From: Promethearchaeota archaeon
GTDB lineage: Archaea; Asgardarchaeota; Lokiarchaeia; Sigyniarchaeales; SOKP01
Assembly (NCBI GenBank): GCA_030599585.1
Contig: JAUVNS010000011.1
Span: forward strand, 96,001-160,000
Length of the DNA stretch: 64,000 nt
Direction of reading: 5' to 3'
In this document: positions 1 through 64,000 of the stretch, piece by piece
Layout of the letters: every line of letters starts with the position of its first letter
Position numbering within the stretch: the first letter of the stretch is position 1
Program-made: the position numbers and the translations under genes
The notes under the pieces: generated by a model
Databases searched by the model: none
The model's input: the letters and a program-made list of their open reading frames with translations, nothing else
What the model was told of the DNA's origin: nothing

Positions 1-1193
1 TCCAAGCCATTAAATTCATCAGAATTAGTTAAAATCCCATCCCTTTCGTAAGCTCTAGTCATTCTATCCGCATTTAATTCGTATTCAAATGGTTGAATAA
101 CAACTTTTATTGGAATATTATACTTCTTGGCAAATTCAAAATCACGCTGATCATGTCCAGGGACTGCCATAACGGCTCCAGCGCCATATTCATAAATAAC
201 AAAGTTCCCAATATAAATAGGAATTTCTTCCTTAGTTATGGGATTAATAGCGTGTTTACCAATGAACATCCCCTTCTTCTCAATATCAATATTTGTTCTT
301 TCAAATTTACCTTGTTTCATTACATCATTATAAAACTGTTCAAATAATTCTTCATATTCCGTTCCTTTTACCCATTCTTTTATCCAAGGATGTTCTGGTG
401 CGAAAACCATAAAAGTTACACCAAACAATGTATCGGCTCTAGTTGTAAAGATATCAATAGTCCTGTCCTCTTCAGTAATTGGGAATCGAATGATAGTTCC
501 CTCCGATTTAGATATCCAATTTCGTTGCATAATCTTCACTTTATCTGGCCAGTCCACGGTATCCAAACCGTCTAAGAGTTCTTCAGCATAATCACGAATT
601 TTCAGAAACCATTGAGTTAAAAATTGTTGTTCAACTTCAGAACTACATCGCCAACATTTACCACTTTGTACCTGTTCGTTAGCTAATACTGTTATACAAT
701 TTGGGCACCAATTCACATAACTTTCTTGTCTGTATGCTAAACCTTTTTCAAACATTTTCAAGAAGAACCACTGATCCCATTTGTAATAATTAGGATCGTG
801 ACTAAAGACCATTCGTGTCCAATCGTACGAAAGTCCTATCCGTTTTTGTTGTTTTTTAATTGATTTTATATTTAAGTTTGTCCACTCTTCGGGATCAATT
901 TCATGATCAATTGCTGCGTTTTCTGCTGGTAATCCATAGCTGTCATATCCCATTGGGTATAAAACATTAAACCCCTTCATCCTTTTAAATCTTGCAAATG
1001 AATCCCCTATTGAATAATTGCGAAGGTGTCCGATATGTAAATCAGAACTTGGATATGGATACATCTCGAGTACATAATATTTTTCTTTTCCATTTTTGTT
1101 CAAATCTTCTTTAACTTCAAAGATTTTCTCAAGTTCCCATTTATTTTGCCATTTTTCCTCAATTTTTTGAAAATCGTATTCAGAGTTAACCAT
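1..1193 (-). CDS. leuS: Leucine--tRNA ligase, bacterial type (3' part runs off the window)
   Basis: Not in the ORF track. Manual translation from ATG at 1193: MVNSEYDFQKIEEKWQNKW...KYYVLEMYPYPSSDLHIGHLRNY...GYDSYGLPAENAAI...VNWCPNCITVLANEQV...QWFLKIRDYAEELL...DWPDKVKIMQRNWISKSEG (HIGH motif and bacterial LeuRS signatures). Confidence 0.93.
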   Translation of the reverse strand, partial: MVNSEYDFQKIEEKWQNKWELEKIFEVKEDLNKNGKEKYYVLEMYPYPSSDLHIGHLRNYSIGDSFARFKRMKGFNVLYPMGYDSYGLPAENAAIDHEIDPEEWTNLNIKSIKKQQKRIGLSYDWTRMVFSHDPNYYKWDQWFFLKMFEKGLAYRQESYVNWCPNCITVLANEQVQSGKCWRCSSEVEQQFLTQWFLKIRDYAEELLDGLDTVDWPDKVKIMQRNWISKSEGTIIRFPITEEDRTIDIFTTRADTLFGVTFMVFAPEHPWIKEWVKGTEYEELFEQFYNDVMKQGKFERTNIDIEKKGMFIGKHAINPITKEEIPIYIGNFVIYEYGAGAVMAVPGHDQRDFEFAKKYNIPIKVVIQPFEYELNADRMTRAYERDGILTNSDEFNGL

Positions 1194-1325
1194 TTTAAAT
1201 CAAAATCAATTTTTAATGTTGTTTATTAAAATATAAACATGAATAATTTAAACAATAAATTTTTTTTGAATTAAGGTATATTCTTATTCAAAAAGGTATT
1301 CCTTACTAAAATTTTCGTTTTAATT

Positions 1326-2330
1326 ATGGCAATAGATAAGATTAGAGTGTCGATAGGTAGTGCTTCAGTGCTAGGGTTATACGAGAGTAAAAGATTTAAG
1401 GACATTCCAACGACATGTTATTTAATGACTTATAAAGACGGTCATTGCACTGCTAATTGCGGTTTTTGTCCGCAAGCTAGAGAATCGGGAAGTTCAATTG
1501 AATTATTATCACGCGTTAGTTGGCCAATTTTTAGTTTTAAAGATTTTTTGACGAAATTGAATTACATGCCCCCTACAAAAAGATTTAAAAGAATTTGTAT
1601 CCAAACCTTGAATTATTTACAAAATTTTCAAGACCTTATAGAAATTGTTTCCCAGGTTAGAAAAAGATGCAATGTCCCAATATCTATTGCTATACCACCG
1701 ATGGGGAAAGAAAAATTAGAAAGATTAAAACTTCTTGGTGTGGATCGGGTAGGTATAGCTCTTGATGGTGCTACTCCTGAAATTTTTGAACAGATAAAAG
1801 GAAAAGTAGTAAAGGGTCCTTATAATTGGAGTAACCACTTTCAAAATCTCAAAGAAGCGCTTACAATTTTTGGAGAGGGGAATGTTACCACACATTTAAT
1901 CGTGGGATTGGGAGAAACTGCAAATGCAATCTTGAAAATGATTAAGAAACTTCACGATTTAAGAATAAGAGTAAGTCTTTTTGCATTTATGCCAATAAAG
2001 GGGACATTGCTTGAAAAATTAAACCAACCGGATCTATTTAATTTTAGAAAAATACAATTAGGCAGATATTTGCTGGTTAGCGATAATAAAACTCTTAAAG
2101 ACTTTACTTTTAATAATGTTGGTGAAATTGTTAAGTTTAATTTGAATGAAAAGGAGTTATGGGATATAATTCGCAATTCAAATGCATTTTTAACTTCGGG
2201 TTGTCCCGGTTGCAATCGTCCTTACTATACATCAAGACCTTCGGGTCCTATTTATAATTATCCTAGAACATTATTAACACATGAGATGGATGATATTTTT
2301 AAAAGTTTAAAGAATACGATTCATATATAA
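1326..2330 (+). CDS. lipS2: Radical SAM lipoyl synthase subunit LipS2 (LipS1/LipS2 type)
   Basis: CxxxCxxC (CTANCGFC) plus C-terminal TSGCPGCNRP motif typical of LipS2; next to a lipoate ligase. Confidence 0.85.
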   Translation: MAIDKIRVSIGSASVLGLYESKRFKDIPTTCYLMTYKDGHCTANCGFCPQARESGSSIELLSRVSWPIFSFKDFLTKLNYMPPTKRFKRICIQTLNYLQNFQDLIEIVSQVRKRCNVPISIAIPPMGKEKLERLKLLGVDRVGIALDGATPEIFEQIKGKVVKGPYNWSNHFQNLKEALTIFGEGNVTTHLIVGLGETANAILKMIKKLHDLRIRVSLFAFMPIKGTLLEKLNQPDLFNFRKIQLGRYLLVSDNKTLKDFTFNNVGEIVKFNLNEKELWDIIRNSNAFLTSGCPGCNRPYYTSRPSGPIYNYPRTLLTHEMDDIFKSLKNTIHI

Positions 2331-2332
2331 TA

Positions 2333-3124
2333 GTGGTAATAGGTTTGAGAGATTGGAGATTTCTTCCCTTAGAAACTAGAAATGGATATTGGAATATGGC
2401 TTTAGATGAAGCAATACTAAATGCAGTTATTGAGAAAAAAATTCCTAACACTCTAAGATTTTTCAAATGGAAGCCATCAACTGTATCTATTGGAAGAAAT
2501 CAAAGTATTTCTAACGAAGTAAATTTAAATGCTGTTAGAGAAAACGGTTTTAATGTTATAAGGAGGATCACTGGAGGTGGTGCTGTATTCCATGACAGTA
2601 CTCGTGAAATTACGTATTCTATTGTATGTTCTCTGAAATTTCTAGAAAACCTTAATGCTAAGAATGTGATTGAGCAATTTGAAATTATTGAGGCGGGTAT
2701 TGTTAATGCTTTAACACAATATGGCTTACAGCCTCAAAAAGGAGTTATTCATTGCCCTGCTATTTTTTTAGACGGAAAGAAATTTTCAGGGAATGCACAG
2801 ATAAGAAAGAAGGGATATCTCCTTCAACATGGAACAATATTATTGGAACTTGATCCTAACCTTATGTACTCCGTTTTAAAAGCACCCTATAACGTAGGGA
2901 AAACTAAAATGGTGAAATCTGTATATGCGAAGTGCATCGGCATCAAAGAACGATTAGATCAGTATGATGAAACGAAATTCTTGTTGTATCTTAAAGCTGG
3001 TTTCGAGGCGACGTTAGGAATTAAATTAATAGACGGAAATTTCACAGATTATGAATTGAATTTAGCAGATAAACTTGTGTCTGAAAAATATTCTAATAAA
3101 AATTGGCTGGAAAAATATGAATGA
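2333..3124 (+). CDS. Lipoate/octanoate-protein ligase, catalytic domain (LplA/LipM family)
   Basis: NMALDEA, RRITGGGAVFHD, KKFSGNAQ, LQHGTIL motifs; no fused LplB domain. Confidence 0.9.
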   Translation: MVIGLRDWRFLPLETRNGYWNMALDEAILNAVIEKKIPNTLRFFKWKPSTVSIGRNQSISNEVNLNAVRENGFNVIRRITGGGAVFHDSTREITYSIVCSLKFLENLNAKNVIEQFEIIEAGIVNALTQYGLQPQKGVIHCPAIFLDGKKFSGNAQIRKKGYLLQHGTILLELDPNLMYSVLKAPYNVGKTKMVKSVYAKCIGIKERLDQYDETKFLLYLKAGFEATLGIKLIDGNFTDYELNLADKLVSEKYSNKNWLEKYE

Positions 3125-4169
3125 TATTAAGGATCTAGTTAAGAGGTTTGAATTAGGTAATCAAACATGGTCAGATTATGATAAATTGTTAAAACTTGAT
3201 AATAGAGAATTAGAGCCGATTTTAAATCTTGCTTATAATATAAAGAAGAAAAAATTTGGAAATCTAATAAAAGTTTATATCCCCAATAAACGGTTTCCAG
3301 CAATAAGCATTACTGGAAGCGAATGTTCATTACACTGTGAACATTGTAATAAAAAATATTTAGATGGTATGAAACCAATCTTAACTAATTCCGAATTAAA
3401 ATCCTACTTATTAGAATTAAACAAAAAGGGTGGAATTGGCGTTTTAATTTCAGGAGGATGTCTTCCCGATGGTTCAGTTCCTTTACTAAGCTTTTTAGAC
3501 ACCATCAAAGAAATCAAGAAGAAAACGAATTTAATAATCAACGCTCATACTGGGTTGCTTAGTGAAGAAACTGCAAAGCAATTAGCACTTGCTGGGGTTG
3601 ATATCGTTTCTTTTGATGTTACTATGGATAAAGACATAATAAACAATATTTACCATCTAAAAAAAGATATTGACGATTATAAAAAAGCAATCAGACTCAT
3701 GCAAAAATATGGAATAAATATCGTTCCTCATATATGCATAGGGTTATTCTATGGCAAGATTCACAAAGAATTGGAGACAATTAAATTTTTGAAAGAATCG
3801 GGATTAGATCCCTCTTTAATAGTATTGATTGCTTTAATCCCTCCAAATGATTCTGTAAATAATTTTCTTAGACCTCAACCAGGGGATATCGCAAAAATTA
3901 TTGCGACTACTAGATTTATATATCCAGACACAGAAATTTCATTAGGGTGTATGAGACCAAGAGGGGATGTGAAATTAGATATAGAAAAATATGCAATTAA
4001 AGCTGGGATAAATAGAATTGAAATACCTTCAAAAAATACTTTAAAGTGGATAAAAAAAAATGATCCTGATGTTGTATTCAATTTCTTCTCAGCGTGTTGT
4101 GCAATTCCAGATAAATTTGAAAAATACGCAAAAAGCAAGGATTCAGATTTAAAGAATTATAAGATTTAA
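3117..4169 (+). CDS. lipS1: Radical SAM lipoyl synthase subunit LipS1
   Basis: CSLHCEHC, LGCMRP and terminal ACCA motifs; ATG at 3117 overlaps the ligase stop and is preferred over 3075. Confidence 0.85.
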   Translation: MNDIKDLVKRFELGNQTWSDYDKLLKLDNRELEPILNLAYNIKKKKFGNLIKVYIPNKRFPAISITGSECSLHCEHCNKKYLDGMKPILTNSELKSYLLELNKKGGIGVLISGGCLPDGSVPLLSFLDTIKEIKKKTNLIINAHTGLLSEETAKQLALAGVDIVSFDVTMDKDIINNIYHLKKDIDDYKKAIRLMQKYGINIVPHICIGLFYGKIHKELETIKFLKESGLDPSLIVLIALIPPNDSVNNFLRPQPGDIAKIIATTRFIYPDTEISLGCMRPRGDVKLDIEKYAIKAGINRIEIPSKNTLKWIKKNDPDVVFNFFSACCAIPDKFEKYAKSKDSDLKNYKI

Positions 4170-4194
4170 TTTTTAAAAAGGAAGACTTAATGCT

Positions 4195-5610
4195 ATGAGA
4201 GGAAAAATAGAAATTTTCGGAGTGGAAGATATCCCCCTAATAAAAAATGGCGACAATATTCCATTAATCATTTTTAATGCGTTAACAAAAAATAATATCT
4301 CATTAGAAGATGGAGACGTTGTTATTATTGCCCAAACTATTTTATCGAAAAGTTTGGGAAATCTAAGAAATATAGGAGACATAGTCCCAAGTCAAGAGGC
4401 TATCGATCTGCACAATAAAATGGCTCCTCTGATAAGAAAAAATAATTTACCTGATAAAAGCCCTGAGCTAATTCAAGCGATATTAGATGAATCGAGACAA
4501 GTTTTGAAAGCAGAGCATGTAATGATTGTCGAAACGAACCACGGATTTATATGTGCAAATGCAGGTATTGATAAATCAAATGTCGGAAAAGGGGATGTAA
4601 TTTCTCTGCTCCCTTTAGATTCAGATAAAGAAGCCGAAAAAATCCGGATTTCACTTCAAAATTTAACAAAAAAAAAAATTGCGGTAGTAATTTCAGACTC
4701 TTTTGGAAGATCCTTTAGATTGGGGGCGGTAGGAGTGGCTTTAGGCGTTTCTGGAATATCTCCAATATTAGACAAGCGAGGTAGTAAGGATTTATATGGA
4801 AAAGAATTACAGAGTACAATTATCGGACAGATTGACAATTTAACTTCTGCTGCTCAATTAATCATGGGAGAAGCGGACGAAGGACTACCTGTTGTTATAA
4901 TTAGGGGATATGAATATTCATTAATGGAAAAATCTTCTATAACCAAAATTTTAAGAAAAAGCGAGATAGATTTATTTAGAAAGAAACGCAAAAATGGTAA
5001 TTTTGAAACCATTCTTAAATCTCGGAGAAGCTACAAATCAGAGTTTAATGATAAAGAAGTTAGTATTAACCTGATAGAAGATTGTATAGATGTAGCTCGA
5101 TGGGCTCCAAGTGCTCACAATGGCCAATTCTGGCGATATTCTATAATTGAAAAGGGAAAGATTCGTGAAACTTTGATTGAGAAGATGAATTCTAAATTGA
5201 AAGAAGACTTGATACAAGAAGGTAAATCAGATAATTTTGTTTTTAAGAAAATAAATAAAACGAGAAATCAATTTCTCAATTCACCTTACTTAATACTCTT
5301 ATGTTTGGATTCACACGATTTAAAGACCAACTCGGATAGTGCACGAGATTTTAATGAGTATATTATGGGAGTGCAGAGTATAAGCGCCTCAGCAACCTAT
5401 TTACTTCTTGCATTTGAAAATAAAGGAGTATCAGCGTGTTGGTATTGCGCACCCCTATTTGCAAAAAAAATTATCAAAGAAGTACTGAAACTACCAAGTT
5501 CTTTCGTGCCTATGGCATTTTTTACAGTAGGTTATTCGACTAAAACAACTCAAAAACCATATCGTAAGGAATTAAAAGATATTATCTTTAAGATAAGGAA
5601 AGAAAAATGA
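4195..5610 (+). CDS. cofE: F420:L-glutamate ligase fused to a C-terminal nitroreductase domain (FbiB architecture)
   Basis: N-terminal CofE motifs (ICANAGIDKSN, SDSFGRSFRLG, MGEADEGLPV); C-terminal RRSYK...APSAHNGQFW nitroreductase fold. Confidence 0.9.
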   Translation: MRGKIEIFGVEDIPLIKNGDNIPLIIFNALTKNNISLEDGDVVIIAQTILSKSLGNLRNIGDIVPSQEAIDLHNKMAPLIRKNNLPDKSPELIQAILDESRQVLKAEHVMIVETNHGFICANAGIDKSNVGKGDVISLLPLDSDKEAEKIRISLQNLTKKKIAVVISDSFGRSFRLGAVGVALGVSGISPILDKRGSKDLYGKELQSTIIGQIDNLTSAAQLIMGEADEGLPVVIIRGYEYSLMEKSSITKILRKSEIDLFRKKRKNGNFETILKSRRSYKSEFNDKEVSINLIEDCIDVARWAPSAHNGQFWRYSIIEKGKIRETLIEKMNSKLKEDLIQEGKSDNFVFKKINKTRNQFLNSPYLILLCLDSHDLKTNSDSARDFNEYIMGVQSISASATYLLLAFENKGVSACWYCAPLFAKKIIKEVLKLPSSFVPMAFFTVGYSTKTTQKPYRKELKDIIFKIRKEK

Positions 5611-5620
5611 GCGTTAAAAT

Positions 5621-6556
5621 ATGGATGATATTTACTATTTAGTACTTGCTGGTGGAGTAGGTGCGGCTAAATTTATAGAAGGATTGGCGAATGTAATTGA
5701 TCCTGCTTTATTAAAGATCGTAATAAACACAGGTGACGATATAGAATTATACGGTTTACAAATCTGCCCTGATATAGATATAGTAACTTACACTTTAGCG
5801 GGAATAGTAGACAAAGAAAAAGGTTGGGGATTTCAAGACGAAACTTTTAATTGTTTAAAATCTTTAAAACGATTTTATGGTTTTGAGTGGTTCAATTTAG
5901 GAGATCAAGACTTAGCAACGCACATTTATAGAACTGATCTCTTTAAGAAGGGATTTAGCAAAGCAGAAATCACTATGAGAATTGCTCAAAAAATGGGGAT
6001 AAAATCTCATCTTATACCAATGACGAATGAAAGTGTTCAAACGATAATTTCAACTGATTCAGAAGAAATGCATTTTGAAGAATTTTTTATTAGATACAAA
6101 AGTAGACCAAGAATATTAGACATTAAGTTTCAAGGCATTGATAAAGCAAAACCAGTTAAGGGTTTACTCGATTACATAGAGCATGCTGAGAGAGTAATAA
6201 TTTGTCCTTCGAACCCTGTAGTCTCCATTGGAACTATACTAACGGTTCCGGGAATTAGGAATACTTTGAAAAACATTAAGCAAAAAGTAATTGCAATAAG
6301 CCCAATTATAGAAGGGGGAACAGTAAAAGGTCCAGCAGATAAAATGATGAAACATCTAGGGTTCGAAGTTTCTTGTGTTGGAGTGGCGCATTATTATAAA
6401 GATATAATAGGCCACTTCATTATCGATAATAAAGATTGTGCATTAAAGCCGATTATTAAGAAAATGAATATAAAGACTTATTGTTTCGATACCTTAATGG
6501 TCTCAACAGAAAAAAAGAAAGATTTGGCCAGGTTTACAATTAATTTAGAAATATAA
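5621..6556 (+). CDS. cofD: 2-phospho-L-lactate transferase (CofD/FbiA)
   Basis: LAGGVGAAKF, NTGDD, CPDIDIV, WFNLGDQD, PSNPVVSIG, VKGPADKMM. Confidence 0.93.
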   Translation: MDDIYYLVLAGGVGAAKFIEGLANVIDPALLKIVINTGDDIELYGLQICPDIDIVTYTLAGIVDKEKGWGFQDETFNCLKSLKRFYGFEWFNLGDQDLATHIYRTDLFKKGFSKAEITMRIAQKMGIKSHLIPMTNESVQTIISTDSEEMHFEEFFIRYKSRPRILDIKFQGIDKAKPVKGLLDYIEHAERVIICPSNPVVSIGTILTVPGIRNTLKNIKQKVIAISPIIEGGTVKGPADKMMKHLGFEVSCVGVAHYYKDIIGHFIIDNKDCALKPIIKKMNIKTYCFDTLMVSTEKKKDLARFTINLEI

Positions 6557-6567
6557 CATGGTAGACT

Positions 6568-8004
6568 TCACGCTGGAGTTTCTTGAATTTCAAGATCTTT
6601 TTCTTCTTTTATATCTTCTTTCTTTACATAATCCCCTACTGAAGCTAGAATCTCTTTTATCCTACCTTCTTGTTGGAGACGAATAATTAAATTTCTATGT
6701 TTTATTGAAGAGATAATCTTTGAAATCACGGGAAATATTAGTATCAATGGAACTAATAGTATTACTATAACTTCTGGAGAAAACATTGCAACGCTTTCCA
6801 TAATTGCAGGTGGTAAATTAAAAACATTTTCCATGAACCATCTTGGATGAATAATAATAAAACTAATAATTATCAGTAAACCAACCCGGAAAATAAAATT
6901 AATAATTGTTGAAACTATAAGGCTCTTAGGTTTAGGAGCTGATGATCTGGCTGTTAGAGTATCGCGGGCTTCGCTATCTTCTTGAAAAAGTCGGTGTATA
7001 TATCTTCCAAGTCTTCTCGTCTTAGAAGCAGCAGTAATTAATTTTTTTTCTTCTTCCTCTAATTTCCTTCTTTCTATCATTTCCTTAACATAAGAAAATG
7101 TATCTCCGGTTTTAGCGAAAAATTTTCCTATTGTTGCTTTTTCATCAATTTTTAATTCCTGTTTCCTTTTTTTTGCTTCTTCTTTGATTTTGTCAACATT
7201 TGCTGTTACATAATAGGATTCACTTTGTAACACGCTTAACTGAGCTTCTAACCGATAGCTTCTTTCTAATGATGGTTTAGTAACAGTGAATGTATAATTT
7301 ATTTGAAAAGCCATTTCTAAATATATATAAGAAGCGATAGCAAGAAGAATTACAGGACTTGCAAAAAATTGAAATATATTATCGATAGGAATTCCCTCTA
7401 ATAGATCCCTATTTAAAGGATCGGGAAGATCTTCTAAATACGGAAGTGTTATATTGAATAATTCTAACATATCTTTAAATCCAAAAACCATAAGTGGAAC
7501 TACTAACATGAGAACAATAGATCCTACAACTCGTAGTTCGTTTTTTGGATCTGTTCTCAGAAAAGCTTTAATAGCGTAATAGATAGAGATGATTATTAAT
7601 ATTTGAAATGCAATTAAATAGAAATTTTCACTGAATACTGCGAATTCCTGACCTATTAGATCGGGAATTTCACTGAATTCTGGGGTATTACCATTCGGAA
7701 AAGTAAACCAAAGGCTAAACAATCCTCGAAAAAATTGCTCTAACAAAGTAAACAGGGACGGTTGAAATGCTGAAAAAGGAAAAGAGGCCACCATAACGCA
7801 AACAAAAGCAACTCCATATAATACAATAAATATAACATATGTCGAAATATTTCTTAAACTAGTTAGAAATGAAGATAAAACAAGTTCTCCTTCAGTAGTA
7901 GTGATTACTTTGTTAAAATCAAAAATTGACAGAAAAATAACTAAAATCCACAAGAAAATAAGTGCATTAATAACCTTTAGAATTAAAAGGTAATATCTTG
8001 CCAT
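6568..8004 (-). CDS. Polytopic membrane protein with a charged coiled-coil loop; last gene of the MoxR operon
   Basis: About 7 hydrophobic segments and a K/E-rich loop; 3 bp from the DUF58 gene. Confidence 0.75.
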   Translation of the reverse strand: MARYYLLILKVINALIFLWILVIFLSIFDFNKVITTTEGELVLSSFLTSLRNISTYVIFIVLYGVAFVCVMVASFPFSAFQPSLFTLLEQFFRGLFSLWFTFPNGNTPEFSEIPDLIGQEFAVFSENFYLIAFQILIIISIYYAIKAFLRTDPKNELRVVGSIVLMLVVPLMVFGFKDMLELFNITLPYLEDLPDPLNRDLLEGIPIDNIFQFFASPVILLAIASYIYLEMAFQINYTFTVTKPSLERSYRLEAQLSVLQSESYYVTANVDKIKEEAKKRKQELKIDEKATIGKFFAKTGDTFSYVKEMIERRKLEEEEKKLITAASKTRRLGRYIHRLFQEDSEARDTLTARSSAPKPKSLIVSTIINFIFRVGLLIIISFIIIHPRWFMENVFNLPPAIMESVAMFSPEVIVILLVPLILIFPVISKIISSIKHRNLIIRLQQEGRIKEILASVGDYVKKEDIKEEKDLEIQETPA

Positions 8005-8007
8005 CTT

Positions 8008-9336
8008 TTAATACGCACTCCCTTTTTTCTTTGCTTCCATATATTTCCCTAAAACTTGGTTCATCATATCATCAGGTCCAACTGTAATGATGTTTACACC
8101 TAAATTTCTTACTTCTTGCTTTATTCTTATGATATGCTCCATCATTTCTTCGCTGATAGCTTCTGCAAGAGCCTTATCTGTGGATGATAAATCAATTTCA
8201 TGGATTTCAAACCATGGACTGAAAGGATTGATTAAAATAATAGAATGGTTGAAAGTTACTAGTTTTCTGATTGCTTGCCCTATTTCTTTAACATTTGCTT
8301 CTAAATCCGATATAATGAAAATTAAACTACGTTTTTGAAACCGTTTGATAAAATAGCCCATCGCTTCAACAAATCTCGACTTACCCTCTGGTTTTACTCT
8401 AGCAACAAAATCTAACACTTGGTAAAAATGATCATCTCCACTCCCAGGTTTTAAAAATTTTAAATTTTTTTTATCTGAAAATGCAAAAACACCAACATTA
8501 TCTTTGCGAGACAACGCAACTTTAGTTAAAAGCATGCAGGCTCTAATTGCATACTCAAATTTAGTGTTTTCAATAGCACCACCCGCCATAGAATTAGACG
8601 AGTCTACCAGGATCATAACGGTAACATCTCTTTCACTTTCGAATTCTTTCACAATTAATTTTTGATGCCGAGCACTTGCTTTCCAGTCAATCAATCTAAA
8701 CTGATCTCCAAATACATATTTTCTCATACCGTAGAATTCAGATCCAAGTCCTTTTTGCTTAGATCGTTGTATTCCATAATTTAAGTTTAAAGAGCGCTTA
8801 GAACCTAAAATTTCAATTCTTTTAATATCCTCGTAGGGCGGATAAACTAAGATATCAGATATACTATCTGGAACAACTCTTTCTACAGAGTTAAATCCTA
8901 ATCGATCTTTGACTATTAAAGATAGAGGACCCAAAGGATATTCGCCTCTTACTTTTGGCTCGAGAATGTAGCTGAACTTTATTTTTTTCTTTGGACCAAT
9001 TTTAGTGGAAATAAAATTTTCTCCTAAAACTAACCTAAAGAGTTGAGGGTTGTAGTAATCTCTGATTTCAAGAAAATCAAAACTACTTTTACCAGTGTTT
9101 TCAATGATTACTTTAATATGAACAAAATCGTCTTTGAATACTTTCTCTTTTTCAAGTTCCCGATAAACTCTTAATTCTTCGATATTCATTTGATAATAGA
9201 ATAAAGGTAAACTTACAACTGTACTAAATAATAGAAGTATGGCGAAATAAATCAGGAAGTAGTTTTCAAACGCAAAACCTGCTGTTAGAAAAAAAACTGA
9301 AAATAATACTAAAGTCCTTCCCTTTCCTCCTAACAT
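8008..9336 (-). CDS. DUF58/vWA domain membrane protein
   Basis: GSEFYGMRKYVFGDQFRLIDWKASAR...LIVKEFESER DUF58 motif; DSSNSM MIDAS; two N-terminal TM segments; GGAGG RBS. Confidence 0.9.
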   Translation of the reverse strand: MLGGKGRTLVLFSVFFLTAGFAFENYFLIYFAILLLFSTVVSLPLFYYQMNIEELRVYRELEKEKVFKDDFVHIKVIIENTGKSSFDFLEIRDYYNPQLFRLVLGENFISTKIGPKKKIKFSYILEPKVRGEYPLGPLSLIVKDRLGFNSVERVVPDSISDILVYPPYEDIKRIEILGSKRSLNLNYGIQRSKQKGLGSEFYGMRKYVFGDQFRLIDWKASARHQKLIVKEFESERDVTVMILVDSSNSMAGGAIENTKFEYAIRACMLLTKVALSRKDNVGVFAFSDKKNLKFLKPGSGDDHFYQVLDFVARVKPEGKSRFVEAMGYFIKRFQKRSLIFIISDLEANVKEIGQAIRKLVTFNHSIILINPFSPWFEIHEIDLSSTDKALAEAISEEMMEHIIRIKQEVRNLGVNIITVGPDDMMNQVLGKYMEAKKKGSAY

Positions 9337-9413
9337 CTTATTCCTCCTTACCTAAGTTACTTAGATCTTTTTTCTTTTAAATTTAACTCTATTTTTAATG
9401 CAAATATAACACT

Positions 9414-10394
9414 TTAAATAGGGATTGGAATATCTTCGACAATGTTTTTGATCACTATCTTAACATCTAAACCTTCTAATTCGGCTTCTGGTTTTAGTAG
9501 TATTCGATGGTTTAACGCGGGAACAATTAATGCTCTCACATCATCAGGTGTAACATATACTCTCCCTAAAATAGCAGCTCTAGCTTTAGAACACTTCATT
9601 AAGACAAGGGATGCTCGTGGACCACACCCCAGAGCAATCTGAGGATGACTTCGAGTTTTTAATACAATATCCCTAATGTATTTCAATATCCTGTCGTCAA
9701 TGTATACCATGTTCATTAGTCTTTGAGCTGCGAGTAATTCTTCCCCACTGGTAATTGCCTCGACTGATGGAGATTCTCCTGATATCTGTCTTCTCATTAT
9801 ATCAACTTCTTCTTCTTTTTCTGGATATTCTAACCAGAGCTTCATGATAAATCGATCAAGTTGCGCTTCTGGTAATGGGTAAGTTCCCTCCATTTCGACC
9901 GGATTTTCTGTAGCAACAACCATAAAAGGTTTATCAAGCAGAAGAGTTTCTCCTTCAATAGTAATTTGTCTTTCTGCCATAGCTTCAAGGAGTGCAGCTT
10001 GAGTTTTGGGAGCGCTTCGATTAATTTCATCTGCTAATACAATATTTGCAAATAAGGGTCCCTTTTGGAGTACAAACGCTCCTTCGTTTTGATCAAATAT
10101 TTTGGTTCCTGTAATATCTGCTGGTAGTAAATCAGGAGTAAATTGAACTCTTCTAAAGGAAATACCGAGCGTTTTTGCGAATGTCTTTGCCATAACAGTT
10201 TTCCCTAAACCAGGTACTCCTTCAAGGAGGACATGGCCATTAACAAGTAACGCTATGAAAAGTTGCTGCAAGATATCACCGTAACCTACGATAACTCGAC
10301 TAACCTCTGATAATACTTCTTGTGCTATATCTCTAATTGGTTCTACATCTAATTCTTCCCTATCATAATACTTTGCTTTATTATGGGATTCCAT
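9414..10394 (-). CDS. moxR: MoxR-family AAA+ ATPase (MoxR proper)
   Basis: HVLLEGVPGLGKT, RVQFTPDLLPADITG, LADEINR, NPVEMEGTYPLPEAQLDRF. Confidence 0.95.
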   Translation of the reverse strand: MESHNKAKYYDREELDVEPIRDIAQEVLSEVSRVIVGYGDILQQLFIALLVNGHVLLEGVPGLGKTVMAKTFAKTLGISFRRVQFTPDLLPADITGTKIFDQNEGAFVLQKGPLFANIVLADEINRSAPKTQAALLEAMAERQITIEGETLLLDKPFMVVATENPVEMEGTYPLPEAQLDRFIMKLWLEYPEKEEEVDIMRRQISGESPSVEAITSGEELLAAQRLMNMVYIDDRILKYIRDIVLKTRSHPQIALGCGPRASLVLMKCSKARAAILGRVYVTPDDVRALIVPALNHRILLKPEAELEGLDVKIVIKNIVEDIPIPI

Positions 10395-10475
10395 TTATTA
10401 TCACATCTCTTATTTTTTTTTTTTTAATTTTATTTGATTTTTTTTTTTTAATAAATTGATCATTATGATTTATTC

Positions 10476-12212
10476 TTATATGTTATTTACAACCCACTCC
10501 ATCTCGAAGTATAGGTTTTCAAATTCTTGTTCATTTTTCACTTTGCTTTTCCCTTCTTTAATAGAGATCATTGTATCCATAAACTTAGCGATCCTTCTGA
10601 TTTTAATTTTGGTTGTCTTTGGTTCTTTAGATATTACCAAATCTATTACATTTTTGGTTGTAATTTTTTGACCCCGTAAAAGAGCATTTAATTTTCTCTC
10701 TAATCTCCTATAAAGTAAAGTTAATGCTTTACCATACCTACTTTTCTCTCGATACCATCCAATTTTTTCTGCAAAAAATGAAGAAGTTCTAAATTTTTCT
10801 CTTTCTTCTTTTTTATCTTGTTCATCAGCTTTCTTTTTTTCCGATTTTTCGTCTTTTTTAGGTAGATATTTTTTCAGGGAATAAATTGCTAAAAGAGGAT
10901 AAATCCAGGCTGTAATCGGATTAGTACTTAAATGAATAATATACTGCGTAATAAACCCAAAGATACCTGCCGAGGTCATATCCCGAGTTAATTCAGGTCG
11001 AATGTGTGCTTCATCGAAAACAATTATCCAATCATCTTTAGGTTCACCATATGTTAACCAATTTACAATATTTAGTCCGAATTGAAGATTGTCATAACCA
11101 GATTCTGATATGAGTTCGTTATTAAACAAACTCGCATCAGCTGATACGAAAACCCTTGAAGTAATAGCATCCTTAGCCATAAAAACTCCTTGAGAATAAC
11201 CACCTAAAGGCCATTTATCTGGAAAACCAGGGAGTGCTCCACTTATTAAGCTTAAATCAACAAAATCGTCATCAAAATTGTACATATGATCATCATTTTT
11301 ATCAACATATCCATATTCAGTACTTGATCCAACTAAATCCCAACCGAAATACGATAGGAAAGGACCACCTACTACTGCGGATGCTTCAGATAAAATAACA
11401 TCACTAATCCCCACAGTAGTGGGATGAGCGGAAAACGATTGAATCACAGGAAAATCTGGAGCAACATGATATGAACCATTATCGCGTAAGATTCCATTAG
11501 CAAAAATAGTAACTGGTATTGCTCCTTGAAGGTGAGGGTCTAAAGCACTTGCGATAAAAATTTCCCATAATAATGTACTGGTGCTTCCATGGTCATGGCA
11601 TATAAATAATGAATTTCTTGTAGTATTATCGAAAAAATCCATGAAATATGGTATTTCAAATATTGGATTGTAAAACAAATTAGGACCTAACAAGACTAGT
11701 AAGATAGATTTATCTAATCGCTCAGTAGCACTCAAGCTAGATTGAATCGTCATAACATTATATCCTTCGCCTTCGATTGCGTTTTTAAAATCAGATGCAC
11801 CATTCCAAGCCTCATTATAGATAGAAAAATTCTGATCGTTTTTTCCTTGATCTAAAATTGGACCAAACAATGGTATAAATGTGAAAAGAAAAATCACTAA
11901 AAAGAGCGCCTCTCTATAAGCAGAACCTGTTTTTGATTTTTTACGAGATTGTATTTCTCTTGATTTTTGAACAGTAGTGTTTCGAATGAAAATTAACAAA
12001 GCAAACCCTAAAAACACAGCCCCAATATAACAAACAAGAGGAATATAGTTCATAAAAACTGGAAGAAATTCCCCCATATTATACTTGGGGTAGTCCTCAA
12101 TGAAACTGCTTATAAAAACCCCATAGATTATGAGAAAAACCGTGAAAAATCCTATGATTAAACCCTTTGAAAATGGGACATTTTTTCCGTTTGATTTTCC
12201 AACACTTGACAT
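10476..12212 (-). CDS. DUF4350/GldG-like membrane protein with C-terminal helical domain
   Basis: FSIYNEAWNGASDF and ADASLFNNE..N..F..N..NWL...IVFDEAH motifs; TM segments on both sides; MoxR operon context. Confidence 0.7.
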   Translation of the reverse strand: MSSVGKSNGKNVPFSKGLIIGFFTVFLIIYGVFISSFIEDYPKYNMGEFLPVFMNYIPLVCYIGAVFLGFALLIFIRNTTVQKSREIQSRKKSKTGSAYREALFLVIFLFTFIPLFGPILDQGKNDQNFSIYNEAWNGASDFKNAIEGEGYNVMTIQSSLSATERLDKSILLVLLGPNLFYNPIFEIPYFMDFFDNTTRNSLFICHDHGSTSTLLWEIFIASALDPHLQGAIPVTIFANGILRDNGSYHVAPDFPVIQSFSAHPTTVGISDVILSEASAVVGGPFLSYFGWDLVGSSTEYGYVDKNDDHMYNFDDDFVDLSLISGALPGFPDKWPLGGYSQGVFMAKDAITSRVFVSADASLFNNELISESGYDNLQFGLNIVNWLTYGEPKDDWIIVFDEAHIRPELTRDMTSAGIFGFITQYIIHLSTNPITAWIYPLLAIYSLKKYLPKKDEKSEKKKADEQDKKEEREKFRTSSFFAEKIGWYREKSRYGKALTLLYRRLERKLNALLRGQKITTKNVIDLVISKEPKTTKIKIRRIAKFMDTMISIKEGKSKVKNEQEFENLYFEMEWVVNNI

Positions 12213-12260
12213 TTTTTTTATACTGAATCTCGATTTTTAGTGTTATTTGACTAGTATTAT

Positions 12261-12644
12261 CTAACTAAAAACTACGGTGGGTAATGTTTTTCCTGTTATA
12301 TCATTGTATAAATTTGAGAATAACTGAACTGCAAAGTTTAATTCCTTTCCTGTTGGTTCAATCCCTCCATAGATGATATCCTCGATTTTCTTGATGAAAG
12401 GATAAATAGTCTCTGGTTTTTGATCTAACTCATTAACACATGTTATAGCGTATTCCCGTATAGTTTGGTAAGCGAGTCTTGGTTTCTTGAACTTTTTCGT
12501 TATTAGATCGTTGTAAATAAGATAAATATACGCTATTGCCTCTTTAGCCCTATTCGAGCTAACCAGTACTTTTACATTTTCTAATTTTTGGCTAATATCG
12601 ATTTCAGGTTCTTGTCCTTTTTTTGATTTTTTCTTTTTTGCCAT
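12261..12644 (-). CDS. Small soluble DUF4129-like protein
   Basis: QTIREYA...IYPFIKKIEDIIYG, homologous to the C-terminus of the 529-aa neighbour. Confidence 0.7.
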   Translation of the reverse strand: MAKKKKSKKGQEPEIDISQKLENVKVLVSSNRAKEAIAYIYLIYNDLITKKFKKPRLAYQTIREYAITCVNELDQKPETIYPFIKKIEDIIYGGIEPTGKELNFAVQLFSNLYNDITGKTLPTVVFS

Positions 12645-12752
12645 TTTCTTTACCTATTTCCTTTTTTTACATCGTTTTATTAATAATTTCTTTGACCTTA
12701 TTATTTTTTCTACAATTGCTCAATATACTTCATTCTTATTTTTATACATATC

Positions 12753-14342
12753 TTAAAATTTTAATACAAAATTATAACCGGTTAATTCAAAATAAATGGG
12801 AGAAAATAGTTCAATTGTACTGTAAAACTCTTTTTCTGTAATTTGAAACGGCTTTGCATAAATAATCTCTTCTACTTTTTGTATAAATGGATAAATTCTA
12901 GCTGGTGTTAAGCTTAATTCTTTGACAGATATGATTGCAAAATCTCTGATTGTCTCGTTATTGTTTCGAGTTCTTCCAAACTTTGCATTGATCAAATCCA
13001 TATAGATTGCGTTGAAAAGGTAAGACAGCGATTCTTCTAACCTTCCTGTTTCTTTTAAAATTTTAAGATTCGTTATTCTGTCTTCAAGAGGTAAATTAAC
13101 TACTTTCGATTGTTTATCTTGTTTTTTATAATAACGATAACCATAAAACGCTAGCCCTCCAATAACAACACCTAAAATTGGAAGAAAAATTGAAAAGAAT
13201 AATAGGAAAGGAGGAATTTGTACACCTGAACCAGGTGTAGTAGATTGTTGTTGAACTGTCACGAAATATCGAGTGACAATATTCTTTCCTAGAGAATTTG
13301 GTAGTCGGATAGATATAAATGTTTGACCCATCCACTGAGGAAGTGTGTGTACAATGGAAAAATCTCCGTTTGAATCTGTTTGAACATTTTGTAAGAAAGT
13401 TCCGTTATAAAAAATATTGATAAATCTATCATTAATCATTAAAGAGGGATCTGTTTTAGAGATCACCCGCCCCGAAATCCGTAAACTACTGTTAGCTCTA
13501 ATTGTTGAGGGAAGATCCCAAATGCACGAAATATTCGAGAACAACTTTGTTTCTGTAAATAATACTTCAGAATATCCAATCTCGGGAGGTGATTGAAATG
13601 TAAGTTTTAAATCTAAATCTGCTATTCCAATATTTGGGGTAGGAATAGGCAGAATTAAACCTATAGAATCAGTTGAAACGATGTTAGTACCAACTATAAA
13701 CGCCCCGTCATACCAAAAATAATTGATTGATGAAAACGGGATTCCGGTGCCATCTAAATATCTTAAGTAATCGTCAGCATCAAAATCAAAGAATTCACCA
13801 ATTAATTTAGCATTAGATGGAGCGTTTACATCAAAATAAGAAGTAGTATTTACAAAAATTGTGTAATATGTTCGATATTCTACATTATCAGGTGGAGACA
13901 AAACAAGAGCCTCGATTTTATGAGAAGAATATATATCGAGAGATGGATCAATGGTGTAATCAATTTGGAAATCTCCATTAAGATTGGTAACACCAGTGAC
14001 ACTCGAGTATACGATATCGTCAATTTCAATTACTATGGTATACCCTACTTTACCTGTGTCGAAAATTCTGTTAAAAAGTCTTCCCTGAACATTTATTATG
14101 CTATTATGAGTAAAACGAGAATTGTTAATTCCAATTGGATTTGTTAAATCTAAAGTTGCCCAGATGCCTGAACTTTTAATTCTATCGTCTTGTACGCTAT
14201 TTGAATAATAGGTTAACATGTTTAAATTTACTAGAGCCGGGGAAATGATGAAAATTGAAATTACAACGAGGATTCCTTTAATTTTATTATTATTTTTATA
14301 GGAGTTATATTTTTTTTTCAATATCCTCACTCGAATCTTCAT
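12753..14342 (-). CDS. Surface protein with Ig-like domains, C-terminal TM helix and DUF4129-like cytoplasmic domain
   Basis: N-terminal hydrophobic anchor, beta-rich T(N/D)xNGDF repeats, TM helix, ETIRDFA...IYPFIQKVEEIIYA. Confidence 0.75.
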   Translation of the reverse strand: MKIRVRILKKKYNSYKNNNKIKGILVVISIFIISPALVNLNMLTYYSNSVQDDRIKSSGIWATLDLTNPIGINNSRFTHNSIINVQGRLFNRIFDTGKVGYTIVIEIDDIVYSSVTGVTNLNGDFQIDYTIDPSLDIYSSHKIEALVLSPPDNVEYRTYYTIFVNTTSYFDVNAPSNAKLIGEFFDFDADDYLRYLDGTGIPFSSINYFWYDGAFIVGTNIVSTDSIGLILPIPTPNIGIADLDLKLTFQSPPEIGYSEVLFTETKLFSNISCIWDLPSTIRANSSLRISGRVISKTDPSLMINDRFINIFYNGTFLQNVQTDSNGDFSIVHTLPQWMGQTFISIRLPNSLGKNIVTRYFVTVQQQSTTPGSGVQIPPFLLFFSIFLPILGVVIGGLAFYGYRYYKKQDKQSKVVNLPLEDRITNLKILKETGRLEESLSYLFNAIYMDLINAKFGRTRNNNETIRDFAIISVKELSLTPARIYPFIQKVEEIIYAKPFQITEKEFYSTIELFSPIYFELTGYNFVLKF

Positions 14343-14349
14343 TTATTAA

Positions 14350-17300
14350 TTATGGAGCTCTAAATAATTCTATTTCATAAAATTCAATGTAATAATAATC
14401 GGGAGAACTAAAGTTATCTTCGGGATAGAAAGTCACCCATATCTCAGCATTAGCGGGCCAACTTCCGATCACTATTGTAACATTAAAGAATCCAGAGCCA
14501 TCGGTGACCCCTATTGCTGTCCCTAAGACATTTCCAATGCTATCTCGCACGGTAACATTTATTTCCATAGAAGACATTGCAGTTCCGTTGTCCCAAGTCA
14601 AGAATCCATAGACATATAAGTCATCCCCTTCATAAAAATCGTCTTTAACAATATTCGTATCGTATTCTCCACTTATAACCGTGCCAGCCGTAACATTAAT
14701 CGGAAGATTCATACTCATTGATGTATCCATATAACTCGTTAAAGAGATTCCTATTTCATTTATATTTCCAGTAAAAAAAATCAAAATGGAATATAATCCT
14801 TGAGGACAATTTAAGAATATGGAATTACTGTCGTATAAGTATGACCCACCGGAAACTATACGGAATTGAGGACCGTTCAGATTTAAATAACTTGAAACAT
14901 CTTGAAACGATTCGTTAATCAGAAATAAACCTATAACTAAACCATCTAAATTTGTGCCATTTTGCTGAAGAATTCCATTCACATTAAACTGATGGAAATT
15001 CCTTTGAATCACATTTCGATTTAAATTTATCGAAATAGATATTGTTTCATTAATTACTATGTATGTTGTGTTGAATGCGCTATAAATATCATAATTCACT
15101 CTAAACCTAACCAAACCTGCATGTAAGGTGTTTGTTGGGATATTAAATTGTTTAAATCCTGACTCATTAGTAAAAACCCATGAAGTAATAAGCGTATTAG
15201 TAAAATCATCGTAAAGATATACGGTTTTTCCTATCTTTGTTAGCGCATGAACGATCTGAACTTGAATATGAGCAGTTTCTCCAAATTTAAATGTTTCAGG
15301 AGGATTTGCATCATCATAAAATGAACGAGTTGGATTTCCTTCTACTGAAAGAATTATGTTCAGTTGGTCAGGATCGATGACTTTAAGTTCATAAGTTGCA
15401 ATAACAACTTCAGTGAAATTACTATAACCACCTAAGTAAAAATCATGCTCATTAAACTGATTATTAGGCCATGAATACAAAAACACACCAGAGAATTCAA
15501 CTTGGATTGTATAATTTTTATCTGGAGTAGAACTCAAAACCATATAATCTAAATTAAATTCACCAGTCTCATCCAGACTTACGGTACCACTTTGTAGCAC
15601 TAAGTAAAATGAAACATCGATTAGACCATCATACATATATACATTTATTTGTGCATATTTTATTGTAGCCCCGTTGTTAGAATCGTTAACGAAGCCGTGA
15701 ATGTTAAAAATTCTAACCCCTGGATCGCTTCTTACTATTTCTCGTGGTTCAGGGCCATCTGTAAGGTCAATTGTGATGTTTTTATTGTAAATATAATAGG
15801 AATAATTGTAATTGGAACCCCATTGTGCATAAATGAGATGGGGGCCTGCAACAGTAGCAGTTGAAGTAGAATAAACCAGATGAGTATAACCATTCATAGT
15901 TTGAGCAGATCCTAAAGCTACCTCTTGCGTAACATCGTAAAAATCTATCCATTCTCCATCTCCAATCGGGTTCGAACCCCATTCAAGGTATACAGATAAA
16001 TTAAGATCTTCATTTTTTGAAAGAACAGGTTGATTATAATCGTCAAAAACTGTGCCATTTATCCGAAAATTAAATAATAACGTAGCAGGGGTTGAAATTT
16101 TCAACTCGCTTGTAAAAATTGAAGAAGTATTAATATATGGAAGTATAAAAAATGCGGGGTATTCGGGATGTCCTAGCCTATTAATTGTACCGTTGAAATC
16201 CAACCTTAAAGTGTAATTTCCTGTAGGTGTATTAGGATCTACTTCAAAATTCAAATTAAAATACCCATTAAAGTCTGTTAGAAAAGGTCCGCTTGGAAGT
16301 AAATAGGCTGAATAATCCATAATACCCTTCAGAAGTTTAAGACTCAATCTTGAGCGCCTAATCGGGTTATTATTGATGCTATCAATAATTCGTCCTTCAA
16401 TATTAAACAGAGTATTACTTGCTCCGATAGCGGTCCTATTTATTTCTCTTGGCGAAGGTCCTGATATGATGTTGATAGTAGGTTCCTCATTTAAAATAAA
16501 ATAAGTAAAGTTTTCGTTAATTCCAAGCTTACCATATAATAAGTTTGGTCCTATTGTAACGAAATTACCTATAAAGTAATTAAGAGTTGCTATTCCATTA
16601 GAATTTGTTATATTGGAGCCGATCTGAACTCCCCTTGTGTAATCGTAGAAATCTACATTTTGATTTGATATGGGAGCGTTAGTTTCATTTACCACTATAG
16701 CCTTTAGTGTAATATTGGAATTTCTCTTAACTATTGGAGCATCTGGCATATCTGATGGAATGTCATTGATATAGAACCATAATTTTTTGACTATCCCCTT
16801 TGTTACATTGAAATCCATTTTATTACTTGAATCATTAACAAAACCTAGCGCATAAGGATTAAAGTACCAACTTCCATTCGTATCTACTCGTAATTCATAT
16901 TTACCTACTGGAACTGAAGCATCAATATTTACATCTACATTAAAATCACCATTTAAATCGGTGTTATCATATGGAACATCAAACGGTGGAGTTCCAACTC
17001 TCGTGTTTGTACCCTTTTGAAGGATTATAAATTCTACTGTTACCCCACTAACCCTTTGACTATTCACAGGATCGATTACAAAACCTTGAATGTTTGTAGA
17101 GATATCAATTGATATATTTACTTCTTGAGGATTTATGTTCTGGAGATTTACCTGAATATCTCCATATACGGTGTACGTAGTTGTGTCGTTGACATCGGGA
17201 TTAAATTGAGCAAAAATTAAATGTGGGCCGACGACTTGTAAATCATCAATATTTACTATGATTGAAGCGTTGCCATCTAAATTTGTATCGAATTGACCTA

Positions 17301-18780
17301 GAGTCTGTAAAGAGGTTAAATCATAAAAAGAAATCGTCGCACCCTCTACAGGAGCGCCATCAAGTGTTAATGAAGCTGTGAGATTTGTAGTAGTTCCTCT
17401 ATATCCTGCGGTAAAGTTTGAATTTAATATGAGAGAATAATTGGCTAGGCTAGGAGGGACACTTCCATAATTATCATAATAGACATCCATTTGAATCCAA
17501 ATACCATCACCACTTACATCTGTTGGGATATATATTTCCGCCCAGTTATACATATTTTTATATTTTATTGCAATTGCATTTCTGCCTTCAAAATTGTCAA
17601 ATTGCTCTTCGGCCAAAAAACTATTGAATCCGTCAACAAAACGGCTTGCTATACCAAAAGCTCTTGCAAAAGCACAAAAAGCTGAAGTAAAATCAGACCA
17701 ATAGCCAATTCCTTCTTCGAGAAACCATTCCACTTGATCATATCCGTCTGGAGCAGGGTTGTATTGACTTGGGTCAGAAATTCGTATAAAATTATATTGC
17801 AGATAATTTCTAATTTTATCAGCAACGATAAAAGTATTATCAGAACTTAATATTGTCGCATTCATTTGATTGTAATGATAAGCAAAATCATCGTTATTGC
17901 TTATATAGACATTGATTGTATCCCCTTTCAATTGTAAATATTTGCTTTTTATAGGAACAGGAGTATATAAAGGTTCTATAGCCACTGCATCTATTTCTGA
18001 ATTAGTTGGTAGATTCAATCCAAACATTTCGTATGTCATATTAACATCCTCATCCATACTAAAGTCAATATCGAGAGTTGTACAATTAAACTCGTCTTTA
18101 AATAAATTGGGTATTCCTAGCATATTATTAGCTTGAATACTATTTTCCATAATAAAGGGAGTATGAAATAGAGCGGGTATAACCATAGAATTTATACCAC
18201 TACTGGGAGTAAGTGGTATTTTTAAAGAAAGGAGATCCTTATCCCAATGTTGGGTAAAGTAATCTCCATAAGTGTAATAAGAATAAGGTGTCGTAGCAGC
18301 AGAGGAGTGCCATCCATCTCCCGTATATTCATCAAAACTTTCATATTTCCAGAATTTCGTTAAAATCTCGTTGTAATCGTCGTAATCATAAATTCTAAAA
18401 ACTTCAACTTCAGAGAACATAAGAGCTGCCAGGGCTTGTCCGTAATCGCCTAAATCCAAATCATCAATATCACCATCGAACATATCACCTAAAGCATCTA
18501 AAAGATCAGTTAATTCGTCTGTTGTTAAATTGAGATCAGAAAATATATCTTGAAAATCTGATATATTATAAGGGAAAGGGATTTGCGTAGGTATACCATC
18601 CTCTGGGATTGCATCAGCTAATTCGTCACTTGGAAAAGGTCTTTGACTATCCCAAAGCATACTAAAGAAGACTGTTGAAAAAGCAAACGCAAATACCAAT
18701 AGTACTGCTGTAAGAATGATTTTAAATACTCTTTTTTTATTTAGTGCAGTAACTAATAAATCTTCACGAAATTCAGACAT
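14350..18780 (-). CDS. Large secreted transglutaminase-like protein (catalytic residues apparently substituted) with tandem Ig-like repeats
   Basis: GYWSDFTSAF..FARAFGIASRFVDGF...NWAEIY...WIQMD matches the transglutaminase core spacing; about 4 repeats of FYD.T....G...T...G.......GPH. Confidence 0.8.
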   Translation of the reverse strand: MSEFREDLLVTALNKKRVFKIILTAVLLVFAFAFSTVFFSMLWDSQRPFPSDELADAIPEDGIPTQIPFPYNISDFQDIFSDLNLTTDELTDLLDALGDMFDGDIDDLDLGDYGQALAALMFSEVEVFRIYDYDDYNEILTKFWKYESFDEYTGDGWHSSAATTPYSYYTYGDYFTQHWDKDLLSLKIPLTPSSGINSMVIPALFHTPFIMENSIQANNMLGIPNLFKDEFNCTTLDIDFSMDEDVNMTYEMFGLNLPTNSEIDAVAIEPLYTPVPIKSKYLQLKGDTINVYISNNDDFAYHYNQMNATILSSDNTFIVADKIRNYLQYNFIRISDPSQYNPAPDGYDQVEWFLEEGIGYWSDFTSAFCAFARAFGIASRFVDGFNSFLAEEQFDNFEGRNAIAIKYKNMYNWAEIYIPTDVSGDGIWIQMDVYYDNYGSVPPSLANYSLILNSNFTAGYRGTTTNLTASLTLDGAPVEGATISFYDLTSLQTLGQFDTNLDGNASIIVNIDDLQVVGPHLIFAQFNPDVNDTTTYTVYGDIQVNLQNINPQEVNISIDISTNIQGFVIDPVNSQRVSGVTVEFIILQKGTNTRVGTPPFDVPYDNTDLNGDFNVDVNIDASVPVGKYELRVDTNGSWYFNPYALGFVNDSSNKMDFNVTKGIVKKLWFYINDIPSDMPDAPIVKRNSNITLKAIVVNETNAPISNQNVDFYDYTRGVQIGSNITNSNGIATLNYFIGNFVTIGPNLLYGKLGINENFTYFILNEEPTINIISGPSPREINRTAIGASNTLFNIEGRIIDSINNNPIRRSRLSLKLLKGIMDYSAYLLPSGPFLTDFNGYFNLNFEVDPNTPTGNYTLRLDFNGTINRLGHPEYPAFFILPYINTSSIFTSELKISTPATLLFNFRINGTVFDDYNQPVLSKNEDLNLSVYLEWGSNPIGDGEWIDFYDVTQEVALGSAQTMNGYTHLVYSTSTATVAGPHLIYAQWGSNYNYSYYIYNKNITIDLTDGPEPREIVRSDPGVRIFNIHGFVNDSNNGATIKYAQINVYMYDGLIDVSFYLVLQSGTVSLDETGEFNLDYMVLSSTPDKNYTIQVEFSGVFLYSWPNNQFNEHDFYLGGYSNFTEVVIATYELKVIDPDQLNIILSVEGNPTRSFYDDANPPETFKFGETAHIQVQIVHALTKIGKTVYLYDDFTNTLITSWVFTNESGFKQFNIPTNTLHAGLVRFRVNYDIYSAFNTTYIVINETISISINLNRNVIQRNFHQFNVNGILQQNGTNLDGLVIGLFLINESFQDVSSYLNLNGPQFRIVSGGSYLYDSNSIFLNCPQGLYSILIFFTGNINEIGISLTSYMDTSMSMNLPINVTAGTVISGEYDTNIVKDDFYEGDDLYVYGFLTWDNGTAMSSMEINVTVRDSIGNVLGTAIGVTDGSGFFNVTIVIGSWPANAEIWVTFYPEDNFSSPDYYYIEFYEIELFRAP

Positions 18781-18964
18781 TTCTATTCTATTTTACCCTT
18801 AACTTTTCCATTGTAAGTTTGCAATATTAATTAAAATTATAGTATAAATAATTTACTTAATATTTCTGATTCATATGAAATATTACTTAAAATGAATAGA
18901 GTAAGTAGTTAATGATGGAATTTTTCGATAAATTAGATCAAAAAAAGGTAGGTTAATTAAAAAA

Positions 18965-19846
18965 TTAAAATTCAAAACCACATTTCGTGCAGACGCTCTT
19001 TTTAGCATATTGTGGTTTAGGAATATAGCTTAATATTTTTGTTTTGTCCTCAACTTCCTTAATAGCAAACCCTGTAGCCCCACAATTGGGACAAATTCTA
19101 CGTCCTGAACCGAATCCCGCATCGATACTAGGGGTGGCTATAGATGGAGTAGAAGTCGATGGAATTGTTGGACTACTGCCAAATGTTGGACTTTGTGAAG
19201 TTATTCCTTGAGCTAAACTTGATGGCATAACTGCTTTTGGTTCTTTCAATTCTTGGATTCGCTTCTCTTTATAGGATATTTCTTCTTGTAATTTGCTAAT
19301 TTGAGCATGAAGTGGTCCAATTTGTTGTTGGAGGTTTAAATTTTCCTGTTGAACTTGTTGTAGTTGGTTTTGTAATTGAGGTAATTGTGCTAGTAGTTGA
19401 GCTTTCTCATTACTAATCTGAGTAATTTGATTCTGGAATCCTTCAACAGTTGTCTGAAAACTGTTGATTTGGCTATTCAGTTGAGTTATTTGGTTATCTT
19501 TAACTATAAGCTGTGAATTTATATTTGCACATTGAGCGTTTACGTCACTTATCTGATTTTGTAATTGTCCTATGACATTATCCTTTTCCTGAGCCTGAGA
19601 TATAACGGCATTGTATTCTGCTTGTGAGGGACCACTTGGTATAGTTGGTTCGGGCTGATATACTGGAGATTCATATAAATTAGTCGGCGGGAGTGGTGAA
19701 GGGGGCGGCATTGAAGGAGGCGGCATTGAAGGTGGTGGTATTGAAGGTGGTGGCATTGAAGGTGGTGGGGTTGGAGGGGGTCGTATAGGAGGTGGACCAC
19801 GAGGTTTGTATTCTTCTTCCTCGTCTTTTTCATATTCTTCCGACAT
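18965..19846 (-). CDS. Proline-rich / coiled-coil / C-terminal Zn-ribbon protein
   Basis: Poly-Pro N-terminus, Q-rich heptad region, CPNC...CTKC. Confidence 0.8.
   Translation of the reverse strand: MSEEYEKDEEEEYKPRGPPPIRPPPTPPPSMPPPSIPPPSMPPPSMPPPSPLPPTNLYESPVYQPEPTIPSGPSQAEYNAVISQAQEKDNVIGQLQNQISDVNAQCANINSQLIVKDNQITQLNSQINSFQTTVEGFQNQITQISNEKAQLLAQLPQLQNQLQQVQQENLNLQQQIGPLHAQISKLQEEISYKEKRIQELKEPKAVMPSSLAQGITSQSPTFGSSPTIPSTSTPSIATPSIDAGFGSGRRICPNCGATGFAIKEVEDKTKILSYIPKPQYAKKSVCTKCGFEF
19697..19771. repeat. 5 x 15-bp degenerate tandem repeat encoding (M/I/T)PPPS
   Basis: tgaagggggcggcat/tgaaggaggcggcat/tgaaggtggtggtat/tgaaggtggtggcat/tgaaggtggtggggt. Confidence 0.9.
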
Positions 19847-19960
19847 AATAATCTTCTCTTATGTTATGCTTAATAATATCAATAATTGTAACTTTAATAG
19901 TGAATTTTGTTTATAAACTATAGCACAAATGGATGATATCTTAACCTTCTTTTTTAAAAA

Positions 19961-21058
19961 TTAAAAGCACTTCCAATGAGGACTAAGATGTTCTTTCAAT
20001 TTAGGGATAACTTTATTACTTACATAATTTAAAACATCGCTACTGGATGCTCTAGGCTTTTCTTCTATTAGTTCATTCCCACTGTCATCAAGAACTTGTA
20101 GGCAATTATATACAGCTCTAGCTTGCTTATCAATCTCGTATCCTCCTTCTAAAGTAATTAAAATTCGATCATTAGCATATAGTCCAGCTATTTCTTTGAT
20201 TTTCTTCAAATAATTTGCAGGTCCTTGATACGTCCAACCCATATTAGTAAGCCTGTCCGTCCAGTGAGTATCAAATCCAGCAGATATTAGGAAAAATTCT
20301 GGTTTAAATTCTCGGCAAATGGGAGCTATTATTTCATTAAAAAAAATTATATTAACGTCATCAGAAGCTCTCGGAGGCATCGGAAAATTGATGATTTTTC
20401 CTTGCCCACCCTCATTCCCAATATCATTAATAAAACCAGTGCCGGGATAAAGTGTCCTACCATCCTGATGTGAGTCAAAAAAGACGACTTCACCGTTTTT
20501 GGAGCCATTGAAGAAAATATCCGACGTCCCATTTCCCGCGTGACAATCCCAATCTATTATAGCCACTCTTTTTAATCCCTTTTCTTTAAGAAGATATTCA
20601 GCAGCGATCGCTACATTGTTAAAAATGCAAAAACCCGCACATTTGTAAGAGTTTGAATGATGACCAGGAGGTCTTACTGAAGCGAAAGCATTTTTAATTT
20701 TTCCTTCAATAATTTCGTCAATACCATTTAAATTTCCACCAACACTAAAAAGTGATGCTTCATATGTCTTTGCCGATACAGATGTGTCCGTATCAAGCTG
20801 CTGAATATGTCCCGTAACTTTAGCCATCTCACTAACCTCTTTAACACTTTTAATTAAACTTTCTTGATGAACATATTTGATTTGATCTTCAGTAGCTTTT
20901 CTTGGCTGAATTAACATAAAATCTGGATTTTCCAATAATTTTTTCTCATTTAAGAAATCCATGATTCCAATAAGTCTTTCGTGACTCTCGACATGTGTAC
21001 CAATACGGTGGCTAAGATAAATATCATCATATATTAATCCAGTAGTCATTTTAACCAA
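19961..21058 (-). CDS. Zn-dependent histone deacetylase family protein
   Basis: HVESHERL, RPPGHH, GFCIFNNVA, DWDCHAGNGT, SAGFDTH, LEGGY. Confidence 0.93.
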   Translation of the reverse strand: MVKMTTGLIYDDIYLSHRIGTHVESHERLIGIMDFLNEKKLLENPDFMLIQPRKATEDQIKYVHQESLIKSVKEVSEMAKVTGHIQQLDTDTSVSAKTYEASLFSVGGNLNGIDEIIEGKIKNAFASVRPPGHHSNSYKCAGFCIFNNVAIAAEYLLKEKGLKRVAIIDWDCHAGNGTSDIFFNGSKNGEVVFFDSHQDGRTLYPGTGFINDIGNEGGQGKIINFPMPPRASDDVNIIFFNEIIAPICREFKPEFFLISAGFDTHWTDRLTNMGWTYQGPANYLKKIKEIAGLYANDRILITLEGGYEIDKQARAVYNCLQVLDDSGNELIEEKPRASSSDVLNYVSNKVIPKLKEHLSPHWKCF

Positions 21059-21264
21059 TTCACTGTTTTTTAAAAACTATTGAATAAAGAATTTTCGTTA
21101 TTCTTTAAAAAAGTTCCCTTTTATTTAGCTGAGGAAACCTTTAAGTTTTTTGTTAAAGAAAAAGGTATTTTTTAGTTTGGATTTAACATGTATACAATTT
21201 TTATGTTTTTATTTTTAGGAGAGCTAGAAATATATATAGGGAAAAAATAAGTTGTTTATGTAGA

Positions 21265-21777
21265 ATGGTTTATCGTATCAAAGTCATCATAATAGGAGAG
21301 GCAGGAGTAGGCAAGACTTCATTGGTAAAAAGATTTGTATCTGGTCATTTTACTCGAGATTATCGAACATCGATAGGTGCGAATTTATTTATTAAGGAAT
21401 TAAATTTAAATTCAAATAATACTGTCTCAATTCAGATTTGGGATATTGCTGGCCAAGAAAGATGGAAAAAAATGAGACATTTGTATTATAGAGGTGCTCA
21501 TGGTGCTTTGATTGTTGGAGATCTTACGAGGAAAAACACATTTGAACAATTAAAAGAGTTTTGGAATCAAGATATCAATAAATATTGTGAAGAAATTCCA
21601 AAGATTTTAGTTGTAAATAAGGTAGATATGGATTCTATTATTTCTAATAATGAAATTAAAAAATTAGCTCAGGCTATCAATGTAAAAGCAACAATTTTTA
21701 CATCTGCCAAAAATGGTCAAAATGTTGAAAAAGCATTTCATCAAATAGCTGAAGCGATTGTTACATCTAGAATATAG
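21265..21777 (+). CDS. Rab-like small GTPase
   Basis: GEAGVGKT, WDIAGQE, YYRGA, NKVD, SAK; no C-terminal Cys prenylation motif. Confidence 0.93.
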   Translation: MVYRIKVIIIGEAGVGKTSLVKRFVSGHFTRDYRTSIGANLFIKELNLNSNNTVSIQIWDIAGQERWKKMRHLYYRGAHGALIVGDLTRKNTFEQLKEFWNQDINKYCEEIPKILVVNKVDMDSIISNNEIKKLAQAINVKATIFTSAKNGQNVEKAFHQIAEAIVTSRI

Positions 21778-21806
21778 AATAAATATGTTAAATTACTCTA
21801 TAAGCG

Positions 21807-22799
21807 TTATACTTCAATAACGAGTTTTATAAATTTTCTTTGACTAGGATCGATATATTTTTCAAATGCTTGTTGAACATCTTGAAGAGGTACAATTTGA
21901 GAGATATATTTAATAGCATTTATTTTATCCTGAGAAAAAAAATCTATTGCACAAAAAATATCATCACGATCATGACCTAAAACACCCTTAATACTAACTT
22001 CCTTTGAATTCAATAGAAACATAGGAAATGAAATTTTTCCTTTAAAAACTCCCTCTAGGATAACATTCCCTCCTTTTTTTATTAAATCTATTGCCATTAA
22101 GATTGACTTTTGATTTCCTGCGCAATCAAAAATGTAAGTTGGTCTTCCATTTCTTTTTAAAAACTTTTTAATTTTTGCTGGATTTGGGGGAAAAGATTCA
22201 GTTGCCCCAAATTCTTTAGCTTTTTCTCTCAAAAATGCTTGTGGCTCAATTGCGATGATATAATTGGGAGTTTTTTCTATCAATAAATAACTTAAAAAAC
22301 ATAATCCAATATTTCCCGCTCCTATTATAATTATATTTTGGTTTTTAGTAATATTGGATAATTTTACTGCTCTACAGACATTAGCAAATGACTCAATCAT
22401 TACAGCTTCTTTAGTGGAAACAGATTTAGGTATTTTGAATAAATATTTTCTTGGAACTTTTACGAATTCAGCAAATCCTCCATCTTTAAAAATTCCCATA
22501 CCATCTAATTGTCCTTGAGCAATATCTAACGCAACATTTATTCCACAAACTTTATCTCCTAGTTTTATATCAGTAATATTAGAACCTATCTCTACAACTT
22601 CCCCTGTAAATTCATGGCCCATAATTATAGGTACTTGATACATCTTGAACTTATAATTAGTTATATCACTTCCGCAAATTCCACAGTAATGCGTTTTTAC
22701 GATTACATCCTCCTCTCCTGGAGAGGGTTTTGGATAATCCTCTCTATAATCGATTTTTTTTACATCAATAAATACAGCCGCTTTCATGAAATTCTTCAC
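21807..22799 (-). CDS. Zn-dependent medium-chain dehydrogenase (Tdh/sorbitol DH-like)
   Basis: CGICGSD, GHEFTG, GAGNIG; the 4-Cys structural Zn lobe is absent. Confidence 0.88.
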   Translation of the reverse strand: MKNFMKAAVFIDVKKIDYREDYPKPSPGEEDVIVKTHYCGICGSDITNYKFKMYQVPIIMGHEFTGEVVEIGSNITDIKLGDKVCGINVALDIAQGQLDGMGIFKDGGFAEFVKVPRKYLFKIPKSVSTKEAVMIESFANVCRAVKLSNITKNQNIIIIGAGNIGLCFLSYLLIEKTPNYIIAIEPQAFLREKAKEFGATESFPPNPAKIKKFLKRNGRPTYIFDCAGNQKSILMAIDLIKKGGNVILEGVFKGKISFPMFLLNSKEVSIKGVLGHDRDDIFCAIDFFSQDKINAIKYISQIVPLQDVQQAFEKYIDPSQRKFIKLVIEV

Positions 22800-22851
22800 T
22801 TCTTTAAAACTATAGAATTCTATAATTATTAATTCTAGATTGAGTATTAAA

Positions 22852-25038
22852 TTAATCTTTTAATAGTGTATCTGCTGTTGTAAATAAAGGTAATTCTTTT
22901 CTTTTTTTTGGTCTTCTTTTAATTAAATCTTCCCTTGAACTTAATTGATTTAGATTGGTATGGTTATGAATTTTTTTTTTGTAAACATTTGGATTTAATT
23001 CTCTTATGAATTGAGAAGGGTTTAACTCTCTTTGACCTTTGAAAACTTTAATACTTTTAGGAGATATTAAAAATAATCTATCCTTTGCTCGGGTAATTCC
23101 TACATAAAGCACTCTCCGTTCTTCCTCATATGCGGGAGTATTAATCTTAACCTTGCTCGAGGGAAATAAATTATCGGATAACATGGGAATGAACACAACT
23201 TTCCATTCCAATCCTTTTGCTCTATGAATTGTAGAAAGGGTCATTGGTGATTGGTTGTCTATAGATGATAAACCGACTTTTTTAGATTCAAAGCTGGCTT
23301 TGTTCAGTGTTATAGAATCTAAAAAAATAGAAATAGAATTAAAATTTTGGGAATATATATTAATTTGTTTTAGATCTTCTAAGCGATCTTGCCAATTATC
23401 ATATTGAATTTTTAAGTATTTTCTTAATTGATGAATTAATTTATTAATAACTTCATCTGGTTTGTTATATTTAATAGATATAAAAAATCTCTTTAAGTAA
23501 TCACAAATTTCTTCCCTTACAAGCTTGGAAATTTTCAATTTACTTAATAAAGAAGCGAGATTGTTATTTGAAATTAAATTTTCTAACGGGTTGTTTATAG
23601 CTGAGATCATATCGAAAATTTTGGAGGAAGTCTTTTTTCCAATGCCTTGAAACAAAGTAAGTATTCTTGACCAAGAAATCTCATCTTGCGGGTTTTGAAT
23701 AACGCGTAAATGGGCTAATAAATCTTTAACGTGAGCTCTTTCAAAGAAAGATACTCCTGATTGAACAATATAGGGGATTTTATACTTTTGTAATTCCAAT
23801 TCTATTCTTAAAGAATGATAACCAGCGCGGTACAAAACAGCTATATCGTCTAAATTATACTCTTCGAGTTTCAATTGATTTATCATATTAACTATGAATT
23901 CTGCTTGGTATCCATCAGACTCCGTTGAAACATGAATAGGTTTCATCCCATTCTTACGTGTAGTATGCATTTGTTTCTTATATTGAGATAAGTTATGTTT
24001 TATTGACTCATTAGCTAACTCTAAAATCTCAGGAACACTACGGTAATTGTTTGTTATAGCATACCTTTTGCAATCTTTATATTTTTTCTCAAAATTCAAT
24101 ATATTCTGAAAATTTGCGCCTCGAAACGCATATATACTTTGTGCATCATCACCAACAGCCATTACATTTCGTTCTGGATTTTGTTGTACGATTTTATAAA
24201 TAATTTTATCTTGGATATAGTTAGTATCTTGATACTCGTCAACCAAAACATATTTTATTTTTTTAGCTATTAACTTTGCAACAAATCTTTCATCTAATAA
24301 CCTATTCCAGAAAACTAATAAATCGTCGAAATCCACTAAGTTAGCTTCTGCTTTTTTAATACTATAGATTTTTAAAACATCTCGTAATTTCGCAAAGACG
24401 GCATCGCTGTCAAAAATTTTGTATTTCCATTGAATTACTTCGCGAATTGTCTTATTACAGTTGATAGAAAACGATAAAATAGATTTTGCCATTGAGGGTG
24501 TAGGAAATTTTTCTTCGAGATCTTTTGCATCTGCTTTATCAATTGATAACTTCATTAATCCTTTCGCATCAGTTTCATCCATAATTGTATAATTGGGTTT
24601 TAATCCGAGTGTTTCTGCATACATCCTCAAAAATCGGCTAGCAATAGAGTGGAAAGTACCAGCCCAAATACCCTTTGGTTTTTTTCCAAGTAAAATTTCT
24701 ACTCGTTTGAACATTTCTTTAGCGGCTTTATTCGTGAAAGTGACAAGCATTATTTCACTTGGTTTTACTCCAGACACTAAAAGTTTAGCAACAGAATAAA
24801 CGATAGTCCTCGTTTTTCCAGAACCAGCTCCTGCAATAACCAACATAGGCCCTTGAATGTTATTCACAATTTCTTGTTGTTCTTCGTTTAATTCTGTATT
24901 GAAATCAACTTGTTTGTATTCCTTGGTTCTTTCTGGCTCATCTTCATCATCTAGGGTTTCAACAAAGGCCTCATCGGAAAATTCAAAGACAAATTCTTCC
25001 ATTTTTCTGAATTTATTACTGCTGTTTGATAATTTCAT
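22852..25038 (-). CDS. UvrD/PcrA-family SF1A helicase
   Basis: AGAGSGKT, TFTNKAA, VDEYQDTN, VGDDAQSIYAFRGA, STIHRAKGLEW, EERRVLYVGITRAK. Confidence 0.95.
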   Translation of the reverse strand: MKLSNSSNKFRKMEEFVFEFSDEAFVETLDDEDEPERTKEYKQVDFNTELNEEQQEIVNNIQGPMLVIAGAGSGKTRTIVYSVAKLLVSGVKPSEIMLVTFTNKAAKEMFKRVEILLGKKPKGIWAGTFHSIASRFLRMYAETLGLKPNYTIMDETDAKGLMKLSIDKADAKDLEEKFPTPSMAKSILSFSINCNKTIREVIQWKYKIFDSDAVFAKLRDVLKIYSIKKAEANLVDFDDLLVFWNRLLDERFVAKLIAKKIKYVLVDEYQDTNYIQDKIIYKIVQQNPERNVMAVGDDAQSIYAFRGANFQNILNFEKKYKDCKRYAITNNYRSVPEILELANESIKHNLSQYKKQMHTTRKNGMKPIHVSTESDGYQAEFIVNMINQLKLEEYNLDDIAVLYRAGYHSLRIELELQKYKIPYIVQSGVSFFERAHVKDLLAHLRVIQNPQDEISWSRILTLFQGIGKKTSSKIFDMISAINNPLENLISNNNLASLLSKLKISKLVREEICDYLKRFFISIKYNKPDEVINKLIHQLRKYLKIQYDNWQDRLEDLKQINIYSQNFNSISIFLDSITLNKASFESKKVGLSSIDNQSPMTLSTIHRAKGLEWKVVFIPMLSDNLFPSSKVKINTPAYEEERRVLYVGITRAKDRLFLISPKSIKVFKGQRELNPSQFIRELNPNVYKKKIHNHTNLNQLSSREDLIKRRPKKRKELPLFTTADTLLKD

Positions 25039-25097
25039 CCTTACAAAACAATTTAGTTTTTATTGAATTTAAAAAAGAATTAATAAATTGAGAAGAA

Positions 25098-27218
25098 TTA
25101 ATCGTCCTTATTAGTAAATTTAATTGTGTTATTCCTTGGTTCATAAAGAGTGCCTTCCTTAACCAGTTCTTCCAAAGCATCCCTAATCCATTTTTGATCT
25201 AAATCTTCTTCAAGCTCAAGAATTTGAATAACATTTTTTTTTTCTAAAGATTTCCAATTATTATCTTCAAAGATTTCCTTTAATCTGGTAAGCATTTTAT
25301 CAAGCTTAGTGATAGAGCTTCGAGATTGGCCAACTAAAATCCGATCCATATCAATCTTTCCCGTGCTTTCGTCGTAACCTGTGTCTTTTAAATACCTCTT
25401 AAATAATTTGATAATTTCTTCAACATCACTTTTAATGACTTTTTCCCTAAGTGCCATTTTTGCATAAGCTTCGCTTAATCGCACGAGAGCATCAAGATTT
25501 CTTGCTAAAATCGAAACAATCGCATCTTCACTATCGTATTGACCTCGTAGTTGTAAATAGAAAGCTTTAATTTTTTCTTTTGCTTCTTCAGTCAATACAG
25601 GAAAACATTTCCTTCTAGCATATTTAATATATTTTTTTAAAAGTTCTTCGTCAATAGGAGCTAATTTACTAGATTTAGTTTTTTCTTTCGGTCCTTCCAT
25701 TGAATTTTGTAATATAAACTCAGCCATTTGTGCATCATTAGCGGGATCTGGTTTGTCCGTAACTATAAATATTAAATCGAAACGGGATAATAGTGAAGGT
25801 GGAAGATTGATATTTTGTGTAGGTGTTTTATAGCGATCATACCTTCCAGTGCGAGGATTTGCTGCCGCTATGATTGCTGTCTGAGCTTTTAAAGTAGCTA
25901 CAATTCCTGCTTTAGCAATACTAACAGTTTGTTGCTCCATTGCTTCGTGAAGAGCGGAACGATCGGATGTGTCCATTTTGTCAAACTCGTCAATAGCAGC
26001 AACCCCACCATTAGCCAGAATAATGGCCCCCGCCTCAAGGTTCATTTGGCCGGTCTCATTGTCTTTAATAACCGCAGCAGTTAAACCTACTGCCGTTGAA
26101 CCTTTCCCTGATGTATACAAACCGCGAGGTGAAATGTCAATTGCGCTTTTTAGAATCTCTGATTTACCCGTACCTGGATCCCCCACAAATAAAATATGTA
26201 TATCTCCTCGTTTAAATCCTCCCCCGGGTCGTGGTTTTCTAGTACCCCCGAATAAACTTAATGCTGTCGCCATTTTCAAATCGTCTCTTCCATAGATAAC
26301 AGGGGATATAGACCTTGCTATTTTCTTTTGTATCATGGGTTCTTTTGATAATCTTTCAATCTCTTCTTTATCTTTTTTAGATAATTCAATAAGTCCTTCT
26401 GCCTTGTCTTCTGGATCGATGTAATTGACATCTATAAAAGTTTTGAAGAGTGTGCTATTCATGCTTTTAGTAGATTGCGCTAAAACTGATTTAAATGTCC
26501 CCATTAAAGTAACTCTATCGCCAGGCTTTACAGTATCTACTAAATCGTATGTTAATATTGCTTGAATCGCTCTAGGTATTCTACCAGGTGGCAGATCTTC
26601 TGGTATTTCTTGGATCATGACGCTCTGCCAATCTATAAATTCAGAATTTTTAGAAATAAGCCTGAAATCTGATTGAGATTTTGCTTTGCAGCGCGTATTA
26701 GAACAAAATTTAGGCCATTTTATTCTAGATGTAAGTTGTAAAACTTCAAATTTAGCACCACATGTCATACATTCGAACTCTGCTTTAATTAATTTTGGTC
26801 TTATCGTTGAACTCCTCACTAAAATTCCATTAGTCCACACCAAACGATCAATGTTTTTTGCCCTTAAACCTCTTAAAGTTATAAATAGGGGACTCTTTTC
26901 GTCTTTGGTTGTTATCCTAACGAAGTAATCTTGATTACTTAGACTACCACCTTGAAATTTCAGGATGTTCTTGAAAGCATCAATAGCATCTTCTAAAAGG
27001 GAACTAGGATCTTTTCTTAAAAGCTCAGCAATTTTAGAATCAAATGCTAATAAATCTTCGTAGGAAATAATTAAAATGTTGCCACTTTTTGAAATAACAT
27101 CATTAATCAAGTCTAAATATTTATATACTCCGGGTATTTCTTCAAATAATCTAAAAAATTCTTCAAAATGCTGAATTTTGTGAATAGGTACACTAGGGTT
27201 GGACATTGGCGTTGTCAA
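25098..27218 (-). CDS. mcm: MCM replicative helicase
   Basis: Zn finger, GDPGTGKS, IDEFDKM, SRFD arginine finger, C-terminal wH; TTG start after a GGTGA RBS. Confidence 0.97.
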   Translation of the reverse strand: MTTPMSNPSVPIHKIQHFEEFFRLFEEIPGVYKYLDLINDVISKSGNILIISYEDLLAFDSKIAELLRKDPSSLLEDAIDAFKNILKFQGGSLSNQDYFVRITTKDEKSPLFITLRGLRAKNIDRLVWTNGILVRSSTIRPKLIKAEFECMTCGAKFEVLQLTSRIKWPKFCSNTRCKAKSQSDFRLISKNSEFIDWQSVMIQEIPEDLPPGRIPRAIQAILTYDLVDTVKPGDRVTLMGTFKSVLAQSTKSMNSTLFKTFIDVNYIDPEDKAEGLIELSKKDKEEIERLSKEPMIQKKIARSISPVIYGRDDLKMATALSLFGGTRKPRPGGGFKRGDIHILFVGDPGTGKSEILKSAIDISPRGLYTSGKGSTAVGLTAAVIKDNETGQMNLEAGAIILANGGVAAIDEFDKMDTSDRSALHEAMEQQTVSIAKAGIVATLKAQTAIIAAANPRTGRYDRYKTPTQNINLPPSLLSRFDLIFIVTDKPDPANDAQMAEFILQNSMEGPKEKTKSSKLAPIDEELLKKYIKYARRKCFPVLTEEAKEKIKAFYLQLRGQYDSEDAIVSILARNLDALVRLSEAYAKMALREKVIKSDVEEIIKLFKRYLKDTGYDESTGKIDMDRILVGQSRSSITKLDKMLTRLKEIFEDNNWKSLEKKNVIQILELEEDLDQKWIRDALEELVKEGTLYEPRNNTIKFTNKDD

Positions 27219-27397
27219 ACGAGATCACCTTTATTATAACATTGATATACCCAAATTATTTTTGGTGATATTTTAATCCAATATATTAACGATTTAAGCT
27301 TATTAAGCAGTAAATAAAATTTGTCGGAAAAAAATAATAAGAGATAATTAGTTTAGTGAAATACTCCACAGAAATATCGACAAAATCTTGGTTTTTT

Positions 27398-30300
27398 TTA
27401 ACCTTCTCTTAATTTATTTAGGATTTCGCAAATAATTTTATCTTGCGACATTTCACATCTAATTTTAAGCAATGCTATTACCCTCTTTTTTATTTTATCA
27501 TCTGCATATCTAACTGTTCGCCCCAATATAATTGCTATTGATTGTTGTGTTTCTATGGTGGATTCATCACTTAAATTTTTTAATAATTTCGAGAGCATTT
27601 TAGTTATACCCATTTCTTGGATGATTTTAACCATTACATCTACGGTTGTTGCTCTAACATCTTCTACTTCGTCTCCTAACAATGATATAATATTCTGAAA
27701 AACTCTATCTATCTCTAAAAAGCTATAAATATTTAATAAATTAGCAGCTCCTTCTCTAACCTTAGGGTCCTCGTTCGATAAATTTTCTAAAACTTTTACA
27801 AAGGGGATTTCAGATTCGGAAATTTCTTTAATTGAAGAAAGAATTTTCATAGATGATCGTCGGACCCAACTCTTATCGTCATCCATTAGACTTACTAAAT
27901 TCTTTATTATTACTTCCTTGTCTTCAATAAAAGGGATTAATTTTCCTAAACTTGCAACTGTAGCATCACGTACGATCCATTCTTCGTCAATTAAAGCCTG
28001 ATTAATTAAAGTATTAGCAGTAGCCACAGGCATGGTTTTTCCAATATATCCTAAAATTTCCACACTTGTTTCTCTAATGAATGAATCGGAATCTGATAAG
28101 TATTCTAAAACGAGAGGAACTGGAATGATATCCGGTATGCTTTTTGATATTTCCAATATAGATTTAGTTAAAACAATTCTAACAGATAATTCTTGTTCAG
28201 GGAGAAATCGTAATAATTCTGCTATTACAGATTTTAATGCTAGGGGTTTTGTTTTTGAAATTTTTGAAATAAAGTGAGCAGTTTCTTTCTTTAGAACAAT
28301 CTCATTTTCACTTTTAATTATTCCTAGTATTGAATTGAGGGCTATTAAATCAATGAAATCGTCTATTAACCCATCCAGCGAAGAGATAATATTAATTTTT
28401 GTATCAAGATCTTCCGAATTCAACTGATCAATTAGTTTTGGGATTATTTCATTAGGATATTTCTTGCATATCTTAATAATCGTTTGGGAAATAATACCTT
28501 TAGATATAAATTTTGTTTCATCTTTGATTCTGATTAATTTATCTAAAATTAGAGTTGGGTTTTTCTTAAAATTCTTAACTATAATATCTGAAATTACTTT
28601 TTTTAACTCGGGATTGTTGAATTTTATGAATATTAATAAAGTTGTTAATATCTTTTCGGGATTACTTTGCCATATTATCCCTAATAGAGAAACAATACTA
28701 TTTAACGAATCTAAATTTTCAGTATCAATTTGACTAATAATTTTTTCTAGATCGATGGACTTTGGTTCTTCAGCATAATATTTTTCTAAAGCTAAGACTG
28801 ATGATTTCCTTACTTTTTCATCTGAATATAGTAACCCTTCATAGAAAGATGAGATAGGAATAGAATTTTTTTTAAAGTTCCCTATTTTAGAAAGCACATC
28901 AAATATAGAAGCACGTACCTTACTATTAGTATCGTGCATCAAGGGAATTAATGTTTTAACAATATTGGAATCAAGTTTTTCTATATTCAGATTTTTCAAG
29001 TTTCGAATTGCCGCTGCTCTAATGTTTTGATTAGGGTGATGAATTTTATTTAGTAAGATTTCAGGTTTTACGCTCAATTTTGTCTCTGATAGCAGATTTA
29101 AAATTTCAATTTGAATGAGACTATTTGGATCGTTTAGTAGTTTCATTAAATTTATATCTTGAACTGAATCTTTTCCAATCTCTATTAATTTGGTTAACAT
29201 TTTTAACCCTATCAGTTTCATCCTCCACTCAGAATCGGATATTAAGTTTTTTATGATTTTTGTAGGGATTTTTTTTATTAACGAGTCTTCACCGTGAAGA
29301 ATTAATTCAGCAATAGGGATGCTTTTATCATAATTCGGTGATTCGAGAGCTTCTTCGATCCATGGTATAATTACCTCAGAGGCATCTTTCTCTAGTTTTT
29401 TTAATATTTGAATAGAAATTCTTCTTGAATTCGGATTTGAATCGCAGACTGCATCCAATAAAGAATTTTTATACTCCCAATCGCCCAAAGAAATTTCTGA
29501 TTTTAAAGGAATTCGCTCGAACATCATTAATAGGGTCTTCTCGGCGTGATCCCTAAGTATGGGATCAGAGCTTTTTATGAAATTAAATAAAGGTATAGCA
29601 TCAAATGTTTGACCGTATTCTATAATCTTAGAATATTTAAGATTTTTCTTAAATGTATTAGTTTTTGATATGAGATAATAAGTAGTAAATGTAAGCATAA
29701 AAATTTCTTCTATTATAGCTGCCCAAGCAAACATAACAGAATTAGGAATAAGTTCCGCTGAAAGAATCCAATAATTAAAAGTTTCCGTTAATTTATCTAT
29801 GTTAACTATTAAGAAATTTACTAACACATTAATTCCAATAGCTGCCATTAAATATGCGGCGAAATAAATATCGATGCCACGATATTTAATTTTACGCCCC
29901 CAAAATCGTGTAAAATAGCCTATAATGCCAAATAAAAGAGTTACAAAAACAAAATAAGAAGTCATCGTAGAAAATGCAAGTGATCCTGAAAAAAAATAAA
30001 TTATTGTCTGAATTAATGAAATCCATGCCCATATAAACACGAATATCATTAAACCTAACATAATGTATGGTTTTGGATTTGAAATAAATTGTTTCATGCC
30101 TCTTTTACTATCTTCAAAATTTAAAAATATGGACCTTTTAATGTCAGGAATGTGATAGTATTCGTTGGAAATCCCTGCAATGTAGCCCTTAGATCCATAA
30201 AAAGTAAGAATCATTAAAGGGTAAACAAGTAACCATGAAATCCATATCATTAAAAATGGCAAGCCTGTAAAAGACAGCAATAAAGGAGGTATGATAAATA

Positions 30301-30754
30301 AAAAATATAAGAGAACTGCCATTAACACAGAAATTATCTTACTTTTAGAAAAATTGATAATTTTATTACTAATAAATTTGTGAAACGGAGTGAGCCCTTC
30401 ATCTAATTCAGAACTTAAAGCAATGAAAAGGAAATCAATCAACGGATAGAGCGATATATATCCAATGCAAAAAACAAAAGGAATTAACAACGCAAGAGGG
30501 TTGATATTGGGGGGAGTTAAAGGGCTATTTTGCCAAAAATCGGGAGTTTTTACGGCAAAAATGAATGCCATCGCAATAACGATCATCACGCCTGCGCCGA
30601 AGATAAGCCCATATACTAAACACTGAAGGCGATCTCTAAGATTAAATTCTCCTTTTTTGACCAAAGCTACTTGTTTATAGATTATGAAGAATCCAACTGC
30701 GAATAACAATAAAAAAATTATAAAAAGAATAAGTTCAATAAGCAAATTATTCAC
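27398..30754 (-). CDS. Multi-pass membrane protein with a long HEAT-repeat solenoid
   Basis: About 360 aa with many TM helices, then about 750 aa of L.D....VR..A...L repeats. Confidence 0.85.
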   Translation of the reverse strand: MNNLLIELILFIIFLLLFAVGFFIIYKQVALVKKGEFNLRDRLQCLVYGLIFGAGVMIVIAMAFIFAVKTPDFWQNSPLTPPNINPLALLIPFVFCIGYISLYPLIDFLFIALSSELDEGLTPFHKFISNKIINFSKSKIISVLMAVLLYFLFIIPPLLLSFTGLPFLMIWISWLLVYPLMILTFYGSKGYIAGISNEYYHIPDIKRSIFLNFEDSKRGMKQFISNPKPYIMLGLMIFVFIWAWISLIQTIIYFFSGSLAFSTMTSYFVFVTLLFGIIGYFTRFWGRKIKYRGIDIYFAAYLMAAIGINVLVNFLIVNIDKLTETFNYWILSAELIPNSVMFAWAAIIEEIFMLTFTTYYLISKTNTFKKNLKYSKIIEYGQTFDAIPLFNFIKSSDPILRDHAEKTLLMMFERIPLKSEISLGDWEYKNSLLDAVCDSNPNSRRISIQILKKLEKDASEVIIPWIEEALESPNYDKSIPIAELILHGEDSLIKKIPTKIIKNLISDSEWRMKLIGLKMLTKLIEIGKDSVQDINLMKLLNDPNSLIQIEILNLLSETKLSVKPEILLNKIHHPNQNIRAAAIRNLKNLNIEKLDSNIVKTLIPLMHDTNSKVRASIFDVLSKIGNFKKNSIPISSFYEGLLYSDEKVRKSSVLALEKYYAEEPKSIDLEKIISQIDTENLDSLNSIVSLLGIIWQSNPEKILTTLLIFIKFNNPELKKVISDIIVKNFKKNPTLILDKLIRIKDETKFISKGIISQTIIKICKKYPNEIIPKLIDQLNSEDLDTKINIISSLDGLIDDFIDLIALNSILGIIKSENEIVLKKETAHFISKISKTKPLALKSVIAELLRFLPEQELSVRIVLTKSILEISKSIPDIIPVPLVLEYLSDSDSFIRETSVEILGYIGKTMPVATANTLINQALIDEEWIVRDATVASLGKLIPFIEDKEVIIKNLVSLMDDDKSWVRRSSMKILSSIKEISESEIPFVKVLENLSNEDPKVREGAANLLNIYSFLEIDRVFQNIISLLGDEVEDVRATTVDVMVKIIQEMGITKMLSKLLKNLSDESTIETQQSIAIILGRTVRYADDKIKKRVIALLKIRCEMSQDKIICEILNKLREG

Positions 30755-30846
30755 GATATTTTTTGAAATATTAATATTTTAATACATTTATATTTCTGTA
30801 GCTTAAGATAAATTTAGTATAATAAAGAATTGAATATTATTAAATA

Positions 30847-31428
30847 TTGAATAAAACGTGTTTTAAGTTGGAAAAAATTGTAGTAAAACTCGAGGATTCT
30901 TTAAATCGGGTAAATTTTATTTTCAAAAACGAAAAAATCACTACCGAATGCATAGACAATTACAATCGTTTTTCCATACTAGGAAGCAATTTTGGCCCTT
31001 TTGAGAAAGGTGAAAAATATACGATACCCTTTTTTGTTGCACTCCCTCTCATAAAAAATAACATCCTTAAAATTGCATCAAACGAAAAATGCGATAATGT
31101 TGATGTCCAAAGATATGCTATAAGCGAAAGAGATAATCAGATGCTTATACAAAGAGATAACTTATATTTCTTAAACAAAATTAAGGAGTTTAAATTTTTC
31201 ATCGAAAAAGAGGTAGAAGAAAAGAACAAACCAAAAATAAATTCGGATTTGTTTACATCATATTCAACAAATATTGTGGATAGCCGGCTTTTAAAATTGC
31301 TAAAATTAGCTAAATCTAATCTATCTGTAGAAGATGAGAGGAGATTAACATCTTCTGAAATGATCCTGTTTAACAAGTTGTCTGAGCTAATAAAAGGTTG
31401 GAGAACATTTTTTTTAAATAACAAATAG
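30847..31428 (+). CDS. GINS subunit, Gins23-type (B-A domain order)
   Basis: N-terminal GPFEKGEKYTIPFFVALPL B-domain; C-terminal RLLKLLKLA...LTSSEMILFNKLSELIKGW; near mcm. Start may be TTG at 30868. Confidence 0.7.
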   Translation: MNKTCFKLEKIVVKLEDSLNRVNFIFKNEKITTECIDNYNRFSILGSNFGPFEKGEKYTIPFFVALPLIKNNILKIASNEKCDNVDVQRYAISERDNQMLIQRDNLYFLNKIKEFKFFIEKEVEEKNKPKINSDLFTSYSTNIVDSRLLKLLKLAKSNLSVEDERRLTSSEMILFNKLSELIKGWRTFFLNNK

Positions 31429-31441
31429 AAACCATATAATT

Positions 31442-32125
31442 TTAGAATTTGATCTCCTTTTTACCATATTTTTTAAAGTAATTTTCAATATGGGTAGCGA
31501 CTGTTGGGTTAAGTTTTAATTTCGGTATTATATCTATTGCATCGCTCATTGAATAATATTTTACTCCTTTCTTGTTGAGGGCTTCTTCTACAGTAAATCC
31601 ATCATCTCTAATCTCATTTCGATTCGTTAAACCGATAGCAGCTATAATATTCACATTAATTTTTGTTAAATCATCAATTGTGTTAAGCATGGAACTTCCA
31701 GTTGTAGATGTGTCTTCAAGTAATATTACATTTCCTTTGGGAATTCCAAGAAAAAACTTATCCTTTAAATCCCCATGTTCCTTTGGTTTTCCCCGCCCCA
31801 TCGATAGCGTATACATACCAGGCTTTATTTTTTTATCCTTGAACGCCCATTTAAATTGAGTAATTATACCTAATTTCGTTGCTCCTTCAGGTACGCCATA
31901 AAAGCAATCTGGTTTAAGGTTTAGATGCTTTACAAATAATAAAAGATAATCACTAATCGTATTTAATAAAAAAACATCTTCAGCAACTGTTCTCCAATTT
32001 ACATACCAGTACGATTTTCGACCTGATTTAAGCGTTATTGGCTCATCAAAAAACCCAATCACTCTATTTTTAATAATAAAATTATAAAAATTTTTCTTTT
32101 CTAGTTCCCAACTCATTTTATTCAA
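31442..32125 (-). CDS. pyrE: Orotate phosphoribosyltransferase
   Basis: TLKSGRKSYWYVN, RGKPKEHG, LLEDTSTTGSS PRPP motif. Confidence 0.85.
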   Translation of the reverse strand: MNKMSWELEKKNFYNFIIKNRVIGFFDEPITLKSGRKSYWYVNWRTVAEDVFLLNTISDYLLLFVKHLNLKPDCFYGVPEGATKLGIITQFKWAFKDKKIKPGMYTLSMGRGKPKEHGDLKDKFFLGIPKGNVILLEDTSTTGSSMLNTIDDLTKINVNIIAAIGLTNRNEIRDDGFTVEEALNKKGVKYYSMSDAIDIIPKLKLNPTVATHIENYFKKYGKKEIKF

Positions 32126-32126
32126 C

Positions 32127-32645
32127 TTATTCTTTTAAAACTAAATATTCTTTCCGAGCCTTTGCGTATTCTTCTCCACTAAGATTACCAGCTAAGAACA
32201 ATTTTTCTTTTTCCTGCATTATTTTTCTTTTTTCAGCTAAGTCCTTCTTTCTTTCGGCTTTCTTAAATTTATCGATTATTGAATTGCTAAGGTTTTTTAC
32301 TTCCTTATTGTTCTTTTTTACTAATTTTTCTACATAGGGCTTTATTGGTTTAACCATTTCGATATTTTTTTTTGCTAATTCCTCAATTCTAACCAAAGCT
32401 TTATTTACTTCTTCGATATTATCTCCATCAAGGACCTCGATTAAGCCGGGAATCGCAACATCAGTAAGGACTTCATCAAGATATTTCTCTATTTCTTTTT
32501 TAAGTTTTGGATCGTTATATGATTTTAGTTGATTATTGCGGATGTATTCAATAAAAATAAGTGGCAGTTCAATTGACCATTGTTTCATCTTTTCCTTATC
32601 GATGAGTTGTACAATCCCCCCATCTTTTTTATAAAAAATTTTCAA
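32127..32645 (-). CDS. Hypothetical protein with short HEAT-like repeats and a SHOCT-like C-terminus
   Basis: AIPGLIEVLD...ALVRIEELA; LFLAGNLSGEEYAKARKEYL; abuts the top6A stop. Confidence 0.6.
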   Translation of the reverse strand: MKIFYKKDGGIVQLIDKEKMKQWSIELPLIFIEYIRNNQLKSYNDPKLKKEIEKYLDEVLTDVAIPGLIEVLDGDNIEEVNKALVRIEELAKKNIEMVKPIKPYVEKLVKKNNKEVKNLSNSIIDKFKKAERKKDLAEKRKIMQEKEKLFLAGNLSGEEYAKARKEYLVLKE

Positions 32646-33839
32646 TTATATCCAATCTCCAGTTGATAGTTTTTCAGGTATATATTGATCTGTCAAAAAT
32701 TCAAATCCAAAAGTCGAGAGAGCTTGAATTTCCGCTTTTACTTTTAATTTTAGAGCTAATTTTAGGTCAGTTTCCCAAGCTTTATTTTTTTTGACAAAAT
32801 CTTCGTTTAACATCTCTTTAGTCCTCTTAATATCTGTTTGATTCATAGGAATTGTGCAATCGTTGGGAATTTTATATTTTTCTAAATCCCTAGTAAGTAC
32901 ACCTAAGAGTTTTATATCGGGAGTTGCTAAAAAAGGTGATTCGTAACTTAAACGTTTAGATCCTCGTAAGTAAACTGAATGAATGTAATGCCCATATGGG
33001 TCGCTATCAACTAAAGTAAAAACAGGCAACTGGAGTTCCTTACTAACCCTTCTTAGGAACATACGTGTAGCAATATCCGCAGCACCCTTTGCTGTTAATA
33101 TTATACAGGGATATTTTCTCCAAAATCTAGCTTCTGATAATCTTATCATTGCCGCGTCTTTTTCTAAAACTAAAATAAATTCTGCATCTGATTCAAGTAT
33201 TTCAATATTATCAAGCATTGGACTAATCGTCCAACCTCCACTTCCTAATCCTTCCAAATCAATTATATCATTCCTATCTCTAATTCTAAGGCGTCCAATG
33301 CATGATCCTTTAGCTGAAGCTACAATATGTGTTGAATTTCTAGTCGTATATAACATTGTAGCGACATCCTCAATACATTTGTCGCTATTCTTCTGATCTC
33401 CAAATAATTGAACTGATGCGTAAAATATTTCTCTTTTTGTGGCATGCATATCCTTGAGCAATAGTTCATTGACTTTCTCAAGTACTTTCATTAATCTTGT
33501 CATGTCAGCAACACTACCGAGCGAATGGAACTGTTTTTCCATGATCTGCTGTCCTAATAGTAGTAAATCATTCTCTTCGTCCCAGATAATATTTGCACTA
33601 GTTCTCGAAGGTAATTTAATCGAGGGTCTTCCATTTTCATAAATCATGTCTATTAAAGAATCCGTTAATTTGTAGATACGTTCTAAAGTTTGTTTTCTAT
33701 TTAAATTGTCAATTTTCACTGTATTTTCCGGTAGTTTTATTTCTTTTTTCTTTTCTTCTATACCTTTTTTCAAATACTCTTGAAAAAGCTTTTTGGCTGC
33801 TTTAAGATTCCATGTTTTACTTTCAGTTTTAATTGACAT
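32646..33839 (-). CDS. top6A: DNA topoisomerase VI subunit A
   Basis: TKREIFY catalytic Tyr, LEKDA, DSDPYG Toprim, KAEIQAL; ATG at 33839 preferred over GTG at 33848. Confidence 0.95.
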   Translation of the reverse strand: MSIKTESKTWNLKAAKKLFQEYLKKGIEEKKKEIKLPENTVKIDNLNRKQTLERIYKLTDSLIDMIYENGRPSIKLPSRTSANIIWDEENDLLLLGQQIMEKQFHSLGSVADMTRLMKVLEKVNELLLKDMHATKREIFYASVQLFGDQKNSDKCIEDVATMLYTTRNSTHIVASAKGSCIGRLRIRDRNDIIDLEGLGSGGWTISPMLDNIEILESDAEFILVLEKDAAMIRLSEARFWRKYPCIILTAKGAADIATRMFLRRVSKELQLPVFTLVDSDPYGHYIHSVYLRGSKRLSYESPFLATPDIKLLGVLTRDLEKYKIPNDCTIPMNQTDIKRTKEMLNEDFVKKNKAWETDLKLALKLKVKAEIQALSTFGFEFLTDQYIPEKLSTGDWI

Positions 33840-33849
33840 TATTATCACG

Positions 33850-36800
33850 CTATTTAGATTTCCAATGTTTTTTTCCCTTCTTGGTTTCTACCATTACCAA
33901 TCCCTTGCGCTCTAATTCCTTCAGTTTTATCTGTAAAAAACGAGCATCCATCATATCTTTTATTTTCATTTTAAATATTAAAGCTGTTATTGCTTGCCAA
34001 TCTTCAGATAATGCGTCTATTATTTTCTCTGTAGTAATTATTGGCAATTGAGTTTGAGTTAGCGCGGGTTTAGGCTGTTGAGCAGTAATTACTGGTTCTT
34101 TTTTAACCGGTTGTTGATGAATTATTTCACCCTTGGCAATTTGTAATTGTTTTCTTTTTTTGGCTATGGTTCCCGGTGGAACTGGTTCGATTTTTAATGG
34201 TGCCTTTGCTATTTTGTCCAAGGGTATCCTTTTTTCTGGTTTTCCTTTATCATAAAATTCTTGAATAAATTTAATAATTTCTGATTTTCGAGCTTTAGAT
34301 GGTAGAGAAATGTTCTTTTCCATACAATATTCTTTTAGTTGATTGATAGTCCAGTTAAGAAGAGTTCTTACACTAAGAAGCTCATCACTAGGTTTAATTT
34401 TTTCAGGAATGCTCTTTTCCTGAACACCCGTGTCTTCCCATTGAATCTCAACTTTTTTAGGTTCTAATTCAATAGGCTCTATCTTTTCAGGTTCGGATGG
34501 TTTCTTTTCTTTAATTTTAGGAGGCACTTTTACTCCAATTGCATTTCTCATCAAGTCTTCCAATTCCTTTTCTGAAATTTTCCCCTTATATTTTCCTTCT
34601 CCTTGTGATACGATATTATAGGCACTTTGAACGAATATTGGGATATATTTCTCAATTAAACCAGCTCTTTTCTCGCTCTTTCGAATATTCGCTCTACGAT
34701 TAAGATATACCCTCAAACGTCTTCCTATGGCCTCAAGACAAAATTTAATCTCTTTAAGTAAATCTTCGTCTTCAGCTAATGCGTTTTTCGATTGAGATTT
34801 AAACATCAAATGGACATAAGGCCCTGAAATATTTACGAGAAGTTTAATTGGACCTTTTGGTAGATTATTATCATACACATCTAATTTATAATTTTTCCAA
34901 TTCACAGATTGAACTGCTTTAGTGATAGCACAATCGGCACTATCTCTTAACTTAGGAGTTCTATTAACGAATCTTGAGAGAACATCCCTGGAACGTTTGG
35001 GAGTTTCAAGTTTCTTCGAATCGTTACAATACGCCAATGCAGCTTCAACAACATATGCTAATCCTTTGCCCGAAGTAGGTGGTCTTGTTTCTGCGCTTAC
35101 AAAATCATCATCTTTAGTGTAAATTTCGGTGAAGAAATCAAAAACATCGCGATAAGAATCTTTCTGAACTTCTGTAACAGAATTTAATTTTTTTTCAATT
35201 GTTCTCTGAAATTCTTCTGGTTCTAAATACTGGTCTTTAATATCAATACTAACGAGAATTCTGGAGTTGAAATTTTTAACATCTTCAGGTGTTAGTATAG
35301 TATCTTTTATTTTATTTTCGATGTGTTGTTGTTTGTCTTGATCTCTCTTCAATTCTTCTTGAAGAATATCATAAGACATTTTTACATTTTCAATAGGGGC
35401 ATCAAAATCATCAATATTCTCCGAGATTTTAAGTCCAATTTCTTTAATCAGCGTATTTTCTAATACAATATCTCCAACTGGAATCGCTGTATCTGTTGGT
35501 GGTGACATATATTTGATAGATTTAAAGGCGTGGAAAAGTGAGTTAAATTGGTCGTTAGTTAAATCAGAGGGTTTTACTTTTGAAATTTGAACTTCGTTGA
35601 TTAAATCTTCCAGTTCTGCACGATTATTTAATTTTTTAACCTCTATTAAGCCAGTATTATCTTTAAAAATCTTTTCTAAATCATTTTTAATTTTTTCTCT
35701 TTCTTGGAAAATTCTATCTACATCTTTTAGTAGATTACTAACTTCTTTTTCAATTTTTTTTATGTCTTTTTTTGTCTCGGATTTATCAATACGATTGCGG
35801 TGTTTTTTTATTTCTCTATATATTTTTTCTAAATCTTTATCAAAATTGTTATTTTTATCCATAGATTCCCAGTATTTAATCTTCAATTCTTCTGAATTAA
35901 TATTGTAGATAATCAATTTATCGCGCGGTTTTGTTGAACGTCCGTAAACCCTAGTTTCATACTTAAATAAGTATATTAAATCACTTCTCTTCACTAATTT
36001 GTTTATGAATCCATTTTTAAGTATCATTAGAGATAGTTTATCTTCTAAGTTTCTTTCTGCAATTTTCAAAATCTCTTTTGCTGTTTTTGAACTCAATCTC
36101 ACGAAATTATCCTGTAGAAAAGCGGATATCGTAAAATTTTCTGATTTTGTTAAGAGATCTTGTAAATCACCAATATTAGTTGATGATGGGTGAGGTTTAG
36201 CATATTTTGGTTGTTTTGGGAAACTTGAGACTAATCGTCTGTAAATCCATTCTTTTCCATATGGATCTATAAAAATAAGAGTTATGTGGGGATTCAATAA
36301 AGCGGTTTCTTTAATGTAGGTATCTACGAAACCACGAGTGTATTTTACATTTAAATAGTTCAATTTTATATATGTCCCATGTAAGAACGGGCTACTACAG
36401 TCTGTAGGACGAACTAAATATTTCTTTTCATTTTTAGAGGTTGTAAAAAATTCTGAAACAGTAGCATATATAGTATTTTTTGACTTTGATACTGCTACTA
36501 TTGGTTTCCCAGTTGTATTTTGGGCATCGCTAAATGCACTCGGGGCACCGAAACCCTGACTTCCACGGGTTTGCTTCAATTCAAGGCTTTTTGAAGAAGC
36601 TAGATACTTACCAAATTTCCGCATATCTCCTTTGTGCATGCCAATACCATTATCAAAAATTTCGAATGTATAACTCATAACATTTTTCTGGGATAATTCA
36701 GAAGTTAAAAAGGTAGCAGCTTCAGATTCTCTCAAGCGAATAATAACAATTGGTTCAAGATCTACAATGGGCTCTACAGGTTTTATGATTTCGTTCATAT

Positions 36801-37239
36801 CTTCAATTATTCTTTTTACTTCTTCTTCTACTTCGAGCTCTTCTTTATCGGCGATTTCTCCAGATTCGTCTTCCATATCGTTGATTGGATCTATTTCAGT
36901 GTTAGATGTTTCTGTAGGTGCGTGTCCGATTTCTTGCATTAGAGCAAATTTTGCTTCATTTGATAGAGGCTGATCAATTTCATCTTTTTTCGCTTCTTGA
37001 AGAATTGATAAATTTTCCAAAGTTAATTCTTGATCTAGAGAAAATTGAGTTCGTGAATCACCCTCTTTTAACTCCTTCCACTGAAATTCTTCAATAGCAT
37101 CTAACGCGTTATCTAGAAATTCAGAGGCGTATTGCTGATGTTTCCAATAACCAAACTCAAAACCCACTAATTGAGTCCGCTTTCTCATAAATTGTGCTAT
37201 CGTCCCTTGCTTTATCCTGCCTTCTTCATCAGAGGAAAT
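33850..37239 (-). CDS. top6B: DNA topoisomerase VI subunit B, enlarged by insertions, a HeH-like module and a C-terminal wH
   Basis: EFLDNALDA, DNGIG, RGSQGFG, PHP, RFVNRTP. Frame is open upstream of 37188 (ISSDEEGRIKQGTIAQF-MRKR); a probable ATT start at 37239 follows GGTG. Confidence 0.9.
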   Translation of the reverse strand: MSSDEEGRIKQGTIAQFMRKRTQLVGFEFGYWKHQQYASEFLDNALDAIEEFQWKELKEGDSRTQFSLDQELTLENLSILQEAKKDEIDQPLSNEAKFALMQEIGHAPTETSNTEIDPINDMEDESGEIADKEELEVEEEVKRIIEDMNEIIKPVEPIVDLEPIVIIRLRESEAATFLTSELSQKNVMSYTFEIFDNGIGMHKGDMRKFGKYLASSKSLELKQTRGSQGFGAPSAFSDAQNTTGKPIVAVSKSKNTIYATVSEFFTTSKNEKKYLVRPTDCSSPFLHGTYIKLNYLNVKYTRGFVDTYIKETALLNPHITLIFIDPYGKEWIYRRLVSSFPKQPKYAKPHPSSTNIGDLQDLLTKSENFTISAFLQDNFVRLSSKTAKEILKIAERNLEDKLSLMILKNGFINKLVKRSDLIYLFKYETRVYGRSTKPRDKLIIYNINSEELKIKYWESMDKNNNFDKDLEKIYREIKKHRNRIDKSETKKDIKKIEKEVSNLLKDVDRIFQEREKIKNDLEKIFKDNTGLIEVKKLNNRAELEDLINEVQISKVKPSDLTNDQFNSLFHAFKSIKYMSPPTDTAIPVGDIVLENTLIKEIGLKISENIDDFDAPIENVKMSYDILQEELKRDQDKQQHIENKIKDTILTPEDVKNFNSRILVSIDIKDQYLEPEEFQRTIEKKLNSVTEVQKDSYRDVFDFFTEIYTKDDDFVSAETRPPTSGKGLAYVVEAALAYCNDSKKLETPKRSRDVLSRFVNRTPKLRDSADCAITKAVQSVNWKNYKLDVYDNNLPKGPIKLLVNISGPYVHLMFKSQSKNALAEDEDLLKEIKFCLEAIGRRLRVYLNRRANIRKSEKRAGLIEKYIPIFVQSAYNIVSQGEGKYKGKISEKELEDLMRNAIGVKVPPKIKEKKPSEPEKIEPIELEPKKVEIQWEDTGVQEKSIPEKIKPSDELLSVRTLLNWTINQLKEYCMEKNISLPSKARKSEIIKFIQEFYDKGKPEKRIPLDKIAKAPLKIEPVPPGTIAKKRKQLQIAKGEIIHQQPVKKEPVITAQQPKPALTQTQLPIITTEKIIDALSEDWQAITALIFKMKIKDMMDARFLQIKLKELERKGLVMVETKKGKKHWKSK

Positions 37240-37464
37240 TTTAATTACACCAATCTGTTTTTTATCATTAAAACTCGATTATCAAATATTTACATAAAAG
37301 ATTTTATAAGTATTATAATTAATATTGCACGAAAAATCTAATACTTACGCAAATCAATCAATTTTACAAATTGTATTTGGTCAATCATTTTGAACAGAAA
37401 TTGAATTACTATTTAAATCTTTTCTTCTTAAACGACAAAAAATTTTAAAGAGTAGTAGAGGTTT

Positions 37465-38742
37465 TTAATTTTCTCTTGATCGGTAATTATCTAAAGCAAC
37501 ATCAATGATTTTTGATGCTACATATCTTTTAGTATGCTTTTCGATATGAGTTATGTGCTTTTCTTTGTTAATTATGTATACTTCATTATCTTTGCTATTG
37601 AAACCTATGTCTTCGCGACCTACATCGTTAGCAACTATAAGATCTGCTTCGGATTTTAAAAGTCTGTTATAAGCACGATCAATTAATTCTGTTCTTGAAA
37701 CATTTATTTCTGCTTTAAAAGCAATTATGAAAAGTTTGTAGTCTTTCCGTCGTGCTACCTTCAATATTTTAGGCGTTAGATGCATGGTAACGTTCAGTTT
37801 TTCTACACTATCTGAAGAAATTTTACCTTCAATGAAATCTACTGGCTTATAATCCGATACCGCTGCTGCAGATATAAACATATCGTAATTTGAGTACGAA
37901 AGTTCGTCTTTTATTTTTTTAGTGAAATCTTCAGCAGATTCCACATGAATGGTATTAATGTAGTCAGGTATTTTTACCATGCATTCACCTGCAACTAGCA
38001 ATACATCAGCCCCTCTAGCAGATGCCTCCTTAGCAAGTTCGATACCCATTCTTCCCGATGATTTATTAGATAAATATCGGATTGAATCAATAGCTTCGCG
38101 ACTAGGACCGGCTGTGATTAAAACTTTTTTACCTTCAAGGTCTCTTGTGGTAATCAAAAGGTCTATTACTTTATCAATTATATCATCCACTTTTGCAATT
38201 TTAGCCTTTCCTTCAGATAATCGTGGACCTAATACATTTATACCACATTCTTTCAATCTAGCGATATTTCTCTCAATAATAGGATGAAACATACTGGCAT
38301 GCATAGCTGGAACTATTACAATTGGTATAGTTGATCCAAATGCGGTTGAAATTACTGTGGTAACTGGTGTATCGTCAATTCCATTTGCGATTTTAGAAAT
38401 AGTATTTGCTGTAGCTGGTGAAACTAAGATTATATCTGCTTTTCCGAAATGATTAGGCCTATCACCTGCTAAAAATACATGTTCAACTGCTCCAGTTAAC
38501 TTAGTTATGACGGGATTTCCCGTTGCCCAATGCATTAAAGAAGGATTAATTAATTCAGTAGCAGCTTTTGACATTATAACAATTACTTCAGCACCTAAAC
38601 GCATTAACTCTCGGGCAATTACGGGGGAATTAATACATGCTACTGAGCCAGTTAAACACATACATACAGTTTTTCCTTTTAATATTGTTCCCTTGCTTTC
38701 GATAATATCTTTTGAGGGGTGTTTCATGAATTCGTTTACCAT
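37465..38742 (-). CDS. coaBC: Bifunctional phosphopantothenoylcysteine decarboxylase/synthase
   Basis: LTGSVA, PATANTISKIANG, PAMH, TAGPSRE, SNKSSGRMG, AAAVSDY, FKAE. Confidence 0.95.
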   Translation of the reverse strand: MVNEFMKHPSKDIIESKGTILKGKTVCMCLTGSVACINSPVIARELMRLGAEVIVIMSKAATELINPSLMHWATGNPVITKLTGAVEHVFLAGDRPNHFGKADIILVSPATANTISKIANGIDDTPVTTVISTAFGSTIPIVIVPAMHASMFHPIIERNIARLKECGINVLGPRLSEGKAKIAKVDDIIDKVIDLLITTRDLEGKKVLITAGPSREAIDSIRYLSNKSSGRMGIELAKEASARGADVLLVAGECMVKIPDYINTIHVESAEDFTKKIKDELSYSNYDMFISAAAVSDYKPVDFIEGKISSDSVEKLNVTMHLTPKILKVARRKDYKLFIIAFKAEINVSRTELIDRAYNRLLKSEADLIVANDVGREDIGFNSKDNEVYIINKEKHITHIEKHTKRYVASKIIDVALDNYRSREN

Positions 38743-39009
38743 GGTTCTGCGATTATTATTAAATTATACTATTATAAAAAAATATGTTTAATATAAAAAT
38801 ATTGTATTTCATTGACTCTCTTTGGAAAATGAGAGAAATTTTTATCGATTAAGATGTCTGGTAGAAGAGTTTTTAGTTATTTTAAATTCGATTACCAGTT
38901 TTTAGCTCCAAGAATCTATTATTTATCGCCTTTCAAAAAACTAAACGTGGAAATTAAATATTTTAATTAATATTCATCTCTAATACCTTTACATAATATT
39001 CTGAGTTTT

Positions 39010-40215
39010 ATGGACAAAATATGCGACCTTCATATTCATAGTCGATATTCTGGAGGAACTAGCAATCAAATAAATATACGAAAAATAGCACAAAATTGTA
39101 GATTAAAAGGAATTGATATTGTTGGAACGGGAGATTGTTTCCACCCCCTATGGTTAAAGGAGATAAATCTAAATTTAGAAGAAGATTCAGTCGGTTTGTT
39201 GACTTTTCCAAGGATACCTCAGGTTAAGTTCGTTCTACAATCAGAAGTCGAATTGTTATGGAAACATAATTCTAACATTAAAAAAGCGCATTTTATCATA
39301 TTACTTCCAAATTCTGATAAGTTAAAAGATGTTTCAGAGTTCTTAGCTAGTTTCGGCAACTTAAATATAGATGGAAGACCCGTACTAAAGATTTCACCCG
39401 AAAAATTCATTGTTAGCATGAATTCTTTTGACAAGATGATTGAAGTCATCCCAGCACATATATTTACTCCATTTTATGGTATTCTGGGAAATAATTTACA
39501 ATTTAAATCGTTAAAGGAAGCATTAGGTGAAGGATTTAAATTCGTACACGCTGTAGAGACAGGGCTAAGCGCTGATCCTACCATGATAAGATGTATTTTT
39601 GAATTAAATAACCTTTCTATAATATCAAATTCTGATAGTCACTCACTACATTTTCATAGATTAGGAAGAGAAGCGACAGTTTTAGATTTACATAGGGAAA
39701 CTTATCGAGATATCATTAAATCAATTAGAGAAAACAGAATCATAAAAACTTACGAATTCAACCCATCAGAAGGAAAATATTATTACGACGGTCACCGTTC
39801 TACACGTCATTCTTCGGCTAATTCGTATTTTTGCAGTCCTAAACGAAATACTATTTATTGCCCTATATGTAGGGACACTCTGACGAAAGGAGTTTTATCG
39901 AGAGTTTATGAATTAAAAGACTCAGAAATGCCAATAAATGAAAATTTTCAATACATTATTCCACTACTACATTTAATATCGATTATTTATGGAGGATCTG
40001 AATATGATAATAAAAATAAATCTTTATATCGAGAAATTGTTAAATCTACCAATGGTGAATATAACATTTGGGAAAATAACACCGATTTTGACCCAATTCC
40101 TAATGAATTACGTGAAGCTATTAATAAAATAAAATTGGGAAATTATTGGTTTATCCCTGGTTACGATGGTGTGTATGGGAAATTACAGTTAGGACAAAAT
40201 TTTAACCACATTTAG
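39010..40215 (+). CDS. Endonuclease Q family PHP-domain protein
   Basis: DLHIHSRYS, GTGDCFHP, PAHIFTP, ETGLSAD, SNSDSHS, LGREA, GKYY, CPIC..KGVLSRV, PGYDGVYG. Confidence 0.85.
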   Translation: MDKICDLHIHSRYSGGTSNQINIRKIAQNCRLKGIDIVGTGDCFHPLWLKEINLNLEEDSVGLLTFPRIPQVKFVLQSEVELLWKHNSNIKKAHFIILLPNSDKLKDVSEFLASFGNLNIDGRPVLKISPEKFIVSMNSFDKMIEVIPAHIFTPFYGILGNNLQFKSLKEALGEGFKFVHAVETGLSADPTMIRCIFELNNLSIISNSDSHSLHFHRLGREATVLDLHRETYRDIIKSIRENRIIKTYEFNPSEGKYYYDGHRSTRHSSANSYFCSPKRNTIYCPICRDTLTKGVLSRVYELKDSEMPINENFQYIIPLLHLISIIYGGSEYDNKNKSLYREIVKSTNGEYNIWENNTDFDPIPNELREAINKIKLGNYWFIPGYDGVYGKLQLGQNFNHI

Positions 40216-42573
40216 CTTTAAATTTAATTTATTAGCGTAATTTATAATTTTGTTAAAATTTTCTTGGTTAATAGCAGATTTCGTTTCTATTTTTAATATT
40301 TCCAATAATTGGCTCCCATAATAGGTTTTCATTAACTCAGAAATCTGAAACGATAACTTACCATCCTGAGTATCACGATAAACTTTTGATCGTTCAAATT
40401 CTTCATTTCTAATCTTTAGAATTTCATTCGAGTACTTAACAAAGGGGGTGTGTCGCATTTTTTTAAGATTGAATACCGCGGTTGCTCCGATTTCTCTTAA
40501 CTTAAGGATTTCTTTTATAATCGAATGTATTTTTTTCATTAGTTTTTTTCTAAATTCATGTAGGTCACTCTCTTCGATGAGTAACTCGTGAAATATCTCA
40601 GGATAAGGTAAATCTAATCCTGATAGTTCAGTCGTTAAATTTAATAAGATTATAAATTGATTTGCATTTTCTCTCGGGTGTTTTTTTAAAATGTCGTAGA
40701 TGTATCCTTTTTCTGTATTAATGAAGCGAAATAGGAATTTTCTAAAAGCTTTCGTGAACTTTCCGTAATTCGGTATAAACGACCGATTGGTATTATTTAA
40801 AACTTTCTCATATGCTTCGAAGGGACTAATTTTTTTCTCGAGAACAGATGAAACTAAAGACAACGGGTAATAACCTTCGATAAAGCTCATTCCCTTTTCT
40901 ATGCTGCTTACAGCATCTTTGAAAGAACATTTTGTTATAATGTTTATCGTTCTAACTATATTTGTTCTGACAATATTTCCCTCGATTTTTATAGGATTTT
41001 TCTGACAGAAACATAAGTCAAATGGTTTTATATCGTGAAAAAGAACCGTGTTTTGATCAGGTATAACTATTCGCGCACCGTAAGCATTGACTAAACTACC
41101 TTGACTTGGTTTACTCGCTAAATCCCATTCAATTATTGTGAGATCATCTATACTCGAGTATTTTTGATCGACATCATAATTATATTCCGTAGGTTTACTT
41201 AACAATGAAAAAACATCAACAGCATTAATTTCGTATTTATTTTCTTCACCCCAAAACTTTGTTTTATAGTAGAGAATATCGTGATAATTATGTAAATCGT
41301 CTAGAAATAATTCTTTAAATATTAAGTAATTTAAACCTATTTCTGAAGGTTTAATTATGGATTTATTTACACCGTAGAACCCTAAGTGGTTTATCACATA
41401 ATTATAAGCGGGATTTTTAAGGTTTTCTTTATCGTGATTAACTTCATAAGCATTACGCTTTTTCCGAAAATCTATTTTTGTTTTTTTGATGTTATATTTC
41501 TCCTTAAAATACCTCAAAAAAGCAAATTTCTTTAAATAGACTTTTTTTTCTAATTCTTTTGTTTCATTTTTATAGGTTTTGTATTCTTCGTAATATAGTT
41601 TTTTCGGAATTTCGAATACATCGAATTGTCTTCTCATTAACTTTAATGTGTCTAATACAATAAAGTTATCAATTTCCTCTAAGAAATATTTCAACAGTTT
41701 GTATTTAAAAGCTTCGTAATCTTCTGATGTAATAATATCTTTAAATACCGGATTAAACTCAACTAGAATTTTGTATTTTTTCTTAATAAAATAGAATGAA
41801 AAATATTTCTCGTTGAATTGGTTGGAGTTTGCCATCTTAATTAAGATAGAAATTAAAGAAACGACAAATGACTCTTTTTTAAATTCGTAATAATCTAAAA
41901 TTTTGTCAATAAATTCAATAATTCGAAGTAGATCATAAAAAGTATATATCGAAACTGATTTTAGAAACGATCTGAAGCCATCTTCGATAATAGTATCATA
42001 AGCGTTAAGATATAATCCTAAATCGCTGCTATAGGCTGATTGGAGAAATTCAAAAAGTTCTAAGTAGAGATTGTTTTTTATAGCGGTCTTTAAATATTTT
42101 TCAATTATAGGCTCACAATCCTTGTTTTTGAATATGGCTTTATTGAGATAATTCAAACCTTCGATACAATTATTATTTTCAATGGAAGTATTAGCTAGTT
42201 CTAAATAATTTTTACTTTTTTTCTTAGAGCTATAGTCTTCAGATGTAAAGTTGAAATTATTAATATTATTTAAGATGTTTTTTGAAATTGATGGTTCTAC
42301 CATCAATAGAAGAGTAAGTAAGTGAGGACACGCCTTTTTATCAATATCCAGCCCCGAAAAAAAGACATCACAATCATGAAAGATTTCATTTCTCCTCTCA
42401 TCGATAATGAGATGATACTCGCGTTCCTCATCAAAAATGATTGCTCTTATCTCTATCGGATTTTCTTTCAACGAGATTATGTTAATTTTATTTATTGGAA
42501 ACTTAACTGATTCTTCATATTTTTCTGCTCCGAATCTTTCAGATATTATTTCAGATATTAATTTCTTAGTCAT
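40189..42573 (-). CDS. Large hypothetical protein with N-terminal SWIM-like Zn finger
   Basis: HDC-x13-CPH motif; ATG at 42573 (MTKK) lies 4 bp after the vWA stop and is preferred over 42624. Confidence 0.65.
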   Translation of the reverse strand: MTKKLISEIISERFGAEKYEESVKFPINKINIISLKENPIEIRAIIFDEEREYHLIIDERRNEIFHDCDVFFSGLDIDKKACPHLLTLLLMVEPSISKNILNNINNFNFTSEDYSSKKKSKNYLELANTSIENNNCIEGLNYLNKAIFKNKDCEPIIEKYLKTAIKNNLYLELFEFLQSAYSSDLGLYLNAYDTIIEDGFRSFLKSVSIYTFYDLLRIIEFIDKILDYYEFKKESFVVSLISILIKMANSNQFNEKYFSFYFIKKKYKILVEFNPVFKDIITSEDYEAFKYKLLKYFLEEIDNFIVLDTLKLMRRQFDVFEIPKKLYYEEYKTYKNETKELEKKVYLKKFAFLRYFKEKYNIKKTKIDFRKKRNAYEVNHDKENLKNPAYNYVINHLGFYGVNKSIIKPSEIGLNYLIFKELFLDDLHNYHDILYYKTKFWGEENKYEINAVDVFSLLSKPTEYNYDVDQKYSSIDDLTIIEWDLASKPSQGSLVNAYGARIVIPDQNTVLFHDIKPFDLCFCQKNPIKIEGNIVRTNIVRTINIITKCSFKDAVSSIEKGMSFIEGYYPLSLVSSVLEKKISPFEAYEKVLNNTNRSFIPNYGKFTKAFRKFLFRFINTEKGYIYDILKKHPRENANQFIILLNLTTELSGLDLPYPEIFHELLIEESDLHEFRKKLMKKIHSIIKEILKLREIGATAVFNLKKMRHTPFVKYSNEILKIRNEEFERSKVYRDTQDGKLSFQISELMKTYYGSQLLEILKIETKSAINQENFNKIINYANKLNLKLNVVKILS

Positions 42574-42577
42574 GGTT

Positions 42578-45079
42578 TTAAAATCTCGATTTAATAATCT
42601 CTGAGATAAGTTTGGGAAATTCATTCCAATCTTTAATTGTCAAAAGTTGTCCTCCTGCTATTTTAACCATTTTTTGTGCTTCTTTTAAATTATAGGATGA
42701 TTCTGGAGAAATCAGTACGAAATCTACATTTAAAGAACGAAATTTTCTTAATTCTTCGTTTGCTTGCTGAATATCGTAAATTTCAGCATCAGTAAATAGA
42801 ACATTTAATTTTTCGCGAGAACTAGAATGTTCTTTGAATTGTTTGTTTGCCCATTCTAAAGCACTCTGTAGTCGGGTACCTCCCTTAGCAGTAACAGAAA
42901 GTAAATCATCTGCTAATTTTTCCAAATCTATTTTTTCCGACAATTTCTTTAATACATGCGTATCTGATTCGAAAAAAGCAACGCCAATTTCGTCTTTTCT
43001 CATGCCATATACTAACATCGTCACACAAATAGCCATATATGCTAGTTTCTCCCCTGTCATAGAACCACTGATATCGAGTTCAAAACAAAACGAACGCAAT
43101 CCCTTCGCAGTCTCGTATACATAAAAATCGTCGTAATTGATGTGATCTAATTTCTTGCCTTTTTCTAAAAGGTTAAAAATTGTTTCTTCCAAATCTATAT
43201 TCTCAAAATCATCCCCAATTGAATATGGCCTTACTATATTGATCGGTATTGTCCCCGTTGTTGCGCTACCTAATCGTGCTCTGGAATAGTAGACACCTAA
43301 ATCAATTAACATTTTTTTTGCTAATTCTTTTACTTTCACTTTAACTTTTTCAGGTAAACTACTCCGATGAATAAACCATTGTTTAAGGAGGTTTTCGCCA
43401 CTTCCAGCAGATAAACAAGATATTACTTTATCCTGGCCTTCTTTACCAGCAATTTGTTGAGCTCCTTTTAATGCCTCACCCATGTTGTAATGGCCAATTG
43501 CAGCTAAAGCATCACGGTTATCGTTGGCTAATGCACTGCTTAGTAATTCTTTGATCCTATCTGTGTTTAGTTGATCTTGGAGTTGGTTAATCATATTACT
43601 AATCCTTTGAAAATCGGCAATTTTTTCTTCCACCATTTTTTTTAACAGTTGATAATTAGGCTCAACAAGTTCAGATATATCCACTTCTGACATGCCTAAT
43701 TCTTCTCCAATTCTTTTAATGTCATCAGTGTTAGGGTTTAAACCAATTTTCCTTAAGAATTCAGTTGCATTTTTTAATTGATCTGGGGTATCGCAAGCCT
43801 CTAATGTTTGAGAAATTAAATCGGGCAATTTTTGGGATATTTTCTGACTGCATTGAATATTTGGACAACTATTCATTAATTGCTGTATCTGATGTGAAAG
43901 CGATTTTAGAGCTTCGAAATTGATGTTCTGATTGTTTGCCTCCTTTATAGCATTTTCAAGAGCTTGGTTAAATAAATTATTCCATGATTTATTTGCTAAG
44001 GCATTTTTTGTAAGAGATTCTAATGATAGATTCATTTGAGAATTTAAAGATTGCTGATCGAGCTTATTAAGTAATTCTTCTCTTAAGTTGGTTCCAAAAT
44101 ACTGATCTAATGAGTCTGCGAGATTGAAATTGTGCTCAAAGGAAGACTGGTTTAAGGAGTTGTTTAAGATTTTATCTTGATCAAATTTAGGTGTTTCGCC
44201 TAATGTTTTCGCTGCGTTAAATAGCTGATCTAAATTATTAATCTGGTTTTGCAGTTGATTTTTAATTTGTTTTATCTGTTCCAGTATATCTTGATTATCT
44301 GATGTTTCCCCAATAAATTTTAATGATTTTAAAAGATCGTCAAGTTTATTCGCATTAATTAATTTCGTTAAATCTTCTATAATGCTTTGATCAGTGAGAG
44401 CCTTACTTGCGAGTTTTTCCCATTCTCGTAGGGATTCCTGCTGAATCAAATCGTTTAAACCTAAATTAGACCCCGCTTTTAAATCTTCCGGACTCAATGA
44501 GTTAATTTTTTGCTCCAACCTTTTTTGTGCTTCTTGTATCAACTCTTCTAAAGAAGAAATTTCTTCTTTATACAATTCTGAGTCATCATTGAAAAAATTT
44601 AAAGCAGATTTATAAGGCTCCTCTTCTCGATTAGCGTTTAATTCTTCTAAAAACTCCTCTAATTTTTGAATTTTATTCGTATCAAGCATTTTAGTCTTTT
44701 CGATTTCATCAATCATTTCTTGAAGCTTATCAAGTTCTGTTAATATATCAGATTCTTCTAGTTCTTCCCCAAATTCACCCTCTAAGTTATCATCTTCTTG
44801 AAAGAATGAATCCATCATATTCTTTTTATAATTAGGAAAGAGAATCTGAAAAGCTATATCTTTTGCTATTTCTTGATTATCTGGAAAAGAAGTCACTGCG
44901 CTTATTTCTATGTAATCGTTAGCAGTTACCACTCCTTTACGATAATATCTTGATAAGAGTAATTTGGGGATAGATAGAACTTGTCGAGAACTCGGAATCT
45001 GAACGATATCACGATGTCTTCTCATCTTACGAATGAAATCTACAGCAAATTCACAAGGATTTTCTGGAAAAACGCCCAT
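42578..45079 (-). CDS. vWA-domain protein (CoxE/ViaA-like partner of the AAA ATPase)
   Basis: C-terminal ELDISGSM MIDAS, GGTRL, FTDAE; long helical middle region. Confidence 0.85.
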   Translation of the reverse strand: MGVFPENPCEFAVDFIRKMRRHRDIVQIPSSRQVLSIPKLLLSRYYRKGVVTANDYIEISAVTSFPDNQEIAKDIAFQILFPNYKKNMMDSFFQEDDNLEGEFGEELEESDILTELDKLQEMIDEIEKTKMLDTNKIQKLEEFLEELNANREEEPYKSALNFFNDDSELYKEEISSLEELIQEAQKRLEQKINSLSPEDLKAGSNLGLNDLIQQESLREWEKLASKALTDQSIIEDLTKLINANKLDDLLKSLKFIGETSDNQDILEQIKQIKNQLQNQINNLDQLFNAAKTLGETPKFDQDKILNNSLNQSSFEHNFNLADSLDQYFGTNLREELLNKLDQQSLNSQMNLSLESLTKNALANKSWNNLFNQALENAIKEANNQNINFEALKSLSHQIQQLMNSCPNIQCSQKISQKLPDLISQTLEACDTPDQLKNATEFLRKIGLNPNTDDIKRIGEELGMSEVDISELVEPNYQLLKKMVEEKIADFQRISNMINQLQDQLNTDRIKELLSSALANDNRDALAAIGHYNMGEALKGAQQIAGKEGQDKVISCLSAGSGENLLKQWFIHRSSLPEKVKVKVKELAKKMLIDLGVYYSRARLGSATTGTIPINIVRPYSIGDDFENIDLEETIFNLLEKGKKLDHINYDDFYVYETAKGLRSFCFELDISGSMTGEKLAYMAICVTMLVYGMRKDEIGVAFFESDTHVLKKLSEKIDLEKLADDLLSVTAKGGTRLQSALEWANKQFKEHSSSREKLNVLFTDAEIYDIQQANEELRKFRSLNVDFVLISPESSYNLKEAQKMVKIAGGQLLTIKDWNEFPKLISEIIKSRF

Positions 45080-45096
45080 AAATTATCAGATACCTC

Positions 45097-46050
45097 CTAC
45101 GAACCTAAAGTTTTATGTATGATATTTTCAATTATATGTTCAACTTTTGTGCCCGGTTTTGGTTTGATTGAACCTAATAAAACATGTTGAGTAACTTCTG
45201 AAAGATATTCATATACTGACACCTTTTCTTTTAGCTCTCCTCTTTTTTCTAAAGAACGTCTACGGCCTAAAAGTTTAGCAATAGCAATACCTGCTCTAAT
45301 GGAGGCTGGTACCTCGATATCTATTTTATTTTTTCTTGTTTCATTTATTATGGAATAAATTAATTCTAATTCTGATTCTTCTATTTCGAAATGTTCTGGT
45401 AAATTTATTCTGATAATATCGAGCTCAGTCGCCTTATCTGGATATGTTAATTTGATCCACACCTTAATTCTATCCTTCAATGCCTCAGATAATCGATGAG
45501 TTCCAGATAATTCTTCAGGGTTCATCGCAGAAATAAAAAAGAAATCTTTATCGGCTTTTATTCTTCCGAGGTGAGGAATGCTGATAGACGCTTCTTCTAA
45601 TGGTTCTAATAACGTATTTTGGGAATATTCTGTAGCCCTATTAATCTCATTTGCTAAAAACGTCCCACCCTCTAACATTGCTCTCAAAAGTGGTCCAGGA
45701 TTGAATGCTTCTAGCACAAATCCTTTTTTTAGTGTAATTGCAGGGTCGAAACTTCCAATGAAATGGCTTGGCTTAATTGATTCGTCAAGCGTTAACCAAT
45801 TGAAATTCTTGTTTTTATTTTCTTTTGCTCTTAATTTCGCAAAATAGCGACACAGAATAGTTTTTCCAACTCCAGGAGGACCTACAAGAGCGGGAAATAA
45901 TCCCGTTGCCTCTGCATCCCTAAGTAATTCTAATGCTTTTCCATATTGCCCTGATAAGACAATATCTATTTGTTCCTCAGAAATATTCTTGATAAGGCGT
46001 TCTTTGAATAATTCCTCAAATCTTTGTTTATCAATCATCGTAAAAATCAA
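45097..46050 (-). CDS. MoxR-superfamily AAA+ ATPase (CoxD/GvpN-like)
   Basis: GPPGVGKT, PGPLLRAM, LANEINRA, MNPEE, LSEALKDR. Confidence 0.85.
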   Translation of the reverse strand: MIFTMIDKQRFEELFKERLIKNISEEQIDIVLSGQYGKALELLRDAEATGLFPALVGPPGVGKTILCRYFAKLRAKENKNKNFNWLTLDESIKPSHFIGSFDPAITLKKGFVLEAFNPGPLLRAMLEGGTFLANEINRATEYSQNTLLEPLEEASISIPHLGRIKADKDFFFISAMNPEELSGTHRLSEALKDRIKVWIKLTYPDKATELDIIRINLPEHFEIEESELELIYSIINETRKNKIDIEVPASIRAGIAIAKLLGRRRSLEKRGELKEKVSVYEYLSEVTQHVLLGSIKPKPGTKVEHIIENIIHKTLGS

Positions 46051-46128
46051 CTAGTATAGTTTATGTGTATAGTAATTGTTAATTTTTAATCTATATTTTT
46101 ATATAGTATAAACAGTACAAAAAATATT

Positions 46129-46971
46129 TTGATCCTTGTTAGAAATTTGACGCAAAAAACTCGACCACACCCTTTTTTAAAGTGGGCAGGCGGTAAACGG
46201 CAATTACTACCACAAATGGATGAGCATTTCCCTAAACGCTATAATAGATACATTGAGCCCTTTATTGGTGGCGGAGCTGTTTTTTTCCATTTGCTTCCTG
46301 AACATTCAATTGTATCAGATAATAATCCCGATTTAATAAATTGCTACAAGGTCGTAAAAGAAGATGTAGAGGGTTTAATAAAATCTCTAAAGAAACATAA
46401 ATACGAAAAGAATTACTATTATGAGATTCGAGCTCTCGACCGGGATTTTAAAAAATTTACTGAACTATCAGATGTTGAGAAAGCTTCACGATCCATTTAT
46501 TTAAATAAAACCGGATACAACGGATTATATCGCGTTAACAGTAAAGGCCTCTTTAACGTTCCTTTTGGAAGGCATAAAAATCCAAAAATATGTGATGAGA
46601 TAAATTTAAGAAATGTTAGTCAAGTTTTAAAGAAGGTTGAAATATCTCTGGGTTCTTTCGAAATCTGCTTAGATTTTGCAGAAAAAGATGATTTTATATA
46701 CTTTGACCCACCTTATTTTCCACTTTCTGACACTGCTTTATTTACAAGTTATACTAAAAATAGTTTTGACAAATCTTCGCAAATAAAATTATTTGAAGTG
46801 TTTAAGGAACTTAATAGAAGAGGGTGTAATCTGATGTTGAGTAATTCCTATTCCGAATTCATATTAGATTTGTATAAAGATTTTAAAATTATTACATTGA
46901 AAGCTAAAAGAAATATAAATAGCAATTCGCAGAAAAGGGGATTAATTAACGAAGTTTTGATTCTGAATTAA
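46129..46971 (+). CDS. dam: DNA adenine methyltransferase, Dam/DpnM family (probably GATC)
   Basis: PFLKWAGGK, EPFIGGG, YNGLYRVNSKGLFNVPFG, DPPY, MLSNS. Confidence 0.9.
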   Translation: MILVRNLTQKTRPHPFLKWAGGKRQLLPQMDEHFPKRYNRYIEPFIGGGAVFFHLLPEHSIVSDNNPDLINCYKVVKEDVEGLIKSLKKHKYEKNYYYEIRALDRDFKKFTELSDVEKASRSIYLNKTGYNGLYRVNSKGLFNVPFGRHKNPKICDEINLRNVSQVLKKVEISLGSFEICLDFAEKDDFIYFDPPYFPLSDTALFTSYTKNSFDKSSQIKLFEVFKELNRRGCNLMLSNSYSEFILDLYKDFKIITLKAKRNINSNSQKRGLINEVLILN

Positions 46972-47080
46972 GATATGTAATGTTCAATTATAACAACTTT
47001 TATTTAGTTTTATAATTATATTAAAATTTAATACAAAGTGTTTATTCGACACTAATAATTACGAATTATGTTGATTTTTT

Positions 47081-49459
47081 ATGCAAGTAGAGCAAATTTC
47101 TCCATCTGATTATAAGGATCGCATTTTAAGAATGAAAAAAGATGTTGTTTCCCAACCACATGAACTCTGTATAGAAAGAGCTAAACTTTTCACTGAGTCG
47201 TATAAAGCTACAAAGAATGAACCCCAAAATATTAGGTTTGCAAAAGCTATGTATCATTTATTGACGAATATGGCAATAAAAATACGGGAAGATGAATTCG
47301 TTGTTGGGAATCGATGTACTAAATTTGTTGGAACACCCTTATATCCTGAAGTACGCGTTGATACAATTGAACAAGACATTAACCTCTATAACAATCGAGA
47401 AACTCAACGGCTATTACTTTCAGATGACGATAAACAAATCATAATCGAAGAAATTATACCATATTGGAAAAACGAAGAAGAGACTACGAAATCCAGATTT
47501 GACTCTTACTTAAATCCCGAATTAACTGATCTCATGCTAAATTTACTTTATGTCGTGGATACAAATATAACTAACGGGACGGGACATTTCTTCCCAGGAC
47601 ATCATAACGTTTTAAAAGCGGGATTTAACGGCTTAATTCAAAAAGTAAGAGAGAAGATGAAAGAATTTTCAGAAGATCAAAAGAAAATGGACTTTTTGGA
47701 GTCAGTTATTATCGTTTTAGATGGTTCTAAAGAGTTTATTCAAAGATTCTCAATATTGGCAACTGAATTAGCAGAAAAAGAAGACAATCGTAATAGAAAA
47801 CAAGAGCTTTATGAAATTGCTGAAATTTGTTCTAATATCTCTGGTAACCCACCATCCTCATTTAAAGAAGCCTTTCAATTATTGTATTTCACTCACGTAA
47901 TCGCTGGTCTCGAAGATGGAGGTTTTGCTATTAGTATAGGACGCATTGATCAAGTTCTCTATCCTTTTTATTTTGAGGATAAAAAAAAAGGGGTTATAAC
48001 AGATGAAGTAGTACAATTTTTAATTGAATGTTTTTACTTGAAGCTTACAACGCTATGGAATTATGTCCTCCATAAAGGAATTATAGTTGCAGAAGGACCA
48101 CCCCTTACTGCAAATTTGACCATAGGAGGCGTTGATAAAAATGGAAATGACGCTACAAATCAATTGTCTTATCTATTTTTAGATTCGTACAAAAAGTTAA
48201 AAACGGTTCAACCTACTTTTTCTGTTCGCGTTCATGATAAATCTCCGGACGATTTACTTGTAAAAACAGGAGAAGCTATTAAATCAGGTGCTAGTATTGC
48301 GTTGTTCAACGATGTTGTCATGATTCCAGGTCTTAATAAGCTTGGCTATACTATAGAAGATGCGCGTGGATACGCACCAATAGGGTGTGTAGAACCTACA
48401 CATACTTATAAGTCATTTGGATGTACAAACGCCACTCAATTAAATATTGTGAAGTGCTTAGAATTAACCTTGAACAATGGGACAGATATGTTTACAAGAA
48501 GGGCATACGGCATTGAAAACACAAAAAAGCTCTCATCATATCAAGATTTATGGGACGAGTTTTCGAACCAACTTAGTTTTTTTGTTAAAAATTTGGTAAA
48601 AACAATGTCTTTCCTTGAAAAAACTATTGCTGAGCTCAATCCACAACCCTTTTTATCCGCAACTATAGACGATTGCATTGAACGGGGGTGTGATATCACA
48701 AGTGGAGGCGCTAAATATGATTTTACTACGACTCAACTAATTGGTTTTTCTACGGTTGCCGATTCTCTTGCTGTAATTAAAAAACTAGTCTACGAGGAAA
48801 AATTATTATCTTTAGAAGATTTAATCAAGATACTATCAAAGAATTACCGGGGTACCTATAATGGGAAAAAGGGAGAAGAAATAAGACAAATCTTTATTAA
48901 TAAAGTCGCTAAATTTGGAAACGATAACGATTTTGTCGACATCATAGCTCGTGACGTAGCAGAATTGTTCTGTAAGGAAATTCTTAAACATAAAAATTAT
49001 AGAGGTGGAAAATATCATCCAGGAATTTATTCTACAACTTTTCACATGGCATTTGGAGTTTTTACAGCAGCCTCTGCTGATGGAAGGAAGGCAAGAGATT
49101 ATCTTTCAAATGGAGTTGGTCCAACCAACGGAAGGGATAAAAACGGTCCAACAGCGATACTTAATTCAATTATGAAGCTGGATAATGAATTAATAACGAA
49201 TGGAAACTCAGTAATATTAGCTTTTCATCCAAACACACTAAAGATAGAATTGTTCCTTCCACTCATTAGAGCCTATTTTGAAGAAAAGGGAGGCTATCAC
49301 ATTCAATTTAATGTAGTTGGAAAAGAAATTCTATGCGATGCTCAAATAAATCCAAAAGAATATCAAGGCTTAGTTGTACGGATCGCTGGTTATGCCGTAT
49401 TGTTTACAGAATTATCTAAATCCGCACAAGACGAGATTATTGGTCGAACGGAGTTTTAA
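47081..49459 (+). CDS. Glycyl radical enzyme (PFL2/dehydratase-like family)
   Basis: GRIDQ, IGCVEP Cys loop, C-terminal VVRIAGY glycyl radical motif. Confidence 0.92.
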   Translation: MQVEQISPSDYKDRILRMKKDVVSQPHELCIERAKLFTESYKATKNEPQNIRFAKAMYHLLTNMAIKIREDEFVVGNRCTKFVGTPLYPEVRVDTIEQDINLYNNRETQRLLLSDDDKQIIIEEIIPYWKNEEETTKSRFDSYLNPELTDLMLNLLYVVDTNITNGTGHFFPGHHNVLKAGFNGLIQKVREKMKEFSEDQKKMDFLESVIIVLDGSKEFIQRFSILATELAEKEDNRNRKQELYEIAEICSNISGNPPSSFKEAFQLLYFTHVIAGLEDGGFAISIGRIDQVLYPFYFEDKKKGVITDEVVQFLIECFYLKLTTLWNYVLHKGIIVAEGPPLTANLTIGGVDKNGNDATNQLSYLFLDSYKKLKTVQPTFSVRVHDKSPDDLLVKTGEAIKSGASIALFNDVVMIPGLNKLGYTIEDARGYAPIGCVEPTHTYKSFGCTNATQLNIVKCLELTLNNGTDMFTRRAYGIENTKKLSSYQDLWDEFSNQLSFFVKNLVKTMSFLEKTIAELNPQPFLSATIDDCIERGCDITSGGAKYDFTTTQLIGFSTVADSLAVIKKLVYEEKLLSLEDLIKILSKNYRGTYNGKKGEEIRQIFINKVAKFGNDNDFVDIIARDVAELFCKEILKHKNYRGGKYHPGIYSTTFHMAFGVFTAASADGRKARDYLSNGVGPTNGRDKNGPTAILNSIMKLDNELITNGNSVILAFHPNTLKIELFLPLIRAYFEEKGGYHIQFNVVGKEILCDAQINPKEYQGLVVRIAGYAVLFTELSKSAQDEIIGRTEF

Positions 49460-49553
49460 TTGCATTCAAATGTATTTCATATATTTCTCGATTCAAAATC
49501 ACAAAAATTTTTAGTCTATAATTATTTTTTATTGTATTAAGAATTATAAATAA

Positions 49554-49625
49554 GGGCCTGTAGATCAGTCGCAGATCGCTTGGTTCGCAATCAAGAGGTC
49601 ACGGGTTCAATTCCCGTCAGGTCCA
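49554..49625 (+). tRNA. tRNA-Ala(CGC)
   Basis: Acceptor GGGCCTG/CAGGTCC with G3:U70, anticodon arm CTTGG-TTCGCAA-TCAAG, T-arm ACGGG-TTCAATT-CCCGT, discriminator A; no encoded CCA. Confidence 0.92.
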
Positions 49626-49646
49626 CTATTACTTTGAAAAAAAAAA

Positions 49647-50519
49647 TTAAATTGTATCTTCTCCTACTCCTAATTGTGAAATCATCATCCTCTTGAGCTC
49701 TTCTTTGTTTTTAGGTAATCCAAACATATCCGCATATTTATCGGTTGTATTTAATTCTGCTGACCTTCCTTTTTTTACCGCCGTTATTAGATCGTTGTCC
49801 AAGAGGTATTTCACATGCTCGTAAGCGCCACTCCCTCTTAATTTAATAACGGTTGATTTTAAAATTGGCTGTTTCAGAGCAATTACTGTAAGTGTTCTTA
49901 AATAGCGCTCAGCAATAGCACCACCTTTAGCGAATTTGGAAACTGTTTCTGTAAGTTCCGGTCTTAGCTGCATTTGATATTTTTCTCCAATTTGGGCTAC
50001 AATCAATGCACCTTCACGGTCCAAATAGTCAAAAGCAACTACATTTACAAGTTCTTCGACTTCTTTTTTTGGGATTTCTAATTTAGTTGATAATTCTTCT
50101 ACATCCAGAGGTCTACCAGCCGCGTAAAGAGCACCCTCTATTAAATTTCTCCGTAGAATTTTTAATTGTAATTCTAATTCTTCCTTCGTGAGTTCTTTAG
50201 GTATATGGGATTCAACTATATCCGCTCCTATAACTTCGGTCTCTCGTTTGCTTAAGCTTTCTTCTGACGGGTCAAGACTTGATAAATTTTCTTCCTCAAT
50301 ACTTAATTCTTCTTCAATAAACTCTTGGCTATCTTCTTCATCAGAATCTTGTTTAAGATAATCTTCGATGGTTTCTTTGGTCTCTAATTCGATCTCAATA
50401 TCCTCTAAATTCCTTTCTTCTTGAGTAATTTCTTCGGCATCGGTCTCATCTAAAGGTTCTTCTTCATTCGTTTCGTCTTTGAATTGATTTTCCTGTTCTT
50501 TTTCATTATTTTCGTTCAG
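49647..50519 (-). CDS. scpB: SMC-Scp subunit ScpB with a ~115-aa acidic N-terminal extension
   Basis: Frame is open 165 codons upstream of the tracked ORF, through LIEGALYAAGRPLDVEEL, to CTG at 50519 after GGTGA; C-terminal TLTVIALKQP...RG...TTDKYADMFGL. Confidence 0.88.
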   Translation of the reverse strand: MNENNEKEQENQFKDETNEEEPLDETDAEEITQEERNLEDIEIELETKETIEDYLKQDSDEEDSQEFIEEELSIEEENLSSLDPSEESLSKRETEVIGADIVESHIPKELTKEELELQLKILRRNLIEGALYAAGRPLDVEELSTKLEIPKKEVEELVNVVAFDYLDREGALIVAQIGEKYQMQLRPELTETVSKFAKGGAIAERYLRTLTVIALKQPILKSTVIKLRGSGAYEHVKYLLDNDLITAVKKGRSAELNTTDKYADMFGLPKNKEELKRMMISQLGVGEDTI

Positions 50520-50548
50520 ATTCTATCACCAAAAATTTGGATTGTAAT

Positions 50549-51553
50549 TTAACTTTTTAAATTTATTGAGAAATCTTTAAAATCTTCGTCTTGAAATAGT
50601 TCTAACTTATTCCCTGTTGAGAGGAACATTAAAGCCAAAAACATGCGAACAAAAGCGAACTTCTTACCAATGTCGCTTTTTTCTTCTATGTTAATAATTT
50701 CTGCCATGTCATAAAAGGAGGTTTCTTTATCATCGAGGTTTATTTTAGTTTTTATTCTGTTAAACCAAGCGTTGTGTAACTCTTCCACAGTTTGCTCCTT
50801 CCCGCTAATGTGTTTCAAAAGTTCTTTTGGTAGTTGTGCTTTAGATTTTTTTTGAATTCGCTGTTCCTTTAATTCATCCCGCCTCATCCTTCGCCTTTTT
50901 AGTTTTTCTTTCTTCTGCATAGTCTCAATAATAGCAGATCTCATAGCGTCAAATAATTCGTCTTTAGTGGAGATTAACATTTTAGGCTGAATAGGTTGTG
51001 GTAAAGATTTGGGTATTGATCTACCGTGCCTTGCTCTAAATTGCGCCAATTCCTCCTTTTTTTGAATTTGTTCTTCGTCCCGTATTATGCTAGAGATTTT
51101 GTAATGATGTAATACTGCTGAAGTTTTAAGCGCGATTCCTGAAATTTTATAATTAATTAAATCTTCATGAAGCATGTTATTGAAGAATTTGTCAACTAAT
51201 GCTGCCAGATCGTAAAATGCAACATTTGATTCCTTAGCAACTTCGGGGTCTAGAAGGCTTGAAAAAGGTGGTTTATGCCAGAACTTTAACTCTAACTTTT
51301 CTTTATACAATAAAGCGGGGTCTTCTTCCTCGCCGGCGACTAACTCTTCTTCCAACACTTCTACATCCACGTTATCTTGAGTTCGATCTACAAATTCTGG
51401 ATGTGAAGCGATCTTTTCTATGAATTTAATAATTTCATTCTTTTTTGATTTAGACGGTATTTTTATGTTGTTTTTACTTGCAAATTCCCTTAATTTCTTT
51501 ACAGACCATTCACTGAAGTTGTATTTTATCTCTTCACTTTCATTTTCTGGAAC
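50549..51553 (-). CDS. scpA: Kleisin ScpA with N-terminal HeH/LEM-like module
   Basis: DLAALVDKF...ISGIALKTSAVL..K N-domain and FLALMFL...LELFQDEDF C-terminal wH; frame open 61 codons upstream of 51370 behind an AGGTG RBS. Exact start (GTT/ATC/ATA at 51553-51559) is uncertain. Confidence 0.82.
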   Translation of the reverse strand, partial: VPENESEEIKYNFSEWSVKKLREFASKNNIKIPSKSKKNEIIKFIEKIASHPEFVDRTQDNVDVEVLEEELVAGEEEDPALLYKEKLELKFWHKPPFSSLLDPEVAKESNVAFYDLAALVDKFFNNMLHEDLINYKISGIALKTSAVLHHYKISSIIRDEEQIQKKEELAQFRARHGRSIPKSLPQPIQPKMLISTKDELFDAMRSAIIETMQKKEKLKRRRMRRDELKEQRIQKKSKAQLPKELLKHISGKEQTVEELHNAWFNRIKTKINLDDKETSFYDMAEIINIEEKSDIGKKFAFVRMFLALMFLSTGNKLELFQDEDFKDFSINLKS

Positions 51554-51579
51554 GATTATACACCTGAAGCTTATAATTT

Positions 51580-54500
51580 TTAATTTTCTTCAATAGTAGG
51601 GGGTACATCCGGAAGTTCGAGTAACCTTTTTGCTTCTTCTTCTAAATCGACACTAAAAATGTCGGTGATACCGCTTTGTTGCATGGAGACACCGTATATG
51701 CGATCTGCGTTAACTATATTCTCTTCACGATGACTTATTACCAAAAATTGCGCTTGTCTGGCAAATTCTTTGATTACTACACTTACTCTATGAACATTGG
51801 GCCCATCTAATGCTGCATCTATCTCATCCATAATATAAAATGGCGCAGGATAAAATTCCTGAACAGCAAAAATAAATGACAAAGCAACGAGTGTTTTTTC
51901 TCCTCCGCTCAGTATTTCTAAACTGGAGATACGCTTCCCACGAGGTCTAGCTTCTATGCTACATCCACCTTCAAAAGGTTTATCTGGTCTGTCGAGAATC
52001 ATTTTTGCAGATCCCCCCGGTGAAAGCTTCTGAAATATGCGAGCAAACTCACGATTAATTTCGTGGTAAGCCTTCATGAATGTTCGAGTTTTTTCCAATT
52101 CGATTTTTTCAATAGCGTCGAGAATTGCTTTTCGTTCACGTTGTATTGTTTGCCTTCTCATATCTATTTCGTCAAATCTTTCTTTTACAGTATCATATTG
52201 CGTAATAGCTTTTAAGTTAACTGGTTCCAAAGCTTTTTTCTTGTTAGTAGCTGTAGAAATATCTGATTGTAACCCGGATTCTGAAAGCTCGTCAGTCACT
52301 ACCGGCAATGCGCCGTAATCCTTCGATCTCTGGTAAAGAGTTTCTATTTGATCTGTAGTAATAATCTTTTTTGATTCAAAATTGTTTAGTTTTGAATTTT
52401 GCATAGAAATATCAGAGCGTAGGTCGTTTATTACTTTCTGATAATTTTTTTGTTTTTGCCAGGATATATCTTTTCCTTGAATCTGTTTATTAATTTCTTC
52501 CTGTTTTACGTTCTTTTTGTCTTCTTCTTGTTTTAATTCAGTTTCAATGTTTTCAATGTCTTTTACTATTAATTCTATTTGTTTCTCAGTTTCTTTAATG
52601 TCTTGGTTAAGAGATATTATTTTTTGTTCTCGTTCTTTATTTTTATTTAATTCGTTTAATTTTGCTTGTATTTTTTGAAGATCTTTATTGAATTTATTTA
52701 ATTCTTTTTGAACTTTCTTTTGAGCTTCCAACTCTTTGTTTTTATCTTCTCTTAAAGCATCTATGACTAATTGAATTTCAGTGACTTTCTTTTGTACCTC
52801 ATCTACTTGAGTATTAAAACCCTCAACATCTAGAGTACAAGTTTTAATATTTGCTTTAGCTTCCAAGTTTTCCTTAGCTAGTTCTTCAATTGAATTGATA
52901 ACCATCATAACATTTTCAAGTGCTCTTAGGTTATCCATTGTACTTTCTAATTTTTTATTCTGATCACCAATGTGTGCCCTTAACTTTTCGGTATTCTCCC
53001 AAAACTTATTTTTTTCTAAAATATTAGAATCGATTTTTAATGTTAAAGCTTCTTGTTCTAAATTGAGATTTTTAATGTTTTCTTCAGTGTTTATTATGGT
53101 ATTTTTCTTATTTTCTATATTTGAATTTAATTCTTGGACATTTTTCTCAATATCAATAATCTTTTCATAAAAATTTTGTATTCCTTGCAATTCTTGAAGT
53201 CTTTTTTGCAGATCGTCTAATCCTTGTTGCTTTACTTCTATATTTTTCTTGATGGTAGAAACTTTATCCCAGTAATCCTCTTTGAGTTGTTTTAAATTGT
53301 TTATTTCTTCATTGAAATTTTCTTTTTGTTTTTCTCTTATTACATTATTCCTCTGTTTAACCTCAGCATCAGATTTTTCGATTTTTTCAAGTAATTCAGT
53401 GATTCTTTTATTAACTTTTTCTAACCTCTTATTAGTAACTGATAAATCGTCAGAATCATGTTTTTCTTGAGTATTTATCCGGGTTAAATCTTTCTCAATT
53501 TTGTTTAGATCTACATTTTGAGATGCAATATTTTCAGTAATCTCTTCAAGCTGTTTATACTGCTCTTGGGATTTTGACATGGTGAGTTTTCGCAATGATA
53601 AGTATACATTCTCAAGAATTTCCATTAAATCTTGCACAAAGCTATCAAATGTTGATGTAGATTGTTGAATCTCTACATCAGCAGTTTCCTTTACAGAATC
53701 AATTAACTGATCTATCGTGGTATCAACATTTTCAGTAAAAAGAGTTAATGTCTGAAGTATAGACTTGAGAGTTTCAGACACTTCAGCATCCTCTGGTTTC
53801 TGTTCTGCTTCTGCTTCAGCTTCAGAGCTTACGTCTTCAATCGTCGTCATAATATCAATAATGTCAAGGACAAATTGTTTAAAGTTGACCGCTGATGTAT
53901 CAATTGCCTCAGCGTTAGACTGTTGAATGTTACTCTTGATAGATTCAACGGATATATTGATATTCTGAGTTAGCATGTTCAGTATTTGGAGGATTCCGGT
54001 TATATCTTCAGTATTTCTTTCGTATTCTTTTTCTGTATTTTCTATTTTAGCTAACAAATTATTTTTCTCAGTGGTTAGCTCTCCTAACCGTCTTTGAATA
54101 TTATCTTTTTTTTTATTAAGCCCTTCTGATTCAGAGCTAATTTTAGTTAAATTTGCGTTCAGAGTTGACGATTTTAATTCTAAATCTTGTTTTTCTCTCT
54201 CAAGATTTGTCAATTCTTTTTTTAATAGATTTGACCTCGTATTAATATTATCAATTTTAGTTTTGTTATCATTAATTTCTGATTCAATAGAATCTTGTTT
54301 CATTAACAATAATTCTAAATCTTGTTCATTTTTTCTATAAATAGAATCTTCATCTTTTAATTGTTGTCGATAACTGTTTAATTCGTTAGTTAGCGTGTCT
54401 TTTTCCTTTAAAAGCTCTTTTAATGCCTCTTCTGTGTCTTTCCCTTTACTTAATTCTTTGATTTTTTCTTCAGTTTTAATTTTATCTGAGTTCAATGTCT

Positions 54501-56049
54501 CTATCCTATCGGTGTTCATCTTAATCTCTGTAGTTAGTGACGATAACATAGATTTAAAATCTGTTGCCTTTGAATTAAGTTTGTTCTTATCTTCTTGTAG
54601 GGTTATAATAATTTTCTCTAGATCTTGTTGATTTTCGTTCTCTTTTGAGATTTTTATATTCAAGTCATTAATTTCTTTTCTTGTGGCTTCAGCTTCATTT
54701 TTTGTGTTGGCTATCGCATCTTCAATGCTTTCTGATTCTCCTTTTAATTTGCTAAGATCTAGTTCTAATTTCTGTTTTTTTCCTTCGTTTTTTTTAATAT
54801 TTTCTTTCAGAATTTTAATTTGAGCTTTATTCGATGAAATATTTTGCTTTATAATGGAGATTTCTCCATTAAATCCTGTTTTTACATCGCTTTGATCTTT
54901 AATTTTTGCATCAATATCAGCTTGTTTTTGATGTTTACTTTCTATTTCTGCTTTTGCTGCTTCAATCTGGCTCTCTGTATCTGCTACAACCTTCCTTTCT
55001 GATTCAATTAAAGAATCAAATGTTTGATCTTCATCAAGAACCATCTGTAATTTTTCCAATGTATTAATTTCTTGAGAAATTTTTTCAACTGACTTATTTG
55101 CGAGGGTTAAAGATGTTTGATTTGAAGATTGTTGTGTTTTAAGATGAGTAATTTTTTCAGTGATTATTTCCCTTTCTTTTTCTTTTTCAGTTATGGTTTT
55201 TTGAATATTTTCCATAACCAATGATTCTTGTTTTATAATGTCATCCTGTCTTGTTAATTTTTCTTTTAACTCTTCTAAAATTGTATTAGATTCTTCAATA
55301 CTTTTTTCTAGATCATTTTCTTCCTTCCTTAATTTCTCAATCTTTAATGCTATCAATTGAGCGTTGTATAAGTCGATTTGTTCATCTAACTCTTTCCATG
55401 CCAAAGCATCATTCTTTTCCTTTTCTACTTTCTTTAATTGAGAAGAAACTTCTTTGAAAATTGCTTCAAATTGGCCTAGATCTCTTTCAGCCTTCTCTAA
55501 TTCCTTCATAGTTCCATCTTTCATCTCATCGTATTTCTGTAGGCCAATAAGTTCTTCTATAAATATTCTACGGGCTACCGGGTTCATGTGAGTTAATTCT
55601 ACTATTTTCCCTTGCAGAACGAATTGATTGCTTCCATCAGGATCTACATTTGCTGCTGCAAGAGCATTAAGAATTTGAGTTCTAGTGGATTTTTTACCGT
55701 TCATCTTATAACCTCCACCCCCACCTCGTTGAATTGTTCGAGTAACTTCAAATGTTTCTGTTCCACCTGGAAAGATTTCCTCTGAGTTATCGAAATATAA
55801 TGTAACCGAAGCTCTATTTGAAGGGTTTTTTCCTCGGGATCCGGCAAAAATCAAATCTTCAAGGCTCTTAGCTCTCATAGTTTTTTTGCTTAGCCTACCT
55901 AGAGCAAACGTTAAAGCGTCAATAATATTAGATTTTCCTGCACCATTTGGGCCTACTATACATGTAAAACCACTCGAAAGTCTAAGAGTAACAGTTCTGT
56001 CACCAAATGATTTAAATCCGGTCATAGAAATTTTTTTGATGTAAGTCAA
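51580..56049 (-). CDS. smc: SMC ATPase with elongated arms and a non-canonical central domain
   Basis: GPNGAGKS, FVLQG, LSGGEK, IMDEIDAALD, SH loop; directly upstream of scpA and scpB. Confidence 0.93.
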   Translation of the reverse strand: MTYIKKISMTGFKSFGDRTVTLRLSSGFTCIVGPNGAGKSNIIDALTFALGRLSKKTMRAKSLEDLIFAGSRGKNPSNRASVTLYFDNSEEIFPGGTETFEVTRTIQRGGGGGYKMNGKKSTRTQILNALAAANVDPDGSNQFVLQGKIVELTHMNPVARRIFIEELIGLQKYDEMKDGTMKELEKAERDLGQFEAIFKEVSSQLKKVEKEKNDALAWKELDEQIDLYNAQLIALKIEKLRKEENDLEKSIEESNTILEELKEKLTRQDDIIKQESLVMENIQKTITEKEKEREIITEKITHLKTQQSSNQTSLTLANKSVEKISQEINTLEKLQMVLDEDQTFDSLIESERKVVADTESQIEAAKAEIESKHQKQADIDAKIKDQSDVKTGFNGEISIIKQNISSNKAQIKILKENIKKNEGKKQKLELDLSKLKGESESIEDAIANTKNEAEATRKEINDLNIKISKENENQQDLEKIIITLQEDKNKLNSKATDFKSMLSSLTTEIKMNTDRIETLNSDKIKTEEKIKELSKGKDTEEALKELLKEKDTLTNELNSYRQQLKDEDSIYRKNEQDLELLLMKQDSIESEINDNKTKIDNINTRSNLLKKELTNLEREKQDLELKSSTLNANLTKISSESEGLNKKKDNIQRRLGELTTEKNNLLAKIENTEKEYERNTEDITGILQILNMLTQNINISVESIKSNIQQSNAEAIDTSAVNFKQFVLDIIDIMTTIEDVSSEAEAEAEQKPEDAEVSETLKSILQTLTLFTENVDTTIDQLIDSVKETADVEIQQSTSTFDSFVQDLMEILENVYLSLRKLTMSKSQEQYKQLEEITENIASQNVDLNKIEKDLTRINTQEKHDSDDLSVTNKRLEKVNKRITELLEKIEKSDAEVKQRNNVIREKQKENFNEEINNLKQLKEDYWDKVSTIKKNIEVKQQGLDDLQKRLQELQGIQNFYEKIIDIEKNVQELNSNIENKKNTIINTEENIKNLNLEQEALTLKIDSNILEKNKFWENTEKLRAHIGDQNKKLESTMDNLRALENVMMVINSIEELAKENLEAKANIKTCTLDVEGFNTQVDEVQKKVTEIQLVIDALREDKNKELEAQKKVQKELNKFNKDLQKIQAKLNELNKNKEREQKIISLNQDIKETEKQIELIVKDIENIETELKQEEDKKNVKQEEINKQIQGKDISWQKQKNYQKVINDLRSDISMQNSKLNNFESKKIITTDQIETLYQRSKDYGALPVVTDELSESGLQSDISTATNKKKALEPVNLKAITQYDTVKERFDEIDMRRQTIQRERKAILDAIEKIELEKTRTFMKAYHEINREFARIFQKLSPGGSAKMILDRPDKPFEGGCSIEARPRGKRISSLEILSGGEKTLVALSFIFAVQEFYPAPFYIMDEIDAALDGPNVHRVSVVIKEFARQAQFLVISHREENIVNADRIYGVSMQQSGITDIFSVDLEEEAKRLLELPDVPPTIEEN

Positions 56050-56203
56050 ATTTGAATCGCCATTTCATTCATTCTTTTATAAAATAAAGTATGATTTCAT
56101 CTATTTATATGCTCGGGATATGAATGTTAGGATTCTTGTTTTTAACATAATTTTGAATCTATGCAATTTGAAGCATTATTCAAGTTCTTAAAATTAAAAA
56201 AAA

Positions 56204-57388
56204 TTAGTGTTTGGTGAAGATAGCATCCATGATAGGTTTTAGTTGCTTTGGGTTTATGACCATAAAGTAATTATCATAGTTCAAGACGTTGTCGTTAAAG
56301 TAACGAAAATTATTTACATTATTTTTTTTTGAAGCATTTAATATCCCTATATTGCGCAAATTAACGATTAAATGTTTAAATTCCTCTATATTCTTTTCAT
56401 AATCTATTGATTCACAAGTTACATAGTACAGTTCTCTTAATTCCTGGATAGTTATATAAAGATTTGCTTTTTTTAGAAAATAATTAGACAAATTATCCAG
56501 AAAAATTAAATTTAACAGATCTGACTCTGAGATATAGCTTACCATACTGAATTCATCTGTAATTTGAAGGGTGTCAAATTGATTTTGAAGAATATCATAA
56601 ATCTCGAACTTTTTCAAAGTAATTTTTTGATTTAAAACAGGATAAAGCTCTCTTAAAATTTCGATACCTTTTCCGGGAACAGGTACATGGTGCTCGAAAA
56701 TTAAATCAGTAATTAAATCTATTAACTCGTTATCTATCTCATTTTTGAAAGCCAATGAAATTCTTTGCTTTATAATGTCGTTAAGCTCGGAGAATGAAAA
56801 ATAATCTAACTTCTTCTTAAAGTCAAATTCACTCATAATTTCTAGGATAGACGATCTTAAAACTTGATTACCCGTAGATATTACATTAATTTTGTTTTCT
56901 TTGCCGTATTTTAAAAATTTTTTAAAAGCCTCTGGTTGTATGTGTTCAATGTTATTAAACACTATGGTGATATTATGGTCTACTTTTCTACATACAAGCT
57001 TAAATAAGTTCCATAAATCCAAGATAGATGAATTTAGGAACGATTTATAATCAAAATTGATGTTCTTTCTACTTCCAACTTCAGCTATTAACGAAACTAA
57101 AATCTCTTCCACACTTTTTTCTGAACAATCAATTTGGATTTTTATAAGTTCAGGATTTAAAGTAGATATGTCGTTCAAGACCGAATTTACAATGACCTTT
57201 TTCCCTATACCTTGGATTCCTTGAAATAATATATTCAGTTGAAATTCATCATGTAATGAATCTTTAAGAATTGAATAGAGCGCTTTTTCTTCCGTTTTCC
57301 GATGTAATATTTTAGGAGGAATGTAGGTCTGATCAAATAACGCTCTTGGACCTACAAATTCGTTATTTATCCTTTGTGCAGAAATCAT
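56204..57388 (-). CDS. Orc1/Cdc6-like protein with degenerate ATPase motifs
   Basis: FDQTYIPPKILHRKTE, GIQGIGKK, IVFNNIE, YFSFSELNDIIKQR, C-terminal wH. Confidence 0.8.
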   Translation of the reverse strand: MISAQRINNEFVGPRALFDQTYIPPKILHRKTEEKALYSILKDSLHDEFQLNILFQGIQGIGKKVIVNSVLNDISTLNPELIKIQIDCSEKSVEEILVSLIAEVGSRKNINFDYKSFLNSSILDLWNLFKLVCRKVDHNITIVFNNIEHIQPEAFKKFLKYGKENKINVISTGNQVLRSSILEIMSEFDFKKKLDYFSFSELNDIIKQRISLAFKNEIDNELIDLITDLIFEHHVPVPGKGIEILRELYPVLNQKITLKKFEIYDILQNQFDTLQITDEFSMVSYISESDLLNLIFLDNLSNYFLKKANLYITIQELRELYYVTCESIDYEKNIEEFKHLIVNLRNIGILNASKKNNVNNFRYFNDNVLNYDNYFMVINPKQLKPIMDAIFTKH

Positions 57389-57557
57389 TTTCTTTTTTAT
57401 TTTTTATTTTTTATTATTAATTTAAAAATTCATATTTAAACCCCCCGGGAGATAGGTCATTGGATCTAAAAATGCTCCTATTTAAAATTGAAAAAAAGTT
57501 TACAAATTGATAAAGAATTAGAACCAAAGTTAAGAAAAGTTTATGATTAACCTATTT

Positions 57558-58373
57558 TTAATTAGTTTTTCTTACGTTAATTGCATTTTTATCTATAACT
57601 TCTTTAAATCTCAATTTTCTCAGCTTTTTTGGAAATGCTAAATCAATCTCATCGTATACATATCCACTCGAATCAATGGGGCCTTCAATTACTCTTAGTT
57701 TTGAAGGCGATATAAAATCTTTTTCAAACGATATTATTTTACTATTTCCTGGAAACTTCCTTTTCAAGATCGTCCCAAAAGTGTTACATGCTACAACTGG
57801 TATCCTGTTTTCCAGAGCTCGAGTTTTTAAATATGTCTTCCAATTTACCATCCCATCTACGCTAATTTGCGTAGGAGAAAATAATATATCCGCCCCGTTT
57901 TCTGCAGAGATTCTAGGAGTTTCAAAAAACGCCATGTCAAAACAAATTAAAATTGTAAAACTGATTTTTTTAAATGAAAAAATTATTAATTCTTTACCTG
58001 GTTCAAAGTTAAGCTGTTCATATGAATAAAGATGTATTTTATCTTGTCTATCTATCTCATCTCCATTATTATCAAAGAAATAGCTAGTGATTCTTGGTTT
58101 AGCTGAATCTTTTCTTTTTTCCCATAAAGCTCCTGAAATTATTCCTATTCCGTAATCTTTTGCTAAATTTTTTATAAATTTATAATTGTTTCCCCTTTCT
58201 TTTTGTATATTAAGTTCTTTTTTATTAATAGGCGATGTCCATCTTTCTGGTAAACAAATAATATCACAATTATTATGGTGCTTAATAAGAGATTTTAATA
58301 TTTTTTCTACTTCAGAGTAACTTTTATCTGTTTGGGGTAAAATTTCTGGTTGAATACAAGCAAGATGTATCAT
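57558..58373 (-). CDS. Carbon-nitrogen hydrolase (nitrilase family)
   Basis: LPE, KIHL, ICFD catalytic triad; RALEN. Confidence 0.9.
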   Translation of the reverse strand: MIHLACIQPEILPQTDKSYSEVEKILKSLIKHHNNCDIICLPERWTSPINKKELNIQKERGNNYKFIKNLAKDYGIGIISGALWEKRKDSAKPRITSYFFDNNGDEIDRQDKIHLYSYEQLNFEPGKELIIFSFKKISFTILICFDMAFFETPRISAENGADILFSPTQISVDGMVNWKTYLKTRALENRIPVVACNTFGTILKRKFPGNSKIISFEKDFISPSKLRVIEGPIDSSGYVYDEIDLAFPKKLRKLRFKEVIDKNAINVRKTN

Positions 58374-59128
58374 TAGACTTTTCCAATATAAAATTTTTGA
58401 TTGATATCATTGATAATATTGAAAAGTTCATCTAACCTTGAAATTTCATGATCAGGTTTGTTTTCTTCAGAAATAGTTTCACCTGTAACATTGGTATCAT
58501 ATTTTCCACCACGATGAATGTAAACGCTGTGGATTTTATTAAAATTAGCTGGTATTATATCCTTGTAAATATTATCTCCAACATAAATAGTTTCGTGCCC
58601 CTTTACCTTAAATTTCTTTAAACAATAAGAAAATAGCTCAGGATTTGGTTTTCTTATCCCAATTTCATCAGAAATTACAACTAGATCAATCAAATCGTCT
58701 ATCCCAAGTCGTAGAATCTTCTCATATTGTTTGATAGGAATTCCATCCGTTATAATAGCTGTTTTAATTGAAGATTTTTTAAGGTTTTCTAAGGTTTTTA
58801 AAACATCGTTGTAGAGTTGAATGTGTTTAATTTTTTGACCATGGTAAGCCATTACCGCTGTTGTAATGTATCTAACTTGCTCGTTAAAACTAATTGCATA
58901 ATTTTCATATAGGGTTAATCTCCTGATAAAGTAATCATAGTGTTTTGAAGAATTAGAACCGTATTCATCGACGATTTCTTGGATTAAGATCAAGGCTTTT
59001 TGTCTCTCAATTTTTAACCCTATGCTCAACATCGCGTCTATACCTTTAATTCTTGCTCTTTGAGAGAGACCAGTTGAATCGAAAAGGCAGTCATCGAGGT
59101 CAAATCCTACAAGTTTTATAGGGCACAT
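58373..59128 (-). CDS. HAD-superfamily hydrolase
   Basis: FDLDDCL, ITDG, KPNP, VGDNIYKDI. Confidence 0.92.
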   Translation of the reverse strand: MCPIKLVGFDLDDCLFDSTGLSQRARIKGIDAMLSIGLKIERQKALILIQEIVDEYGSNSSKHYDYFIRRLTLYENYAISFNEQVRYITTAVMAYHGQKIKHIQLYNDVLKTLENLKKSSIKTAIITDGIPIKQYEKILRLGIDDLIDLVVISDEIGIRKPNPELFSYCLKKFKVKGHETIYVGDNIYKDIIPANFNKIHSVYIHRGGKYDTNVTGETISEENKPDHEISRLDELFNIINDINQKFYIGKV

Positions 59129-59278
59129 TAGCTCTTAGAAAAAACCTTAAATTAGATTTAATTGAAATAAATTTATTTATTTTTACGAATATATAACCTT
59201 TAATATTAATTTATTCTATGTAAAACTTAAATTAGTTTGAAGAGATTTTTACAACAATATTTAACGGAGATTCATTAA

Positions 59279-60439
59279 TTGAAACCTATTGTCGCTTTAT
59301 CTTATTTTCATCGAAAGATTGGTCCACTAGTCTTTTATTCATATCCCGAAAATATGCTAGATGAACATCTTTCAACAAGAATAGCAAACATAATGGATCA
59401 AACAGTAAGCGAAGGATTTTTTACTCATTCTTTTGAACAAAATATTTCAAACAACAACTATTTTGAAATTCATTCTGATTGGGCTCGTGGAAATAAGGAA
59501 ATGTTAATGGTCTCTATAATTTTTGATCAACAAATAAATTTGGAAATAGAGCAAAATGTAAACATTTTATGCACGGAATTTATTGAAAAATTACTCTCTA
59601 ACGAGGAAATTTTCACTGCGTTTTATGTAAATGATATAAATAATTTTGAGGAACATGACAAAGACCTTATCTATAAACACAATTCTTTGATAAAATTATG
59701 GGTTAAGGAATTATATTGGGCAGCACTTGAAGATACTCGAGAAAAAAGCGAGGAAGAGAAGATTGCAACCTTACTAAATAAAAGACACGTCTTTTTGATG
59801 TTAAAAAAACTTTCAAAAGGCCCAATTGCTTTAGATGGATTAAGAGAATGGTATAACACTACATTTCCAAAATTAGATTTTAAAGAGTTAATCGATACTT
59901 TAGTCTCTAAACAGTTTATTTTCATAAATCAAATTGGGATTGTAGAAAAGTACGTGTTATTATTGAAGGAAGTTAATGCTGAAAGAATCCCTCCCGATAG
60001 TGTAATTGAATATATTGACGAAAACCCCGATTTAATTGAACTTGAATTAATCGAATTATTACTCCCAAAAGTACAGGAGTATTTTAGTATTTACGAAAAT
60101 AAAAATAAAAAAGAATTGGAGGAAGATACATTCGCTTTATTTCAGATTGTTTCTGATCCAAAAAAATACAGTCTACTATCAGAATTAAGAAATGGGCTAA
60201 TTTCAAAAGATAAATTACCGAAATTAATCTCAAAAAGAGCACTTGACCACCTCAACTCTTCGTTGTCCTTCCTAAAGAAATATGATGTAATTGAAGAATT
60301 AAAATATAAAGACGAGCGATATATTTTTTTAAAAACTAACATTCAGATCACAACCGCTTTTCCCGAATACTTGAGAAAATCATTGCCTCAGGAATCTAAA
60401 CCAGTAATTGCAAAAAAATATAAACCTAAAGGAGATTAA
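59279..60439 (+). CDS. uDENN/longin-like domain protein
   Basis: N-terminal LSYFHRKIGPLVFYSYP and ARGNKEML pattern resemble uDENN/longin domains; C-terminal part looks like tandem wH. Confidence 0.55.
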   Translation: MKPIVALSYFHRKIGPLVFYSYPENMLDEHLSTRIANIMDQTVSEGFFTHSFEQNISNNNYFEIHSDWARGNKEMLMVSIIFDQQINLEIEQNVNILCTEFIEKLLSNEEIFTAFYVNDINNFEEHDKDLIYKHNSLIKLWVKELYWAALEDTREKSEEEKIATLLNKRHVFLMLKKLSKGPIALDGLREWYNTTFPKLDFKELIDTLVSKQFIFINQIGIVEKYVLLLKEVNAERIPPDSVIEYIDENPDLIELELIELLLPKVQEYFSIYENKNKKELEEDTFALFQIVSDPKKYSLLSELRNGLISKDKLPKLISKRALDHLNSSLSFLKKYDVIEELKYKDERYIFLKTNIQITTAFPEYLRKSLPQESKPVIAKKYKPKGD

Positions 60440-60445
60440 GAATCT

Positions 60446-60697
60446 TTGAGTAAGGGAGAAGAATCCATTCAGGAGTTAAAATGCTTACTTGGGAATATGG
60501 GGGTTGAAATATTTTTCGCAATCGAAAAGGGAGCTAAAGACTATGAGAGTATGAAAATATTCTCTGGATTACCAATGGCTTGTATTAAAGGACGGGTACC
60601 AGTTCTCCTCGAATTAAAGCTTGTAAAAAAAAATATTGAAGGCTATATTTTAACGGAAAAGGGTTGGGACTTTAAGGAAAAGATCGAAAACGACTAA
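60446..60697 (+). CDS. Small winged-helix-like protein
   Basis: LLELKLVKK...YILTEKG wH terminus; 6 bp after the previous gene. Confidence 0.6.
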   Translation: MSKGEESIQELKCLLGNMGVEIFFAIEKGAKDYESMKIFSGLPMACIKGRVPVLLELKLVKKNIEGYILTEKGWDFKEKIEND

Positions 60698-60703
60698 TTA
60701 ATA

Positions 60704-60789
60704 AATTTAAATTTCAGTTTGGGGCGACAACGTCATCGCTTTGAGCAAAAGCTCTTTCGATTGTCATAAGTTCATCATTAATCTAAATT
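60704..60789 (-). ncRNA. C/D-box guide sRNA, predicted guide for 23S rRNA Gm2251 (E. coli numbering)
   Basis: C box ATGATGA (60778-60772), C' CGATGA, D box CTGA (60717-60714), 10-bp terminal stem; D guide TGTCGCCCCA complementary to the P-loop UGGGGCG. Confidence 0.78.
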
Positions 60790-60798
60790 CTTATTGTT

Positions 60799-61293
60799 TT
60801 ATAATTCTTCGTCAGTTAAATTTTTTTTCCTAAAGAATTTCCTTTCGTAATATCCTGGTGTTTTTAAACCACCATATTCAAGAATTAGTTCTTTTAATCC
60901 CCCCTCTTTTTTTATACGTTTTTTTATTCTGTGATAATCTTGGGGACTTAATTCTTTTTGTTCTAAAAGAAAATCCAATATTTTTAAAGCATCTTCAGTG
61001 TCTATACATCTTCTAAGGAAGTCAACCGTTCCAGGATTTTTTAATTCTTCGTAAAAGGGTTCTTTTGGATGCTTTACAATCTCTGCTTGTTCATGCTCGA
61101 TATCATCGTTTACTCCTTCGATCTTGAGAGTTTTTTTTTTAACAGATAATTCATGCATTAATCGAGGAAATTGAGCCTCTAAATCGCTTTTATCGTATGA
61201 AAGGTTCAATCCTTCTTCATCGTTGATTTCAAGATTTTTCTTCAATTTATTCTCTAAAGTTTTTTTCACTTTGTTTTTTTCTTCTTCTTTCAT
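60799..61293 (-). CDS. DUF2095 family protein
   Basis: FPRLMHEL, PGTVDFLRRCIDTEDALKILDFL...KTPGYYER. Confidence 0.75.
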   Translation of the reverse strand: MKEEEKNKVKKTLENKLKKNLEINDEEGLNLSYDKSDLEAQFPRLMHELSVKKKTLKIEGVNDDIEHEQAEIVKHPKEPFYEELKNPGTVDFLRRCIDTEDALKILDFLLEQKELSPQDYHRIKKRIKKEGGLKELILEYGGLKTPGYYERKFFRKKNLTDEEL

Positions 61294-61495
61294 TTTCTTA
61301 ATTGCATTTTTATTTCTTCTGATATTTTTCTTATTTTTTATGTTCCAAGTGATAAAACATTCTAGGTTCTATTATGTATTATCATAAATTTAAAACTATA
61401 AAATTATTAACAATCATATAAAAAGAAGAAATAATAAAATTAATTAATTTTACATTATTTCAACATTTATAAAACTATTGGAGTTTGCCTAAATC

Positions 61496-62080
61496 TTGAA
61501 GTCTGGATATAGTTATGTAAAAGATACTTTCGAAAAACACGAAACTGGATATCAAACAAATCACTGGAAAAGAGGAATTGAATACAGAAAAGGAAAATCT
61601 ATTGAACGAGTTGAAAAACCGACTAAATTGCATAGAGCACGTACTTTAGGCTATAAGGCAAAACAAGGATATGTCGTTGTTCGAGCTAGAATCCGAAAAG
61701 GGGGAATGCATAAAGTTAGACCAAAAAGGGGGAGAAAACCTCGAGCAATGGGTGTTTCTAAGTACACAACCGGTAAAAATTTACAATGGGTAGCTGAAGA
61801 ACGCGTACAGCGAAAATACCCAAATTTAGAGGTTCTGAATAGCTATAAAGTATATGCCGATGGAAGGAGTTGGTATTACGAAGTTATTATGGTGGACCCA
61901 AGTCATCCGGTTATTAAATCAGACCCAAAAATTAATTGGATTTGCGAACCTCAACACACAAGAAGAGTAGCTCGTGGATTATCTTCTTCTGGAAAGAAAG
62001 CACGCGGATTATATAAGAAAGGATGGGGTTCCGAAAAAACTCGACCAAGCTTAGGTGCCAATAAGGGGCGTGGAAAGTAA
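61496..62080 (+). CDS. rpl15e: 50S ribosomal protein L15e
   Basis: RARTLGYKAKQGYVVVRARIRKGG, AEERVQRKYPNLEVLNSY, YEVIMVDPSHP. Confidence 0.97.
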   Translation: MKSGYSYVKDTFEKHETGYQTNHWKRGIEYRKGKSIERVEKPTKLHRARTLGYKAKQGYVVVRARIRKGGMHKVRPKRGRKPRAMGVSKYTTGKNLQWVAEERVQRKYPNLEVLNSYKVYADGRSWYYEVIMVDPSHPVIKSDPKINWICEPQHTRRVARGLSSSGKKARGLYKKGWGSEKTRPSLGANKGRGK

Positions 62081-62196
62081 TTAGAACTACATACTTAACC
62101 CTAGTCTTATCTACTTAATAATAAAAGCAATATTTTAATTATTTGCAAATTATTTAATTTATATTAAAACAAAATAATACATTTTTTTAGAACTCA

Positions 62197-62331
62197 GGAC
62201 TCGTAGCCTAGCATGGCTGTTTTTACTCCAGTATAAATGGTGTAAATAGGGCGTCGGACTTCTAATCCGAATGTCGCAGGTTCGAAATTATGAATTAAAA
62301 AATAATTCAAACGAAAATCCTGCCGGGTCCG
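62197..62331 (+). tRNA. tRNA-Arg(TCT) with two non-canonical introns (62217-62245 in the D-loop; 62287-62317 in the T-loop)
   Basis: Removing both inserts gives a 75-nt cloverleaf with TCGGA-CTTCTAA-TCCGA; both junctions form bulge-helix-bulge motifs. Confidence 0.9.
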
Positions 62332-62514
62332 CTTAATTTCAAAATAAGAATATTGTGTTTGGCTTGATTTCATCGTAAGCAGGTGATTTAAGCCTAATGG
62401 ATAAATCTTTTCTACAAAAATTAATAAATCATTAATAGATGGTTTTTTTTATATTTGACGTATAATAGTTAATAAATTAATATTTTTGAATCACCTTTAT
62501 GAACCAAGAATTCC

Positions 62515-63240
62515 ATGCTTAAGAAAAAATTATTTATTCATCAGAATATCCCATATGCCTTTAACTGGAATATCGCACACCACAAACAAAAAATATCTCC
62601 TGAAAACCCTTATCGAGAGGAATTTAAAACTCTGGGTTCTTACTTTAAAAAGATTTACCAAGGAACCATACCGAATGAGTTATTCAATACACGCAACCTC
62701 CCACGCGTCTCGCAATTTAAAATCCGAGGTTTGAGACCCGCTTTCCTAAACAGTTTTAGTAAAAAATTAATTCGAGAGGGAAAAATTATGCAATATGGTT
62801 CAGATTCAAAATTACCGAATTATGCCAATACAGTTTATGAAAATTTTAGAGTTAACAAAATTGGTAAAAAGCCTGGGCACGAACCGATTTTAAAGAATAT
62901 TTTAATCAAAGATAGTAATTCTGTTGCGATTGAAATACCCATATGGAAAAAGATTGATAATAAGGTAGTAACCGGACATATTGACCTTATTCAAATCGAA
63001 AACTCTCTAGTAAAGGTGATAGATTATAAGCCTGAAGGAAATTTTATGATTTCTCTTCCACAAGTTGCCACATACGGACTTTTAGTTAAGTCCATGTTCA
63101 ATTTACATAAAATTAGATGCGTTTCCTTTAATAAGAAGGAGGCTTGGGAATACGATCCAGATATTTTATTGTCTGATGTTAAAAACTACTTAATCTCACA
63201 GAGAGTTAACAATAGAACTTGGGAAGACTACTTGATCTAG
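62515..63240 (+). CDS. PD-(D/E)XK nuclease family protein
   Basis: H...EIPIW...TGHIDLIQ...VIDYKP...QVATYG. Confidence 0.78.
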   Translation: MLKKKLFIHQNIPYAFNWNIAHHKQKISPENPYREEFKTLGSYFKKIYQGTIPNELFNTRNLPRVSQFKIRGLRPAFLNSFSKKLIREGKIMQYGSDSKLPNYANTVYENFRVNKIGKKPGHEPILKNILIKDSNSVAIEIPIWKKIDNKVVTGHIDLIQIENSLVKVIDYKPEGNFMISLPQVATYGLLVKSMFNLHKIRCVSFNKKEAWEYDPDILLSDVKNYLISQRVNNRTWEDYLI

Positions 63241-63247
63241 GTATAAT

Positions 63248-63520
63248 CTACTTCAATTTTGTTTTTACTTTTTGGACTGATTTATTACGCCCCTCTTCTT
63301 TTGGAATGACATATCTTCGAAGTAAGAAATAACTTATGATAATACCTATAACCTCAACGGTAATTCCAGCAAAGGCAATTATAGTTCCTTCAAAACCTGC
63401 AAATCTTAGGAATATTGCAAAACCTAAACCAGAAATTGTAAGTCCTACAAGAAGTATTCCAATTAAAATCTGTGAAAACGAAGATTTTATGTATCCTAAT
63501 TCCTTTTTTAACCAGGGCAT
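63248..63520 (-). CDS. Small two-TM membrane protein
   Basis: Two hydrophobic helices and a basic tail. Confidence 0.6.
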   Translation of the reverse strand: MPWLKKELGYIKSSFSQILIGILLVGLTISGLGFAIFLRFAGFEGTIIAFAGITVEVIGIIISYFLLRRYVIPKEEGRNKSVQKVKTKLK

Positions 63521-63621
63521 AAGTAAATCAAATGAATTTAAATAGAGTTTTAGTGTAAAATTGTAAGTAAATTAAATTATATTAATTTTAAAATTTTTGT
63601 TATTTTTTTTTGAAGTGTTTA

Positions 63622-63990
63622 CTATTTTTTAGGTTTCTTCTTAAATTTAATGTAGAGCGCTTTATCGAATAAATTTCCAATTTTTAAGGCAATTTTGTTT
63701 GAAATTTTGTATCGTTCTCCTTCTAACATCCCTTTAATTTCTTCGGGATTCGGAGAGCGATGTAGTCTCTCAGAGAGAATTTCATTAATAAATGTTGCTA
63801 CTTCATGTTTTATTCTTTCTATATCGGGTAATTTCATATCTGGAACGAAAGATTTAATTTTTTCGACCGCAAACAAATAAAACTCGCAGAATCTAGAAAA
63901 AATATCGCCCTTTAATCCACAATGTAATTGAATTTGTTCAGTTAGTGTTTTTGTATCTTTTTTGCTCCAATAAAATTGTTGTGGATTCAC
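63622..63990 (-). CDS. Hypothetical protein (possibly 5'-truncated by the window edge)
   Basis: 122-aa ORF; frame stays open to position 64000. Confidence 0.5.
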   Translation of the reverse strand: MNPQQFYWSKKDTKTLTEQIQLHCGLKGDIFSRFCEFYLFAVEKIKSFVPDMKLPDIERIKHEVATFINEILSERLHRSPNPEEIKGMLEGERYKISNKIALKIGNLFDKALYIKFKKKPKK

Positions 63991-64000
63991 CCCACGACGG

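Follow-up and report, generated by a model that had tools for sequence, protein, structure and literature searches.

Topoisomerase VI subunit B (Top6B) and the SMC kleisin ScpA are encoded on the same strand of one 64,000-nucleotide stretch of Lokiarchaeial DNA, called the window below, and the two proteins have a short segment of sequence in common. The question raised by this locus is what the segment is, whether it is translated in both proteins, and whether it ties the two machines to each other or serves each of them in a more general way.

Top6B and ScpA Share a Homologous Module

The identity of both host proteins could be established from several lines of evidence. The first open reading frame encodes Top6B, with a GHKL ATPase and a transducer domain (Pfam Topo-VIb_trans, 5e-28), an equivalog score of 309.6 bits against NCBIfam PRK04184 (cutoff 274), and Top6A directly downstream. 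The frame lying between smc and scpB is the kleisin ScpA, as indicated by its SMC-neck-binding N-domain, its C-terminal winged helix and the position of the gene. Here, the Pfam and NCBIfam ScpA models gave no match, and the assignment of the domains comes from a profile of the orthologues (alignment A4), which matched the ScpA N-domain 6ivh in the PDB with E 2.4e-4 and, weakly, the C-terminal winged-helix domains of Scc1/ScpA (E 0.04-0.2). The coordinates of these genes and of the features discussed below are listed in Table 1.

An earlier sequence-only reading of the window had reported an ungapped match between a peptide of Top6B and one of ScpA, and this observation was confirmed. The first peptide is the exact minus-strand translation of 34255-34362 and the second was located at 51410-51517 of the same strand; 15 of the 36 aligned residues are identical, and a BLASTP comparison of the whole of Top6B with the whole of ScpA (E 1e-7) recovered this stretch alone. 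That reading had also suggested building an HMM from both copies. Run against the genome (4.85 Mb, 52 contigs, 32.6% GC), the HMM built from these two copies alone retrieved four further ORFs with E-values from 1e-16 to 4e-4, and the match is thus far beyond chance and reflects real homology. The stretch PSK-x-[KR]-K-x-EIIKFI is common to the two copies in this genome. The EIIKFI identity is particular to it, with EIIKLI or DIIKLL found in orthologues of ScpA and EIIRFI or DIIKII in those of Top6B.

Table 1. Coordinates of the genes and domains discussed in the text. Positions are those of the window, except where a contig (C12, C22) is given.
Feature	Position	Strand	Remarks
Top6A gene	32646..33848	-	Pfam TOP6A-Spo11_Toprim 2.6e-58, TP6A_N 3.4e-17
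Top6B gene	33850..37188	-	1112 aa from the first ATG; frame open further upstream
Top6B C-terminal domain, predicted winged helix	33856..34032	-	Conserved order-wide (alignment A5); AF2 H-H-H-beta-beta
Top6B disordered linker 2	34045..34242	-	~aa 983-1048; AF2 pLDDT <50 over most of tail residues 189-254
HeH/SAP-type module of Top6B	34255..34362	-	~aa 943-978; core W946-Q977, 34258-34353
Top6B disordered P/K/E-rich linker 1	34384..34524	-	~aa 889-935, from the last transducer helices to the HeH; AF2 pLDDT <50, tail residues 95-141
ScpB gene (open frame)	49647..50522	-	Downstream of scpA; Pfam SMC_ScpB 2.3e-33; TIGR00281 93.9 bits (cutoff 89.2)
ScpA (kleisin) gene with its probable true 5' extension	50549..51556	-	Stop-to-stop frame 50549-51589; between smc and scpB
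HeH/SAP-type module at the ScpA N-terminus	51410..51517	-	Core W28-E59 of the open frame, 51413-51508
Smc gene	51580..56049	-	Pfam SMC_N 4.4e-42; same operon, upstream of scpA
NOV_C (DUF3883) nuclease-like protein	C12:10770-12353		Module carrier; a paralogue on C49 also
Gelsolin-repeat protein	C22:132912-134117		Two C-terminal module copies
IFT52-GIFT/ABC_transp_aux-like protein	C22:213552-214841		Module carrier

The Module Belongs to the Helix-Extension-Helix Clan

An AF2 model of the module, computed from an alignment of 49 modules (A3), consists of a helix at residues 8-17, a 10-residue extended loop and a second helix at residues 28-39 (mean pLDDT 88.7). Comparison of the 40-residue model with 48,161 PDB chains by VIA-align returned the C-terminus of T4 endonuclease VII (Z 6.3), the N-terminus of Rho (1a62; Z 6.0, rmsd 1.5 A over 40 residues), the SAP domain of Hcc-1 (Z 5.8), the LEM domain of emerin (Z 5.5-5.6) and the SAP-like domains of MANF/CDNF (Z 5.2-6.2), with the SAP domains of Tho1, Ku70, PIAS1 and MKL1 ranking lower. 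These clan matches cover 37-40 of the 40 residues, and their modest Z values of 5-6 are in line with a domain of only ~40 residues. With Foldseek, the same model gave no match at E<=0.001, the SAP/Rho_N/LEM group being ranked but without significance. A search of PDB sequences with the module profile likewise returned nothing significant for the whole module; the matches were a partial one to R2D2 over half of the profile (E 3e-4), FluMu gp35 (E 0.15) and the Tho1 SAP domain (E 0.9). It is therefore structure prediction, combined with Pfam, that supports the assignment of the fold.

Neither window copy alone reaches a Pfam gathering score. The closest affinities were Rho_N (14.7 bits) and HeH (14.1 bits), both at aa 947-975, for the Top6B copy, and Ish1 (23.0 bits) and Rho_N (17.5 bits) for that of ScpA. 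The copies found in the gelsolin-repeat protein of this genome do pass, with 34.4 bits for Ish1, 32.4 for SAP, 29.6 for HeH and 25.3 for Rho_N, and database homologues of the module carry families of the SAP/HeH/Rho_N clan as precomputed Pfam matches. The clan membership of the window copies is thus one of transitive homology, since alignable paralogues pass the thresholds and 53-67 of 91 profile matches carry these families. The LEM model PF03020 was also run against the whole genome; it gave nothing on the modules and a sole match (E 0.8, 12.4 bits) on another contig (C9). Based on the structural matches, the Pfam scores of the paralogues and the null result with PF03020, the module is a domain of the SAP/HeH/Rho_N/Ish1 helix-extension-helix clan and not a LEM domain sensu stricto. 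Of the fold call made in the sequence-only reading, LEM-like/HeH, the helix-extension-helix part stands and the LEM part, taken strictly, does not.

Several features set the module apart within the clan. The ~35-residue helix-extended-loop-helix fold is the same as that of the SAP domains (PF02037) of the Ku70 C-terminus, Tho1, PIAS1, Hcc-1/SARNP and SLX4 (Z 4.3-5.8), and the Lokiarchaeial hosts resemble eukaryotic SAP proteins in combining a net basic module and flexible linkers with a DNA-transaction protein. Here, however, the hosts are an archaeal kleisin and Top6B, the glycine of the SAP loop is replaced by a loop of the P-S-K/S-Y-R-K type, and both window copies stay below the SAP threshold while paralogous copies exceed it. 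The prokaryotic HeH/Rho_N domains (PF07498, PF12949, PF10281), such as the Rho N-terminus 1a62 and the HEH tail of Streptomyces Ku, are those to which the window copies have their best Pfam affinities (Rho_N, HeH and Ish1), and they too are promiscuous on phage and DNA-processing proteins. Unlike them, the Lokiarchaeial subfamily is lineage-specific, expanded within a single family to 1-7 copies per genome and distinguished by a first helix of its own, W-T-V-x2-L-[KR]-x-[YF]-C, whose conserved residues form a hydrophobic and Cys/aromatic face. The LEM domains of emerin, LAP2 and MAN1 share the fold at the level of the clan, but their model finds no match on the modules. Finally, the modules are net basic, with means from +1.5 to +7; the Top6B copies are weakly basic, and one of them is net negative.

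In Top6B, the AF2 model of the tail (alignment A5) shows long transducer helices, a linker, the HeH domain, a second linker and a C-terminal domain, in this order. The HeH domain occupies tail residues 146-187 (pLDDT ~80-86) and the C-terminal H-H-H-beta-beta domain residues 259-317 (pLDDT ~90). The top Foldseek matches of the latter were Sso10a-2, regulators of the ArsR/SmtB family and Z-alpha (prob ~1.0, E 0.04-0.3), so that it is predicted to be a winged helix like these DNA binders. A C-terminal domain of the Asgard TopoVIB has been recorded previously, with the HeH domain left unmentioned (Brinkmeier et al. 2022, PMC9665070).

Translation of the ScpA Module from a Near-Cognate Start Codon

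No ATG, GTG or TTG is found in frame upstream of the ScpA module. The first such codon, GTG 51370, lies downstream of it, and this is where the program-made ORF list opens scpA, as other callers would. On this account, the ScpA copy could be a relic that is not translated, or a frame that is open by chance, leaving the module genuinely present on Top6B only. This can be virtually dismissed on comparative grounds. The module is kept in frame in all 15 of the ScpA genes of the genus that have an assembled 5' end, and it evolves under purifying selection, with a dN/dS of ~0.13 among orthologues (dS being saturated in most pairs). Immediately ahead of the module, canonical starts are present in genera g11 and g15 (ATG), in g10 (GTG) and, within this genus, in G003 (ATG). 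Elsewhere, in this genus as well as in g13 and g19, GTT, ATT, ATC, ATA or GTA comes 7 nt after a GGTG(A) motif, and three orthologues have a frame that is open only from such a near-cognate codon (RTH) onwards.

In the window, a Shine-Dalgarno-like GGTG at 51564-51561 precedes the two candidate starts, GTT (51553-51551) and ATC (51556-51554). The evidence supports the translation of the ScpA module from a gene starting at a near-cognate codon, GTT or ATC, and because such a start is non-canonical, ordinary gene calling misses the HeH domain. We also considered a homopolymer frameshift after an out-of-frame ATG near 51543 as the origin of the ScpA start; this was rejected, as the orthologues lack that ATG and have the conserved GGTG and near-cognate codon instead.

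Other Carriers of the Module and Its Distribution among Lokiarchaeia

Iteration of the HMM search within the genome converged on seven copies in six ORFs, including those of the gelsolin-repeat, GIFT-like and NOV_C proteins (Table 1). Two more distant copies of the Rho_N type were detected in a SWIM-like protein (contig C40) and in a protein of 158 aa (contig C15). When 1.84 billion representative proteins were searched with the module profile, 1002 clusters reached E<=1e-3, and their proteins often have 2-6 copies each. Pfam analysis of 91 of the best profile matches identified Rho_N in 67, SAP in 55 and HeH in 53 of them, and the partner domains among these 91 comprise Phage_Mu_F, ADP-ribosyltransferase, Slx4, DNA polymerase B, SNF2, protein kinase, NOV_C and Topo-VIb_trans. 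The module domain is promiscuous and mobile. A search for homologous proteins with the module profile was dominated by gelsolin proteins of ~376 aa with tandem HeH domains, which masked other architectures in that search.

In a tree of 49 modules, the grouping strictly follows the host protein, each copy falling with its orthologues. The mean core identity between the Top6B and ScpA copies is 0.40, and the Top6B copies show 0.42 with those of the gelsolin proteins, 0.45 with NOV_C and 0.47 with the GIFT-like protein. From these comparisons, the copies of Top6B and ScpA are not each other's closest relatives and do not form a special pair.

The module subfamily was found in 76 of the 81 sampled genomes of one Lokiarchaeial family, corresponding to 12 of the 13 genera sampled. 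ScpA-HeH fusions were verified in genera g1, g10, g11, g13, g15 and g19, and Top6B-HeH fusions in g1, g13 and g19. The two fusions had initially been considered specific to the genus, an idea overturned by the search at the family level and by the fusions found in g10, g11, g13, g15 and g19. Within the genus, Top6B carries the HeH domain in G000 and in 12 of the 18 relatives first sampled; in G013, the gene runs off the end of its contig. A shorter Top6B tail that lacks the domain is seen in five genomes (G003, G009, G012, G017 and G018), of which four keep the module on ScpA, the G009 assembly having yielded no scpA. A secondary loss in a subclade would be the simpler reading of the five HeH-less Top6B; a later gain of the module by Top6B than by ScpA within the genus had been envisaged and was dropped.

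Different elements occupy the same positions in related lineages. In genus g16, the module subfamily was absent from all five genomes, three of them 94-100% complete; ScpA there has a C2HC zinc finger at its N-terminus and Top6B a P/K-rich linker. Three other families of the order were covered by eight genera. In the nine ScpA orthologues from these genera, the N-terminus is extended by a basic, K/S/T-rich tail that resembles histone H1. The HeH domain is absent from their 12 Top6B orthologues; where the Top6B C-terminus is complete, basic linkers are found together with the same C-terminal domain. The module thus seems to have been gained, lost or swapped independently on its hosts.

These data bear directly on the main proposal of the sequence-only reading, namely that the same tag was added to both machines in order to co-target them. 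As a dedicated tag, the module would let both Topo VI and the SMC kleisin dock on a single specific ligand of the chromosome or the membrane, coupling loop extrusion to decatenation as in MukB-Topo IV. Both fusions are conserved across most of one family, the Top6B and ScpA genes lie only ~16-28 kb apart in conserved synteny, and the two copies of this genome have the PSK-x-[KR]-K-x-EIIKFI stretch in common, all of which would fit such a tag. Against it, the copies are not sisters and the EIIKFI string diverges in the orthologues of both proteins; the fusions do not always occur together, as seen in the five genomes described above, and in sister lineages a zinc finger or unrelated basic tails take the place of the module. 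Occurrence on many unrelated proteins, which the earlier reading itself had named as speaking against a tag, is largely what was found: gelsolin-domain, GIFT-like and NOV_C proteins here, and proteins with Phage Mu F, ADP-ribosyltransferase, Slx4, B-family polymerase, SNF2 or kinase domains in the public data. We consider a dedicated co-targeting tag highly improbable. Both proteins could still meet on DNA via the module, and nothing points to a specific shared ligand.

A known coupling of this kind provides a useful comparison. As with MukB-Topo IV and condensin-Topo II, a single organism has given both its SMC complex and a type II topoisomerase a feature that may bring them to DNA. Those couplings rest on direct, specific protein contacts, whereas the two Lokiarchaeial proteins have in common a generic domain, which is present on unrelated proteins too and whose gains and losses are uncoupled.

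Discussion

The module probably acts as a flexible auxiliary tether of low specificity for nucleic acids, in particular DNA, with independent copies of a mobile ~35-residue HeH-clan domain on the different hosts. One Lokiarchaeia family would have appended this helix-extension-helix domain to several proteins. In Top6B, the module is a bead on a string, held between disordered linkers of ~45-65 residues ahead of the conserved C-terminal winged helix; in ScpA, it lies at the extreme N-terminus and is connected by an acidic linker to the SMC-neck-binding domain. Such a tether would keep each machine on the chromosome for longer or increase its local concentration there. Beyond the homology, the fold, the distribution and the purifying selection described above, the binding to DNA and the role as a tether are what we infer. 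A generic tether is best supported because the domain is small and net basic, sits on long flexible linkers, can be swapped with lysine-rich tails or a zinc finger and is found on several DNA-related proteins. That the module is also present on unrelated proteins, and seems to have been independently gained, lost or swapped, argues for a general tether rather than a dedicated link. The SAP domain of Ku70, Tho1, PIAS and the N-terminus of Rho are analogues for this role. Ku proteins, for example Streptomyces Ku with its HEH tail, bind DNA and load onto it better when they have such SAP/HEH tails (PMC11936186).

Certain observations fit a DNA tether less well. The gelsolin-domain and GIFT-like hosts are no obvious match for it, nor is the weakly basic or, in one case, negative net charge of the Top6B copies. 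In addition, domains of the HeH clan can bind proteins: the LEM domain of emerin, LAP2 and MAN1 binds BAF and the SAP-like domain of MANF binds BiP, and both are among the structural matches. The modules could on this basis be protein-protein adaptors recognizing a common, abundant Lokiarchaeial protein, e.g., a chromatin protein, as in LEM-BAF or MANF-BiP, with DNA not being the direct ligand. The ranking of the LEM and MANF/CDNF domains among the best structural matches would agree with this, as would the hydrophobic, Cys/aromatic face of the first helix (W-T-V-x2-L-K-x-[YF]-C), and a protein hub would explain the gelsolin and GIFT-like hosts more easily than DNA does. The strict LEM model PF03020, however, found no match, the lysine-rich tails and the zinc finger that replace the module in sister lineages point to nucleic acid, and no candidate partner was identified. 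An adaptor role is therefore unlikely, and the DNA tether remains our preferred reading.

It is also conceivable, if very unlikely, that the HeH subfamily recognizes a single specific ligand on the chromosome, which could be a DNA structure or a chromatin protein, and thereby gathers condensin, Topo VI, the nuclease-like protein and even the actin-regulating gelsolins at common sites. If true, this would amount to a primitive code for docking on chromatin, present in the closest relatives of eukaryotes and anticipating chromatin tethers of the SAP/LEM type.

In the literature, we found no description of a HeH/SAP domain on Asgard ScpA or Top6B. The domain class is well known, and its fusion to the kleisin and to Top6B is what is new relative to the literature searched. 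This is a result of domain architecture and annotation, which by itself reveals no new mechanism. It corrects the annotation of the Lokiarchaeial kleisin, in which a non-canonical start codon causes ~60 N-terminal residues, including a folded domain, to be overlooked. The result further indicates that Asgard chromosome machines carry interchangeable small accessory modules, i.e., HeH domains, zinc fingers, lysine-rich tails and winged helices, on long flexible linkers, in a manner comparable to the eukaryotic chromosomal proteins that have SAP domains.

Initiation and N-terminus of ScpA

At the 5′ end of scpA, GTT lies 7 nt downstream of a GGTG(A) motif of Shine-Dalgarno-like type, and the corresponding codon is ATT, ATC, ATA or GTA in the orthologues of loci L035-L046, L081 and L083 (three scpA orthologues have an open frame that begins only at the near-cognate codon). 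In other genera, ATG or GTG occupies the equivalent position. Initiation of scpA, here and in these orthologues, is therefore predicted from sequence to occur at a near-cognate, non-canonical codon.

The N-terminus itself differs between lineages. In g16, the sole genus of the family without the HeH subfamily, ScpA opens with a C2HC zinc finger (CPYC ... H-K-C; L089-L091) at the position taken by the HeH module in the present genome. For the other families of the order, a K/S/T-rich, low-complexity basic tail of up to ~150 residues was found, resembling histone H1 tails and followed by the same acidic linker as here (L051-L059). The kleisin matched neither Pfam SMC_ScpA nor any NCBIfam model, and solved ScpA structures were reached only by a profile of Lokiarchaeial orthologues. 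No Pfam match was obtained for the C-terminal winged-helix domain of Top6B, which is kept across the whole order.

Other carriers of the module

Further carriers are encoded elsewhere in the source genome (Table). One of the two NOV_C/DUF3883 copies, that on C49, runs past the contig end. With contamination of the genome estimated at 8.9%, the second copy could stem from heterogeneity between strains instead of being a genuine paralogue.

Features mapped in the window and on other contigs (C) of the source genome; L, comparison loci
Feature	Position	Strand
ScpA kleisin	window 50549-51589	-
scpA GGTG(A) motif and start codon	window 51551-51564	-
Top6B terminal winged helix, ~60 residues	window 33856-34032	-
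NOV_C/DUF3883 protein with module, near-identical pair	C12:10770-12353 and C49:1-1155 (L003, L004)	
Protein with SWIM-like CxC...CxH motif, more distant Rho_N-type HeH	C40:219500-223000 (L072:1079-1996)	-
158-aa protein, more distant Rho_N-type HeH	C15 (L073:1671-2147)	+
Gelsolin-repeat protein bearing a C-terminal pair of SAP/HeH modules, ~375-400 aa	C22:132912-134117 (L001)	

The gelsolin architecture with two modules was also identified in many relatives (L009, L010, L012, L015, L017, L019) and is very abundant in metagenomes (>100 clusters, ~376 aa); a shorter class of 298-341 aa carries a single SAP/HeH module. The combination of an actin-regulator domain and a SAP domain in one protein recalls eukaryotic MRTF/myocardin.

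Follow-up and report, generated by a model that had tools for sequence, protein, structure and literature searches.

The genes smc, scpA and scpB form a row on one strand, with scpA between the other two, in the stretch of Promethearchaeota archaeon DNA analysed here (64,000 nucleotides, hereafter the window). Public-style calls of scpA begin at GTG 51370. The question raised by this locus is whether the stretch between the smc stop codon and that GTG belongs to ScpA, and, if so, what kind of domain it adds to a kleisin and what this domain may do. The original prediction read it as an unannotated, N-terminal HeH/LEM-like domain joined by an acidic linker to the kleisin, and proposed a DNA or chromatin anchor. 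The features of the locus are summarized in Table 1.

Table 1. Features of the smc-scpA-scpB locus, in window coordinates
Feature	Position	Strand	Evidence or remarks
smc, 1489 aa	51580..56049	-	ORF; Pfam SMC_N E 4.4e-42; first gene of the smc-scpA-scpB row
Shine-Dalgarno (SD) sequence AGGTG of scpA	51561..51565	-	conserved in genus loci
Candidate scpA starts: ATC 51554-51556 (4 nt past SD), GTT 51551-51553 (7 nt past SD)	51551..51556	-	
Full scpA coding sequence as re-read, 334-335 aa plus stop	50549..51556	-	
HeH/SAP-like domain, P0001 residues 15-51	51407..51517	-	Pfam, AF2, VIA
Acidic disordered linker, residues 59-88	51296..51385	-	pLDDT <50 at 63-80 and 86-88
Kleisin N-terminal domain (SMC-neck-binding type), residues 98-217	50909..51268	-	profile A2 vs 6ivh_A (ScpA N-domain), E 6.7e-15
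Kleisin C-terminal winged-helix domain, residues 246-336	50552..50824	-	profile A2, Foldseek
scpB ribosome-binding site GGTG 50527-50530 and CTG start 50517-50519, 7 nt apart	50517..50530	-	
scpB, 290 aa	49647..50519	-	Pfam SMC_ScpB E 5.4e-23; acidic N-terminal arm of about 120 aa

Translation of the minus strand over 50549-51700 gives ...Y*RKLKIISFRCIIVPENESEEIKYNFSEWSVKKLREFASKNNIKIPSKSKKNEIIKFIEKIASHPEFVDRTQDNVDVEVLEEE..., with no stop before the ORF that starts at GTG 51370. The scpA frame opens past TGA 51590-51592, and the smc gene ends with TAA at 51580-51582. The peptide of the original prediction is recovered exactly at 51413-51553 of this strand, in the scpA frame and downstream of the smc stop, so that the reported open frame is confirmed by translation. 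None of the 72 codons ahead of GTG 51370 in this frame is ATG, GTG or TTG. With 32.6% GC, we calculate a chance of less than 1% that a random frame would be free of stops throughout the 61 codons between 51553 and 51370. ORFs of the plus strand that overlap the extension (51259-51423 and 51420-51596) are short, of low complexity and unsupported. It is conservation rather than the length of the open frame that provides the true proof of an N-terminal extension, as judged from the sequences compared.

Stops or frameshifts in close relatives had been named beforehand as the observation that would speak against the extension; the frame is uninterrupted in the genomes of the genus and the family. 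In the genus, matches that begin at residue 10 or earlier were obtained in 17 other genomes, none with a stop inside the match, and the same is seen in 54 further genomes of the family. The N-terminus aligns in at least eight genera of the family (g1, g12-g17 and g21). Tandem variants with two copies of the HeH domain occur in the proteins P0064, P0098 and P0107. Over the HeH core the median dN/dS is 0.12 with saturated dS (12 species without a canonical start), which points to strong purifying selection on the extension. Orthologues with an ATG begin exactly at the position that aligns with GTT of the window. The stop-free frame across relatives bears out the extension as a conserved N-terminal domain of ScpA, and comparative sequence evidence identifies this domain as real, translated and conserved.

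The remainder of the protein is highly diverged, and Pfam gave no SMC_ScpA match on the window protein. A narrow profile of 21 sequences delivered only a weak match to Scc1 among PDB sequences (E 0.29), and it was the wider alignment A2, used as a profile on the PDB, that established the protein as a kleisin. In addition to the N-domain match given in Table 1, this profile matched the winged helix of 4i99_C (E 1.9e-8), 5xns_C (7.2e-7) and Scc1 6qpw_B (9.3e-5). The best Foldseek match of the full-length model was likewise the winged helix of 4i99_C (TM 0.84, rmsd 2.3). These profile matches identify the body as a genuine ScpA kleisin, for which bridging of the SMC heads is predicted. Its N-domain and winged helix are homologous to those of ScpA in known Smc-ScpAB complexes (Pfam PF02616; 6ivh for the N-domain of Thermococcus, 4i99 and 5xns for the C-domain of Pyrococcus, 5h66 for B. 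subtilis), to which the lokiarchaeial protein adds the N-terminal HeH domain and an acidic linker of about 30 aa. In canonical archaeal ScpA proteins, which are 256-272 aa long, the kleisin N-domain is preceded by 10-25 residues and the extension is absent, in support of the earlier statement that canonical ScpA begins directly with the helical domain that binds the SMC neck.

The AF2 model of the extension shows a helix at residues 20-29, an extended loop at 30-39 and a second helix at 40-51, with pLDDT values of 82-90. Pfam matches on the window protein were Ish1 (E 1e-4), Rho_N (1.4e-4) and HeH (0.08), with scores under the curated cut-offs for Ish1 (23.0 vs 26.6) and Rho_N (22.2 vs 24.9). 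Among 21 orthologues, matches at E<=1e-3 were obtained with Ish1 in 12 (best 2.7e-11), HeH in 10 (best 5.2e-10), Rho_N in eight (best 3.7e-7) and SAP in three (best 3.9e-9). A ScpA-HeH profile also finds, at 1e-9, SAP/HeH domains in two other proteins of this genome, a gelsolin-repeat protein and Top6B; these paralogous domains lie above the threshold for the SAP/HeH family. A profile of the HeH domain only (17 sequences) gave no significant or SAP-type match among PDB sequences, the best being GM130 peptides (E 0.13); it is thus the Pfam matches that provide the sequence evidence for HeH. Since Foldseek with the full-length model matched the C-terminal winged helix only, the HeH domain was matched by VIA-align on a separate HeH model. 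The structural matches include 1a62_A (Rho-N, Z 5.2), 1v66 (5.2), 7bu5_B (5.1), 1zrj (4.8), 2do1 (4.3) and 1h1j (4.3), in a list where domains of the SAP, LEM and Rho-N kinds are frequent (Rho-N, PIAS1, SLX4, Tho1, Hcc-1 SAP and emerin LEM). Z-scores of only 4-6 are expected for a domain of 40 residues, yet they lie within the range of common arrangements.

SAP, HeH (Man1-Src1p N-terminal), Ish1 and Rho_N modules (PF02037, PF12949, PF10281 and PF07498) have in common with the extension two helices of about 10-12 residues, an extended basic loop and the hydrophobic/Lys pattern L..F....I.IP.K.KK..II. The differences are that the module is here fused to a kleisin and that the window copy lies under the curated cut-offs. 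The AF2 helix-loop-helix, the VIA matches and the Pfam matches in orthologues bear out the predicted HeH fold and place the extension in the SAP/HeH/Rho_N fold group. The designation LEM-like holds at the level of the superfamily fold, but not for LEM proper (emerin, LAP2, MAN1; PF03020): the Pfam matches are of the Ish1, HeH (Man1/Src1 type), Rho_N and SAP kinds, and Pfam LEM gave no match at E<=10 on the window protein and none in the 21 orthologues at 1e-3. The emerin LEM structure 7ndy_G (Z 4.3, rmsd 1.8 A over 40 residues) and the LEM structure 2odc_I (Z 4.2) match no better than SAP and Rho-N structures. The ligand of LEM is a metazoan protein, BAF, and not DNA, and in contrast to LEM proteins no nuclear-envelope context is found here. 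Nothing in these results supports a specific evolutionary tie to LEM or nuclear-envelope proteins of eukaryotes. Modules of the SAP/HeH fold can bind proteins (SLX4 SAP with MUS81, MANF/CDNF with BiP, LEM with BAF), and some, such as the N-terminus of Rho, help to bind RNA.

The HeH module has a net charge of +6. The acidic linker that was predicted to join it to the kleisin N-domain is real, with about 32 residues, a mean net charge of -10 over 45 orthologues and predicted disorder. The N-terminal arm of ScpB carries a net charge of -37. Sister families have Lys/Ser/Thr-rich tails at the position of the HeH module, for example with +29 over 69 aa, and other sister lineages a C2HC zinc knuckle; in these lineages the acidic linker always comes after the basic tail or the knuckle. 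This swapping of HeH, Lys-rich tail and C2HC knuckle supports a generic DNA-anchor role, and the basic and zinc modules strengthen what is a reasonable reading of the HeH module, namely that it may serve as a DNA or chromatin anchor.

The conserved SD of scpA precedes the extension and not GTG 51370, and a protein started at this GTG would begin within the acidic linker. Of the 17 genus loci in which the start region is present, 16 keep (A)GGTG and L013 has AGGAG; the spacing from SD to start is 6-7 nt in the genus. In sister species the codon aligned with GTT is ATT, ATA, ATC, GTA or ATG. GTT differs from AUG at two positions, and across the genome no enrichment of GTH codons is seen at SD spacing; GTT is reported to be a very poor initiator in E. 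coli (10.1101/063800). Translation probably begins at one of the two near-cognate candidates, and GTT may be used. In loci L011 and L012 a stop codon immediately precedes the ATC start. The gene smc is not directly upstream of scpA in L009 and L011-L013, where the SD and near-cognate pattern is still present; termination-reinitiation coupling to smc as the general scpA start is thereby ruled out.

The neighbouring scpB presents the same picture. ATG, GTG and TTG are all absent from its first 165 codons, the first canonical codon lying 165 codons past CTG, and the ORF from that codon misses positions 1-43 of the SMC_ScpB profile. Relatives start scpB with CTG, TTG, ATG, ATA or ATT. Genome-wide, ATT/ATC/ATA peak 7-8 nt past GGTG in a pattern like that of ATG and unlike that of control codons; at this distance 51 ORFs open with ATT/ATC/ATA vs 37 with ATG. 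In the ribosomal proteins S19e and S4, in UvrB and in CheR, the Pfam domains begin upstream of any canonical start, and the genes start at ATT, ATC or ATA; for S19e the same position is occupied by ATT or ATG across species. A whole-genome ARAGORN search recovered no more than 17-21 tRNAs, with tRNA-Met not among them, a shortfall that probably stems from introns. The genes scpA, scpB and S19e fit an SD-directed near-cognate pattern, with a strong SD, an AUG-like codon and ATG in relatives (for scpA itself GTT/ATC). E. coli infC and pcnB, which start at AUU, likewise place a weak AUH/CUG codon at optimal distance behind a strong SD, but near-cognate initiation appears to be used throughout the genome of Promethearchaeota archaeon rather than as a rare regulatory exception, and scpA may even use GTT. 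A literature search on near-cognate starts in Asgard archaea, with most subscription journals outside its scope, found no paper.

Genome-wide near-cognate initiation accounts for gene callers cutting ScpA back to GTG 51370: the domain is missed because no ATG, GTG or TTG precedes it. The description of the domain as unannotated holds only where the start codon is non-canonical, whereas it is part of many public orthologues (330-345 aa), for which precomputed Pfam matches already exist.

We propose a three-part ScpA for this lokiarchaeial family: a basic HeH module (about 40 residues) is followed by a disordered acidic linker (about 30 residues) and then by an ordinary ScpA body with SMC-neck-binding N-domain, central region and C-terminal winged helix. 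Translation would begin from a near-cognate codon (ATC or GTT) positioned by the strong AGGTG. The HeH module would act as a tethered anchor for double-stranded DNA near the SMC neck and head and could give the Smc-ScpAB ring an additional DNA contact, either for loading or to grip one segment of DNA during movement of the motor. Electrostatic modulation of this anchor may come from the acidic ScpA linker and the very acidic ScpB arm. Taken jointly, the HeH kleisin with its acidic linker, its role as DNA anchor and its SD-placed near-cognate start is a picture that we regard as somewhat probable.

Two other accounts concern the reading frame itself. The extension could be a decaying, untranslated remnant left after loss of the start codon, with functional ScpA made from GTG 51370. 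The absence of ATG, GTG and TTG upstream of the domain, the poor initiator GTT at canonical SD spacing and the public annotations of the nearest relatives P0006 and P0010 (273 aa), which start at the internal GTG, would agree with this. A remnant is nevertheless hard to reconcile with 12 species that lack a canonical start and keep the frame open at a dN/dS of about 0.12 with saturated synonymous change, with a conserved SD that fronts the extension and not GTG 51370, with a GTG-started product that would open inside the linker, and with essential genes of the same genome that demonstrably use near-cognate starts; it is very improbable. An assembly or sequencing error, such as a lost A, or a frameshift fusion of ScpA with SMC is more improbable still. 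An out-of-frame ATG at 51541-51543 lies beside an A-run within the extension and would come into frame with one more A, and the scpA frame overlaps the final smc codons. Against an error stands the recurrence of the arrangement without canonical start in 12 independently assembled species. A fusion is contradicted by the in-frame TGA three codons ahead of the smc stop, the absence of a slippery heptamer, the stop directly before ATC in two loci and the lack of an adjacent upstream smc in four. Recurrence, TGA and the missing heptamer effectively refute both the indel and the fusion.

Other accounts accept the domain and differ on its ligand. The HeH module might be a protein-protein adaptor and not a DNA binder, which recruits the SMC complex to a partner or docks on the ScpB arm or SMC; possible partners would be an Orc1/Cdc6-like loader, a histone or some other protein of chromatin. 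The top structural matches do include protein-binding SAP/LEM folds, namely 7bu5_B (SLX4-MUS81), 9i5y_B and 6h9u_B (CDNF/MANF-BiP) and 7ndy_G (emerin LEM-BAF), and the acidic arm of the operon partner ScpB could pair with the basic module. We consider an adaptor unlikely, as the Lys-rich tails and zinc knuckle at the same site in sister lineages fit generic binding of a polyanion (nucleic acid) better and the same type of HeH is attached to Top6B, a DNA enzyme. Binding of RNA or single-stranded nucleic acid, which would tie SMC to transcripts or R-loops, is suggested by Rho_N among the best Pfam and structural matches (1a62_A). The helical N-terminal subdomain of Rho is accessory to an RNA-binding OB fold, and neither Pfam nor AF2 gave an OB or other RNA-binding domain in ScpA, and this account appears quite improbable.

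The proposed DNA anchor has a conceptual likeness only to the safety belt of condensin Brn1-Ycg1 and the cohesin clamps of Scc1 with STAG/NIPBL, in that the kleisin would contact DNA beyond the SMC head and hinge sites. In the eukaryotic complexes HEAT-repeat partners together with loops of the kleisin form the anchor, an N-terminal SAP/HeH domain playing no part in it, and the likeness implies no homology. A literature search on Asgard kleisins with SAP, HeH or LEM domains, with most subscription journals outside its scope, found no paper on a HeH-kleisin fusion. A wider model may be sketched tentatively, although it is rather doubtful: a kleisin DNA anchor interchangeable between lineages (HeH, tandem HeH, C2HC knuckle or Lys-rich tail), gated by the acidic linkers of ScpA and ScpB, would serve to load DNA or to grip it as loops are extruded, as an Asgard-specific device that prefigures the kleisin-associated anchors of condensin and cohesin.

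Because many genes start at ATT, ATA, ATC or CTG (possibly GTT), the public ScpA and ScpB of the nearest relatives are truncated, and Asgard SMC comparisons built on called proteins will therefore miss the HeH and ScpB-arm domains. In the usual view, the kleisin is a passive strap whose tasks are to close the SMC ring and to bring in partners. The presence on a kleisin of a tethered, putative nucleic-acid-binding module suggests an additional DNA contact from the N-terminus, beside the DNA-clamping heads, and this contact is directly testable with recombinant proteins and in cultured Lokiarchaeia, which belong to sister lineages and probably have the Lys-rich tail in place of HeH. Within a family of those archaea that are nearest to eukaryotes the module is conserved, and in sister lineages basic or zinc modules take its place; it thus bears on the evolution of DNA anchoring by SMC complexes before eukaryotes.

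On the minus strand the scpA frame stays open upstream of the listed ORF, as far as a TGA close to the end of smc, and the peptide quoted in the original prediction is encoded exactly there; that observation holds exactly as it was made. In this frame the 72 codons upstream of the listed GTG start include no ATG, GTG or TTG, and it is because of a non-canonical start codon that the helix-extension-helix (HeH) domain went unannotated.

Coordinates of the features discussed; plain numbers are window positions, C numbers denote contigs of the window's own genome, G000 (SD, Shine-Dalgarno site)
Feature	Position	Strand	Remarks
smc	51580-56049	minus	1489 aa; Pfam SMC_N E 4.4e-42
scpA as listed by the ORF lister	GTG 51370 to 50549	minus	273 aa
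5' limit of scpA frame	TGA 51590-51592	minus	3 codons ahead of smc stop
Quoted extension peptide	51413-51553	minus	exact match in translation upstream of GTG 51370
Candidate scpA start GTT	51551-51553	minus	SD spacing 7
Candidate scpA start ATC	51554-51556	minus	SD spacing 4; one codon upstream of GTT
scpB	49647-50519	minus	candidate CTG start 50517-50519, 7 nt after GGTG
Top6B-like open frame	33853-37278	minus	1142 aa
Gelsolin-repeat protein (L033)	C22:132912-134117	minus
IFT52-GIFT/ABC_transp_aux-like protein (L034)	C22:213552-214841	minus	HeH carrier
NOV_C protein	C49:1-1155		HeH carrier
NOV_C protein	C12:10770-12353		HeH carrier
Ribosomal protein S19e (L038)	C40:65457-65873	minus	ATT start, 7 nt after GGTG
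Ribosomal protein S4	C24:248184-248684	minus	ATC start
UvrB	C34:37638-39641	plus	ATA start
CheR	C8:133879-134919	minus	ATA start
NosD/beta-helix-TIR protein	C3:93082-95451	minus	ATC start

The ScpA body of the window protein is not recognized by Pfam. A profile of 78 sequences, distant homologues included, was compared with solved structures and matched the ScpA N-terminal domain 6ivh_A (E 6.7e-15), the C-terminal winged helix of Pyrococcus ScpA (4i99_C, 1.9e-8; 5xns_C, 7.2e-7), B. subtilis ScpA 5h66_C (9.8e-5) and cohesin Scc1 6qpw_B (9.3e-5). The AF2 model of full-length ScpA has a mean pLDDT of 77 and finds ScpA winged helices as its best Foldseek matches (4i99_C, TM 0.84). Downstream, scpB follows as the next gene (Pfam SMC_ScpB, E 5.4e-23), and the window protein is a genuine ScpA kleisin. 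For the canonical archaeal ScpA proteins P0148, P0152 and P0155 (256-272 aa), recovered in an exhaustive search, the alignment begins only at residue ~89 of the query, 10-25 residues after their own start, which bears out for these three that canonical ScpA lacks such an extension.

ScpA re-read with the extension (P0001, 336 aa) was matched in 38 of 41 genomes in a six-frame search of 40 relatives and the window's own genome. Another 17 genomes of the genus have a match that begins at residue 10 or earlier, none with an internal stop, so the frame is kept where stops or frameshifts would have spoken against the extension. A family-wide draw gave matches in 67 of 80 further genomes, with the N-terminus aligning in genera g1, g12, g13, g14, g15, g16, g17 and g21. 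In public protein databases 356 relatives are present, of which many have 330-345 aa and cover 96-100% of the query, and orthologues bearing an ATG start exactly at V3 of the window protein (MPEE..., MSEN..., MTEE...). Over 45 codons of the HeH core in 12 species with no canonical start before the domain, median dN/dS is 0.12 (dN 0.05-0.16), with synonymous sites mostly saturated. Purifying selection acts on the domain as protein, and HeH-bearing ScpA is conserved across at least eight genera of one Lokiarchaeial family.

Pfam matches on the window protein are below threshold (Ish1 E 1e-4, Rho_N 1.4e-4, HeH 0.08), and no LEM match is found on it. Single Pfam scans of 21 orthologues (E<=1e-3) gave Ish1 in 12 (best 2.7e-11), HeH in 10 (best 5.2e-10), Rho_N in 8 and SAP in 3 (3.9e-9). 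AF2 predicts a helix at residues 20-29, an extended loop at 30-39 and a helix at 40-51 (block pLDDT 82-90), the same in the full-length model and in that of residues 1-63. The 63-residue model was also searched against representative structures, and the resulting list is dominated by the SAP/HeH/Rho_N fold group: the Rho N-terminus 1a62_A (Z 5.2), the SAP domains of PIAS1 (1v66, 5.2), SLX4 (7bu5_B, 5.1), E1B-AP5 (1zrj, 4.8), Hcc-1 (2do1, 4.3) and Tho1 (1h1j, 4.3), emerin LEM (7ndy_G, 4.3; 2odc, 4.2), and the SAP-like domains of MANF/CDNF. The Z-scores are modest because the domain has only 40 residues, and the weight of the list lies in its agreement with the Pfam matches. An HeH-only profile found nothing significant among PDB sequences. 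The extension is classified in the SAP/HeH/Rho_N helix-extension-helix superfamily, to the exclusion of the LEM domain proper; of the predicted 'HeH/LEM-like' character the HeH part holds, and the proposed link to LEM, like any to nuclear-envelope proteins, survives at the level of the fold only.

Among the 17 scpA loci of the genus that hold the start region, 16 carry (A)GGTG 6-7 nt ahead of the codon preceding P/S/T-E, and L013 has AGGAG in its place. The codon at this position is GTT in the window and L002-L004, ATT in L005, L007, L008, L010 and L014-L017, ATA in L006, GTA in L009, ATC in L011 and L012 (with a stop codon immediately before) and ATG in L013. GTH codons show no enrichment genome-wide. 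In scpB the first 165 codons contain no ATG, GTG or TTG, so that a start at the first canonical codon would leave out the conserved winged-helix segment of the N-terminus. Relatives have CTG, TTG, ATG, ATA or ATT at the position aligned with the CTG, where scpB most likely starts.

A genome-wide count took in codons that stand 7-8 nt after GGTG, have a stop a short way upstream and open an ORF of 120 codons or more. ATT, ATC and ATA gave 51 cases (median distance to the next canonical start 19 codons; 2% within 3 codons), ATG 37 (27 codons; 3%), GTG and TTG 37 (14 codons; 14%) and six common control codons 22 (1 codon; 64%). Near-cognate starts outnumber ATG among these strongly SD-led ORFs, and the counts for ATT/ATC/ATA and for ATG peak at the same spacings. 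The entire Pfam domain of S19e spans residues 3-138, its first canonical codon being at 101. Among its relatives (L047-L076) ATT stands behind GGTG in 7, ATG without SD occupies that codon in 17 other species of the genus, and ATT recurs in another family (complete genome G032). The Pfam domains of S4, UvrB, CheR and the NosD/beta-helix-TIR protein likewise begin ahead of the first ATG, GTG or TTG. From the codon counts, scpB and these genes, near-cognate initiation behind a strong SD appears to be a property of the organism and not a peculiarity of scpA. No paper on such starts was found in the literature searched. In the whole genome, scored 100% complete, ARAGORN detected no tRNA-Met and no more than 17-21 tRNAs altogether; the low count is presumably due to intron-containing or split tRNA genes.

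The ScpA-module profile matches five other ORFs in this genome. The gelsolin-repeat protein carries two C-terminal SAP/HeH copies above the curated Pfam cut-offs (Ish1, SAP, HeH, Rho_N), a possible link from an actin regulator to DNA in an Asgard archaeon. The Top6B-like frame, about twice the usual Top6B length, has HATPase_c_3 at residues 202-285, the Topo-VIb transducer at 724-870 and an HeH module related to that of ScpA at 975-1007. In the IFT52-GIFT/ABC_transp_aux-like protein the HeH is C-terminal; the two NOV_C proteins are restriction-endonuclease-like.

The HeH core has a net charge of +6 in the window (mean +3.7 in 53 orthologues), and the acidic linker to the kleisin N-domain was correctly predicted: ~32 residues, mean charge -10, predicted disordered. 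Tandem HeH copies occur in P0064, P0098 and P0107. ScpA of the order's other families carries an N-terminal appendage of another kind followed by an acidic stretch, and most sister loci from other genera and families of the order (L021-L032, L077, L079) have ordinary ATG starts. The HeH position is taken there by Lys/Ser/Thr-rich tails (MAKKTTKKKKK...; +29 over 69 residues in L021) or by a C2HC zinc knuckle (MPKCPYCGK...HKC) accompanied by a Lys-rich stretch, the knuckle also occurring in g18, a genus of the window's own family. Sister groups of the HeH-bearing family thus have a different basic module, or a zinc module, instead of the HeH.

The domain composition of ScpA is established, and a DNA-anchor function of the HeH module is plausible. 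The module may instead be a protein adaptor, since several of its structural neighbours bind proteins, or it may bind RNA. That three small, unrelated modules, basic or zinc-type, share one position and all precede an acidic linker is to be expected if the selected function is generic polyanion binding; the polyanion would most simply be DNA, and we take this interchange among lineages as the main support for a DNA anchor.

As far as established work on Smc-ScpAB and on eukaryotic SMC complexes carries over, the N-domain of the kleisin would sit on the SMC neck, beside the DNA-clamping surface of the engaged heads, and a basic module on a flexible tether of ~30 residues could touch the DNA clamped there or a segment next to it. 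Such contact could aid loading or serve as a holding point during motor steps, and the acidic linker, together with the ScpB arm (~120 residues, net charge -37, ahead of the ScpB winged helices), could mask the module as long as no DNA is engaged. The fusion is already visible in public databases, where several relatives of P0001 have precomputed Pfam matches (PF10281, PF12949, PF07498 or PF02037); no description of it was found in the literature searched. The SAP/HeH-type module built into this ScpA kleisin is a real finding, of interest to SMC and Asgard specialists.

Follow-up and report, generated by a model that had tools for sequence, protein, structure and literature searches.

A long SMC protein with a hinge-less, duplicated-helix tip and its kleisin and kite partners in Lokiarchaeia

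The analysed window, 64,000 nucleotides of contig JAUVNS010000011.1 from a Promethearchaeota archaeon, encodes a long SMC protein that has neither a hinge nor a zinc hook. Smc-ScpAB dimerises through a globular hinge and Rad50 through a zinc hook, and the hinge is held to be a defining and essential part of SMC proteins, through which they dimerise constitutively and bind DNA and which has been proposed to act as a DNA gate. The best explanation is that the protein is the SMC of a paralogous, Lokiarchaeia-specific Smc-kleisin-kite complex with a condensin-like role, whose hinge-less duplicated-helix tips would pair in a four-helix bundle; this is probable, although well short of certain. A natural, order-wide complex of this kind tests which functions of the hinge are required, and the test is sharper because the long SMC is kept where the canonical Smc was lost.

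The long SMC gene, the missing hinge and the partner genes

The gene (51580..56049, minus strand) has a TTG start and an open reading frame that translates into 1489 aa, of which residues 3-1462 match SMC_N in Pfam (E 4.4e-42). The N-terminal half of the ATPase head (residues 1-170; 55540..56049, minus strand) contains the Walker A motif GPNGAGKS and the Q-loop. The C-terminal half (residues 1321-1489; 51580..52089, minus strand) contains the signature LSGGEKT, the Walker B motif MDEIDAALD and the H-loop SHRE. All of the head motifs are present in the translation and the ABC-ATPase heads are intact, in agreement with the initial annotation. Column entropy among 96 family members is 0.38 in the first half of the head and 0.23 in the second.

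The ascending coiled-coil arm strand (residues 171-678; 54016..55539, minus strand) is a continuous helix in the part folded with AlphaFold2, with 25.5% hydrophobic and 40% charged residues and an entropy of 1.14. It has about 510 residues compared with about 330-345 in canonical Smc. The descending strand (residues 846-1320; 52090..53514, minus strand) was delimited from the AlphaFold2 model, composition and column entropy. Each arm has a strand length to the tip of about 570 residues, compared with about 340 in canonical Smc, which by rise-per-residue arithmetic suggests an arm of about 85 nm; that of Bacillus Smc is about 49 nm.

The initial annotation had proposed that the apex, in the stretch 53560-54015 (minus strand) that encodes residues 679-830 of the 1489-aa frame, is missing both the hinge and the CXXC hook. 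Pfam, hhalign, AlphaFold2 and the count of Cys and Gly residues all agree with this. The HMM scan found no match to SMC_hinge, Rad50_zn_hook or the MukB hinge at E<=1, either with the whole protein or with residues 600-900. The apex profile aligned by hhalign to a profile of 115 canonical archaeal Smc hinges gave a probability of 0.2% (E 0.24), and searches of PDB with the sequence and the apex profile returned only coiled-coil noise. The protein contains no CxxC, its only three Cys being residues 30, 1071 and 1363, and no G-x6-G-x3-GG-like motif, with three Gly between residues 560 and 900. Two AlphaFold2 models (residues 540-980 and 668-848) contain no strands. As a control for hinge detection, the canonical Smc of genome G147 and the second SMC of the window's genome were both found. 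The long SMC is therefore truly without a hinge or hook. An assembly artefact was rejected as the source of this form since the same architecture recurs across many independent assemblies, among them related loci found with exact peptide patterns that confine this search to the window's family.

The gene is followed, as also noted earlier, by scpA-like and scpB genes. The ScpA-like kleisin gene (50549..51589, minus strand) has a frame that is open up to 51589, with its first canonical start, a GTG, at 51370. It is weakly matched by SMC_ScpA over its C-terminal winged helix, with a score of 17.1 bits (17-19 bits overall), and the orthologue in G147 has weak matches to SMC_ScpA positions 43-231 and to the Rad21/Rec8 C-terminus. 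The kleisin gene keeps its place in the operon across five related genomes. The kite gene scpB (49647..50522, minus strand) has an open frame of 291 aa with a long acidic N-terminal extension; PF04079 matches frame residues 127-277 with 115.5 bits (115-117 bits overall). Orthologues of this ScpB are 295-350 aa, whereas in G147 the kite next to the canonical Smc has 197 aa. Kleisin and kite accompany the long SMC in a conserved operon and, judging by their sequences, a dedicated kleisin and a dedicated long ScpB go with the long SMC.

Fold, duplication and conservation of the apex

AlphaFold2 predicts an all-helical hairpin for residues 540-980 and 668-848 (pLDDT 84.5 and 75.6), with the turn at residues 746-752 and 749-751, respectively. 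In the model of residues 540-980 the pLDDT drops toward the tip, to 47-75 at residues 690-790. This lower confidence of the monomer model means that the local structure is uncertain there.

Residues 679-815 arose by direct tandem duplication of a 59-residue helix (hhalign probability 98.2%, E 2.7e-14, 59 gapless columns), while four other arm segments compared by hhalign as controls gave E values of 0.14-0.65. An HMM of the module matches the long SMC exactly twice, with about 83 bits each. The first copy (residues 679-737; 53839..54015, minus strand; 83.5 bits) is a highly conserved helix with 39% hydrophobic and 15% charged residues and an entropy of 0.53, falling to 0.37 at residues 691-720. 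The second copy (residues 757-815; 53605..53781, minus strand; 82.6 bits) has a net charge of -8.7. The variable acidic loop between them (residues 738-756; 53782..53838, minus strand; net charge -5) forms the hairpin turn and contains Pro752, the only Pro between residues 171 and 1249. Indels in the family alignments concentrate in this loop. In the models the ascending strand contains copy 1 and the descending strand copy 2, and the two copies are packed antiparallel, ending one continuous coiled-coil hairpin. The helix directly after the second module (residues 816-845; 53515..53604, minus strand; entropy 0.66) carries the motif LSLRKLTMSKSQ, which is near-invariant in the alignment of f1; f1 and f2 here denote families of one order.

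The helical apex described in the initial annotation is thus confirmed, and its symmetry about the acidic loop is a true tandem duplication. The amphipathic helices that it listed correspond to real features of the sequence, although the prediction joins them into two long helices and does not give a four-helix domain. A four-helix monomer fold of the apex was rejected because residues 668-848 folded alone remain a two-helix hairpin. The 59-residue module is a self-contained helical unit without a Pfam family.

The modules have column entropies of 0.53 and 0.81; the arms have 1.14-1.26 and the heads 0.23-0.38. In these alignments the conservation of the tip is about that of the heads. Hydrophobic residues make up 37-39% of the modules and 25-28% of the arms, and charged residues 15-24% and 38-40%, respectively. 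A doubled hydrophobic heptad pattern (#..##.##.##) has a mean occupancy of 0.37-0.43 in the modules and of 0.17-0.30 in most arm windows. The predicted hairpin brings two conserved islands, at about residues 680-720 and 781-840, opposite each other. The tip has a conserved net charge of about -18 (range -24 to -13), while the core of the canonical hinge has a mean charge of about +5. With this acidity the tip is unlikely to bind DNA in the way that hinges do.

In the proposed mechanism, two hairpin tips would pack their extra hydrophobic faces against each other to form a four-helix bundle. Such a bundle would dimerise the SMC at its apex and close the SMC-kleisin ring in the way that a hinge or zinc hook does, and the family and operon suggest that the complex would act as a chromosomal condensin or loop-extruder. 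That the apex dimerises is inferred from its conservation, the width of its hydrophobic stripe and analogy. A two-copy prediction of residues 620-900 from a 28-row alignment scored 0.00 and is read as "no answer".

In principle, the dimer could also be held by the heads and kleisin alone. The most conserved segment is located 25-65 residues below the tip and not at the tip itself, which would suit a docking site for another protein equally well. It is unlikely, but worth weighing, that the apex is such a conserved docking site instead of a homodimer module and that only head engagement and the kleisin hold the SMC dimer together. Candidate docking partners are a head, kleisin or ScpB region reached after an elbow fold, a basic chromatin protein drawn to the acidic tip, or a separate non-SMC protein of about 1000 aa that is found in f2, with four copies of the module and an H1-like Lys/Thr-rich tail. 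The occurrence of the module in that protein suggests that it could mediate heterotypic contacts, and the conserved negative charge of the tip would also fit docking. The hinge docks near the heads in cohesin, condensin and MukBEF, which is a precedent for this arrangement. However, neither the window's genome nor its family has the module-bearing protein, and it is there that the apex shows its strongest conservation. Both helices carry the widened hydrophobic stripe along their length, as a symmetric bundle would have it, and to our knowledge every long-armed SMC-like protein characterised so far dimerises at its apex. The 59-residue module is a new helical unit, found in an SMC and in a non-SMC protein.

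Distribution, paralogues and cellular role

The same architecture is found in 169 database proteins, and of 301 genomes sampled from the phylum 71 have the hinge-less form. As a single-copy gene it occurs in 60/68 genomes of f1 and 14/14 of f2 (74/82 together). A shorter member of the clade comes from Sigynarchaeota. An exhaustive search with the apex returned 33 representatives only, and the named sources among them are Asgard except for one fragment labelled Chloroflexi. Two of the f2 genomes appear to be those of Lokiarchaeum ossiferum and Prometheoarchaeum syntrophicum (MK-D1). The hinge-less variant is then presumably present in both cultured Lokiarchaeia, which would open it to biochemistry, Hi-C and cryo-ET.

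A canonical hinge-bearing Smc coexists with the long SMC in G147, G213 and the presumed L. ossiferum and MK-D1 genomes. The initial annotation had regarded the protein as the Smc of its genome with a changed tip; this view has to be replaced, since the long SMC belongs to a paralogous Smc-kleisin-kite complex and is not merely an Smc with an altered tip. No canonical Smc turned up in the genome or the genus of the window, nor in 57 genomes from five f1 genera. The complex of the long SMC is the sole one of the Smc-ScpAB type found in the window's genus. A look for another hinge-bearing SMC in the window's genome, as suggested earlier, did find one, which is divergent and located on contig C40.

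In a tree of the heads the long SMC forms a separate clade with support of 100/100. Its heads group with Smc, far from the divergent hinge-bearing SMC of the same genome, and are 32-41% identical to canonical Asgard Smc; the tree has one outgroup sequence on a very long branch, and its backbone is unresolved where the clade joins canonical Smc. No description of a hinge-less Smc-kleisin-kite architecture was found in the searchable literature, and together with the clade this agrees with the earlier proposal of a distinct SMC type. Published surveys count one "condensin/cohesin-related" complex per Asgard genome (bioRxiv 10.1101/2024.01.07.573240), compared with two in the genomes analysed here, a difference that bears on SMC evolution before eukaryotes.

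The presence of a paralogue alongside canonical Smc in several genera could also mean that the complex is not a condensin but a cytoskeletal scaffold or a machine for DNA repair or for defence against plasmids or viruses, with the chromosome left to the divergent SMC and other proteins. The score below the TIGR02169 equivalog cut-off would be consistent with such a role, and archaeal SMC-like proteins with cytoskeletal roles, arcadin-4 and Sph3, do exist (PMC10869688). This role is nevertheless very doubtful. The operon has kept a kleisin and a bona fide ScpB, the heads are nearest to Smc, and the gene is single-copy in the large majority of f1 and f2 genomes. In addition, the five f1 genera that lost the canonical Smc kept the long SMC, and among the ORFs listed for the window and the related loci no nuclease or defence gene lies next to it.

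A condensin-like role allows a more specific reading, about which we are slightly more hesitant than convinced. The long SMC could define a third kind of SMC complex in Lokiarchaeia, distinct from the canonical and the divergent hinge-bearing ones, with a ring closed by a metal-free helical-bundle apex that evolved when a single helix was duplicated. It could have replaced the canonical hinge condensin in a large uncultured subclade, to which the window's genome belongs. The acidic tip may instead engage basic chromatin proteins in these histone-bearing Asgard relatives of eukaryotes.

Comparison with known SMC and SMC-like systems

The long SMC resembles the canonical Smc-ScpAB of Bacillus subtilis and Pyrococcus (TIGR02169) in its motif-complete ABC heads, its intramolecular antiparallel coiled-coil arm (AlphaFold2, residues 540-980) and its operon with a kleisin and a ScpB kite. 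Unlike canonical Smc it has no hinge (PF06470), and its ScpB differs from the canonical one by an acidic extension of about 125 residues. Its best NCBIfam match is SMC_prok_A. It scores 590.1 bits over four stretches with TIGR02169, below the cut-off of 729.4, and 566.8 bits with TIGR02168, compared with a cut-off of 567.35; matches to these two HMMs are split into 4-5 stretches, whereas the canonical Smc of G147 is matched in a single stretch (832 bits). Among the features that mark the Smc equivalog, the heads, the coiled coil and, going by the genes, the kleisin and kite partners were found, while the hinge and the curated score were not. That a hinge is present but diverged past sequence recognition is extremely improbable: the apex (about 165 residues) and the hinge (about 170) are similar in size and both internally two-fold repeated, but both AlphaFold2 runs are free of strands, the hhalign probability is negligible, the region has only three Gly and one Pro, and Foldseek returned coiled-coil hairpins only.

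The archaeal SMC5/6-related SMC proteins, a clade that Yoshinaga and Inagaki reportedly recognised in 2021 and that is said to have an Nse4-like kleisin and an Nse1/3-like kite, were excluded because the kite is ScpB-like and the heads fall within the Smc radiation in a tree with one such outgroup sequence. MukB/MksB/JetC were excluded since no MukB family matched in Pfam at E<=1 and the partners are of the ScpA/ScpB type.

Foldseek with both models returned no hinge fold and only generic coiled-coil hairpins, and the best look-alikes in the ESM Atlas (scores of 0.90) are unnamed clusters. The top match of the hairpin model is Rad50 (7zr1). Rad50/SbcC also has a long hairpin that ends without a globular domain, but it carries a CxxC hook, whereas the long SMC has heads and partners of the Smc type. 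It was excluded for want of a CxxC and a Rad50_zn_hook match, and Rad50 NCBIfam models reach about 80 bits, where the cut-offs are 700 or more. A methyl-accepting chemotaxis hairpin (2ch7) is another top match. The hairpins of RecN and of the cytoplasmic part of chemoreceptors are analogues that themselves dimerise or bundle and have no sequence kinship to the long SMC; the chemoreceptor hairpin is likewise most conserved near its tip. RecN was excluded by its scores (TIGR00634, 21 bits compared with 408; NF008121, 24 bits compared with 418) and by the length of 1489 aa, compared with about 550 aa in the RecN architecture.

A "hinge-less" SMC clade that has SMC-type heads and a coiled coil but neither hinge nor CxxC has been described in marine Actinomycetes from environmental AlphaFold models (Environ Microbiome 2025, PMC12153180). 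That clade is bacterial, planktonic and independent, and was given no operon context; it is set apart here by its description only.

The closest engineered parallel is Smc(Zh), a Bacillus Smc whose hinge has been swapped for the P. furiosus Rad50 zinc hook, which supports normal growth (Burmann et al. 2017, PMC5344682), and the fold of the dimerisation domain was called "irrelevant for chromosome segregation" (PMC5344682). Growth of this chimera suggests that an Smc architecture with a replaced hinge is viable in principle. Both proteins are Smc in which the hinge is exchanged for an unrelated, small element at the end of the coiled coil, and in the long SMC this element would likewise dimerise. 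In contrast to the chimera, the long SMC is natural, has no Cys or metal site at its tip and has much longer arms. If the reading as a third kind of SMC complex is true, it would show that arms can reach about 1.6 times the usual length, and nature itself would have demonstrated that Smc can function without the hinge fold and without DNA binding by the hinge.

Absence of a hinge and a zinc hook

The window has a G+C content of about 31% and lies on contig C11 of a 4.85 Mb genome (52 contigs, completeness 100%, contamination 8.9%), whose near relatives are MAGs labelled Lokiarchaeota or Promethearchaeota, e.g. Loki_b31, Loki_b32 and ABR04. The long SMC gene (51580-56049, minus strand) is an ORF of 1489 codons, and Pfam SMC_N covers residues 3-1462 of its product. 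The initial annotation proposed that helices at residues 679-830 (53560-54015, minus strand) replace the hinge or zinc hook. The absence of both is borne out by domain and profile searches, residue counts and structure prediction. As that annotation expected, SMC_hinge and the Rad50 hook give no Pfam match at E<=1 in the full protein or in residues 600-900, nor does the MukB hinge. The top NCBIfam model, SMC_prok_A, scores 590 bits over four stretches, under its cut-off of 729.4, compared with 832 bits in a single stretch for the canonical Smc of a related genome. An hhalign comparison of the apex profile with 115 canonical archaeal hinges gives a probability of just 0.2%, and PDB sequence and profile searches return only coiled-coil noise. 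The long SMC contains no CxxC and three Cys in total; residues 560-900 contain three Gly, and Pro752 is the sole Pro across residues 171-1249.

AlphaFold2 predicts a single helical hairpin with a turn at 746-752 for residues 540-980 (50-row alignment, pLDDT 84.5). The same hairpin is predicted for residues 668-848 (pLDDT 75.6) from a 34-row alignment in which some relatives are 22-38% identical. Foldseek matches these models to hairpins of Rad50, a chemoreceptor, the Smc5/6 arm and the Bacillus Smc arm, with no hinge among the matches.

The apex module and its possible role

The segments 679-737 and 757-815 share homology over 59 columns without gaps (hhalign probability 98.2%, E 2.7e-14); control alignments against four other arm segments gave E values of 0.14-0.65. 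The module HMM matches the long SMC exactly twice, at about 83 bits apiece, and matches nothing else in the six-frame translation of the window's genome. The predicted hairpin sets copy 1 (ascending strand) antiparallel to copy 2 (descending strand), which gives the apex a pseudo-two-fold axis. Of the residues in the modules, 37-39% are hydrophobic and 15-24% charged, versus 25-28% and 38-40% in the arms, and the heptad hydrophobic positions of the modules are doubled. The loop between the modules is acidic and varies in length. The entire apex has a net charge of about -18 (range -24 to -13), and the roughly delimited hinge core of canonical Smcs has a mean of about +5. Over 96 family members, the two modules have column entropies of 0.53 and 0.81, with residues 691-720 at 0.37; the arms reach 1.14-1.26, and the heads stay at 0.23-0.38.

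The apex may dimerise, since both faces of the two helices are conserved to a head-like degree and the hydrophobic stripe exceeds the width suited to a two-helix coil. To our knowledge, long-armed SMC-like proteins dimerise at their apex as a rule, which argues for the same role. The tolerance of Bacillus Smc to replacement of its hinge by a zinc hook (PMC5344682) also suggests it. The main alternative is that a partner docks onto the conserved acidic apex segment. A candidate of about 1000 aa with four module copies and an H1-like basic tail exists in f2, which like f1 is a family of one Lokiarchaeia order; however, no such module-bearing protein is found in the window's genome. Dimerisation is the reading preferred here.

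The non-SMC module family (about 930-1180 aa, f2 only) has no Pfam family, and two of its four module copies are strong and two weak. It includes L028:5997-9122 (minus strand) in the related genome G213, which has a Lys/Thr-rich H1-like C-terminal tail, and P0146, P0151, P0152 and P0156. These proteins may act as a partner for the SMC apex, or the module may have come from them.

Distribution and coexistence with hinge-bearing SMCs

The apex sequence has 169 database homologues, nearly all 1470-1490 aa, and a precomputed hinge occurs in 0/169. An exhaustive search of 1.84 billion representatives returns only 33, including P0143, a 1296-aa SMC labelled Sigynarchaeota. The P0143 apex spans residues 587-709. 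Compared with the window's protein, P0143 lacks about 94 and 87 residues in its two arm strands, roughly one coiled-coil superhelical period, for which 91 aa is reported in Bacillus Smc arms. Among 301 phylum genomes, the apex is present in 60/68 of f1 and 7/7 of f2 (14/14 in a fuller f2 sample) and is essentially absent elsewhere. A 20.9 kb contig (L034, DATKTW010000114.1) from a MAG labelled Candidatus Nanopelagicaceae bacterium also has a long SMC, with an apex region 91% identical to the window's; this contig probably comes from a Lokiarchaeon and was mis-binned. Genomes G303 and G306 both have the operon of the long hinge-less SMC, and G306 also encodes a protein with 100% identity to the Smc named for Prometheoarchaeum syntrophicum. 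We infer that G303 is Lokiarchaeum ossiferum and G306 is P. syntrophicum, which links the operon to cultured species.

In a head-domain tree, all long SMCs form one clade (100/100) on a long stem, and the canonical Loki and Sigyn Smcs form a separate clade (100/100). Branching within the long-SMC clade mirrors the canonical clade, and the backbone leaves its attachment point unplaced.

When the same genomes are scanned with a hinge HMM, f2 and genera g4, g6, g8 and g9 of f1 prove also to encode proteins about 1200 aa long with a strong match to the canonical hinge (E ~1e-32 to 1e-35). The 57 genomes of g1 (the window's genus), g2, g3, g5 and g7 have a single weak hinge match only. The initial annotation had raised the question of another hinge-bearing Smc in the genome, and one is found: in the window's genome the weak match lies in a divergent SMC of 1164 aa, encoded on contig C40 (L010:6974-10468, minus strand). 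Its hinge is weak yet significant (PF06470, 38 bits) and its heads are very divergent. Two small ORFs (217 and 171 aa) without a Pfam match follow it, and the three probably encode an SMC5/6-related archaeal complex with kleisin and kite. A tblastn search of the window's genome with two canonical Smcs matched only the long SMC heads. Genomes G147 and G213 have the long SMC, kleisin and a ScpB of about 330 aa alongside a canonical Smc that has a ScpB-like kite of 197 aa after it, with extra ScpA-like ORFs elsewhere.

The proposal of a distinct condensin type is supported in a sharper form: the long SMC belongs to a paralogous Smc-kleisin-kite complex confined to one order. The complex is kept in genera that have lost the canonical Smc.

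Partner genes and known SMC complexes

A kleisin-like gene and then scpB lie downstream of the long SMC gene. The kleisin match to SMC_ScpA is weak, and an orthologue also reaches the Rad21/Rec8 C-terminus. The kleisin frame is open upstream (51371-51589, minus strand) of the first canonical start, GTG at 51370, with no in-frame canonical start in that part. The upstream part codes for a segment resembling a helix-extension-helix (Pfam Ish1 E 9.9e-5, 23 bits, cut-off of 26.6 not reached; Rho_N E 0.004). The G147 orthologue has an N-terminus that does not align with this segment. ScpB (49647-50522, minus strand) gives a score of 115 bits and is extended at its N-terminus by a long acidic stretch, the Pfam domain beginning at frame residue 127. 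ATG, GTG and TTG are absent from its first 166 codons, and the earliest canonical start, TTG at 50024, would truncate the domain. An in-frame CTG at 50519 has a GGTGA motif 6 nt ahead of it. Translation probably begins at a non-canonical codon. The ORF immediately upstream of smc on the same strand (56204-57388, minus strand) is a divergent Orc1/Cdc6-like protein, with weak AAA_22 and Cdc6_C matches only (E ~0.02).

Published surveys of SMCs in archaea report that Asgard archaea have canonical and SMC5/6-related paralogues and that MK-D1 has an SMC-kleisin-kite operon; no hinge-less form is mentioned in them (PMC8665677; bioRxiv 10.1101/2024.01.07.573240). The 'three SMC complexes' of the latter refer to an SMC5/6-related complex duplicated in Hodarchaeales. 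The sole hinge-less SMC clade reported is that of marine Actinomycetes (PMC12153180).

Follow-up and report, generated by a model that had tools for sequence, protein, structure and literature searches.

Tandem paired modules, probably diverged duplicates, in the coiled-coil arm of an Asgard archaeal Smc

The arm of the Smc protein encoded in the window (the whole 64,000-nucleotide stretch of DNA analysed here) is best explained as three tandem modules that are diverged duplicates of one another and that change only in whole, paired steps, a reading to which we assign a probability of about 0.75. Each module would consist of an N-strand unit of 97–98 residues (~92 helical residues plus a loop of 5–9 residues) and a C-strand unit of 90 residues, which is one residue short of 13 heptads; the missing residue would lie opposite the N-strand loop. 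The long-form clade carries three such modules and its sister clade two.

The 1489-aa protein, encoded by a Lokiarchaeial (Asgard) archaeon, is an Smc of the condensin type. In a profile search it matches Pfam SMC_N (PF02463) across residues 3–1462 (144 bits), and the split ABC ATPase head, with Walker A in the N-terminal part and the signature motif, Walker B and D-loop in the C-terminal part, can be read in the translation from its motifs GPNGAGKS, LSGGEKTL and DEIDAALD. The best PDB matches of the heads are Pyrococcus Smc structures (5xei, 5xns and 4i99; E 1e-95 to 1e-118). The gene of the kite subunit ScpB lies downstream, and the kleisin-sized 273-aa ORF between smc and scpB gave no match in a Pfam search (Table 1). 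Lokiarchaeum ossiferum, a cultivated Asgard archaeon, has an orthologue of the long form (P0297, 1505 aa).

Table 1. Positions in the window of the smc gene, its neighbours and the features of the Smc arm
Feature	Position	Strand	Residues	Remarks
Smc gene	51580..56049	(-)	1489 aa	TTG start; ORF list and translation
ScpB (kite subunit) gene	49647..50024	(-)		Pfam SMC_ScpB PF04079, E 5e-23; downstream of smc
273-aa ORF	50549..51370	(-)	273 aa	ORF list; between smc and scpB, position of kleisin ScpA
N1 repeat	54850..55140	(-)	304-400 (97 aa)	Starts with K..LSS motif; holds joint J1; family-consensus unit alignment
N2 repeat	54556..54849	(-)	401-498 (98 aa)	Holds joint J2; hhalign N2-N3 83.8, probability 98.7
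N3 repeat	54265..54555	(-)	499-595 (97 aa)	Holds joint J3; roughly the block absent from the short clade
J1 joint	55021..55047	(-)	335-343	Predicted non-helical loop (AF2 DSSP, model residues 171-179); conserved Gly341; heptad phase jump -1 (Viterbi break 342)
J2 joint	54727..54744	(-)	436-441	Predicted loop (AF2 break, model residues 272-277); heptad phase kept
J3 joint	54436..54450	(-)	534-538	Predicted loop (AF2 break, model residues 370-374); conserved Gly536; heptad phase jump -1 (Viterbi break 537)
C1 repeat	53011..53280	(-)	924-1013 (90 aa)	Conserved Phe-Trp 926-927; one-residue heptad deletion 957; hhalign C1-C2 probability 98.8
C2 repeat	52741..53010	(-)	1014-1103 (90 aa)	Phe-Trp 1016-1017; heptad deletion 1047
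C3 repeat	52471..52740	(-)	1104-1193 (90 aa)	Heptad deletion 1135
Apex region	53551..53973	(-)	693-833	Conserved amphipathic helices beside acidic loop 743-756, where the chain is predicted to reverse
N-arm block missing from short form	54280..54570	(-)	494-590 (97 aa)	Tolerated gap start 474-522
C-arm block missing from short form	53155..53418	(-)	878-965 (88 aa)	90 aa in most long forms; tolerated gap start 863-901

The repeats were originally proposed from eight short words, four per arm, which delimit three units on each strand. All eight lie exactly where claimed: KTQQSSN, KQNISSN, KSMLSSL and KTKIDNI begin at residues 304, 401, 499 and 596 of the N arm (spacings 97, 98 and 97), and EDYW, NKFW, NKEL and DISW at 924, 1014, 1104 and 1194 of the C arm (three spacings of 90). 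From these, steps of about 187 aa had been predicted in the lengths of orthologues, and such a step is present in the family. Among 160 proteins, 149 measure 1460–1505 aa and nine 1290–1304 aa, with nothing intermediate, the two of odd length being truncated genes. The short forms make up a sister clade that lacks a 97-aa block of the N arm and an 88-aa block of the C arm (90 aa in most long forms), and residues 494–590 and 878–965 are absent in 10/10 short-clade sequences. Mean arm length is ~507 aa for long and ~413 aa for short forms. The N-arm difference is one gap, placed identically by MAFFT E-INS-i and L-INS-i; the best-scoring gaps of the two arms come to lie opposite one another only if their placement is allowed to vary over the tolerated range. 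No family protein was seen with only one strand altered. Apart from these blocks the arms of the 158 long forms (~1100 residues) are nearly indel-free, with no indel in residues 170–740 down to 36% identity, and the sole recurrent indel of the C arm is a 2-aa insertion at the 909 break (108/158 long forms). Arm lengths thus fall into discrete classes with intermediates disfavoured, which fits the length rule of Burmann et al. (2017) in 160 proteins.

The length classes leave a question of direction only, namely whether the long clade gained a module, as the original prediction assumed, or the three-module form is ancestral and the short clade lost one module per strand. In the tree the short clade branches as the sister group of all long forms, and one change in either direction accounts for this. 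Loss draws support from the short-form units, which align clearly to N2 and N4 and not to N3; moving the gap over by one unit lowers the score by ~110 units. Against it, the module tree gives a three-way split of short-M2, long-M2 and M3 (log-likelihood differences 0.05–0.2, AU p 0.43–0.48), implying that the M2/M3 duplication is not much older than the divergence of long and short forms. The arms of outgroup canonical Smc are shorter still (~341 aa), and ordered parsimony would favour the path 341 to ~413 to ~507 aa. We regard loss as a genuine possibility, though not the probable course of events.

We next consider the repeats themselves, where the signal is strong in a family profile built from 16 long-form orthologues (36–69% identical). 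The top off-diagonal self-alignment of the N arm pairs 251–527 with 348–624 at offsets 97/98 (score 146), followed by offset 195 (score 90), with all remaining alignments at or below 37. In the C arm, 910–1138 pairs with 1000–1228 at offset 90 (score 84–85), followed by offset 180/181 (31.5), the rest being at or below 18; alignment of the N arm with the C arm scores at most 28. As a null, 7-column blocks were shuffled inside segments bounded by heptad breaks. The maxima of 40 such shuffles were 35.3 ± 5.5 for the N arm and 23.0 ± 4.4 for the C arm, and none (0/40) came up to the real score, whether for the N arm (z 20) or the C arm (z 14), so the periodicity is significant against shuffled coiled-coil controls. 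Comparison of units with hhalign, whose E-values are inflated for coiled coils, likewise bore out the matched triplicated segments that had been proposed, giving three repeats per strand (N 304–595, C 924–1193). Global scores are 68.8 for N1-N2, 83.8 for N2-N3 and 45.6 for N1-N3, and 86.6 for C1-C2, 49.9 for C1-C3 and 42.7 for C2-C3, a range of 43–87 compared to 6–36 for every other unit pair, taken as controls. The segments past the fourth markers (596–692 and 1194–1283) are at background level. The collinear similarity of adjacent units also exceeds controls that hold composition and heptad phase. Identity between units is only ~15–22%, and no DNA-level repeat was found at 270 or 291–294 nt spacing (Tandem Repeats Finder and a direct-repeat scan); any duplication is ancient.

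Similar residues could also recur in each period by convergence rather than duplication, imposed by a structural need such as once-per-turn arm-arm contacts or a joint at fixed intervals. Periodic arm-arm contacts are known in the Smc rod (PMC5526789), what recurs with the strongest conservation is a set of short motifs (K..LSS in the N strand; in the C strand, Phe-Trp and a 'qrl' motif at the heptad deletion; and the Gly joints), and the excess similarity of C units is concentrated in the heptad core and the positions flanking it (z 1.6 at outer positions). The similarity is, however, collinear over entire units of 97 and 90 columns (hhalign probability 98–99%), clearly above all control pairs, and among N units it is present at the outer heptad positions b, c and f as well (z 6.5). 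Furthermore, a 54-sequence profile of canonical-length SMCs has no dominant long period. Convergence in place of duplication is therefore improbable in our judgement.

Within the single sequence the periodicity is modest, and the best autocorrelation peaks of control SMCs reach at least the same height. Of 250 offsets in the C arm, 90 gives the strongest signal (z 7.2 against plain shuffles) and 180 the next strongest; with shuffles preserving the hydrophobic/polar pattern, offset 90 reaches z 4.9 against ~3 at other in-phase offsets. In the N arm, offsets 97 and 98 are each unremarkable and 195 is prominent. Autocorrelation maxima in 61 canonical-length SMCs are similarly high, yet their offsets are scattered. 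An artefact of chance or composition, picked out by eye in a Lys/Glu/Asn/Ile-rich coiled coil, would be in line with these control peaks and with pairwise Smith-Waterman scores among the units of this one protein, where N-N and C-C pairs score no higher than N-C pairs, but it can be set aside almost entirely given the heptad-preserving shuffles, the N-arm peak at 195 in nine family members down to 36% identity (eight of which also peak at C-arm 90) and the length step, which was predicted independently.

How the two strands would fit together was approached by structure prediction. AlphaFold2 (AF2) renders residues 169–1324 as nearly all helix with one turn-back at 748–754 (mean pLDDT 77), and the heptad register is unbroken over long stretches, consistent with a long intramolecular coiled-coil arm whose strands are probably paired antiparallel. 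The ~7 extra residues of each N unit had been expected to form periodic joints, and the prediction does place one loop in each N unit, of 9, 6 and 5 residues. These loops would take up the 7–8 extra N-strand residues per unit. The long form is predicted to have three loops of this kind (5–9 residues), against two for the short form, and the N-arm phase jumps stand 195 residues apart. Adding the position of each N joint (~536, ~438, ~341) to that of the C-strand heptad deletion (957, 1047, 1135) gives 1493, 1485 and 1476; the drop of 8–9 per module is what units of 97.5 and 90 residues would require if their strands run antiparallel, and the sums extrapolate to an apex loop near 750.

At this apex a helical hairpin may occupy the place of the hinge. 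AF2 predicts residues 693–833 as all helix except for a break at 748–754, at a pLDDT of 42–67. No match to the globular hinge dimerisation domain (SMC_hinge, PF06470) was found in Smc at E 0.01 or better in Pfam, and PF06470 is absent from all homologues among the matches listed; the same model does match a hinge elsewhere in this genome. Residues 680–840 have no sequence match in the PDB.

Taking these observations together, we favour paired modules that arose by duplication. If the units of each strand are diverged copies, the arm would have been lengthened by segment duplication on both strands. The paired character of the segments, part of the original prediction, holds up in that N and C units are each collinear, the most similar pairs (N2-N3 and C1-C2) are those that would lie opposite each other in an antiparallel arm, and both strands are shorter in the sister clade. 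The length of a module would be ~13.4 nm (90 x 0.1485 nm), and its residue count matches both the functional arm-length period of Bacillus subtilis Smc, 91 aa, and its superhelical period of ~99 aa (Burmann et al. 2017, Mol Cell, PMC5344682). On these numbers one module could correspond to one superhelical turn, so that whole-module gain or loss on both strands would alter arm length without rotating the apex relative to the heads. Another pitch reported for Smc coiled coils, ~170 Å or roughly 115 aa (PMC5526789), suits one turn per module less well. Selection appears to permit only whole, paired steps.

The Bacillus work found Smc to be functional only at lengths ~91 residues apart, improper lengths under this rule causing ATPase-driven relocation from loading sites to fail, and left open the reason and the evolutionary route (PMC5344682). 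Natural change of arm length in the Asgard family proceeds in ~90-residue steps, as tolerated in Bacillus engineering, and the family thereby offers a natural experiment at residue resolution, in which lengths change by a defined module of 97–98 plus 90 residues with the difference absorbed by a predicted loop. It also poses an evolutionary puzzle, as a paired change demands two separate DNA events ~0.9 kb apart, yet intermediates are not seen. Given the Asgard lineage, these observations bear on the SMC machinery of the archaeal ancestor. More speculatively, and with distinctly less confidence, the arms of SMC proteins at large may change their length in quanta rather than by gradual drift, a paired one-turn module with its own joint being duplicated or deleted on both strands. 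This might be the source of the multimodal lengths (238, 341, 423 and 515 aa) across prokaryotic and eukaryotic SMCs, and the regularly spaced joints and the conserved Ser-Ser and Phe-Trp sites might serve the motor mechanically, as flex points or as zipper contacts between the arms at intervals of one turn, and not be leftovers of duplication.

We found no published description of these arm repeats. The closest solved relatives of the heads are those of Pyrococcus Smc (5xei, 5xns, 4i99; rod model in Diebold-Durand et al. 2017, PMC5526789), which shares the antiparallel two-stranded arm and a head-proximal joint that is conserved here (Gly1246, Pro1249-1250). Its arms are ~340 aa with a globular hinge, compared to ~507 aa with the predicted helical hairpin apex here, and tandem arm repeats are not described for it. 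A looser resemblance, by analogy and not by membership, is to tropomyosin with its seven quasi-repeats and to the myosin II rod with its 28-residue zones and skip residues every ~196–197 residues (cited in PMC5344682). In these, too, a long period is laid over the heptads and marked by regular heptad discontinuities, comparable to the N-arm jumps 195 residues apart. Tropomyosin and myosin II are, however, parallel homodimers whose period matches a binding partner or filament packing, whereas the arm described here is an intramolecular antiparallel hairpin with unequal units on its strands.

The nearest parallel is Bacillus subtilis Smc-ScpAB, which belongs to the same family by head sequence and operon and likewise has discrete arm-length regimes. 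The ~91-residue rule on which the original prediction drew is indeed present in Burmann et al. 2017 as the 91-aa period, and the natural prokaryotic modes of that study (238, 341, 423 and 515 aa; PMC5344682) include two, 423 and 515 aa, that lie near the classes found here (~413 and ~507 aa). Sequence repeats within an arm are not reported in PMC5344682, where a text search found no mention of duplication. The Asgard protein differs from the Bacillus one in being without a recognisable hinge and in offering a natural pair of clades that differ by exactly one unit. Burmann et al. 2017 worked from length classes and engineered constructs, whereas in the Asgard family individual residues show the step to be a repeat unit, 97–98 aa on one strand and 90 aa on the other, that carries a predicted joint.

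The 1489-residue product of smc, which serves as the query below, contains only one domain recognised by Pfam, the split SMC head (PF02463, 144 bits, residues 3–1462), and the solved structures closest to its heads are those of Pyrococcus Smc (5xei, 5xns and 4i99, E-values of 1e-95 to 1e-118). An scpB gene lies downstream (PF04079, E 5e-23), and the 394- and 273-aa ORFs flanking smc have no Pfam match at E ≤ 0.01. By its heads and partner genes the protein is Smc, yet no SMC hinge is found among its Pfam matches. The region at the hinge position gave no Pfam hinge match, CxxC hook or PDB sequence match; AlphaFold2 models it at low confidence (pLDDT 42–67) as a helical hairpin, and one guess is that two such hairpins dimerise as a four-helix bundle. 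The start codon is TTG (window 56047–56049) where many orthologues have ATG, and the N-terminal (L/M)TYIKK is conserved. The same genome harbours a second SMC-superfamily gene on another contig, C40 (locus L014:1974–5480, minus strand), encoding about 1160 aa with a Pfam SMC_hinge match (E 1.7e-10) and divergent head motifs (GPNWSGKT, LSGGQ, DEAGMFLD); some 100 codons of open frame precede its first ATG. This gene may represent an archaeal SMC-related paralogue, of SMC5/6-like or other type, and since the hinge-bearing gene has the divergent heads, we take the window gene to be the condensin-type one.

Features of the smc locus and of the encoded protein
Feature	Residues	Window position	Strand	Description
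273-aa ORF		50549-51370	minus	directly downstream of smc, before the ScpB gene, in the kleisin position
smc		51580-56049	minus	1489 aa, TTG start
394-aa ORF		56204-57388	minus	directly upstream of smc
N-strand predicted loops	335-343, 436-441, 534-538			AlphaFold2
Apex region	693-833	53551-53973		acidic loop flanked by conserved amphipathic helices, at the SMC hinge position
Predicted turn-back	748-754			acidic loop, AlphaFold2
C-strand predicted breaks	910-912, 954-958, 1246-1256			AlphaFold2; 1246-1256 is a conserved head-proximal joint

The original prediction described both arms as triplicated, with units spaced 97, 98 and 97 aa in the N arm and 90, 90 and 90 aa in the C arm, and all eight of its marker words stand at the implied residues (304, 401, 499 and 596; 924, 1014, 1104 and 1194). 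The query by itself shows a clear, if modest, C-arm period: among the 250 offsets of the autocorrelation, 90 takes first place and 180 second, and with the hydrophobic/polar pattern kept, offset 90 lies about 2 standard deviations above the other in-phase offsets. In the N arm offset 195 stands out, while 97 and 98 are singly unremarkable. Canonical-length SMCs (n = 61) show autocorrelation peaks of comparable height, although at scattered offsets; of nine family members, all have their N-arm peak at 195 and eight their C-arm peak at 90. A BLASTP self-comparison yielded the identity match only and is uninformative on repeats, and pairwise scores of hand-cut query units failed to distinguish pairs within one arm (N-N or C-C) from N-C pairs. 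Single-sequence Smith-Waterman with unshifted BLOSUM62 was discarded, because the composition pushed it into the linear regime and everything aligned with everything. No DNA-level repeat at the unit period was detected by Tandem Repeats Finder or a direct-repeat scan, so any duplication must be old.

The repeats are clear only with family profiles. The signal is decisive in a profile of 16 long-form orthologues (long forms being those of 1460–1505 aa), 36–69% identical to the query. The best off-diagonal self-alignment of the N arm pairs 251–527 with 348–624 at offsets 97/98 (score 146), followed by one at offset 195 (score 90), the remainder scoring 37 or less. In the C arm 910–1138 pairs with 1000–1228 at offset 90 (score 85), followed by offset 180/181 (score 31.5) and a remainder of at most 18; alignment of the N-arm to the C-arm profile scores no higher than 28. 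The predicted periodicity proved significant against shuffled coiled-coil controls, in which seven-column blocks were permuted inside heptad-break segments with composition, heptad phase and break positions kept: null maxima were 35 ± 5.5 (N) and 23 ± 4.4 (C), and 0 of 40 shuffles matched the observed score in either arm. A canonical-length SMC profile (n = 54) lacks a dominant long period, this profile being more diffuse and the control partial.

Global hhalign comparison of profiles of the N-strand (N1–N3) and C-strand (C1–C3) units yielded two classes of score. The pairs N1-N2 (68.8), N2-N3 (83.8), N1-N3 (45.6), C1-C2 (86.6), C1-C3 (49.9) and C2-C3 (42.7) stand apart from all remaining pairs, flanking units and N versus C included (6–36), and these classes delimit three repeats per strand, N 304–595 and C 924–1193. 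"Triplicated" was therefore apt, the fourth marker of each arm being an end boundary only. Further repeats after the fourth markers (596–692, 1194–1283) or before the first (207–303, 834–923) were rejected, with hhalign scores at background. The excess similarity among N units extends to the outer heptad positions b, c and f (z 6.5); among C units it lies mostly in the core and flanking positions.

A Viterbi heptad fit places one-residue deletions in the N arm at 342 and 537, 195 residues apart and adjoining the conserved Gly341 and Gly536, and in the C arm at 957, 1047 and 1135, with a spacing of about 90. Every N unit opens with a conserved K..(L/I)SS motif, and C1 and C2 share a conserved Phe-Trp pair (926–927, 1016–1017) followed by "qrl" at the deletion. 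The AlphaFold2 arm model (residues 165–1325, 35-sequence alignment, mean pLDDT 77) is nearly all helix. Its loops and the heptad fit together indicate an N unit of about 92 helical residues plus a 5–9-residue loop, and the heptad fit a C unit of 13 heptads minus one residue. The extra 7–8 N-strand residues would accordingly be absorbed by joints, as had been proposed, the predicted loops taking them up. The sums of N-joint and C-deletion positions are 1493, 1485 and 1476, a drop of 8–9 per module (M1–M3, each an N unit with its facing C unit); this is the fall required if, as we infer, N units of 97.5 and C units of 90 residues pair antiparallel, and it extrapolates to an apex near residue 750.

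Homologues of the window Smc carry Lokiarchaeota or Promethearchaeota annotation, and in species genomes the family is almost restricted to one order of the phylum; the taxonomic family to which the window belongs has it in 117 of 134 genomes, a second in 13 of 14 and another in two of four. Long-form genes also occur in two genomes placed in distant families of the phylum, G063 (locus L009) and G039. The heads of the long form from one of these are identical to those of protein P0123, which groups with a sequence (locus L007) of G132, a genome of a second taxonomic family of the window's order; the two occurrences look like mis-binned contigs or recent transfer.

Clustering at 50% identity gave full-length family members of 1464–1497 aa, with identities as low as 33%, and a single member of 1296 aa. 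This short protein and those of two species genomes from a sister taxonomic family have intact heads, and compared with all long forms they lack a block of 97 aa in the N arm (494–590) and another of 88 aa in the C arm (878–965), two single gaps on which two MAFFT modes agree; the apex loop is also shorter. A search seeded with the short protein returned nine full-length clusters of 1290–1304 aa, every one of which has both gaps. Assembly or gene-calling artefact is rejected, as both in-frame gaps recur in two species genomes and in each of the nine full-length clusters. Among 160 family proteins, 149 measure 1460–1505 aa and nine 1290–1304 aa, the odd remainder being C-terminally truncated genes; proteins of 1411, 1326 and 1194 aa are not intermediate arm lengths, since their genes are truncated at that end. 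Most long forms carry two more residues at 909, which makes the C block 90 aa and the step between the two length classes 187 aa, the increment anticipated for orthologues.

N-arm length is unusually strictly conserved for a coiled coil, with no indels in residues 170–740 across 158 long forms down to 36% identity. In the C arm of these proteins the sole recurrent indel is the 2-aa one at the 909 break. The two residues, between 909 and 910 (window ~53320–53325), are missing in the query and close relatives (50 of 158), at a site that coincides with the predicted helix break at 910–912. The gap positions of the short forms are defined only to within about 25 residues, an uncertainty expected of tandem repeats, and within that tolerance the missing N and C blocks could face each other. 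In an AlphaFold2 model of the short-form arm (mean pLDDT 79) the N strand contains two loops, compared to three in the long form.

In a head tree rooted with canonical SMCs, the short clade (support 100) and all long forms together (support 96) are sister groups, a topology that fits one change, either gain or loss. The module tree, built on 189 columns with every N unit concatenated to the C unit that it faces, splits M1 from M2+M3 with full support and leaves short-M2, long-M2 and M3 as a three-way split among which AU tests choose none; neither tree decides between gain and loss. The three-way split implies that the M2/M3 duplication is not much older than the long/short split, an age no less compatible with a gain on the long stem than with a loss. 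As canonical Smc arms are shorter still, ordered parsimony would favour growth. An hhalign comparison with the 54-SMC canonical profile, in which modules absent from canonical Smc were sought, was judged unreliable (one 97-aa gap, then scattered arm gaps).

In the open-access literature we found no description of internal sequence repeats in SMC arms, of a natural clade pair differing by one defined arm module, or of a hinge-less Asgard SMC family. Bacillus subtilis Smc with resized arms functions only when arm length falls within regimes that recur every 91 aa, near the superhelical period of ~99 aa (Burmann et al. 2017, PMC5344682); the original prediction quoted this rule correctly, and the text of that paper does not mention duplication. 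The coiled-coil pitch of the Smc rod is ~170 Å, or ~115 residues (Diebold-Durand et al. 2017, PMC5526789), so that equating one module with one turn is approximate. The repeats themselves are confirmed, and their interpretation as paired duplication is supported in its testable parts. Natural prokaryotic arm lengths have modes at 238, 341, 423 and 515 aa (PMC5344682); measured in the same way, the arms described here, ~507 aa in the long and ~413 aa in the short forms, lie near the two upper modes.
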